Source: Octopus vulgaris
Taxonomy: Eukaryota
Reading direction: 5' to 3'
Assembly (NCBI GenBank): GCA_951406725.2
Contig: OX597839.1
Coordinates: 21,390,001 to 21,454,000 of the forward strand
Length of the DNA stretch: 64,000 nt
A program made the translations under genes and the position numbers. Shown here piece after piece: positions 1-64,000 of the stretch (position 1 is its first letter; each line of letters begins with the position of its first letter). Below the pieces are notes generated by a model, which searched no databases, was not told where the DNA came from, and saw nothing but the letters and a program-made list of their open reading frames with translations.

Positions 1-470
1 TTAGACAAGTTTCGGCCGAAGTTGACTCAGGCCATGTTTAATTTAATAGCACCACCTGGAAGAGATACACAGTCAGCTCTGGGGAATCGTAGCCCATTCA
101 AGCAGAGGGTTATTATTTTCAGAGACATATCCGGGTGTGGGTGATTTATCTGGTATTTGTTGGGGCTAGTCATTTAGGGATCATTTGAATGCCGTGAAGT
201 CACTTTCCTCCTTTACGTGTGTCTGGCATCGATGTCAAAGAGAGCAGAGCCAATTGAGGTGAAATAGTTCTTTCATAGTGTTGTGATACGACACGAACGT
301 TTCTGTAGTGGACGGATGGCACGGGGGCCAAGCCTCGGACGAATTTTAAAGATGGGCAATGTTGATGGAATATTTTCCGCATCATACAGATGATATAGAG
401 CTCACAGAGGAGGTGGAGGGAGCAAAGCCGGAGCTTTTTGAGTCGATCCTAAGTCAAGGCTTGTCATGTT
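1..470 (-). mobile_element. Degenerate 3' end of a CR1-like LINE
   Basis: Minus strand reads RLKKLRLCSLHLLCELYIICMMRKIF, like the CR1-type RT C-terminus RLKQLRLYS..RRRERY..IYVWKIL at ~53550. Its 3' UTR (GGTGGTGCTATT..CATGGCC..GAAAC) resembles 27411-27740. Confidence 0.65.
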
Positions 471-639
471 GATCCTCCGCAGACCTCCGCCGAGCAGCTC
501 ATTTTAAGATAGATACGTGAGTGAAATTACTAATAGAGAAACGAAAATAAACTTTGGAAACAGCAACGCCACCATAGGTTACGTGGAAATGATGAATGTG
601 TTTTCAAGGGAGATAATCAAAGAACGTAACATTGTAATA

Positions 640-827
640 CTTCATGTAAAGTAAATATAACAAAGGAAAAATCCTTCAAGAATCCATAAAAATTCCCAGA
701 TCACTACCAAAATTTCATCATCTGTTCCTTGTGTCATTACCGACTTTTCCTGTAAGTTTCACCAAATACAAAAACTTTTTGATTATTTTGCACACAGACG
801 GACATAACCTTCCTTGGCGGAGGTAAT
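640..827 (-). mobile_element. Helentron-associated non-autonomous element (HINE-like), 5' end fragment
   Basis: Ends in ATAACCTTCCTTGGCGGAGGTAAT, the reverse complement of an ATTACCTCCGCC..-type terminus; a related end is at 26848. Confidence 0.5.
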
Positions 828-845
828 GATAGAAGTAGCAGTACC

Positions 846-1073
846 TATTTCTTTATTACCCACAAGGGGCTGAACATAGAGGGGACAAACATGGACAGAC
901 ATAGGTATTAAGTCGATTATATCGACCCCAGTGCTTAACTGGTACTTAATTTATCGACCCCGAAAGGATGAAAGGCAAAGTCGACCTCGGCGGAATTTGA
1001 ACTCACAACGTAACGGCAGACGAAATACCGCTAAGCATTTCGCCCGACGTGCTAACGATTCTGCTAGCTCGCC
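846..1073 (-). mobile_element. tRNA-derived SINE, family A
   Basis: Pol III-like head (GGCGAGCTAGCAGAATCG...GAGTTCAAATTCC), conserved core GCCTTTCATCCTTTCGGGGTCGATAAATTAAGTACCAG, and an 11-bp TSD GTAGCAGTACC at 835-845 and 1074-1084. Confidence 0.92.
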
Positions 1074-1184
1074 GTAGCAGTACCGTTTGGAGAGTTGAAC
1101 CAGTGGGAAAAAAACTAGAGAAAGAAGTGAAAGACGAGTCAGAAGAGGTAAGATGAGATTAAGGCAGGGATTGAAGAGCTTAAC

Positions 1185-1506
1185 TGGTTCTCCATCGGTT
1201 ACAACGACGAGTGTTCCAGTTGATCCAATCAACGGAACAGCCTATTCATGGAATTAACGTGCCACTAACTGAACACTCCACAGACACTCATACTCTTAAC
1301 GTAGTTCTCAGGGGAGATTTACTGTGACATAGAATATGACAAGGCTGTCCCCTTTTGAATTACAGGTATAACTCGTTTTTGCCAGCTGAGTGGACTGAAG
1401 CAATGTGAAATAAAGTGTTTTGCTCAAGGACACAATGTGCTGTCAGGAATCGAACTCACGACCTTACAGTTGTGAGCCAAATACTGCTAATCACTAAGAC
1501 TCGCAC
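1185..1506 (-). mobile_element. tRNA-derived SINE, family C
   Basis: B box GAGTTCGATTCC followed by GTGTCCTTGAGCAAAACACTT; homologous to 19256, 33460 and 47742. Confidence 0.85.
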
Positions 1507-2376
1507 TTTCAAGACGAAGAACTAAAACAAAGGTTAAAGACAGAAAAAAGTTAAAATTAGAAAAGTAGGAAGAAATATGAAGGCCAAACCATCTTTTTCG
1601 AATAAATCAGAAACATGTGTTCGATCTGGTTGAGGAAATGAAGAGAAATAAAGATCGAAGGCAGAAGAAAGCAAAGTATTAAGGGAGCGGGGGATCTGGT
1701 CCAAAAATACCGCACCAAAACTATAACCGCCACCAGGAAATGAATATTATTCGATGTCGTGGACCTTGATTTTACTCTTTGATTCTATTGTCGCGGCTAC
1801 ATATACGCACCATTTTGAACCCCTGTCCCAGAATAATATCGAAAATTTTGCAGCTAGAGAGAGGAGCTGTGGGCACCAGCACAAGGCTGGTACACATTTT
1901 CCTTTTGAATAGAAGGGAACAATGCCTTGCTCATGGAGGCAATTTACTGCCTGATTTAGGAACCGAGCATACAATCATATGATTGTCAGCTCAACAGCTA
2001 AAAAGGTCATGCGACTTCACAAGAAAATACTTAGTACAAAAATAAAACACAGAGGATAAAATAAAGATAAAATTACGCCGAAAATGTCGAATGCCGATGG
2101 ATTTTACGAACGTCAAAGCGAAGATTAGAAAACTTGAAAAAATAGGAAAGTGGGGAGGTGCCGGAATGAAAGAGTTTAGAAATCTCCATAAATTAATAGT
2201 TGAATAATTAAATTAGTGTATGTCAGAGATACAGTACGCGTGGTCAGGAAATGTTCAAAACTTTGGTCACTGGTTAGATGACCATTACAAAATCCATTGT
2301 AACATTGAAGAAGAGATAATATCGTGTGAGGAAAGATAAGCAGATGTAGAGATACGAAGATGACGGTTTCAAAGGA

Positions 2377-2378
<2 letters not shown>

Positions 2379-2435
<57 letters not shown>
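2379..2435. repeat. (CT)n microsatellite
   Basis: Direct reading. Confidence 0.98.
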
Positions 2436-2438
<3 letters not shown>

Positions 2439-2439
2439 T

Positions 2440-3120
2440 GTAATTGCACTGATTTTTGTCGACTATTCTTAGAGCTAAGGAAGGTTATTCACTGGGAAAT
2501 AATCGAGGAAGAAGCGAATATCTTTTCATGAACGATTTAAAGATTTCAGAGGAGACAAGAATCAGCAGGATTCTTTGGTGCAAAACGTACAAATATTTAG
2601 TTGTAGCATTGAAACTACATTCAAAATCAGGAAATGTTCCATGAAAGAGACGAAAAATCACGAAGGGATAACCATAAAAAGCGGCGGCAACGGACTGGAT
2701 GTTGTTGATGGCGAGACTATGAAATCGTTAAATGGATAAAGTATGTTGGAAAATTGATAAACGATAAATTAAAAAATACAAAATGAAGCAAATGTTCCAT
2801 AAAGAATATTTCCGTGCAATAAAAAATATGTTAAAATCAAAACTGAACGTAGAAAATATCATAGAAGTAAGCAAAATGGGGGCTGTATCATTATAAGGCA
2901 GGAAGCAAGGAGTGGAGAAAGAATTAATGAAGTATATTGACAAGGAGACAAGAAAGTGATTCATCTTATCAGATAGGGATCGATTAGACTAGTAAAAATA
3001 AAACAAGAAGGATGAAGGCCACGGGATTAATGAGTGTTGAAGAGGAAGTAGACATTAAGAAAGCGGGTCTAGTATTATACCTCAATGGCAAAGAAGTTCT
3101 AAATGAAATGATAAAAGTAA
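2440..3120 (+). pseudogene. Degenerate R4/Dong-clade non-LTR reverse transcriptase fragment
   Basis: GYSLG...YLFMNDLKI (the LFMDDLK motif), then KEYFRAIKNMLKSKLN, IDKETRK and GLMSVE; frameshifted. Confidence 0.65.
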
Positions 3121-3294
3121 GGGTATCACAGTCTATCTGCCTTCCTTATTAAACAGCACATTCTTTATTTCCAAAGCTGGCCATGTGGGTCTGATTGAAG
3201 AAGTCATGACCTTCAGCCTTGCAAGAAAAGAGGATCTTTTAAAGATTTTCTCGGCATGATGGCTTTCTTTTATTAAACAGTATTTATACACCTC

Positions 3295-3545
3295 AGGCGG
3301 CGAGCTGGCAGAAAGGCGGCGAGCTGGCAGAATCGTTAGCACGTCGGGCGAAATGCTTAGCTGTATTTCGGCTGCCGTTACGTTGTGAGTTCAAATTCCG
3401 CCGAGGTTGACTTTGCCTTTCATCCTTTCGGGGTCGATAAATTAAGTACCAGTTAATCACTGGGGTCGATATAATCGACTTAATACCTATGTCTGTCCAT
3501 GTTTGTCCCCTCTATGTTTAGCCCCTTGTGGGTAATAAAGAAATA
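3295..3545 (+). mobile_element. SINE family A with duplicated 5' end
   Basis: GGCGGCGAGCTGGCAGAA occurs twice in tandem; 16-bp TSD AGTATTTATACACCTC at 3279-3294 and 3546-3561. Confidence 0.93.
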
Positions 3546-3599
3546 AGTATTTATACACCTCGTTTAACATCGGTTTCACATTTTGGCTATGTGCCTATG

Positions 3600-3955
3600 C
3601 ATTGCTTTTAGTTGGTACGATGCCTGCTTCTCCTCCAAACTTCTGTAGGCCTGTGTCCAGCCTTCGTTGCGTCGCATGAGACAGTTGTATTCCAAGAATA
3701 CCTGCACAGTAGTTCTTCTCCAATACTGATGTTGTTGCTCTCACTTTTCCGTATGCATGGAATATACTCATTTTTTCCCCTTCGCTGTTCAGCTGGTGTT
3801 GTCTGAGTGATACAATGCATGTTAATGTGGAAGTTGCCGGTGGTGGTGGTCAGTATCTTTCTAGCTTTGATGTCCCAAGCTGTATATTAATCACCGAGTG
3901 TCCGACCCAATATCCCAAATGTTGGTACTAGCACTGGCACTGTAAGTGCATTGTG
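3600..3955 (-). pseudogene. Degenerate R4/Dong-like RT-thumb fragment
   Basis: Minus strand gives ALTVPVLVPTFGILG...DIKARKILTT..GNFHIN, the same region seen at 35150-35300. Confidence 0.5.
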
Positions 3956-3959
3956 AGAC

Positions 3960-4440
3960 ATCATCATCATTATCGAGTTCCCTTAACTGATGCAGCCAGT
4001 CGTTGCAGTACCACTCTAGATGATTTCATTGTCAGCCATCACTACTGGTTTTTGCTGTGTTGTGACCTGTCCAGTCCCTGAGATGTCAAACCAGAGTTTT
4101 CTCTCACTGCCTTTCTTTCGCCTTCTCTCTCTCCACTGAAGAATGGTTTTGGACAATTGTGATGGGATACATGACCGCACTTAGCAAGCTTTTTACCGGC
4201 GCAAGGCGTGGTTTCTGCCTGCTAGCACATTTGTTGACTTGCTGCCTGGCAAAGCTATTCGCTTTGTGTTCTGGGTAGGGGAAGCATAGCGGCCTTCTGA
4301 AGTATTTCTGCTCGAATACCTAGATTCTTTGCTCCAGGTCAGTTGTAAGAGTCCAGCTCTCACACTCATACAGAAGGATCGAAATCACCAGGGACTTGTA
4401 CATTTTGGAAAACCAATGGAACATCAAATATGCAACATAC
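3960..4440 (-). mobile_element. RTE-like LINE 3' fragment
   Basis: Minus strand gives MYKSLVISILLYECESWTLTTDLEQRI*VFEQKYFRR; short (ATG)n-type tail at ~3961. Confidence 0.65.
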
Positions 4441-4486
4441 TCATCGATTCCGAGATAGAGTTTTTATTATTAGAGACAAGGAAAAA

Positions 4487-4712
4487 GGTGGTGAGCTGGC
4501 AGAATCGTTACTGCGCCGGGAAAAACGCTTAGCGGCATTTCTACCAACTTTACGTTCTGAGTTCAAATACCGCTGGGTTCGACTTGACCTTTCATCTTTG
4601 CGGAACCATTAAAATAAGTACCAGTTGGACACTGAGGGAGGGGGGGCGTCCATACAATTGACCTAGCTTCATGCCCCGAAATTGCTAGCCTTGTGCCAAA
4701 GTTTCAGACTAT
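4487..4712 (+). mobile_element. Older SINE family A copy
   Basis: GGTGGTGAGCTGGCAGAATCG head and a diverged core. Confidence 0.75.
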
Positions 4713-5081
4713 TCTTAGACGAGGGAGCCATTGATATATGTGTCCTCAATTTGCTCAACAATCCCTTCTAAGTCGTCTATCACCTATGAGCATTTATCTT
4801 GCCCAAACTTCATTCCAATGTCCCGTGGTAATGTTGTGACTAGTTCTGTCTCTTGATGTTTATGTCAGCAGAATATACCTTTAGGTCACCAACAGAAAAT
4901 ATGTGGCTGATAATAATTTTATTCTCTTTCGCATATTCCAGTATGTTGCCATGGTAATTGTGTTAACAGGGCTGACAAACGATTCACAACCAGTACAAAC
5001 AACATTACAGATAAACTACGAGCCTGGAATATGTCCGTCGATAGCGTAATTCTATTTGCAACAATAGCTGTTGTTTTAGGA

Positions 5082-5368
5082 CAGTGGTTTTCAAACCTTT
5101 TCGGGCTACCGCTTCCTTGCTGCCTGGGTCACATTCCTAGCCCCACCCCTCACGCCACCACTCACCACCAAAAACATACACTATCCCTGCAGCATTTCAC
5201 AAATAAAACATAACCTAATTAACCTAATTATTTTGTTGTTCTTATATCCATCGCATCCTTTTTTGGCCATCCCATTATCGCCCCATTTTTCTTCATCCCC
5301 AATCCCAACCTTTCCACCGCCCTCCGGGGGGGGGGCAGGGGCAATACCGCCCATTTCGGGAACCACGG
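5082..5368. mobile_element. hAT-type MITE
   Basis: Imperfect TIRs CAGTGGTTTTCAAAC and TTCGGGAACCACGG; no coding capacity. Confidence 0.55.
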
Positions 5369-5692
5369 CTTTCGTAACTGACCATGTTGTGCTCAGTGTT
5401 TCAATAGCATTCACAATAGCAGCCAGTACTTTGGCAACGTGGAGTGACTTTATCAGTCATGAGTCGGGCGCAGAGTCGAACGCCTTCTTCTACTCTAACC
5501 ATTGTGTTTAAAGATTACAGCGATGTATGTATGTATGTATGTGAGAGAGAGAGAGAGAGAATCATATGCACACGTGATGTTGTGTGTATGTTCATTTCCA
5601 AAAACACTAAATGAGGCATCTTGAAATTTCCCTCGGTCACAAATCGATTCAATATGAATCGGTTCGCTTTGTTCTTTCGTGGAAAAAGTCAG

Positions 5693-6096
5693 CGTGGCTG
5701 TGTGGTAAGTAGCTTGCTAACCAGCCACATGGTTCCGGGTTCAGTCCCACTGCGTGGCATCTTGGGCAAGTGTCTTCTGCTATAGCCCCGGGCCGACCAA
5801 TGCCTTGTGAGTGGATTTGGTAGACGGAAACTGAAAGAAGCCTGTCGTATATATGTATATATATATAAGTGTGTGTGTTTGTGGGTTTGTGTGTCTGTGT
5901 TTGTCCACCTAGCATTGCTTGACAACCGATGCAGGTGTGTTTACGTCCCCGTCACTTAGCGGTTCGGCAAAAGAGACCGATAGAATAAGTACTGGGCTTA
6001 CAAAGAATAAGTCCCGGGGTCGATTTGCTCGACTAAAGGCGGTGCTCCAGCATGGCCGCAGTCAAATGACTGAAACAAGTAAAAGAGTAAAGAGTA
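5693..6096 (+). mobile_element. SINE family B (~400 bp, internal (TA)n(TG)n)
   Basis: A-box-like TGGCTGTGTGG, B-box-like GGTTCAGTCCC, tail CAGCATGGCCGCAGTCAAATGACTGAAAC plus (AAGAGTA)n; ten near-identical copies in the window. Confidence 0.93.
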
Positions 6097-6249
6097 TTTC
6101 CAGACTTTTTTTTTTTGTAAATCAATTGTTACACAGCCTGTTTCCCCGGGTTAATAAGTACAAATTAAAATATTTAGCCAGTATACAAAATCTGTAGGTT
6201 CAGCAGATAGGTCCTCGTCCGCTTTTTTATTTAATATCTTCACATCTGA

Positions 6250-6500
6250 CAGGCTCTCCGTTGGACGACGAGTGTTCCAGTTAATCCAATCAACGGAACA
6301 ACCTATTCATGGAATTAATGTGCAAGTGGTTGAGTACCTCACAGACACGTGTACCCTTAATGTAATTCTCAGGAGGATTCTGTGTGACACAGAATGGAAC
6401 AAGGCTTTTTTGTCACTCAGTTGCGTGGAGCAACGTGAAATGGAGTGTCTTGCTCAAGGACACATCGCACCGGAATCGAACTCATGACCGATTACCCCGC
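6250..6500 (-). mobile_element. SINE family C, degenerate
   Basis: Homologous to 1185-1506. Confidence 0.75.
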
Positions 6501-7139
6501 GCCTTCACTATCTTCTTCACATCTAGCAAACAACTAACAACGGTGCACGACTGCGTTCTCTGCTCCATAGGACACGCACCGTCTCGGATGAAGAGGAGTG
6601 TAGCGTTAAACATTCAGTCATTTTAATGGATGTCTCACTTTAGACATCAAAACTGTTCTCCACATCGAATTTGTCTTTATGGTGACGATGGTCCTTTCAA
6701 TAAGAAGTATGGCTTTCACTGACTCTATTCATGGAGTGGTGGCTTGATTTAGTCTTGTCAATGAAATGTAATTTACTGGAAACGGTAATAGAATACAAGT
6801 TGTACTGAACTGCACCCAATCTGGGTTGGTTGACTGAAACCGTGGTGTGCTTTGAAATCACCGCTCCGTTACTTGAATATATTTAGTGGTGGCCACTCCA
6901 TTTGAAACATTCAGATCAAGTTCCCACTCCAATGAACAGTGTTGCAAATTATTTTTACTTGTGCTGCAACCATTAAATCGTGGTTTCTTCGACTACATCA
7001 ATCTTCGAAGACTCCATAAAAAAAAAAAAGAAAAAAATTTGCTCTTGCTGCCCTTCCTCCGATAAAGCAAGCCATAACGACGGCAACACCAACAACGACC
7101 ACAAAAATAAACTCTATTTAATATACTCTTCTCTCTCTC

Positions 7140-7531
7140 TCTTTTACTTGTTTCAGTCATTTGACTGCGGCCATGCTGGAGCACCGCCTTTAATCGAGCA
7201 ACTCGACAACGGGACTTATTCTTTGTAAGCCCAGTACTTATTTTATCGGTCTCTTTTGCCGAACCGCTAAGTAACGGGGACATAAACACACCAGCATCAG
7301 TTGTCAAGCAATGATAGGGGGACAAACACACTCACACAAACACACACACATACATATATATATGTATACGACGGGCTTCTTTCAGTTTCCGTCTACCAAA
7401 TCCACTCACAAGGCTTTGGTCGGTCCGGGGCTATAGTAGAAGACATTTGCCCAAGATGCCACGCAGTGGGACTGAACCCGGAACCATGTGGTTGGTAAAC
7501 AAGCTACTTACCACACAGCCACTCCTGCGCC
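7140..7531 (-). mobile_element. SINE family B
   Basis: Reverse-complement match to 5693-6096. Confidence 0.93.
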
Positions 7532-7849
7532 TATATGGCTCTCTTATGTTGTGTCAACTCGCCCTCCATTTTTTTTCCTTGTTAAACTACGATCAACGTT
7601 TATCGGAAAATTAAGTTGAATGACTCACCAGTCCTCCGTGTGCCTCAATACAGTGGTAAAGCATGGAGCAAGTTTTATTTGCTGGTGAAATGTTGCTTGT
7701 GAAATTCGATTTCCACAATCTACAGACATTTTGGCACTTACTGCCATCTTTCTTTCTTTGTAATCATGTCGTAGAACCGTGTCAAAACAACAAGTTGAAG
7801 AATTTTGGTAAGAAATGAAACACAATGAACAACACAATATGTGTATGCA

Positions 7850-8230
<381 letters not shown>

Positions 8231-8591
8231 TGAGAGAGAACGATACACATACGCACACATTCTTTCTTTCCTTCTTTCCTTTCATCCTTGTTGTCCCCCA
8301 CCCCCACCCAAATCTATTTTTACCAAATTTGTCAGTTCTTAGCGAAGAGAGATCAAAGATTGCGATGGATGCAAGATTAGTAAATTTTAGGTAGAGAGGT
8401 GATTAATTGTGGGGATGTTAGAGGTAGTAGTGGTGGTGTTGGTGGTGGTGGTGGTGCTGCTGCTGATGGTGCTGGTGGTAGTGGCGGCGGCGGCGGCGGC
8501 GGTGGTGGTGGTGGTGGTGGTAGTCGTGGTGTTGAGGTACTGGTAGTAACGGGGGTGGGGTGATAGTTGTGATTGTTGTGGTGCTGTAGAC

Positions 8592-8778
8592 TTAGCGCTC
8601 CGCAACCTTTTCTCGCTTGCAGCACACTTATATCCTTTTCAAAATGCGGCGGCGCAGCTGAACTAAAAACGTAACTAAGAGTATAGAGTAAAAAATTATA
8701 TTCAGGTTACACTGCGGCACACCTAGCATCGTCTCGCGGCACACCAGTGTACAACGGCGTATCGGTTGCGGGGCACTG
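8592..8778. mobile_element. hAT-type MITE
   Basis: TIRs TAGCGCTCCGCAACC and GGTTGCGGGGCACTG; probable 8-bp TSD CTGTAGAC / TTGTAGAC. Confidence 0.6.
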
Positions 8779-8793
8779 TTGTAGACGGCTGTC

Positions 8794-8863
<70 letters not shown>

Positions 8864-9023
8864 CACCACCATCACCACCACTACCACAAGGTAGATGAGT
8901 TGAATGGATGATGGAGTAGGAGAGTGTTGTTGTTTGGACCTGGGTCAATAATGAGTGAGACCAGTCGGATTATAATCAAAAGCGTTCCAACCGCGACCAT
9001 CTCGGAATGTTTTAAAGTTAATA

Positions 9024-9164
9024 TTAGGTTGTCCCAAAAGTTCGTAAACACTTGCGAAAATTGAATTTTTACTCGCCAAGTACTGACAAAAACAACAAAA
9101 ATTATTCCTCAAAATAAAGACCATTATTTTCCAAGACTTTCTACGAACTTTTGGGACAACCTTA
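9024..9164. mobile_element. Tc1/mariner-type MITE
   Basis: TIRs AGGTTGTCCCAAAAGTTCGTA at both ends, TA flanks; second copy at 56871. Confidence 0.88.
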
Positions 9165-9454
9165 TAGTTTGCAGAATGGGGGAGAATTGGCTGCTATTTG
9201 TAGCAAGTCGAGCTACCACTGAGAATTTTTTTTATGAATGGGAGCTGGCTGGCTGGCTGGGTTGGGAGGTGGAAGGATTATCGTGTCAACGGAGATACGG
9301 ATGGATGCAGAATAGTTAGACAAATTGAAACTATTCCAGTTTGAATGTGTGTGTTTATATGCATTAAATATGTTTTGAAGTTCATGATGTGACCCCCCCC
9401 CCTCGATATTTCTTTTGTTTATTTGCAAGTATATATATTTTGATAAGTTGAAAT

Positions 9455-9882
9455 TCTCTTTACTCTTTTACTCTTTTACTTGTTTCAGTCATTTGTACTG
9501 CGGCCATGCTGGAGCATCGCCTTTAGTCGAGCAAATCGACCCCGGGACTTATTCTTTTTGTAAGCCCAGTACTTATTCTATCGGTCTCTTTTGCCGAACC
9601 GCTAAGTGACGGGGACGTAAACACACACCAGCATCGGTTGTCAAGCAATGCTAAGAGGACAAACACAGACACACAAACATACACACACATACACACATAC
9701 ATATATATATACATATATACGACAGGCTTCTTTCAGTTTCCGTCTACCAAATCCACCCACAAGGCATTGGTCGGCCCGGGGCTATAGCAGAAGACACTTG
9801 CCCAAGATGCCACGCAGTGGGACTGAACCCGGAACCATGTGGTTGGTTAGCAAGCTACTTACCACACAGCCACTCCTGCGCC
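9455..9882 (-). mobile_element. SINE family B
   Basis: Near-identical to the other B copies. Confidence 0.93.
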
Positions 9883-10549
9883 TATGGTTGACCTCTCTGA
9901 CTTTCAAAGAGGAGAAATTGTTGTAGCTCGGATGGCTGTGGTTTCAGTCACTAAAACTGCTGAAATGTTTAAAGTTTTTGCGAGTAACAGTCTCTAAAAT
10001 CCTGTTACCATTCCAAAATCAAGGCAAAACCAGCTCCAACAAGTATAATTCCGAATGGAAGGCTAAACTCAAAGAGAGGATCTGCAGAATAGTGAAACGT
10101 ATTGTGAGCAAAACCCATCCAACTACAAAAGTGAGAGCAGAGCTAAGTCTCCACCATCTCAACCAAAATCTTTCATCTTCGGCTCCACAAAGCTGGATAC
10201 CATGGAAAAGGTAGCAACATCTTCCGCCCCTTATCAACTTTGAGTAGCGAAAAAAATATCTCTCTCATACTATCAAACAATGGCTAAATGGAAGAACGTC
10301 TTCTTTGATGAATCGTCATTCACTGTTTGTCCCCCACTTCAAACTTGATTGTTTGACCTCTACTGCGAGGCGTGGATGTGGCCCTGTGATGTTTTGGGCA
10401 ACCATGTCACAGAATTCTCCTGACCCCTTTTGTTGTTTCTTTATACCAGAATTAACGCCAGTGATTATCTGAGTATTTTGGATGGAAATGATCATTTCTC
10501 TCCTAAGGTACAAATAATTTCGCTGATTGTAATTCAGTCTTTCAGGACG

Positions 10550-10645
10550 ATATTCAGGTTACACTGCGGCACACCTAGCATCGTCTCGCGGCACACCAGT
10601 GTACAACGGCGTATCGGTTGCGGGGCACTGTTGTAGTTGGCTGTC

Positions 10646-10706
<61 letters not shown>

Positions 10707-10836
10707 CACCACCACCACCACCACCACCACCACCACCACTACCACAAGGTAGATGAGTTAAATGGATGACGAAGTAGGAGAGTGTTGTTGTTTGGACCTG
10801 GGTCAATAATGAGTGAGACCAGTCGGATTATAATCA
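10550..10836 (+). repeat. Local duplicate of 8698-8978 inserted into the Tc1 relic
   Basis: Near-identical block including the (CTA)n(CCA)n tract. Confidence 0.92.
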
Positions 10837-11984
10837 CATGTCCATTGTTTATACAGAATTGGTACGAAGAGCACAAAAGTGGAGTACTACCCCCACCTCT
10901 TTCCAGTCACCGGATCTCAATATAACCGAAAATTTGTGGTAGATTTTGGAGGAGCAAGTGAGGAGCTGCTCCTTTCCATTTCAGGACGATAATGTACCGA
11001 CTCACATGTCCATTGTTTATACAGAATTGGTACGAAGAGCACAGAAGTGGAGTACCACCCCCACCTCTTTCCAGTCACCGGATCTCAATATAACCGAAAA
11101 TTTGTGGTAGATTTTGGAGGAGCAATTGAGGAGCTGCTCCTTTCCATTTCAGGACGATAATGTACCGACTCACATGTCCATTGTTTATACAGAATTGGTA
11201 CGAAGAGCACAGAAGTGGAGTACCACCCCCACCTCTTTCCAGTCACCGGATCTCAATATAACCGAAAATTTGTGGTAGATTTTGGAGGAGCAAGTGAGGA
11301 GCTGCTCCTTTCCATTTCAGGACGATAATGTACCGACTCACATGTCCATTGTTTATACAGAATTGGTACGAAGAGCACAAAAGTGGAGTACCACTCCCAC
11401 CCCTTTCCAGTCACCGGATCTCAATATAACCGAAAATTTGTGGTAGATTTTGGAGGAGCAAGTGAGGAGCTGCTCCTTTCCATTTAAGGACGATAATGTA
11501 CCGACTCACATGTCCATTGTTTATACAGAATTGGTACGAAGAGCACAGAAGTGGAGTACCACCCCCACCTCTTTCCAGTCACCGGATCTCAATATAACCG
11601 AAAATTTGTGGTAGATTTTGGAGGAGCAAGTGAGGAGCTGCTCCTTTCCATTTCAGGACGATAATGTACCGACTCACATGTCCATTGTTTATACAGAATT
11701 GGTACGAAGAGCACAGAAGTGGAGTACCACCCCACCCTTTCCAGTCACCGGATCTCAATATAACCGAAAATTTGTGGTAGATTTTGGAGGAGCAAGTGAG
11801 GAGCTGCTCCTTTCCATTTCAGGACGATAATGTACCGACTCACATGTCCATTGTTTATACAGAATTGGTACGAAGAGCACAAAAGTGGAGTACTACCCCC
11901 ACCTCTTTCCAGTCACCGGATCTCAATATAACCGAAAATTTGTGGTAGATTTTGGAGGAGCAAGTGAGGAGCTGCTCCTTTCCA
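10837..11984 (+). repeat. 168-bp tandem array (about 7 units) derived from the Tc1 catalytic region
   Basis: CATGTCCATTG recurs at 10837, 11005, 11173, 11341, 11509, 11677 and 11843. Confidence 0.96.
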
Positions 11985-12353
11985 TCATCGTTGCTCAAAG
12001 AGCTAAAGCAAGTTTTCCTTGAGCATTCAGCAAATAGCTAACTCCATCCACCAGAGTATTAAGGTCATGATAGACTACCCCACTAAACACCCTAACCATG
12101 GACTACTAGTACTAGACACATAACTCTGGCTGGAAACTGAGAATAACAAAACCCTCCTCTGTCAGCTATCAAGAGGATTCTCTACGAAGCAATTCCTCGT
12201 CGTATTAAATGTGTAATTGATGCCAAAGGTGGACCAACTCGGGATTGAATGATGAATCTTCCATTCAACAAAGTGTTTCTATTATTTAGCCCAAACCCTG
12301 AAGAACGAATACAGAGAGAGGGAAGATGCGGAGGAGGAGGTGATACTTCATAG

Positions 12354-12395
<42 letters not shown>

Positions 12396-12608
12396 ACTCA
12401 AATACACATGCTCGTGTACATACGCATACACACTCACATTCACGTGTGTCTGTATATATATATGTATGTGTGTGTATGTGTGTGTATGTGTGTGTGTGTG
12501 TGTGTAAGTATATGTATGAAACGGAAAGAGAATATAGATATAAACAGATAAACACGTAAACAAACACTCACCTACACATATGCACGAGTACACACACACA
12601 CACACACA

Positions 12609-12675
<67 letters not shown>

Positions 12676-26592: not shown

Positions 26593-26847
26593 ATATATAT
26601 ATATATATATATACTTTTACTACAATGAGAGGTTGTTGAGAGACAAACATAGCGAATGTGTATGTGTGAAATATAGATAGGTGTCGCTCTACTTATTAGC
26701 AAGCTTTGATTGAAAGCATGAATAAGAGATACAAGATACAGCGTACTTGTATCTAAAAAAAAATCAAGGGACGTGATGCGCGGCTATTCTGATCAGAGGG
26801 ACCTTCAGCTGGAAAGGGGCATCTAGTAAACCGACAAATACGGCATA

Positions 26848-27191
26848 TTATTACCTCCCCCTTAGCGAAGGCGTGGGTATTGTTTTCAGTCGTATTTGTC
26901 CGTATACAAAAATATCTCAAGAACTGCTGGATGGATTCGGATGACTGACCTCGTGACTGGCATGAACGGATTAGTTTTGAGATCGATCCGGTACTACGTA
27001 AGGGTTCTGGATTTTTTTTTTTTTATATACTTAATTTTTGAGAGCAGTCGGGTTCATTTTTAGTATTCTCGTTTGAGAGCAGTTGAGTTTATTTCAGATA
27101 TTCTCATTTCAAATTCATCTCCGGCTAATCATAGAGAAAACGTTGGTATTGCCTTGGCGGGGGTTTGCACTCTCTGAGTGCTCTTCTTATT
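26848..27191 (+). mobile_element. Helentron-associated HINE (DINE-1-like architecture)
   Basis: 5' TTATTACCTCCCCC, subterminal inverted GGCGGGGGT, 3' hairpin GCACTC-TCT-GAGTGC then T-rich end. Confidence 0.7.
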
Positions 27192-27219
27192 AATGATTTA
27201 ACCTTAAATCATTAATAAC

Positions 27220-27389
27220 ATTTTTAGCCTTGAAAAGCGTGAGAAAATATTGCCACGAAAAAAAGCCATAAAAAACCGCGAACGATATTTTCGAATCCGC
27301 GAATATGCGGTGGTTTTCGCGAACAATCATTAGTTCCGCGAATAACCGGGATCGCGAATGCCGAACTGCGAATAAGCGGGGGGACACTG
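27220..27389 (-). mobile_element. Tigger-like terminal region, possibly the left end of the 24560-25340 element
   Basis: Reverse complement begins CAGTGTCCCCCGCTTATTCGC, with repeated CGCGAA subterminal motifs. Confidence 0.55.
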
Positions 27390-27399
27390 CATATATATA

Positions 27400-27742
27400 A
27401 ACTTAGATAAACTTAGATATGTTTCGACCAAAGATTGGTCCAGGCCATGTCTAACTTAATAGCACCACCTGATAGGATTATTTGAATCCTGTTTAAGTCA
27501 AGTTTTGTTCAAGTAGTGAGTTCTTGTTGGGTGAGTTGTATCCAATTATGGGTGGCTTATCTGGTATTCTTTGAAGGAATCTATCCAGACTCTGTTTAAG
27601 TTGATGGGATCCTTTTCTTCTTTGATCTCCCTCGGGACAATGTTAAATAGGGCAGGGCCTGTTGAGGAATAGAAATTATGTTGCAGTGTACATGTATGTC
27701 GTGATCTTGAATTGGGCAGGGGACGTATAGCCCGTGGTCCAA
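27400..27742 (-). mobile_element. CR1-like LINE extreme 3' end
   Basis: Minus strand gives GPALFNIVPREIK; 3' UTR CATGGCC-GACCAA/TTGGTC-GAAAC; tail TATCTAAGTT repeated. Confidence 0.65.
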
Positions 27743-28319
27743 TATATATATATATTACATGACTGTCCAGGCTACCTTATGTTGTTACGCATCGCTTGTC
27801 ACAATGCGCTCTACATCGTTTTAGGCTTCGAATGACCTCACCCTGCTTGGCTAGGCACGTAGGCCAACATTCCACGCTGATTCAAAGGGGGACTGGAACG
27901 ACGTGAAATGAAGTATTTTGCTCAAGAACTCGGTCTGGGAATCGAACGTCGTCAGAGCAACAGTAGGTCACGAGCCTTCACAATATGTGTGTGTGTGTGT
28001 GTGTTATAAATGAAAGACTTCGACCTCAGTGGAATTTGAACTGAGAAGGTAAAGCTGGAAAAAAACGGCCGCGAAGCATTGTGTCCGGTTAGCTAAACAA
28101 TTCAGTCAGCTCGTCACCATAAAAATTATGATAATAATACATTCGTGACCTTTTCACATCGCTAACATATTTCCTGATTTGGTTTCACGAATCTGCGCAT
28201 GCGCCAACACACATCCTCATGCCATCATGAGTACGGTTGATTAAACACATACACACACGTAAACACATACTCATGTGTGTATTGAGTCCTGTAACGCATT
28301 GCTTCTGATGAATCAAGAG

Positions 28320-28414
28320 ATGATGATGGATGGATGGATGGATGGATGGATGGATGGATGGATGGATGGATAGATAGATAGACAGACAGATAGATAGATA
28401 GATAGGTAGGTAGT

Positions 28415-28500
<86 letters not shown>
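28320..28500. repeat. (GATG)n/(GATA)n microsatellite
   Basis: Direct reading. Confidence 0.96.
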
Positions 28501-28501
<1 letters not shown>

Positions 28502-28606
28502 CACTTTATTGTTGTTGATGTGCTGTTTTTATAATTTTTGACTTTTTTTTGTGTGTGTGTTGTATGTCGTCCTTCGATATTGTCCTCCATGTCTTGGGCC
28601 CTTGTG

Positions 28607-28655
<49 letters not shown>

Positions 28656-28962
28656 CTTTGCTTTGTTTCTTAAAGTAAACCCTTGTGGTTAATAAGGAAA
28701 TCATTATTATTATTCTTTATCCTCATTATAATTCTGTCCCTGATGGCTGTGCAAAGCCGCTACCGATGATGAAGACGCTGATTCATAAGCGAAGCCGACT
28801 CCGTTGTCATTGACTCTCTCGACATTTCTGTGAATCAGCCAGGCTGACGACTCGTTCGTGAGATGAGCTTTTTTAATGCTCTCACACCTTGTCCAGTTTT
28901 TCTGAGCAGAGGCCGATGAAGATGATGATGATGATTATCATGAAACTACTACTACTACTACA

Positions 28963-29212
<250 letters not shown>

Positions 29213-29227
29213 AATAATAATAATAAA

Positions 29228-29510
29228 AAATGGCAGAAATTCAAAAGATAGTGCTCATGGGAACTGCTCATATCCTACGCAAAATACTTTCTACGTAATC
29301 TCAAGGTTTAAAACAAACATAATTTTCGGTTTAAAAAAAAAATTTTTTTTTAGACATTCATTTGTACAACACCAAAAACTCCCCCCCCCCCAATATATGG
29401 CACACTAGGCATAACAACAACATGAACTTCGAACCTGTTGTCTCTTGAGGTCTCTGGGTGAGACTTGGAGCCAACTTGTACAAATATAAAGCAAAAGTCA
29501 AACATAGAAT
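29228..29510 (+). mobile_element. Dong-like ORF C-terminus plus 3' UTR in (TAA)n
   Basis: EIQKIVLMGTAHILRKILS*; UTR matches 63131-63300 and 63884-64000. Confidence 0.82.
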
Positions 29511-29511
29511 A

Positions 29512-29554
<43 letters not shown>

Positions 29555-30137
29555 CTTTTCTACTACAGGCACAAAGCCTGAACTCCTAATGGAGGGTACT
29601 AGTTGACTACATTGACCCCAGTACTCAACTGGTACTTATTTTAATCGACCCTGAAAGGATGAAAGGTAAAGTCGACCAAGGCGGAATTCGAACTCAGAAC
29701 GTAAAGGCGTTAAGCTTTTTGCCGCAAAGCTTTTTGCCCGGCGTGCTTTTCCTCTTTTCGGTTGCAGTCCCAGTTGAGCCCCGGGGGTCGATGAAATCGA
29801 CTTGCCCCCCCAACACCCCCCCCCTTCCTCCAACCTGCTGGTCTTGGAACAAAGTTCAAAACCAGTTTCATTGTTAATTGGCGAATCGGTCGTCATGAAG
29901 GTTTTACTTGGCCTGCATTTGTCTTGATGGTGGATTGATGAATGTGTGTGATTACGTGTATGAGCAGAGACACTCTGGCCGCGACCATTCCTCTTTTTCA
30001 AGCATGTCATTTCAGGATATAAAAATTATAGTGAATCCTTCCCATTCTTTAAAGATAGGTTATGATTTGAGAGTGATTTCGTTGCTATTTCTTGCAGGTC
30101 GAGTCATCCTTAATCGTTCTGTTGTTTGTTGTTGTTG

Positions 30138-30169
<32 letters not shown>

Positions 30170-30732
30170 GGTGGTGGAGGTGGTGGTGGTGGTGGTGGTA
30201 GTGGTGTTGAAAGCGTTACAACTGCTGTTGCTTTTGTTTAGCCCTAGGTCGACATTGATCAAGCAGACGGGCTTATGATACGACCAACAGCCTTCCAACC
30301 ATGGCTTTCTCGTCTTCGTGAATATCTTGGGTATTTTCAATGGCATTTTTCTGACTGCAGAAAACGATTTGAAGAGATATTCGGCTGCTATTTCTAGCAC
30401 AACTGACCAAACATGTATTGGCGGTGTTGGTGGGTTTTTTTTAGGGGGTGGTTTGGGTGCCGGGGATGAACCATGGAGACATTAAAGCTGCTGGTATCCC
30501 AGACGTCCTCACCATCAAGAGTGTATCATCTTTCAACTGTTTCCATGGTAACGTCAATAATTTTCTTACCCCACCCCACCACCCTAGACCGCTCCTCCAT
30601 TGCTTTTTGGTAATTTAGAGTCTGTAAACACCTCAGTGATGTTCTACGGGGCAGGGTTAGGGATTTCAACACATTTACACGCGCGCATGCGTACACACAC
30701 ACACACACAGAGAAAAATGTAAACGTATGTCT

Positions 30733-32232
30733 CCACACATACATACATACACACACATACATACATACATACATACATACACACATACATACATACATAC
30801 ATACATACATACATACATACATACATACATACATACATACATACATACATGCATACATACATACATACATACATACATACATACATACATACATACATAC
30901 ATACATACATACATACATACATACATACATACATACATACATACATACATACATACATACATACATACATACATACATACATACATACATACATACATAC
31001 ATACATACATACATACATACATACATACATACATACATACATACATACATACATACATACATACATACATACATACATACATACATACATACATACATAC
31101 ATACATACATACATACATACATACATACATACATACATACATACATACATACATACATACATACATACATACATACATACATACATACATACATACATAC
31201 ATACATACATACATACATACATACATACATACATACATACATACATACATACATACATACATACATACATACATACATACATACATACATACATACATAC
31301 ATACATACATACATACATACATACATGCATACATACATACATGCATACATACATACATGCATACATACATACATACATACATGCATACATACATACATGC
31401 ACACATACATGCATACATACATACATACATACATACATACATACATACATACATGCATACATGCATACATACATACATACATACATACATACATACATAC
31501 ATACATACATACATACATACATACATACATACATACATACATGCATACATACATGCATACATACATACATACATACATACATGCATACATACATACATAC
31601 ATACATACATACATGCATACATACATACATACATACATACATGCATACATACATACATGCATACATACATACATACATACATACATACATACATACATAC
31701 ATACATACATACATACATACATACATACATGCATACATACATACATGCACACATACATACATACATACATACATACATACATACATACATACATACATAC
31801 ATACATACATACATACATACATACATACATGCATACATACATACATACATACATACATACATACATACATACATGCATACATACATGCATACATACATAC
31901 ATACATACATACATACATACATACATACATACATACATACATACATACATACATACATACATACATACATACATACATACATACATACATACATACATAC
32001 ATACATACATGCATACATACATACATACATACATACATACATACATGCATACATACATGCATACATACATACATACATACATACATACATACATACATAC
32101 ATACATACATACATACATACATACATACATACATACATACATACATACATACATACATTCATACATACATACATACATACATACATACATACATACATAC
32201 ATACATACATACATACATACATACATACATAC
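30733..32232. repeat. 1.5-kb (TACA)n satellite with TGCA variants
   Basis: Direct reading. Confidence 0.98.
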
Positions 32233-32537
32233 ACGCACACATTCACACACGCATCCACACGCTCGCCTATTCATGCGTGCGTGCGTACACATAATTTGCA
32301 TAACACGTCCGAATACATCTGTGTGTATTAGTATGTATGTGTATGTCAGTGAGTGTATGTAAACGTATGTATGTGTGGCCGCAACACCATATGTGTATTC
32401 TATATCTGCTTGTATGCGTGTGTGTAAATGTACATATGTATGTTTGTGTATGCGCGAGGACGTACATCCGTGTGTATCTGGGCATATATAAGTGTCAAAC
32501 TAGTTATGGAATATCGATTTTATATCCATCGAAGTGT

Positions 32538-32959
32538 GTTTACTCGTTTACTCGTTTACTTGTTTCAGTCATTTGACTGCGGCCATGCTGGAGCACCGCC
32601 TTTAATCGAGCAAATCGACCCCGGGACATATTCTTTGTAAGCCCAGTACTTATTCTATCGGTCTCTTTTGCCGAACCGCTAAGTGACGGGGACGTAAACA
32701 CACCAGCATCGGTTGTCAAGCAATGCTAGGGGGACAAACACAGACACACAAACATATACACACACATGCACACACATATATATATATACATATATACGAC
32801 AGGCTTCTTTCAGTTTCCGTCTACCAAATCCACTCACAAGGCTTTGGTCGGCCCGGGGCTATAGCAGAAGACACTTGCCCAAGATGCCACGCAGTGGGAC
32901 TGAACCCGGAACCATGTGGTTGGTTAGCAAGCTACTTACCACACAGCCACTCCTGCGCC
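32538..32959 (-). mobile_element. SINE family B
   Basis: Full-length copy. Confidence 0.93.
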
Positions 32960-33459
32960 TATTTGCTTGTTTTCATTATATATTTTTTAATTTCTTAGAA
33001 TCCTTCTTCGAAGAAAAAATATGGTTTCTTCAAAAGGAAGTAAACTCTGCTGCTAGAATTTTGATAACAATAATAATCATTGTTAAACTTCGAAAAAATC
33101 CTGCATATTTTTACTGTTCCACTTACAAGATAGATTTGTAAAATATTTGTAAGCGATTTCTTTCTTTCTCTGAAAATCCTTGCCTTTCCAGATTGCCTCT
33201 TCGACATTTACTAACATAATCAAATGCACCAGTAATTACTGGTATAAATGGGATATGATCTGAATAGAGGAGCAGCAGGTATTGAAGGCGTTATCTGTAA
33301 ATATTATCTTTCTTACTGGTTTAGGAAAAGATGGTCACATTTGGAGGGCAGCTAACTTTTATGAGTAGATATAATTTTTCTTTTCTCTCTCAAATAACTA
33401 TATTAGGCCTGTTATGATTGTACTCGGGAATGTCCCACCAATCTTTCTACTGTTGAGAA

Positions 33460-33745
33460 TTGGTACTCTGCCGGTTACGATGACAAAGGTTCCAGTTGAT
33501 CCGTGAAATTAACATGCAAGTGGCTGAGTACTCCACAGACACTTGTGTACCCTTAACGTATTTAGCATGACACGGAATGTGACAAGGCTGGCCCCTTTGA
33601 ATTACAGGTACAACTCATTTTCGTGGCTGAGTGGACTGGAGCAACGTGAAATAGTGTCTTGCTCAAGGACACAACGTACCGAGAGGAATCGAGCGCAGGA
33701 CCTTACGATCGAGAATCGAATACCGTAACCACTGAGCCACACACC
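33460..33745 (-). mobile_element. SINE family C
   Basis: Homologous to 47742-48058. Confidence 0.82.
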
Positions 33746-34109
33746 CTTACTCTTTGTGCCGATGTTTTAAATAACAGAGGTGTTGTTTATATTTATCCCA
33801 GGGCAGGCTTTTCTGCGGATGACATGATTTAGCAACTGGTTCGTATCATAAAGGGAGGCAGCACCACGATGACATTTTTAGGGCAGCTGCTCAACACATA
33901 TGTTTATATCCTCCACAGAAGTGGGAGAATCGACATTTGCGGTTGCGTCTTGGGAGTTTCACGATTCCACTGTCTGATTCAGTCGATAATTCGTAGCGAT
34001 TTCCTGCCCTTGATTTGCAAACCCTTAATCTTCGAGATGTGACCTGATGTAGCGATCACAAATCTAAGACAGGCTACACTTTGTGCTAATATCCTCCTCC
34101 TCCTCCTGA

Positions 34110-34866
34110 TGGCGTCAAGTTGGCAGGATCGTTAATATGTCTTTATGTTCTGATTTCAAAATCCGCCGAAGTCGACTTTCCTTTTCATCCTTTCAGGAAC
34201 CAGTTGCAGTAAAAATGCATTAACCAAGTGCACAAAAACGAAGTGAATAACAACCTGCGTATCGTTAGGGAACGTCTCAGAAAGAATTCGCTTCCCGATG
34301 ACCTGTGAACCCAGAAGTGCAGAACCAACAGATGTCAACAAACACTCTGCAAACTACAGGGGGAAAAAAAGTGAAACAAGAGTTGATGTAATCGACTTAC
34401 CCTTCCCTCCAAATTGCAGGCTTTTTTTTTTTTTTTTTTTTTACTTGTCTCAGTCATTTGACTGCGGCCATGCTGGAGCACCGCCTTTAGTCGAGCAGAT
34501 CGACCCCGGGACTTATTATTTGTAAGCCCAGTACTTATTCTATCGGTCTCTTTTTGCCGAACCGCTAAGTGACAGGGACATAAACACACCAGCATCGGTT
34601 GTCAAGCAATGCTAGGGGGACAAACACAGACACACAAACATATACACACACATACATATATATATATATACATATATACGACAGGCTTCTTTCAGTTTCC
34701 GTCTACCAAATCCACTCACAAGGCATTGGTCGGCCCGGTGCTATAGCAGAAGACACTTGCCCAAGGTGCCACGCAGTGGGACTGAACCCGGAACCATGTG
34801 GTTGGTTAGCAAGCTACTTACCACACAGCCACTCCTGCGCTTTGTGTGAAAATTTGAAACCAATAT
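34110..34866 (+). mobile_element. Old SINE A split by an inverted LINE piece and a SINE B
   Basis: Head and core at 34110-34198, GATGTAATCGACTTACCC at ~34386, tail TTGTG..AAAATTTGAAACCA at 34842-34862. Confidence 0.65.
34422..34840 (-). mobile_element. SINE family B
   Basis: Full-length copy. Confidence 0.93.
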
Positions 34867-34904
34867 TTTCCTCCTCCTCTTCCTCAACTTTACAGGAAAC
34901 ATAC

Positions 34905-36340
34905 ACGTTCACTTTTTCCCCCCTGTAGTTTGTAGAGTGTTTGTTGAAATCTGTTGCTTCTACACTTCTAGGTTCGCAGGTCATCGGGAAGCGAATTCTT
35001 TTTGAGACATTCCCTACCGATACGTAGGTTGCTATTCACTTCGTTTTTGTGTACTTGGTTTATGCAATTTTGTTGCAAGTGTTTGCCAGTTGCTGTTTCA
35101 GTGATTTCACATTCGAAGCTTGTCTGCCCTGACCCTAGTCGTCTCCCTCTCTCCATACATCTTCGATAGAATCTGTCGGAATCACTGCTTCTCGGGGAGT
35201 TTACAGGTGAAATTAGGATCTTGCCGGCTTTAATGTCTCCGAAGCGTATTTCCTTTTACAAATCAGTCAAACGGGCCTAACTTTGGTATCAGTACTGGTT
35301 CTACAAATGCATTGTGGGATATCGACCTGTTAGAGGAAAACTGACTGGCGGATCTTTTTCAAGTCTGGTGTAGTTTATTCTATTCTTGTTTACCGTAACT
35401 TTTATATATTTTCATCAATGTCTAAGTATTTGTAGTACTTGTTTTGTGGAACAGGGTAGATAGAGACACTGAAGACGCAGGGGTTTTAGGGCAGGGAACC
35501 GTTTTTTTCACGTTGAATTATTGAATATGAATATTTCTTTTGGTCAAACTCCATCCCTTTAGCAACAGAAAATGTGATTAAATCCAGCTGTTTCTCAATA
35601 ATGGAAAGATTTCGCGATAAAGTTCTTTATTGTTCACGAAGAAATGAGTGACATAAGTATCTCTTCCCGTTGTAGACCCAAGGACATAACATGTGGATTT
35701 TCATAAGAGAAACGTCAGCGGATTTGGTAGCAAAATACGCAGAAGTAGACCGATTGTCGCCTTGGAATATTCCCGCTGAAATATTAATAACATCACAGAC
35801 AATCATTTTACTTTCAGTTAGAATTGTGGACCAAGGTCTGCATGAGCTTTCCAAAGGCAGTAACCAAGGCAGCAGATATTTTTGCCATCTGAACTGACTT
35901 CAGCAATCATGAGTGACGAATCGAATGCTTCTTTTGTAATCAAAGCCTGTTGTCACAAAGTTTTTACGATGTCTTCTGACTTCAGACAACACAAATTTAT
36001 TCATCAAAATTTGTTCTGTTTCGGTGCACCCACGAACATCTTTTTTTTTTTTTCGCCTTCCTGATCATCAAGGATGTGATGAGTGCATTAAGTTCCAGTT
36101 TGCATCTTTAAATCGTTCTTCATTATTCATAGTTTTAATGCAGTGCCACTTGTTATGTAATCATCACAACAAACATGAACAATCAACGTTGCCAATTGTC
36201 TCCCTTGATACAAGGACATTCAGTAAGTTTCCCGCCACAACAAATACCTTGTACAACAACGTCAGTCTAATAAAGCATCTCGTATCGTTAACACATTTTT
36301 TCAGTCTCTCTCATTTTCTTAATCTTTCATACTAAGTACT
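34905..36340 (-). pseudogene. Degenerate R4/Dong-clade RT
   Basis: RGCTETEQILMNK, GIFQGD, GYVLG..VTHFFVNNKELY, YKYLDIDE and DSDRFY..ERGRRL occur in order on the minus strand. Confidence 0.72.
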
Positions 36341-37934
36341 CACTACTTCCTTTAATACTCAATACATTATGTATATATAACAACAACACCACTTACTAAA
36401 TTTGAGCGTTGTGTTGTTAATGTTGTCTAATTAATATCAGATTCTCAGGTAACTCATGTGGTTACATACGAGGATCCTGAGGGAGGAGGGGATTGGTAGG
36501 CAGTGATGAAGGAAGGGCCACCTACAAACAAGCACAAAACTGTCTTTGAATTATTCGTGGCGAATCCTTTTCGCTTTGAAACTTATTCAATTTACCTAAA
36601 AAAAATTTCTTGAAAGTTTTTCTGAAAGTCTTACATGACAAAGGGCATTTTATCATTAAACACACAAGAGCACAATGGTCTCGAAATAAATGATTCAAAC
36701 AGCTTGTCTACAGTTTGTATACCAGGCTGTGGGGCCGATAGTTTTCTGCAAAGGCAATGATTTCATTGTTGGTCACAAGAAATATTTGTGTTATCATCCT
36801 TCATCAACCCCACCCCTGTCACCATGACAACCTATTGCAATCTCGAATTTGTGATAAAATGGCCAATGTTACCTGACAAACGAAATCAATCAGACTGGGC
36901 TGAAACACACTTAGGTCATGGGTCGACTGGATTTGGCCTAACCTGGGGCTAAACGGCAACAATAATCTGAATGGTTACTAGATCTGCAAGAAAGAGCAGC
37001 CAAAATGAGCTCAAATCATAATTGTATATTCTTGTAAAAAAGAAAAAGTATTTTGATCATGTAGTCTGGGATAGATTGCGCTTTTGATAATAAAGACCAA
37101 ATTCTTAGAACAACTGAGATCATATGTCTGCCTGATCGGGGCAGACCTGGGGCTAAATAACAAGAACTTGTTCATAGAAAAGTCAGATGTGTGTGTGTGT
37201 GTGTGGTAGGGTATGTGTAATGTGGCTCGCATAACGTGGTGTCCTGTGCAGACGACAGTTTGTCTGGCTTGTCAAAAACTAACCACAACCACACCAACCA
37301 TTTCAAACAAACAAAATGTGAAGGACTTAAGCAAATATGTCTGGCTTTCGGAGCGGCAGACGATAGAGTTGCTCCATTTGATTCTTGTTACATTTTATTT
37401 TATTTCGTTTTTTTTTTAAATTTTAATTTATTTAGCTTAAACATTGGTCACAATTTTGGCAAGTGCCGAGCTACAGAGAAAAATAGTTGGCGAGGATATT
37501 AAAATGTCCTGAAGACTATTAGTTCAAAGGGTTTTCACTTGTAAGCAAGTGTACATTCATAAATATTTATCTGACATTAGTTATAAAGTTTACGGTTCCT
37601 TTCACGACACTGAAGCAACTGGGTTTATTTATAAACACAGTCTTTATACCCCACCCTCTCTCTACATATATATCACCGTCTTTAGCTATCGACCTTCCGA
37701 CCTACCTATTTTTTTTTTTCTTTTGTTTCACAATCTAAAGTAGAAAATGATCATATTTTCGTGTATTCTCCTAAACTATCTCTCGCTGTGTGTTTTGGCA
37801 ATCCTTCGGTATTGGTAGACAACGTTATTCACCCACAAAACCTCCCCTCATGACATTGATAAAGAAGTGAGGCTGAAAACGAGGTAAATGTTTCCTCACA
37901 CCGACACTCTGGAGACCAAAACCGAAGGATCACC

Positions 37935-37975
<41 letters not shown>

Positions 37976-37976
<1 letters not shown>

Positions 37977-38216
37977 TTTATTTTAAGTAGCAGAAAATTC
38001 AACAAAATCTGTTACTCTGAGTTTCTCGTTGCCGTTCATCAGACAGTTTTTGCTAGAAAAAAACTTCTAGCAAAAACTGTCTGATGAACGGCAACGAGAA
38101 ACTCAGAGTAACAGATTTTGTTGAATTTTCTGCTGCTTAAAATAAAGCATATTACTCTACCACTGGTATTTGAGTACTCTTTTTTCCACCTTGTTTCACA
38201 TTTATGTGTTTACTCC

Positions 38217-38217
<1 letters not shown>
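37976..38217. mobile_element. Penelope-like fold-back cassette in (TA)n
   Basis: 83-bp inverted arms 37976-38058 and 38065-38147 with one mismatch, plus a unique 3' extension; each arm has a hammerhead motif. Confidence 0.75.
38077..38114 (+). ncRNA. Minimal type I hammerhead ribozyme (mirror copy on the minus strand at ~38009-38046)
   Basis: CTGT-CTGATGA-ACG GCAA CGA-GAAA-CTC A GAG-TA-ACAG: helix I CTGT/ACAG, palindromic helix III, GTA cleavage triplet. Confidence 0.75.
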
Positions 38218-38267
<50 letters not shown>

Positions 38268-38724
38268 GATAGAAGTTAATATAGCCTCGTTAAGAGATAA
38301 AAACATCGGTTTGAATTGGTTGAAATATTTCGACAACTAAAATGACTGGAAGCTTAGCTTTAGCCCGAGTTTCGTGAAGTCGAGTGGGGCGAAACAGATA
38401 GACATTGCTTAACACAATTTTCAATAAATTTAATTTATTCTCCTGTAATCTAATCTGGTCGAACGTTGGTCAACCGATGGTGGTCGCTATTGTTCTAACG
38501 AACAATGACAATCAAACACACACACACACCTTCATAAACGTCTGTGTGAGAGAATATGTGTATACGTGAGATAGTGTGTATGTGTGTGTTTAAGTGTGTG
38601 TGTGTGTGTATGTGTGAGTGTGTGGAGGGGTTTTTATTGCTTTGTGTCAGTTGTATTTAATTTTCCATCTTTTTTTGTCCTCCTTCCTATCTATGTTCAT
38701 CTTTTTTGTCTGTTTGTCTCATTT

Positions 38725-38837
38725 TCTCTCTTTCTTCTCTCTCTCTCTCTCTCTCCATTCTTATCTCTCTCTCTCTCTCGCTCTCTCTTTTTCTTCTCTC
38801 TCTATTCCTATCTCTCTCTCGCTCTCTCTCTCTTTCT

Positions 38838-38904
<67 letters not shown>

Positions 38905-38923
38905 CTCGCTCTCTCTCTTTCTT

Positions 38924-38967
<44 letters not shown>

Positions 38968-38985
38968 CTCGCTCTCTCTCTTTCT

Positions 38986-39024
<39 letters not shown>

Positions 39025-39048
39025 CTATCTCTCGCTCTCTCTCTTTCT

Positions 39049-39093
<45 letters not shown>

Positions 39094-39133
39094 CTATCTC
39101 TCGCTCTCTCTCTTTCTTCTCTCTCTCTCTCTT

Positions 39134-39164
<31 letters not shown>

Positions 39165-39206
39165 CTATCTCTCGCTCTCTCTCTTTCTTCTCTCTCTCTC
39201 TCTATC

Positions 39207-39290
<84 letters not shown>

Positions 39291-39327
39291 CTCTCTCTCT
39301 CTCTCTCTATCTATCCATCTATCTATA

Positions 39328-39376
<49 letters not shown>

Positions 39377-39395
39377 CTCGCTCTCTCTCTTTCTT

Positions 39396-39429
<34 letters not shown>

Positions 39430-39505
39430 CTCTCGCTCTCTCTCTTTCTTCTCTCCCCCCTCTCTCTCTCTATCTATCTATCTATCTATCGCTCTCTCTC
39501 TTTCT

Positions 39506-39550
<45 letters not shown>

Positions 39551-39597
39551 GTCTGTCTATCTATCTATCTATCTATCTATCTCTCGCGCTCTCTCTT

Positions 39598-39655
<58 letters not shown>
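38725..39655. repeat. Higher-order (CT)n/(TATC)n array punctuated by CTCGCTCTCTCTCTTTCTT
   Basis: The spacer motif recurs about every 45-65 bp through most of the array. Confidence 0.92.
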
Positions 39656-39739
39656 TATACAATTTCGAAGCAACTAACGTAGATTTACAAACACACACAC
39701 ACGCTGAACACCTGCTGCATGCATAAGTTATATATATAG

Positions 39740-39965
39740 ACGTAGCGGTTTGGTAATAAGTTTGCTTCGCAACCACATGGTGCCGGGTTCAGTCCCACTG
39801 CATAGTACCTTAGTTAAGTGTCTTGTACAATAGCCCCGAGACAACCAAAGCCTGTGGTGCCGGGTTCAGTCCCACTGCATAGTACCTTAGTTAAGTGTCT
39901 TGTACAATAGCCCCGAGACAACCAAAGCCTTGTGAGTGGATTTGCTAGACGGAAACTGAAAGGAA
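39740..39965 (+). mobile_element. Older SINE B 5' half with internal 77-bp tandem duplication
   Basis: TGGTGCCGGGTTCAGTCCC...ACCAAAGCCT at 39778 and again at 39855. Confidence 0.85.
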
Positions 39966-39995
39966 GCTTAAGCTTACTTACCACATGCTTGCTTA

Positions 39996-40235
39996 TCACG
40001 GACCATCAAAGGTGATGACATCGTCGATCGGCGCCACGCATTCCCCTCGGCCACCAGCACATTGCTTCTTATGGAAGTGGACTTGGCTAACTAGAGCGAT
40101 ACGAAATAGGCAGATCTTGTGGCGCTGAGGGCACTGCTCTCCCCCAACAACAGCCGCAGAGGGTTGATGACGACGTCGCCTCCTCGCTTCATGTAATCTC
40201 CTGCATTCGGCTTCGAAGCGTTCTACCCCAGCATC
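39996..40235 (-). mobile_element. RTE-like LINE extreme 3' end
   Basis: GVERFEAECRRLHEARRRRH...CPQRHKICLFRIALVSQVHFH, a degenerate C-terminal C2H2-like motif. Confidence 0.6.
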
Positions 40236-42023
40236 AGAAGGAGAAGAAGAAGAAGAAGAAGAAATAAAGAAGAAGAAGAAGAAGAAGAAGAAGAAATAAA
40301 GAAGAAGAAGAAGAAGAAGAAGAAGAAGAAGAAGAAGAAGAAGAAGAAGAAGAAGAAGAAGAAGAAGAAGAAGAAGAAGAAGAAGAAGAAGAAGAAGAAG
40401 AAGAAGAAGAAGAAGAAGAAATGAAGAAGAAGAAGAAGAAGAAGAAGAAGAAAAAAAGAAGAAGAAGAAGAAGAAGAAGAAGAAGAAGAAATAAAGAAGA
40501 AGAAGAAGAAGAAGAAGAAGAAGAAGAAGAAGAAGAAGAAGAAGAAGAAGAAGAAGAAGAAGAAGAAGAAGAAGAAGAAGAAGAAGAAGGAAGAAGAAGA
40601 AGAAGAAGAAGAAGAAGAAGAAGAAGAAGAAGAAGAAGAAGAAGAAGAAGAAGAAGAAGAAGAAGAAGAAGAAGAAGAAGAAGAAGAAGAAGAAATGAAG
40701 AAGAAGAAGAAGAAGAAGAAGAAGAAGAAGAAGAAGAAGAAATGAAGAAGAAGAAATGAAGAAGAAGAAGGAGAAGAAGAAGAAGAAGAAGAAGAAGAAG
40801 AAGAAGAAGAAGGAGGAGAGGAAGAGGAAGAAGAAGAAGAAGAAGAAGAAGAAGAAGAAGAAGAAGAAGAAGAAGAAGAAGAAGAAGAAGAAGAAGAAGA
40901 AGAAGAAGAAGAAGAAGAAGAAGAAGAAGAAGAAATGAAGAAGAAGGAGAAGAAAAAGATTGGGAGGCACACCGAATAAAATGTGAAACCACTTCAGATG
41001 ATCGTGGAAACGAACTTTTGGACGTAGCTGAGGTCTACCTCCACTCTCGAACTCGTTGAAGAGGACCATCTTTAGGGAGCTGGTTGCCTGGCAACGGAAT
41101 CACATGGCCAACACAGCGGAGAGGACAACGAAGGATGCTGGCGTCAACACTGTAGATATCAGCCCTCAAGTGGGTTTCAGTAGTGGAGGGGTGGGGGCAA
41201 CGTGTCCTTTCGCGAAAGGCCGAAAATGGCCGCTGAATAATGACTGAAACAAGTAAAAAGTAAGAGAAATGATGCACAAAACACACGCACCCACAGACAC
41301 GCCGACGTACACACACATACACGCGCACGCGCGCATACATAAACAGCCTTCTACACAAATACGAAACCCAATGACGTAAAAAGCCTAAGAAGAAGAAGAA
41401 GAAGAAGAAGAAATGAAGAAGAAGAAGAAGAAGAAGAAGAAGAAGAAATGAAGAAGAAGAAGAAGAAGAAGAAGAAGAAGAAGAAGAAGAAGAAGAAGAA
41501 GAAATGAAGAAGAAGAAGGAGAAGAAAAAGAAGAAGAAGAAGAAATGAAGAAGAAGAAGGAGAAGAAAAAGAAGAAGAAGAAGAAGAAGGAGAAGGAGAA
41601 GAAATGAAGAAGAAGAAGAAGAAGAAGAAGAAGAAGAAGAAGAAATGAAGAAATGAAGAAGAAGAAATGAAGAAGAAGAAGAAGAAGAAGAAGAAATGAA
41701 GAAGAACGAGAAGAAGAAGAAGGAGGAGAGGAAGAGGAAGAAGGAGAAGAAGAAGAAGAAGAAGAAGAAGAAGAAGAAGGAGAAGAAGAAATGAAGAAGA
41801 AGAAGAAGAAGAAGAAGAAATGAAGAAGAACGAGAAGAAGAAGAAGAAGAAGAAGAAGAAGAAGAAGAAGAAGAAGAAATGAAGAAGAAGAAATGAAGAA
41901 GAAGAAATGAAGAAGAAGAAGGAGAAGAAGAAGAAGAAGAAGAAGAAGAAGAAGAAGAGAAGAAAAAGAAGAAGAAGAAGAAGAAGAAGAAGAAGAAGAA
42001 GAAGAAGAAGAAGAAGAAGAAGA
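40236..42023. repeat. Two long (GAA)n tracts (40236-40958 and 41387-42023)
   Basis: Direct reading. Confidence 0.97.
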
Positions 42024-42024
42024 A

Positions 42025-42252
42025 TGTAGGGGGAAAGGTAACATTGTTGATGAAAGGTCGATTAAAGGGCAGTGATTTTGGCAAATACCGACCCATTGCT
42101 TGTTTTAACCTCTTATAGAAAGTGTTCACAGGCATCCTCACAGAGAAAATAGAAACGTTCCGTGCGGAAAACAATCTACTTCCAGTAGAACAAAAGGGAT
42201 GCCGAAAAGGATCCAAGAGCACCAAGGGTCGCCTTGTGGTAGACAAGATTTT
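42025..42252 (+). pseudogene. R4/Dong-clade RT N-terminal fragment abutting (GAA)n
   Basis: KYRPIACFNLL*KVFTGIL...NNLLPVEQKGCRKGSKSTKGRLVVDKI. Confidence 0.8.
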
Positions 42253-42840
42253 AGCATAGAGAACTTTTGCTATAGTTGCCACATAGTGAGGACTAACCAA
42301 GCACTGTGTTCACGTGACAAACACTTATATGCGACGGCCATATTGCATCTCGTCTCTGTGTGATTGATCTGGTCTTGGATTTTGACATTTACCAAAAATG
42401 CTTTTCGAAAACTGAATAGTTCAGGAAAAAAAGTTTTTATTAACCAATCAAAATTGTTCTTGTGAATCTGATAGGGAGCCGTTGTGTAACAGAGACAAAT
42501 TTTACAAGAAAACAACAAACGAAGGGATGGCCTCCCTTTGCAAATTCTCCAAGGACACAGATATTGTGTCTAAAGCCAGCTAGAGACGAAGATCTCTTGG
42601 GGCTATAAAGCTACAGTAACACCCCCTCCCCAATGTGGTTAGCCATGATAAGATGGCTTCTATACTTCTAAAATGTTATTCCAATAATTGAAAGCAATAA
42701 GCTCAATCCCGGCGTTCCACGTTCAAGACCTGTCATTTCTTTATCACCATTGGGACTTCGAGCTTACCTTTTTTCCTTTCATTGTCAAACTCTTTCCTTT
42801 ACTTTCCTGTCTACCGTCCTTCTTTCTCATTTACCTCTCT

Positions 42841-43243
42841 CTCTTTTCTCTCTTTTACTCTTTTACTTGTTTCAGTCATTTGACTGCGGCCATGCTGGAG
42901 CACCGCCTTTAATCGAGCAACTCGACCACGGGACTCATTCTTTGTAAGCCCAGTACTTATTCTATCGGTCTTTTTTGCCGAACCGCTAGGTGACGGGGAC
43001 GCAAACACGCCAGCATCGGTTGTCAAGTAATGCTAGGGGGACAAACACAAACACACACATATATATATATATACATATATACGACGGGCTTCTTTCAGTT
43101 TCCGTCTACCAAATCCACTCACAAGGCTTTGGTCGGCCCAAGGCTATAGCAGAAGAGACTTGCCCAAGATGCCACGCAGTGGGACTGAACCCAGGACCAT
43201 GTGGTTGGTTAGCAAGCTACTTACCACAAAGCCACTCCTGCGC
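42841..43243 (-). mobile_element. SINE family B
   Basis: Full-length copy. Confidence 0.92.
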
Positions 43244-43275
43244 CTGCCTCATTCTTTTAAAAATATTTCAACAAA

Positions 43276-43369
<94 letters not shown>

Positions 43370-43695
43370 TGTTAATGTGTGTTTGTGATTGCGTGTACAC
43401 TTAATAAGTATTTTCACCGGTGTGTATATATGTGACCAGTTGTATAGATGTGTGTCATATACAGATATATACATATACACACATACGCGTGCACACGTTT
43501 TAATGTGTATGTTTGTGTGTTTATATGTATGTATATAAATATCTGTATATACATTGTACGCTTGTGTGTACATGTAATCATACATGCGTACTTACATGAC
43601 TGAATATATACGTATACACATACACACACACACACACACATATATTGTATGTATATATATATGCATATATATGCATATATGTGTATGTATATATT

Positions 43696-43740
<45 letters not shown>

Positions 43741-43780
43741 GTATATGTATATATGCATGTAATGTATGTGTATGTATATC

Positions 43781-43852
<72 letters not shown>

Positions 43853-44489
43853 TGTATATATAAATTTATCTTCAACTAACGAACTTGTTTCCAATTATCC
43901 CCACATGCCATTCCTCTCCTAAACCCAAAAAGAAGGAATTCAAAAAGGTTCCCTAAAAAAGCCATCACCGCTCTAAGTTAGTTATGGCGCCTGACATGGA
44001 AAAATGGCCGATAATTTCCTTTCCTTTACATCATCTCTCTCTCTCGAACGAACGAACGGCGTCTCTGTTAATCAGAGACATGCGTCACCAGAAACTCTGT
44101 CAAACAAACAAACAAACAAAACCCATTTCGTGTTCTTTTGGTTGTTGTTCTTCTTTTGATGATTTGTGATTATCGTTATTACAGTTTTTATTTTTATTTT
44201 GTTTCTTTTTTTGCGCAGGCGCATTTAGTTTCTCTAACGGAAATATATGTGAATGATGTCCTCGGGTACACAGAACGGAATAGGATAGCTAGATACCTAG
44301 GTATGTAAAATGTATTTGTACAGATAGAATATATCACTCCATTTTATCAACCAGTTTATCTCGTTTTATACATACATACATACCTACATACATACATACA
44401 TACATGCATACATACATACATGCATACATACATGCATACATACATACATACATACATACATACATACATACATACATACATACATACAT

Positions 44490-44903
44490 ACTCTCTCTCT
44501 CTCTTTTTTACTTGTTTCAGTCATTTGACTGCGGCCATGCTGGAGCACCGCCTTTAGTCGAGCAAATCGACCCCGGGACTTATTCTTTGTAAGCCCAGTA
44601 CTTATTCTATCAGTCTCTTTTGCCGAACCGCTAAGTTACGGGGACATAAACACACCAGCATCGGTTGTCAAGCAATGCTAGGGGGACAAACACAGACACA
44701 CAAACACACACAAACACACACATATATATATATATATACATGACAGGCTTCTTTCAGTTTCTGTCTACCAAATCCTCTCACAAGGCATTGGTCGGCCCGG
44801 GGCTATAGCAGAAGACACTTGCCCAAGATGCCACGCAGTGGGACTGAACCCGGAACCATGTGGTTGGTTAGCAAGCTACTTACCACACAGCCACTCCTGC
44901 ACC
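44490..44903 (-). mobile_element. SINE family B inserted in (TACA)n
   Basis: Full-length copy. Confidence 0.92.
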
Positions 44904-44932
44904 TACATACATACATACATACATACATACAT

Positions 44933-45660
44933 TATGGCTTCCCCCTCGTTATCGAGTATGGCCATTGCACGAAGCTTAACTGTTACTGGTGATGTGATCG
45001 AATGTGACTTTTTAGCCCAGCTAAAGACCTACAATGTCTTGTACAAAATTGGCAACTAAAACCTTTACTGGTAATAGCCGGCTGTAGTTGTAACTAGGCT
45101 TCATGTACCTTTGCATGTCGTTTAAGTCCTCCTGCCGAATTACACTCTCTTCCACATGCCCGACAGATATGATTAGTATGGTGTGTTACACCACCACCAG
45201 TGGCCGGGTTGTCACTCATCTGTCTCGTTTTATGACTACGAAGATGACTCATGAGTCCAGCTTTACTGAGGCAGGGTCTTGCACAGACATTGCATGTCAG
45301 AATCAAAGGAAGACCCTTCCCTTCTGGAAGTGTAACAGCGATGCCCTTCCTGACATCCCTCCTTACTTTCTCATGTGCAACTCGAGATTTCTCAAACGTG
45401 GCTGTCCCCTCGTGCACAATCCTTCTCCACCTGCTACGATCAATAGCTATGCCTTCCCATGTGTCAGGAGAGATGCAAGCCTCTCTTAAGGAAGCCTTCA
45501 GCAAGTCCTTATAACTCTTTTGGGGTTTATGTGGAGGTCGTTCTCCTTTAGCTAACTCTCCATAAAAGAGTTGTTTTGGCATCCTCGAATCCTACATTAT
45601 GACCAGATGACCACTCCATCTGAGCCTTTGCTTTAACACAAGAGCTTCTATACTTTCAAT
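44933..45660 (-). mobile_element. 5'-truncated RTE LINE with two C-terminal C2H2-like fingers
   Basis: SIEALVLKQRLRWSGHL, MPKQLFYGEL, CNVCARPCLSKAGLMSHLRSH and CRACGRECNSAGGLKRHAKVH; (TACA)n on both sides. Confidence 0.88.
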
Positions 45661-46346
45661 GTACATACATACATACATGCATGCATACATACATACATAC
45701 ATACATACATACATACATACATACATACATACATACATGCATGCATGCATACATACATACATACATACATACATACATGCATGCATACATACAAACATAC
45801 ATACATACATGCATACATACATGCGTACATACATACATGCATATATACATACATACGTACATACATACATACATACACACACACATACATACATACATGC
45901 ATACATACATGCGTACATACATACATGCATGCATATATACATACATACGTACATACATACATACATACATACATACATACATACACACATACATACATAC
46001 ATGCATACATACATGCGTACATACATACATACATGCATATATACATACATACGTACATACATACATACATACACACATACATACATACATGCATACATAC
46101 ATACATACATAAATACGTTTGTATGTAAGCGTGTGTGTTTGTGTTTGTGTGTGTAACATAAAGAGTGAGAGAGGGGTGATAAGCAGTGTTTCTTGCTTCC
46201 TAGCTAACCACGGGGTTTCTCTGTTTTCGGCAAAAATGAAGTTTGCCTCGTACCGGCATTCCACGCCACCCATCTCGGCAGAAATCATTTCCTCATTTTC
46301 TTGACTACGGACAAAATAAGATTTTAACTACACACGCATACACACA

Positions 46347-46403
<57 letters not shown>

Positions 46404-46603
46404 GCACACACACATATATAATGTATGTATGCATACTGCTTACAAACTTATCCATACATCGTATGTACACTGGTGTCGTCGTCCACTTCGGACTATGTAA
46501 CCTTATGTATTTCCTTCAGCATAGAACTGAGGGACTTGCTGAAATGGCAAAAAGTTACTGAACGTAGACAGATTTACGAAAACAAAAACCTGTGCTTTTA
46601 TGC

Positions 46604-46985
46604 AGCTGTGTGGTAAGTAGCTTGCTAAACAACCACATGGTTCCGGGTTCAGTCCCACTGCGTGGCATCTTGGGCAAGTGTCTTCTGCTATAGCCCCGGG
46701 CCGACCAATGCCTTGTGAGTGGATTTGGTAGACGGAAACTGATAGAAGCCTGTCGTATAAATGTATATATATATGTATGTGTGTGTGTTTGTGTGTCTGT
46801 GTTTGTCCCCCTAGCATTGCTTGACAACCGATGCTGGTGTGTTTACGTCCCCGTCACTTAGCGGTTCGGCAAAAGAGACCGATAGAATAAGTACTGGGCT
46901 TACAAAGAATAAGTCCCGGGGTCGATTTACTCCAGCATGGCCGCAGTCAAATGACTGAAACAAGTAAAAGAGAAAAAAAGAGTAA
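46604..46985 (+). mobile_element. SINE family B with a small internal deletion
   Basis: Lacks GCTCGACTAAAGGCGGTG at ~46929. Confidence 0.9.
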
Positions 46986-47084
46986 AGTATCCCAGTTTTT
47001 ACGAGGTTAAATTGTATGAAAGAAAAAAAAAACAACTGAAAGTTTCATGTTTTACCTGGGTTAATTCTTTTTATCGAAGATAAA

Positions 47085-47536
47085 CTGCTAAAAATGAAGC
47101 GACAATGAGTGATAAGGGGGCTTTTGAGGCTCTTGACCGATTACTTCAAGATCTGAGGCGCAACTCAAGGCTTATAATGGTCGGCCTAACAGTACTCGTC
47201 GCAGACGACTTTCGGCAAACACTCCCAGTCATTCCAAAGGGAACGAGAGCAGAAGAGGTAAATGCGGGCATCGGATCTTCATACCATTGGAGGAGCAAGG
47301 TTAGAAAGTTGAAGCTCACAACAAACATGAGAGTGCAGTTTGGTGGTGATGCACACATGGAGAACTTCTGCAGGCAATTAATGGATATTGGAAATAGTGC
47401 GGTAATTGTTGAGCAGAAGGGGAAGATTAGTTTACCCTTTGGCAATTTGGTGTCAAATATACGCGAACTGTTGGCGAGAGTTTTCCCCGGTCTAAACACA
47501 CAATTCACAGAACATTGTCGCCTGAGAATACAGTAA
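47085..47536 (+). pseudogene. Helitron Pif1-like helicase fragment
   Basis: MSDKGAFEALDRLLQDLR, DFRQTLPVIPKGTRA and LKLTTNMRV motifs. Confidence 0.9.
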
Positions 47537-47741
47537 ATGCTATATTTCGTGTAAGACGAAATACACACACACACACACACACACACACACTGATTTCTCA
47601 TGTATTTTACGTACGTCTTTAATACATGTGTCCCCCTATCTCTGTTCAAGCGCCGGATTACTAAATGACCCCAACTCCGCGGGTATTGGATAAAGTTGCT
47701 GGACGACCCCTGAAGTAGTCTCGGTGTCGGCCGTTGTATTC

Positions 47742-48058
47742 CAAGTGGCGAAGTGGTTAGAGTATTTGGCTCTCAATCGTATGGTCATGAGTTCGATTCC
47801 CGGCAGTACGTTGTGTCCTCGAGGAAGACACTTTATTTCACGTTGCCCCAGTCCACTTGGCTGGCAAAAATGAGTAGTACCAGTAATTCAAAGGGGCCAG
47901 CTTTGTCACATTCTGTGTCATGCTGAATCTCCCCGAGAATTACGTTAAGGGTACGTGTGTCAGTGGAGTACTCAGCCACTTGCACGTTCATTTCACGAGC
48001 AGGCTATTCTATGGTCGAATCAACTGGGACCCTCATCGTCGTAACCGACGGAGTGCCA
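47742..48058 (+). mobile_element. SINE family C
   Basis: TGGCGAAGTGG and GAGTTCGATTCCC boxes; tail CGTCGTAACCGACGGAGTGCCA. Confidence 0.88.
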
Positions 48059-48670
48059 CTCTAGTCTGTTGTATTCCAAAAAACCTCAACACATTATTTT
48101 ATTGCCATCACCCAGTTGCTGTGATAAAAAAAAAAAAACAATTCCCCACAAATGGTTTCAATAGTTTTAACAGAAAGATTTGTAAGAATTGGATGAAAGT
48201 CCTCTGGTAATTTTCTTTCATGGAAATATATTAATATAAATCATTGTTTGATTTCACTTTTTCAATATCAGTGTCAATGGACACTGGAAAAAGTATATGT
48301 ATTTGTGAAGGGAGCTGACTTCTTGTCGACAACCATGATTGTCACACGCTGATGATAGGTAAACACCTTGAAACTCGGGTACGTGTGTATCATGAGTTGA
48401 AGACGGGGAGGATGACTCCCCTTCACAAATACTGAGAGGACACAGATAGTGTGTCTATAGCCAGCTGGAGGAGATATCTTCCTGGGGCTACAAACTACAG
48501 TAGCATCCACTCTTATGGGTTAGCCATATTCAAATGGCAAATATGCGTCACGATGTGTTCCCGCTACTGTTTATAACTCGCTCTGAGATTTATCATTATT
48601 AATATAAAAATTTGCCAGCAAAATCTTATAAAATGACAATGTTCTAGAAGATGTACATGTTTATGTTATA

Positions 48671-49141
48671 CAGTGTCAGGCAAAATGATCTGACACATTT
48701 GTAGGTTAAATAAAAGGCAAATGAAGTAAAGAAACATTTTGTTTCATTATGTTTAAAAAATTAAATCAGCCAAATGGGATCCATTATTGTCCACACACTG
48801 TCGGCAGGTCATTTCATGCGATTTTTTTCTCTGGGGATACCTCAAGTCAAAGGTATACATTAATCGCCCTCGATCTATTGAACAACTTAAAGATGCAATT
48901 CGTCAAGAAATTACTGCCATTCCACATGAAATGACCCGCCGAGTTATGGACAACTTTCGTGAACGCTTTCGACAGTGTGTGTACAATAATGGATCCCATT
49001 TGACTGATTTAATTTTTAAAACATAATGAAACAAAATGGCATTATATGTACTTTTCAAAAATATAATCACTTTTTTGTTTCTTTACTTCATTTGCCTTTC
49101 ATTTAACCTACAAATGTGTCAGATCATTTTGCCTGACCCTG
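48671..49141 (+). mobile_element. Non-autonomous Tc1/mariner element (rosa/DD41D- or maT-like C-terminus)
   Basis: TIRs CAG(T/G)GTCAGGCAAAATGATCTGACACATTTGTAGG, TA flanks, and CDFFLWGYLKSKVY..CVYNNGSHL. Confidence 0.9.
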
Positions 49142-49560
49142 TATATGAAAATTAAAATTTATATACCACGTTAGATGTTGAAGTGCTTATTTCCTTATTT
49201 CTATGTTTGAACCTGATTGTGTGAAAACACAGGCGATATTGACTCCTGGATCGTCGTCGCTCTTCGTGTTCAGGTCGGCTCTTCTTATCAGAGCTGGCCT
49301 AAATCCTCTACAATCACTCGTGATCGTTGTGGTGAAGAAGAGTAGAAGAAAGAGAAGGAGGAGGTGGAGGAGGAAGCAGGTGGAGCGAGAAGTTGATGAC
49401 AATAGCAGCAAGTATCGTCGCTCAACAATTAGACTGACCTTGTGACCCTGTGTAACATTGTAAACCTAGGACAATATCACCGTCAGATATTCCCACAGCC
49501 ATTGTTGATTACTGCTGCGGATTCTTGATTTCATTGCTATTCACCTCTGTCTCTGTGTGT

Positions 49561-49641
<81 letters not shown>

Positions 49642-49648
49642 GTTTTAA

Positions 49649-50056
49649 TCTCTCTATATATAAACGGCAGTTTGTCTGTCTGTGTGTCTGTGTGTCTGTC
49701 AGGTTGTACCCTCACCCTGACCACGGCTTTCAACCGATTCTGATGAAACTTGACACACACATAGCCAAATGTCATAATTCAAAACTAACGCAGCGAAAAT
49801 TTTGAAAAGTTCCCCCAGTTCTGAAATAAATCGATAAATTCGACATGGGGTCGAAAATCTAAGCTTTTTATATGCAACACATTTTCTGTCGGGAGACAGC
49901 TAGGAACATCGTATACATAGAAGTATTCGAGTGAAGAGAAGACATTGCAACCTACACATGCGCCTTCGTTCCCTAGAGGGAAAGAACTAGATTGGGATTA
50001 GTCGTTGCCTACTAGGGGCTCTTACATACCCGGGCAACGCCGGGCTATGCTGCTAG
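49649..50056 (+). mobile_element. Non-autonomous Helitron, variant 3' half
   Basis: A|TC start; 5' ~205 bp shared with 17580; ends CCCGGGCAACGCCGGGCTATGCTGCTAG|T. Confidence 0.9.
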
Positions 50057-50069
50057 TTATAAATAAATA

Positions 50070-50478
50070 GGCGCAGGAGTGGCTGTGTGGTAAGTAGCTT
50101 GCTAACCAGCCACATGGTTCTGGGTTCAGTTTCACTGCGTGGAACCTTAGGCAAGTGTCTTCTGCTATAGCCTTGGGCCGACCAAAGCCTTGTGAGTGGA
50201 TTTGGTAGACGGAAACTGAAAGAAGCCTGTCGGATATATGTATATATATATATGTATGTGTGTGTGTGTGTGTCTGTGTTTGTCCCCCTAGCATTGCCTG
50301 ACAACCGATGCTGGTGTCCCCGTCCCTTAGCGGTTCGGCAAAAAGACACCGATAGAATAAGTACTGGGCTTACAAAAGAATAAGTCCCGGGGTCGAGTTG
50401 CTCGATTAAAGGCGGTGCTCCAGCATGGCCGCAGTCAAATGACTGAAACAAGTAAAAGAGTAAAAAGAGTAAGAGTAA
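50070..50478 (+). mobile_element. SINE family B
   Basis: Full-length copy. Confidence 0.92.
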
Positions 50479-50607
50479 ACAACAAACTGAACAATGAACT
50501 GAGTACGTGAATTAGAATTAAAATATCTTTGTTACAAACTGGTAGTGACTTCGAAGCTTCACCAACACACACACACTCATACATATATATCTACATATTT
50601 TTTCTTT

Positions 50608-52412
50608 AATTTATCTAGTTTCAGCTCACGAGCTGTGGCCATGCTGGGGCATCGGCATTTGGTATTGCTACATAATTTTACTTCACGAATGCTTTTTAGG
50701 AATTGAGATTTGGTGCATGAGATAGTTCGATGCAGCTGCCCTCATCTGCACCTCCTGCCGCGAAGTTGGTTCATCTTGGACACCTGACAGGAAGAGGTCC
50801 AGCTTTATTTTGAAGACACCTACATCCACCCCATGCAGGTCTCTCAGGTCCTTCGGGAGGATATTGAAGAGCTGTGGACCTCTGAAGCCCAGGCTATCAC
50901 AGTATCTTGTCCTACATCTTGAAGGCAAATTTGGAGTCCTTGGCACTATGCAGTGGCGCCCAGTTCTAGTATTTGTGTAAGTCTCGATGCCAAAGTTTGG
51001 GACAAGTCCTTCCAGGATCTTTCAGATGTATATTATGGCATATCTTTCTCGCCTGCGCTCTAAGGAATAGAGTCGTAATCTCTTGAGTCTTTCCCAGTAG
51101 CTTATATGCTACACAGAGGCTATCTTCTTCGTGTAGCTTCGTTGGATCGCCTCAAGTTCTGTGATCAACTTGACACTGGATGGTGACCATAGCTGAGAGC
51201 AATAGTCAAAGTGGCTTAGGACAAGTGTCCTCCAGTGGGCCATCATGGTTTCCTGGTCTCTTGTTCTAAAACTCTAAGAATCCATCCGGTCAGCCGCCTA
51301 CATTTCATTGCCAATTTAGCAACATGCACATGGAAGAATGCATCATTACTCATGTAAATGCCCAGGTCTCGCACTGATTGTGTCTCTGGGATTGCAATCC
51401 CTCCAGGTCCAGTGTATTTATTGGGTATTGCATTTAGTTTTGCATGCTGATAGCATAAAGCCTGAAACTTTTCAGCATTGAACTGCATGCTATTCTTTTC
51501 AGCCCACTTGTATATTTCGTCCAGCTCACATTGCCGATGCATAATGTCTTCAGGGTTCTGTATTACCTGTGAGACTTTTGTATCATCTGCATAACTTGTG
51601 ATCGGGGCTCTCTGTGTGGCTGAGGGCATGTCTGAGAGGGTCATTATGAACAGCAGTGGTCCCAAAACAGTGCCTTGCGGAACACCGCTCATTATTTGCG
51701 TGTCATTGGAGGTGGCCCCATTGGCTACTACTACCGGACTTCTATCCTTCATGAAAGTCATAAAGCTATTCTCCCAATTTTCCAACTATGCCAAGATCAC
51801 GCAGTTTGTGACATATCATTCCATGATCGACTTTATCAAAGGCCTTTGCAAAGTCGAGATATATCACTTCCACATTTGAGTGGTTGAGCAGTCGTTTCAG
51901 CACCCAGTCATAGTGTTGTAGGAGCTGCGTTAGGCAGCTTCTTCCTGGTCGGAAACCATGTTGGGTGTCAGGCAGCAAGTCATTTTCTTCAAGGAAGGCG
52001 ATTAATTTCTTTCTGACTATTCGTTCCATGACCTTGCTGATGTGTGAGGTCAGAGAGATAGGTCTGTAGGTCTTGGCTCCGCTCTGCTACCTCCTTTATG
52101 AATAGGGCATATTTTACCCTCCTTCAGTTTTCTTGAAGTTTGCCAGTTGCAAGGAAGCTCTGAAAGAGGAACTGCAGTGGTCTTGCTAGGACTCTCTTAC
52201 ATACTTTTAGGAGGATTGCAGGGAGGATTGCAGCTGAGTTTGGGTTCAATTTTTCTATAGCCCTTATTCCATCGTCTTTCTTTTATATGGATGTAATCGA
52301 TCATCATTGTCTCTGTTTTTATATCTGCAGTGGTAAAGAAGTCAGTTGGATTGTTGAATTGCAAGTGTCCCAGAGGTGGAATGAAAATGCTTTTGAATTG
52401 CTCAATTAGTAT
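50608..52412 (-). mobile_element. 5'-truncated CR1-like LINE (RT domain, frameshifted)
   Basis: QHGFRPGRSC, YLDFAKAFDKVDH, SGVPQGTVLGPLLF and YADD motifs; 3' UTR at ~50610-50680. Confidence 0.92.
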
Positions 52413-52835
52413 TTCACTTATTTTATATTTATATATACATACATACATGCATACATACATACATACATACATACATGCATACATACATACACACACACAC
52501 ACATATATATTATATATACACACACTTCAAATATAAATACATACGCACACTGGACACACACACACCTATATATATATATATATATATATATACATACAGA
52601 CGCACGCACTAACATATACATATATTTTTTTAATTTTTTTTATCACACACACATACACACACGCACACGTATATACACATTATTCTTCCCATTCATCGCT
52701 TCCTTTTTCGCTCTTTTGTCTTTAAAAACCAGCATCGGTTATCCAAAACTTCCGGCCTTTCATCATGTTTACTTCGTAAAAACCAGTCGCGTTTTTTTCT
52801 CTGTTCGCCCATCTTTCTTTCTTCCTTCTCTTATG

Positions 52836-52869
52836 TTTCCGACGAAGAGCTCCGCTCGAAACGTCATAC
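52836..52869 (+). ncRNA. Degenerate hammerhead-like motif
   Basis: GTTT-CCGACGA-A-GAGC TCC GCTC-GAAA-CG-TC-ATAC; core U-to-C change and a weak helix I. Confidence 0.4.
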
Positions 52870-52918
52870 CCTCCTTCTTCCCTCTTTCCTGAGCGCCTAA
52901 TAATATACTTTAAATTAA

Positions 52919-52968
<50 letters not shown>

Positions 52969-53109
52969 ATCATATATATGCTTATATTTATAAAATATAT
53001 ACATTATTTATATATACATATATATTTATATATATAAATATATATTTTTGTTTCGTGACGTCCTGTGCACCCCCATATATATATATGTATATATAATTAT
53101 ATATATATA

Positions 53110-56100
53110 TTTTTTTTTTTCTAGTTTCAGCTCAGAGCTGCGGCCATGCTGATGCACCGCCGTTTTGTGCTACACTGTTATTACGACGAACCTCGTCTAA
53201 TATGTGGCACTTGGTGAAGAATGGAGTTTGATACAGCTACACTCATTTGCACCTCTTGCCGTGAGGTAGGTTTATCTGGGACTCTTGACAGGAAGGTGTC
53301 CAGCTTTGATTTAAAAACCGCTACATCTACTTTGTGCAAGTTCCTCAGACTCTTTGGGAGAATATTAAAAAGCTGTGGGCTCTTGAAACCCAGGTTGTTG
53401 CAGAAGCTGGTCCTGAAGCGTGATGGCATTGCTGGGATCTTTGGCACTATGCGGTGTCGTCCCGTTCTAGCATTTGTGTAGCTTACAATGCCAAAATTTG
53501 GCACAATTCCTTCCAAGATCTTCCAGACATATATCACTGCATACCTCTCCCGTCTTCTCTCCACAGGAGTAGAGTCTTAGCTGTTTCAACCTTTCCCAGT
53601 AGCTGAGCTGTTGCAAAGAGATCATCTTCTTTGTGAATCTTCTCTGGATTGGTTCAAGTTCCGCTATTAATTTTACACTGGTGGGTGACCATAGATGTGA
53701 GCAGTAATCCAGGCGAATGAGGACGAATGTCCGCCAGAGGACCATCATGGTTTCCTTATCTCTGGTTCTGAATGTTCTTAGGATCCATCCAGCCAGTCGT
53801 CTGCACTTTGTCGCCATCCTGGTAATGTGCACTTGGAAAGAGGTATCATCACTCATGTCGATACCCAGGTCCCTCACAGACTTAGGCTCTGGGATTGAAA
53901 TTCCCTGTGGACCGGTGTATCGTGTAAGTTTAATATTCAGTTTTGGATGCTGGTAGCGCAGGGCCTGGAATTTTTCAGCATTAAACTGCATATTATTATC
54001 CTCAGCCCATCTGTAGATTGAGTCCAACTCCTGCTGCAGGTGTGCAACATCGCTGGGGTTCTGTATTTTCTGCGAGACTTTCCTATCGTCTGTATAGCTT
54101 GCAAGAGTGGCTATCCGGGCATTTGAGGGCATATCTGAGAGGGCCACTATAAGAAGCAGTGGTCCCAAGACAGTGCCCTGTGGAACACCGCTCACTATTT
54201 GTGTGTTCATAGAGGTGGCTCCATTAACTACTACTGCCTGACTCCTATCTTTCAGGAAGTCATGCAACCACACTTCAAGTTTTCCAGCTATGCCGAGGTC
54301 ACGTAGTTTGTGGCATATCATACCATGATCCACCTTGTCAAAAGGTTTTGCAAAATCAAGGTAGATTACGTCCACATTTGATTTGTTGAGTAACTGCCTC
54401 AACACCCAGTCATAATGCTGTAAGAGCTGGGTCAGGCAGCTCCTACCTGGTCGAAAACCATGCTGGGTATTACTCAGCAAGTTATTTTCCTCAAGTAATG
54501 CGATTAGTTTCTTTCTGACTATCCTTTCCATGACTTTACTGATGTGTGAAGTCAGAGAGATAGGCCTATAGTTTTTGGCATCTGCTCTACTTCCCCCTTT
54601 ATGTATTGGGCATATTATTCCCTCCTTCAGCTTGCTTGGCAGTTTGCCATTCGCAAGAAAGCTCTGGAAGAGAATCTTGAGGGGTTTTGCCAGGGCATGC
54701 TTACACGCTTTGAGGAGGATGGCTGGGAAACCGTCTGGACCAGCAGCTGAGTTTGTGTCCACTTCATCTATGGCTAGTAGGACATCTTTTTCGCTAATGT
54801 CAATACATTCTATTGTAACCGCCTCGCTGGTTATAGGTGAGGCGGCAAAGAAGTCCACTGGTTCGTTCACTTGTCTGTGTTCCAACGGGGTGGTAAAGAC
54901 ACTTTTGAACTGGTCATTCAGCATCTCACTGATCATAGTTGGACTGTCTGTGAGGGAGCCATCCTTTTGGAGGAGGGGTCCTATCTTGTAGTGCACTGAG
55001 ACTGTTTCTTTCGCGTAATGAAAGAAGGCCTTTGGGTTTGATTTAATGTTTTTTATAACCCAGGCTTCTTTGTCTGCTTTCTCCTTCACATAGGATTGTT
55101 GCAGCCTTTTTTCGATCTCCATCAGTGTTGTTTTTAGGCGGGACGTTTCGCTACTTTTGGGATGTTGGTTGAGACGATTTGCAACCTTCGTCCGTCGTCT
55201 CATGAGGATCTTCCTGTCTCTTGGAATCTTGCGCCTATTTGTTTTGGCCTTGTGCTCTGGGACATATTTCTGGCATACGGCTTGCACAGAAGAGATGAAA
55301 CATTCTAGTTTCATTTCAATGTCTGGTGTGGAGAGACATTCCGGCCAGTTCTCTCTGAGGATCTCTTTTTGGATCGATTTCCAATCTGCTTTGTGGAAGT
55401 TCAGATTGGAGAGATTTCGGGTGCTTCCTTTAGGCTGTATGTCTCTGGTTACTTTCGGCCCAAACATAGACAGCTCTATTATGTTGTGATCCGAAACTGA
55501 TGTCGGTGTCACTTTCACATCATGAATGATGTCCATATTGTTCGTGAAGCAGAGATCCAGAATGTTATTCGCCCTAGTTGGCTTGAGTACAACTTGCTCC
55601 ATGAATAAGGCATTGGTGAGGTTGAGCAGGGACTCCACCTGTACTTGCTTTCAATGATTCATTCCTGAGAGTATGTGACCTTCGGGCCATTTGACGTTGG
55701 GGAAGTTGAAATCACCCATAAGAAATATGGTCACGTGGTGTTCCAGATTCATGAGGATTTCTTTAATTCTTGTGAGGCAATCTTCAAACTTGCCTATGTG
55801 ATTTGGGGCATCCGGTGGGCAATATGTATTGCATATGACTATATTATGTTGTCTTATGTATACAATTAAGGTGTCACATACCGAATTTGAGTATGTCATC
55901 AAGACCTGGGGTGTGAGGTCATCTCGGATGTATACAGCAACTCCACCATGGCTCCTTTCCCTTCTGTCTGTTCGCAGTATGGCATAGTTTGGTATGTGTA
56001 CTTCTGCGTCCTCTATATCAGGGTTGAGGTGAGTTTCCACAAGTGCTATGCATAGGGCTTGATTGCATGCAGTAAGATCTCTCAGGAAATAAATTTTGTT

Positions 56101-56320
56101 TCTATTTTGATGCAACAGGCCCCCAATATTTAGTAAAAGTATTGGGGTGACGGCTGTGCAGGCGTTAGGGGAGGCCATCCCGTGTCTGTTGACTGTGGTG
56201 GTCCTGCATGGTGGTGGGCAGGGTTCCTTCTCTGTGCTTGGTGTAGCCAGGTTAGCTGCCGGACAATTCTTTCCGCCATGCATAAAAAAGACTCTTGCTC
56301 AGCTGCTGCGTTGCGCAGAA
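53110..56320 (-). mobile_element. Near-complete ORF2 of a CR1-like LINE (APE endonuclease plus RT), two frameshifts
   Basis: Endonuclease motifs LVETHL, GGVAVYI, MGDFN, NILDL and SDHN; RT motifs NYRPISLTS, GVPQG and YTDD; ORFs 55651-56283, 53467-55638 and 53181-53564; A-rich tail. Confidence 0.95.
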
Positions 56321-56380
56321 CATATATATATATATATTTATATATACATATTTATATATATATATTTATATATACATATT

Positions 56381-56439
<59 letters not shown>

Positions 56440-56870
56440 TTACTAGCTGGTGTTCTATTGAAACGACTTATTACTCTGATATTTCCAGACATGAGTTCTA
56501 CTTACGTGTCAAGTAGAGTTAAAAAAAAAGTTATATTGCCTGCGTAAATTAGAAATTGGACACACAATTCAAAGCAATCGAACATAAACAATGAAATGGG
56601 TTATTTCCCTTGAATGTTAAAAAAATATTCTGCAGGTGGTATGGGTTATTGTCCCTACCAGGGGCCGTATTATCGATTTTTTTTCAACAATCTAAGTATG
56701 TCACATGGTTTCCAGACATGAGTTCTATATCCAAAATAGAAACACTAAATTTGACCTTTAAAGGTATTTTTTAATATGCTGGCCATTGATAGAATTTTCA
56801 CTTTACGAGAGTTTTTAGTTCGAATCGCACGTGTCTCAATATGGGCTGGAGTGTTTCTATTTTGGATATA

Positions 56871-57011
56871 TAAGGTTGTCTCAAAAGTTCGTAGAAAGTC
56901 TTGGAAAATAATGGTCTTTATTTTGAGGAATAATTTTGTTTGTTTTTGTTTGTACTTGGCGAGTAAAAATTCAATTATTGCAAGTGTTTACGAACTTTTG
57001 GGACAACCTAA
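56871..57011. mobile_element. Tc1/mariner-type MITE (same family as 9024-9164, opposite orientation)
   Basis: TIRs and TA flanks. Confidence 0.88.
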
Positions 57012-57097
57012 TATTTGGGGTACTTAATTGTGCTCGTGACTTAGTGCTCGCTTCTTCCATGGGTATAGGTAAGTATCTCACTTATTCCTTTTGCCGC

Positions 57098-57162
57098 TTT
57101 TATCACTGATGAAGGGAAGGTTCTTATGAACTAACTCTGAAATCGGGTCCGATATGGTAAAA
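57098..57162 (+). ncRNA. Type I hammerhead ribozyme
   Basis: Helix I TTTTATCA/TGGTAAAA, CTGATGA core, helix II AGGG..GTTC-TTAT-GAAC..CTCT, GAAA, helix III ATCGG/CCGAT, cleavage triplet ATA. Confidence 0.75.
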
Positions 57163-57381
57163 ACGAGATTTTTTAGAAATTTCTATTACCTTCTTCGAAA
57201 TACGCGCTTGTTAGTGATAAATTATATGGTTATTGACGTTATCTATTTTCGGCATATTTTGGCATTAGAAATTTGTTCTTTTGTCCTTACTTATAATTTG
57301 TTTATAAATTGAACCTTTAAAGGTATTTTTTAATATGCTGGCCATTGATAGAATTTTTTTCGAAAAATTTTATCCTACATT

Positions 57382-57605
<224 letters not shown>

Positions 57606-58011
57606 TGTATATGCATATATATACATGTATTTATATGTGTATGTGTATATTATATGTACACACACACAAACCTCAACAATACTAAAACAATGGGTTACGG
57701 ACTTCCCATGACGTTCCAGTGAAACAAAGTCCGATGACCAAACGCACAAACTCGCTGTCCTGCTATTCGACCGGCAGTTTTTCTAACGGTTTTCATGACT
57801 CTGTATTGATTAAACTTGCCAGCTCCGTCTGTTGGTGACCAGTAAAGCGTTAACTGGGAACTGCGATTTGGACACGTGCGCATGCGCCCGAGTACACACA
57901 CCGCGCACACAACAAGGATTGTTTATATGCATAGACGCATACATGTACATATGCACACGGAGAGAGAGGGAGAGAGAAGGGGATGGTACGCAAGAGAGAA
58001 TACATAAAATG

Positions 58012-58111
<100 letters not shown>

Positions 58112-58244
58112 CAGCTTTATAGGAGAAGAAGAAACGAAACGAAACGAAACGAATCGAATCGAATCGACACGAAGGCACTCAGTCATACAATAGTGTAATT
58201 AATAAAATATATGCATACATACAGACATATATGTACTTACCTAC

Positions 58245-58311
<67 letters not shown>

Positions 58312-58319
58312 GTATATAT

Positions 58320-58445
58320 GCCTTTCATCCTTTCGGGGTCGATTAAATAAGTACCAGTTACGCATTGGGGTCGATATAATCAACTTAATCTGTTTGTCTG
58401 TCCTTGTTTGTCCTTCCTGTGTTTAGCCCCTCGTGGGTAGTAAAG

Positions 58446-58450
<5 letters not shown>
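58320..58450 (+). mobile_element. 5'-truncated SINE A in (TA)n
   Basis: Core and tail only; nearly identical to 61909-62038. Confidence 0.85.
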
Positions 58451-58493
<43 letters not shown>

Positions 58494-58535
58494 CAAATAT
58501 AAAATATATATATATATGCGAGTAGTGCATATAAT

Positions 58536-61083
58536 TTACTTATTGATGTCATTACTTCATCTATTGAGGGCGAAGAGTCTAAGGAGCCAATGATAGGTCT
58601 TGGTTTCATAGTATCAATCACTGTTTCATCCACAACGGACTCATGGTTTAGGAGTTCAGAGAAGTGTTCGATCCAGCGACCTGTGATTTCTGTTGATTTA
58701 GTAAACATAGTGGAAGACTCCTTGGAAAACAAAGGAGCTGATGTGGAGCTCTTAGGTCCATAAGCTCGCTTCATAAGATGGTAAAGCTTCTTGCTGTCAT
58801 TTGCATCAGCAGCAGCCTGAACATCACGAGCAAGATCCTCCCACCAAGTGTTCTGCATCTTCCTGAGAGATCGCTGCAGTAGTGATTTTACACTGTTATA
58901 GTGGGCAAGTGCTAGATTTCGCTGCACAGCAGACAGTTCTCTGTGCAGCAACACACTGTGGGCATGGCACTTTACCACTAATAGTCCCTGAATTTCAGCA
59001 TCATTCTCATCAAACCAGTCTCTGTGTCTGGCAGTAACATACCCCAGTTTTTTGGCTGCACATTGAACAACCTGGTCTCGAAAATCTTCCCATGCTGCAG
59101 CAGTTTCAATGCTGGACAAGCGAGTCTGAAGCTCTTTCCTAACCACAACGTCATATACCTTGTGGACATTTAGACGGCGAGGAATGCTGACTGGTCCTCT
59201 TCTCACTTTCGCCCTAATCACCATTCGGAACTTTGCTCGCACCAGACCGTGGTCTGTCCAGCATTCTGATCTATGCAAGGACTTGACATTACAAATGTCA
59301 TAAATGTCGCGCTTGCGGATGATGACGTAATCCAGCGAGTGCCAAACTTTGGACCTTGGATGCATCCATGTTGTTGTGTGGTCACCTTTGTGCACAAAAT
59401 GAGTGCGTGCAAGGGCACCTGGAAAGGATGGAATCTGTGCTGAGGTCTTGCGATTTGGCGGTAATTACATCACACAGTCCCTTCATGAACTTATTAGTGC
59501 AGTCTGGAGGGATGGTGCAAACCCTAAGGACTGGAAGGATGCAATTATTATTCTTCTATATAAAGAAAAAGGAGCCAGAACAATGTGTGGTAACTACAGA
59601 GGTATTGCTCTATTATCAGCAGTTGCAAGGTTCTAGCAAATATTCTTCTTACCCGTCTGAATGGGTGTCTCGTAAATGATGTCCTATCTGAATCTCAATA
59701 TGGCTTCCGATCTGGTAGAGGGACAATGGATATGATTTTCACAGCAAGACAGATGCAGGAGAAAGTGCTATGAGCAGAATATGGATCTTGTCCAGGTATT
59801 CATTGATTTAACTAAGGCCTTTGATACTGTAAATAGGGCCTTTCTATGGAAAATACTTGGCAAACTTGGATGTCCGGATCACTTTGTATCTATAATTAAA
59901 TCATTTCATGATGGGATGGAGGCTTGGGTCAATGTTGGTGGTACCATGGCGGGACCCATTCCTGTAGAGAATGGTGTCAAGCAGGGTGACATCTTTGCCC
60001 CAACTCTCTTTCCTTTGTACTTTGCTGCTGCTTTTACTCATGCTTTAGCTAAGGTTAGCTCTCTGGGAATATATGTCAGATATCGATCTTCTGGCTGCCT
60101 CTTTAATCTTCGCCGATTTGCTGCCAATTCAAAGGTTTCCCAGTCTATTATTCGTGACCTCCTGTATGCAGATGACTGTTACTTAGTCACTCATACAGTG
60201 GATGACATGCAAATACCCATGAATTGCATTTCTGCTTCTTGCAGGGCATTTGGACTCAGCATTAGCCTAGACAAGACTGTTGTAATGTTCCAGCCTGCAC
60301 CAGGAAATCCATATATAGAACCAGCTATCTTGGTTGAAGGAGCAATTCTGAAGGTAGTAGACACGTTTGTCTACCTGGGCAGCACACTCAGCCGTTCTTG
60401 CTCCCTGGATGAGGAAATATCTTTCAGGTTGCAGAGAGCAACTAATTCCTTCCGGTCTCTTCAGTCTCGTGTCTGGTCGCAACATGGCATCGCAAGACGG
60501 ACAAAAAGTTGCTGTGTACCGTGCATGTGTACTGACATCGCTCCTCTACTCATGTGAGACATGGACTCTGTACAAACGTCAGGTAAGGGTCCTTCAACGC
60601 TTTCATCAATATTGGCTGGACCTCAAAAATTCCAGACACACAGGTCCTGAGGACAGCTGATATCTTGAGTATTGAGGCGATGGTGCACAAGCACCGTTTG
60701 CGTTGGACTGGACACATTCGAATGAAGGATAGCAGGATTCCTAAGCAGATGCTCTATGGAGAACTTGTGAATGAAAGGAGACTCCGGTAGAAACCAAGAC
60801 TGCGATTTAAGGACTGGGAGAACAATGCCTGTCATCGCCACAGACACTTTTGAGAGAGCACGTATCCAGCATGAAAAACTTAAGCGAGCTGCGCGAAGCG
60901 CACGGCTCGTATAGTGAATGGAGAAAGCTTGGTCTGCAATGTTTGCAGTCGTGTATGCTTGTCAGGAGCAGGGCTCATTAGCCACCAACGGACCCGCAAA
61001 TGTAAGATATAAGTTAGTCCTAGAGCGCACAATGTTCCTGAAGGTCGGCAAAGGTCTTCCTCGGTCACGAGTGGACGGCCATC
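58536..61083 (+). mobile_element. RTE LINE with inverted 5' segment (58536-~59396 minus; ~59397-61083 plus)
   Basis: Minus part: TWMHPRSKVWHSLDYVI..TDH..SIDEVMTSISK. Plus part: APGKDGICAE, NYRGIALLS, FIDLTKAFDTV, GVKQG, LLYADD. TSD AGTGCAT(A/G)TAAT at 58524-58535 and 61084-61095. Confidence 0.93.
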
Positions 61084-61119
61084 AGTGCATGTAATACATG
61101 AATATGCCTATCTAGATGA

Positions 61120-61150
<31 letters not shown>

Positions 61151-61890
61151 TATATATGTCTGCATAGGCATACATTGTATATATACACATTTACACACAC
61201 AAACACCCTTGCGTTTCTACATGCATATATGTGTGTATGTGTGTGTGTATATATATATACACGAGCAATTTTCCCCCCGTCCAATGAACGGTGCTGAGTT
61301 GTCAAACATTTAAACCAAATTTTCTCAAAACAAATTGTCCGACCGTCCCATAGGCCTCCCCTTTGAGAAACACTGATTTAACCTAAATTTGAGGCACCAG
61401 CAAAAGAAGAAATAAAGATAGACTTTTTTTCTATTCCAAAGGAAAACGATTTTATTCACACAAATATGCAACCGAAGAGTTTAAAGTACCAGTAATGATA
61501 AGGCTGTTGACTGGGAGAACACAAACATGGTTTAAACAGTAAGCCTGGCAGCAAAGAAACGTACCTTTAAGCAGTACAAAAACAACAAAAAATGGAAGGT
61601 GCAGTTATGACGGAAGAAAAGCAGGACAAAAACAATGCATGCAAATGGGTTAGCTGGAGGTAAATCTAGTTGGAAAATCGATCGTAGCAGCTGATATACT
61701 TGTGCGTACAAATGCACGTTCCCACGACTTTATCGATCACATTCTCACCTGGAATCGATTTTTGTAATTTTTTCAAGACTTATACACGCCCGGATACCGT
61801 TGGTATCTACATATCACATCTGAGCGCAATCGGATGGAGGATGCCCGAGATCCTAGAGGACACACACACAGACAGACAGAACGGATTTTT

Positions 61891-62038
61891 TCCGCCGAGG
61901 TCGACTTTGCCTTTTATCATTTCGGGATCGATTAAATAAGTACCAGTTACGCATTGGGGTCGATATAATCGACTTAATCTGTTTGTCTGTCCTTGTTTGT
62001 CCTTCCTGTGTTTAGCCCCTCGTGGGTAGTAAAGAAAT
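61891..62038 (+). mobile_element. 5'-truncated SINE A
   Basis: Core and tail. Confidence 0.85.
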
Positions 62039-62126
62039 ATATATATATATGTATGTATGCATATACGGACACACCAGCCAAGAGGGAAACTTTGACGTAA
62101 TACATAGAAATATGTAATACATAGAA

Positions 62127-62157
<31 letters not shown>

Positions 62158-62236
62158 TGTATGTATTTGTGTGTGTGCAGATATGCGTATATATACATTC
62201 ATATATAAGTTATATAATCACACATATGTATGTGTG

Positions 62237-62277
<41 letters not shown>

Positions 62278-62321
62278 CAATAATAAATCTCTGAACGAGA
62301 TATAAACAGTAACCGCTCGAC

Positions 62322-62458
62322 AACGTAAGGTGTACTAGCCATCTGAATGTGGCTAGCCACTGGGGGTGGGGTGTTACTGATCGCCTGGGGCTAAAAGCAT
62401 CAGTAACACCCCACCCCCAGTGGCTAGCCACATTCAGATAGCTAGTACACCTTACGTT
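62322..62458. repeat. 60-bp-arm inverted repeat with a 17-nt loop
   Basis: 62322-62381 versus 62399-62458, one mismatch. Confidence 0.93.
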
Positions 62459-62690
62459 ATATATACATATATATACATATTATATACACACACACGTATA
62501 TATTAATATGCTCATTAAATTCCGTGTTGACGTATATAAAACCTATCCACACACAGATACACATATAGTCACTACTGAGTCACTGGTTGAATACGCTCCA
62601 TGAGAAATGGACTCAAATACTCGAACAATAAAACCACCAATCGAGACAGGTTCTCGCCCACACGTCCGGACACAGAAACACGTCATTCTT

Positions 62691-62725
<35 letters not shown>

Positions 62726-63088
62726 TACATTTAAGATTTTATTCTATGAATTCAAAAGAATCAAAGTACATCAACTGGTGCGACGCCAGAAATGAGTAAG
62801 TGCGATAGGAGAGTTCACAGTGAAATAAAGAAACGTGGAATGGATCAAGTACTGGTGGGATCCCATAGACATATGCAAATATCAGTGAAATTTGAGCGGA
62901 GAACGTAGAGACGGACGAAATGCCGAAAAATCTGTGTGCTAAGGATTCTGCCAGCTCACTACGTAAATAACAACAACAACAGCAGCAACAACAACAACAA
63001 CAACAACAGTAGTAGTAGTGGTGGTGATGGTGGTGGTAGTAGTAGTAGTAGTAGTAATAAAAATAACAACAACAACAACAACAACAAC

Positions 63089-63130
<42 letters not shown>

Positions 63131-63131
<1 letters not shown>

Positions 63132-63302
63132 TTTTTTTTTAGACATTCATAAGTACAACACCAAAAACTCCTCCCCCACCCAAATATATGGCACACTAGG
63201 CATAACAACAACATGAACTTCCAACCTGTTGTCTCTTGAGGTCTCTGGGTGAGACTTGGAGCCAACTTGTACAAATATAAAGCAAAACTCAAACATAGAA
63301 TA
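63131..63302 (+). mobile_element. Dong-like 3' UTR copy in (TAA)n
   Basis: Matches 29343-29510. Confidence 0.8.
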
Positions 63303-63303
63303 C

Positions 63304-63353
<50 letters not shown>

Positions 63354-63354
<1 letters not shown>

Positions 63355-63859
63355 GATTGGAAGTATTATCATGTACATTGTTTTGTCTTGGTATAAAAGA
63401 TGGGCTACAGCAAATATTCTGCTCAATACCATAGATTTGCTTGTCAGTTGTTTGACCTTAACCAGTTGAGCATGTCCCTTAGTGGCTGACGATATGTGCA
63501 TCTCTGATCACGAGCAAAAGTAGTGGGGGAGCAACATAGCCATGTTTTGAGAGGGATTCTTTGGGGTTTGAATAATTCACCTCTGGAAACATGGGTGGTT
63601 CTTTCAACATCCTTAAACAACCCTTATTCAGGGACCTTTTGAGCGGGATGGGCTACTCAACCTGAAGAAAATTCTACATGGGCCCCACCTGCAAGGTCAT
63701 GTGCTGTTTATCTTGATATGAGATCACCATGTCGCGCACATATGGTTGTGATGCATGTGCCTAGTGTACCCTTATCAGATGGGTAGTCATGATGGGTATA
63801 TTGGGCTTCGTATATTTTACCCCAGTGTCACTTTGATGGCATGCACTGCTCTCTCACTC
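63354..63859 (+). mobile_element. ~500-bp apparently non-coding (TAA)n-inserted element
   Basis: (TAA)n on both sides; last ~118 bp match 29095-29212. Confidence 0.7.
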
Positions 63860-63883
63860 AATAATAATAATAATAATAATAAT

Positions 63884-64000
63884 ATTTTTTTTTTAGACAT
63901 TCATTAGTACAACACGAAAAACTCCCCCCACCAAATATATGGCATACTAGGCATGACAACATGAACTTCCAACCTGTTGTCTCTTGAGGTCTCTGGGTGA
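63884..64000 (+). mobile_element. Dong-like 3' UTR copy in (TAA)n, running off the window
   Basis: Matches 63131-63250. Confidence 0.8.

Follow-up and report, generated by a model that had tools for sequence, protein, structure and literature searches.

The fold-back cassette at positions 37976 to 38217 of the window (the whole 64,000-nucleotide stretch of Octopus vulgaris DNA analyzed here) is a short two-armed inverted insertion of a Penelope-like element (PLE) of the Hydra clade, and as a single locus it is a real but ordinary product of a new family of this clade. The layout, the one-sided tail, the (TA)n targeting and the hammerheads on opposite strands have already been published for such elements. 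What is new is the near-obligate pairing of a short with a long 3' end and a pile-up of 5' ends, both quantified here, which provide a modest mechanistic clue. In the papers covered by our literature searches, neither the pairing nor the pile-up was quantified. Overall, these insertions are likely to have arisen by target-primed reverse transcription that started from both DNA ends on a single uncleaved RNA of the element.

Layout of the Cassette

Element positions are counted from the hammerhead C3 as 0, which corresponds to 38081 on the plus strand and 38042 on the minus strand. The following features were assigned:

37938..37975, no strand: left (TA)n target tract (repeat search)
37976..38058, minus strand: short (S) arm, a 5'-truncated pLTR with element positions -16 to +66, ending at the tail-less 3' site
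38009..38046, minus strand: S-arm copy of the minimal type I hammerhead motif, with C3 at 38042 and a cut predicted to follow 38013
38059..38064, plus strand: 6-nt junction filler, identical to element positions -9 to -4 (sequence)
38065..38217, plus strand: long (L) arm, a 5'-truncated pLTR with element positions -16 to +136, ending at the tailed 3' site
38065..38125, plus strand: predicted extended helix I, -16 to -1 with +30 to +44 (fold prediction)
38077..38114, plus strand: L-arm copy of the minimal type I hammerhead motif, with C3 at 38081 and a cut predicted to follow 38110
38148..38217, plus strand: PLE tail of 70 nt, which separates the two fixed 3' ends
38153..38177, plus strand: bulged hairpin 1 (+72 to +96), 5 nt 3' of the short end
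38218..38264, no strand: right (TA)n target tract (repeat search)

The inverted arms described in an earlier note on this DNA were all found again at their positions: 83 bp each (37976-38058 and 38065-38147) with a single mismatch (37988 versus 38135), a 6-nt loop and (TA)n on both sides, and with a hammerhead core in each arm, starting at 38081 on the plus and at 38042 on the minus strand. The loop reads AAAAAC, the same letters as element positions -9 to -4, and was likely templated during end joining. The suspected inverted pLTR copy is also present, as the S arm (-16 to +66) lies head to head with the L arm (-16 to +136), and the 70-nt tail is found on the right arm only, the left arm being without it. 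Both arms are 99% identical to a copy with an intact ORF, from which the S arm differs by one substitution. The 5' edge of the predicted extended helix I coincides with the pile-up of 5' truncations described below.

The Element Family

Copy numbers were determined by exact and variant pattern searches of the genome. The 34-nt hammerhead motif has 3,674 exact genomic copies and the reversed control none, so the motif is not a product of chance; with subfamily variants included, the number of matches rises to 7,270. Two divergent motifs at most 60 nt apart, i.e., fold-back loci, occur 799 times. The adjacent Penelope ORF that the earlier note had proposed to look for does exist: in tandem units of 3.35 kb (motif spacing 3,352-3,365 nt), an intact ORF for a reverse transcriptase (RT) with a GIY-YIG domain is found about 200 nt downstream of the motif, which supports the origin of the cassette from a PLE.

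The ORF is a frame of 727 codons with YRDD and VVY..YTG, and the protein carries the signatures RWK, DKT, CxCX5C, CxxC and CxH at positions 53, 129, 578, 683 and 711, respectively, without CCHH and without a Cys between VVY and YTG. Among 7,994 database candidates scored, 1,760 relatives were found at E<=1e-20. An AlphaFold model (mean pLDDT 88) has telomerase RTs as best structural matches; a PDB sequence search with the protein gave nothing informative. A Pfam search of the protein returned no match, and the GIY-YIG-type nuclease is therefore assigned by motif only. A single ORF with a telomerase-like RT and, at the C-terminus, a GIY-YIG-type nuclease, together with partial tandems and inverted 5'-truncated copies as pLTRs with an optional one-sided tail, is the organization of an EN+ PLE, and the set of protein signatures without CCHH and the preference for (TA)n are those of the Hydra clade. 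Judged from these sequence features, membership in the Hydra clade is nearly certain. Of the 61 genomic ORF matches scored, 58 have no internal stop (identity 95-100%), which suggests recent activity of the element. A non-LTR retrozyme is defined by direct tandem non-coding units, each with a hammerhead (partial text of bioRxiv 10.64898/2026.07.22.740005); the cassette is not of this kind, since its two arms point in opposite directions and what is repeated in tandem is the coding element of 3.35 kb.

Contigs from four presumed RNA runs cover 27-30 of 30 element bins; no splice joint near the hammerhead was seen in these contigs, which cannot show starts, strand or level. A sister family suggested by a loose-end motif was also considered and dropped, as this motif had no genomic match.

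Two Fixed 3' Ends Occur in Short and Long Pairs

Copies of the element end at two fixed 3' sites. The short end is at +66 and was found in 4,476 genome matches running directly into TATATA, which the search pattern required; unselected ends agree with insertion into (TA)n. The long end is at about +137, with 2,892 matches on the forward strand (the reverse count is inflated by overlaps). Both ends are followed, 5-8 nt further 3', by a bulged hairpin, the two hairpins being alike in shape, and the twin of bulged hairpin 1, at +145 to +167, lies past the long end and is present in intact copies only. These twins, with 5 bp, a TTT bulge and 3-4 bp (locus L031, positions 5007-5029, and window 38153-38177), are candidate start signals.

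For the analysis of pairing, the first 100 short-end and 69 long-end matches of one contig were mapped to a natural copy; this sample is the first part of that contig, and its BLAST ends are uncertain by a few bases. Seventy-three of the 100 short ends face an inverted long arm, two a doubtful short one and two something else, and 23 are unpartnered, while among the 69 long ends 55 face a short arm, none a long arm, three something else, and 11 are unpartnered. After deduplication, 92 unique short and long insertions stand against two doubtful short and short and no long and long combinations, and an independent choice of start sites is rejected (92/94, p 5e-25 versus 0.5). The short 3' end also terminates full-length copies. 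In a crude pattern test of an older subfamily (n=30), nine short partners and one long-type match were found, and 20 cases were unclassified; the lone long-type match belongs to a neighbouring insertion, and several of the 20 have short partners by eye. One locus, L152, lies outside the usual rule: a long arm is joined to an inverted piece spanning the tail into the beginning of the ORF.

The 5' Ends Pile Up Around -17

With the short 5' class defined as a 5' end at -25 or later, both arms are short in 75 of the 92 insertions and both long in 15, with only two mixed cases (Fisher test, 2e-15). The interval from -18 to -12 holds 55 of the 184 5' ends, corresponding to a stop rate of 0.085 per nt, compared with 2 of 184 between -120 and -26 (0.0007 per nt). 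The predicted cut site (+28 to +33) likewise holds 2 of 184 ends (rate 0.002) and thus no excess, which implies uncleaved templates, as used by Poseidon in vitro (available part of PMC11167929). Genome-wide, 2,882 arms reach -13 and 1,569 reach -22, a loss for which point mutation would account only in part. In 23 insertions only one arm stops at -18 to -12, so the palindrome alone is not the cause of the stop. Within the long 5' class, the lengths of the two arms correlate (rho 0.63, n=15).

The 7-mer CCATTCT, which is Initiator-like, has its A at -17 and is one of two matches in the 180 nt from -120 to +60. An extra G at this position, the pattern expected from a cap, was counted by eye in only 2 of about 26 solo arms abutting TA, with the commonest junction excluded by the pattern. 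In D. virilis, an intron ends at helix I. An intron ending at -11, where there is an AG acceptor-like site, was considered for the present family; no spliced arms were noticed in the junction lists. An internal promoter with an Initiator has been described for D. virilis Penelope (in part of PMC2377424). On balance we lean towards the view that the -17 stop is the 5' end of the RNA.

Full-length copies (30 loci) behave differently from a simple run-off, as none of 28 parsed upstream pLTRs begins at -18 to -12, four begin at +61 to +68 and six extend past the 1.5 kb fetched. A simple linear RNA from -17 is therefore insufficient for the long class: unless -17 is a pause, the long insertions require circles, multimers or jumps between templates. 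Another, minor group of 5' ends was observed at the short start site, in 4 of the 28 full-length copies (L174, L188, L189 and L190) and in 6 of 92 long arms (+56 to +69), as if one enzyme were blocked where the other one starts.

The Two Arms Share a Parent

The two arms of one insertion share ancestry. At subfamily-diagnostic sites they agree in 353 of 363 cases, compared with a mean of 0.58 and a maximum of 0.69 for shuffled pairs. For 17 long pairs, agreement extends to 683 of 701 diagnostic sites, with 18 discordant ones. In these pairs, 49 private variants are common to both arms versus 66 in one arm only; no other sampled arm is as close as the partner in 13 pairs, while there is a tie in two and a closer non-partner in two. 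Successive master copies or gene conversion may contribute to this concordance.

Among the 92 junctions, 60 show microhomology, 10 are blunt and 22 contain filler, and 14 of these fillers match the element end over at least 6 nt (a raw count without chance control). Exact CTAG/CTAG palindromes form six junctions, and almost no junctions are found at the palindromes at -30 to -35, -44 and -68. In 42 insertions the 5' end of the short arm lies beyond that of the long arm by more than 5 nt, with the tail on the long arm only; in 14 the long arm starts at +56 or beyond and the arms barely overlap. From the A·A mismatch shared by both arms of the cassette, the earlier note had concluded that one arm is probably a copy of the other. 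This conclusion is not supported, since A·A is present in all 3,674 exact copies of the motif and each arm contains sequence absent from the other in the above 42 insertions. An unpaired or mismatched base at this place is typical of Hydra-clade hammerheads (according to the part of PMC8557442 dealing with them), and A·A is therefore uninformative on arm copying.

The Hammerhead Motif and Its Predicted Folding

The motif has the canonical core of a type I hammerhead (CUGANGA, GAAA and NUH with three helices), with a helix II of 2 bp, a GNRA loop, a palindromic helix III and a long helix I of 14 pairs, interrupted by one mismatch and one bulge. The usual G10.1-C11.1 pair at the base of helix II is replaced by A·A, A·G or A-U, followed by C-G, a deviation that is frequent in published Hydra motifs, too. 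Folding predictions are in line with the proposed minimal hammerhead that acts as a dimer: the palindromic helix III would allow a dimeric fold, and the two arms cofold as a dimeric hammerhead at -27.0 kcal/mol versus 2 x -12.4 (= -24.8) kcal/mol for the monomers, with the monomer hammerhead fold lying 4.7 kcal/mol above the minimum. Both hammerheads would be carried along with the pLTR, and according to the predictions each of them folds only in dimeric form.

In the suggested comparison with hammerhead models, Rfam returned no hammerhead model for the arm at E<=10, and the matches listed (150 of 194) are only sub-threshold miRNA hairpins. In view of the missing Rfam match, the ribozyme call is based on inspection of the motif and on the Hydra-clade motifs in print. 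Among 249 copies, heritable variants are located at N7, the loop, the helix II base, the palindrome centre and U4, and four of these five lineage-variable sites fall within 8 free positions of 34 (p 0.007, with free positions chosen by the analyst and copies that are related); the fifth is U4C. Older subfamilies (e.g., L197-L225) have CCGANGA, i.e., U4C, with an A-U pair at the helix II base, and the young lineage has the canonical CUGAUGA with A·A. U4C is reported to reduce but not abolish hammerhead activity (available part of PMC3088659), and in the Hydra hammerheads in print, helix II is often flanked by an unpaired base on either side (PMC8557442, in part).

Proposed Two-Ended Priming and Alternative Explanations

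In the proposed mechanism, the element enzyme would cut the (TA)n tract on both strands, and each cut DNA end would prime reverse transcription on one uncleaved element RNA, one primer starting at the short and the other at the tailed site, each presumably just 5' of a bulged hairpin. Both cDNAs would halt near -17, probably the RNA 5' end at the Initiator-like CCATTCT, and would then be joined head to head via microhomology or templated filler; in a read-through RNA, the 83-bp hairpin would mask both hammerheads. Priming from two ends is the step we hold to be very likely; the unpartnered ends (23 of 100 short, 11 of 69 long) count against it. As an extension, the short fold-backs could be paired "strong-stop" cDNAs, for which a protein dimer would use two hairpin-marked start sites of a single capped linear RNA from -17, and the long or more-than-unit insertions could come from circular RNA, formed when the hammerheads in tandem transcripts pair through helix III and cut, followed by ligation. 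Circular templates for PLEs have been proposed earlier in the literature. We offer this extension tentatively and consider it doubtful; if true, one cycle would account for the tail and the inversion as well as for the partial tandems and the ribozyme.

Self-priming has been proposed for the inverted junctions of PLEs (in part of PMC3846280): a single cDNA, or an antisense template, would fold at a CTAG palindrome and copy itself, which fits the near-identity of the arms and the six exact palindromic junctions. However, the short arm reaches further 5' than the long arm in 42 of the 92 insertions, with the tail on the long arm only; the arms barely overlap in 14, the short end is unpartnered in 23 of 100 cases and also ends full-length copies, and the other palindromes attract almost no junctions, so that we regard self-priming as improbable. 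The cassette might also be a non-autonomous, MITE-like mobile unit copied whole, since the same junction recurs at many loci, and the long arm could be re-transcribed and re-mobilised in trans. Yet the junctions are highly varied, the recurring ones are explained by the -17 stop with short microhomology, and both ends are those of PLE reverse transcription and not of a transposase, which makes such a unit very improbable. Of the suggested switch, in which the RNA would be either a dsRNA hairpin serving as ADAR/Dicer substrate or an active ribozyme, the thermodynamic part stands: the read-through RNA is predicted to fold at -148 kcal/mol, masking both hammerheads, with a probability of about 1e-48 for the hammerhead closing pair in the whole-cassette fold. 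A functional host element is nevertheless the least probable of these readings. There is no sign of selected function at the locus, which is one of 799 similar young insertions and shares 99% identity with copies that have an intact ORF; in the ORF list of the window we recognised no host gene, and the monomer hammerhead does not reach the minimum (4.7 kcal/mol above it).

A different question is whether, with priming from two ends retained, the -17 stop is a pause or roadblock, caused by a bound protein or by a displaced cDNA folding back along helix I. The pile-up does coincide with the 5' edge of the extended helix I, the correlated arm lengths are predicted by simultaneous synthesis, and full-length copies lack the stop; if this were true, short and long 5' classes would come from one kind of template. 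A helix would be expected to stall the enzyme at its 3' foot (+45) and not once it has been unwound, and the Initiator-like 7-mer with its A exactly at -17, one of only two matches in the region, together with the Initiator in the internal promoter of D. virilis Penelope (PMC2377424, in part), speaks for an RNA 5' end. A pause is thus possible, though rather unlikely.

Comparison With Known Systems

In LINE-1 twin priming, both target ends prime on one RNA, which leads to an inversion joined by microhomology; its segments are free of overlap, and its second start is an opportunistic one. In contrast, both starts are fixed in the octopus family and most arms overlap.

The family resembles the EN+ PLEs of the Hydra clade in its signatures (RWK, DKT, CxCX5C, CxxC, CxH, no CCHH), (TA)n target and canonical hammerhead (Craig et al., 2021, PMC8557442; this and the following comparisons refer to the available parts of the papers). 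Hydra-2_aMil has nearly the same helices I and III, and for Penelope-13_HM, a 5'-truncated inverted copy, a hammerhead is listed on both strands, as found here (PMC8557442). The unit of 3.35 kb and the tail of about 70 nt are larger than those of the clade (generally <3 kb and 30-40 nt, respectively), and the 2-bp helix II is unlike the published comparison of Hydra-clade hammerheads (PMC8557442). As the hammerhead differs from that of Hydra-1_oBim (PMC8557442), we are dealing with another family, whose placement in the clade is by signatures. A paper on octopus repeat annotation (PMC13282606) contains no passage on Hydra, hairpins or ribozymes.

In Pen2a_Av as well (Arkhipova et al., 2013, PMC3846280), the inverted pLTR is arranged head to head with a tail on one arm only, palindromes are found at junctions and the pLTR contains an Initiator-like motif. 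Self-priming is proposed there, whereas the non-nested arms described here argue for two primers, and in the octopus family (TA)n conceals the target duplications. Poseidon_Ac cuts both strands in vitro and extends them, has two internal start sites bounding the tail, uses unprocessed RNA and an AT-rich target, and is a predicted dimer (Frangieh et al., 2024, PMC11167929). The two internal start sites around the tail and the AT-rich target are common to both systems; cutting and extension of both strands and the use of uncleaved RNA would be so, too, under the proposed mechanism. In the available text on Poseidon_Ac, no difference in start site between strands is reported and inverted insertions are not discussed; in the octopus family, the same site is almost never used twice per insertion, and both sites are upstream of the ORF. 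The minimal PLE hammerheads of Cervera and de la Pena (2014, PMC4209133) are also of type I with a palindromic helix III and dimer-dependent, with thousands of solo copies and dual motifs 100-700 bp apart on opposite strands. The octopus motif differs from them by its short helix II without the G10.1-C11.1 pair, its long helix I and the U4C of older subfamilies.

PLEs are the sister group of telomerase, and both the building of inverted and tandem insertions and the role of the hammerhead are stated as open questions (PMC8557442, PMC11167929, in the parts available). The family described here is young. It has intact ORFs, its two start sites are exact, (TA)n is a simple target, and its natural products number in the thousands, which makes it suited for tests of two-ended priming, of the RNA 5' end and of the circle model.

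Other Repeats in the Window

The window also contains LINE-like endonuclease/reverse transcriptase fragments, recognised from translations only, at 53467-56298 (minus strand), 50683-51785, 58493-60557, 45094-45591 and 23230-24006. A mariner-like transposase fragment (14755-15309, minus strand) and a helicase fragment resembling Helitron/PIF1 (47084-47536, plus strand) were both judged by eye. Young tandem arrays are located at 10834-11985 (168 bp x 6.9), 13676-14238 (281 bp x 2), 19860-22178 (33 bp x 73) and 39778-39930 (77 bp x 2). Another short interspersed repeat, seen as recurring translations, is present in at least six copies (32698-33141, 34584-34928, 42990-43375, 44682-45059, 46503-46853 and 50022-50511).
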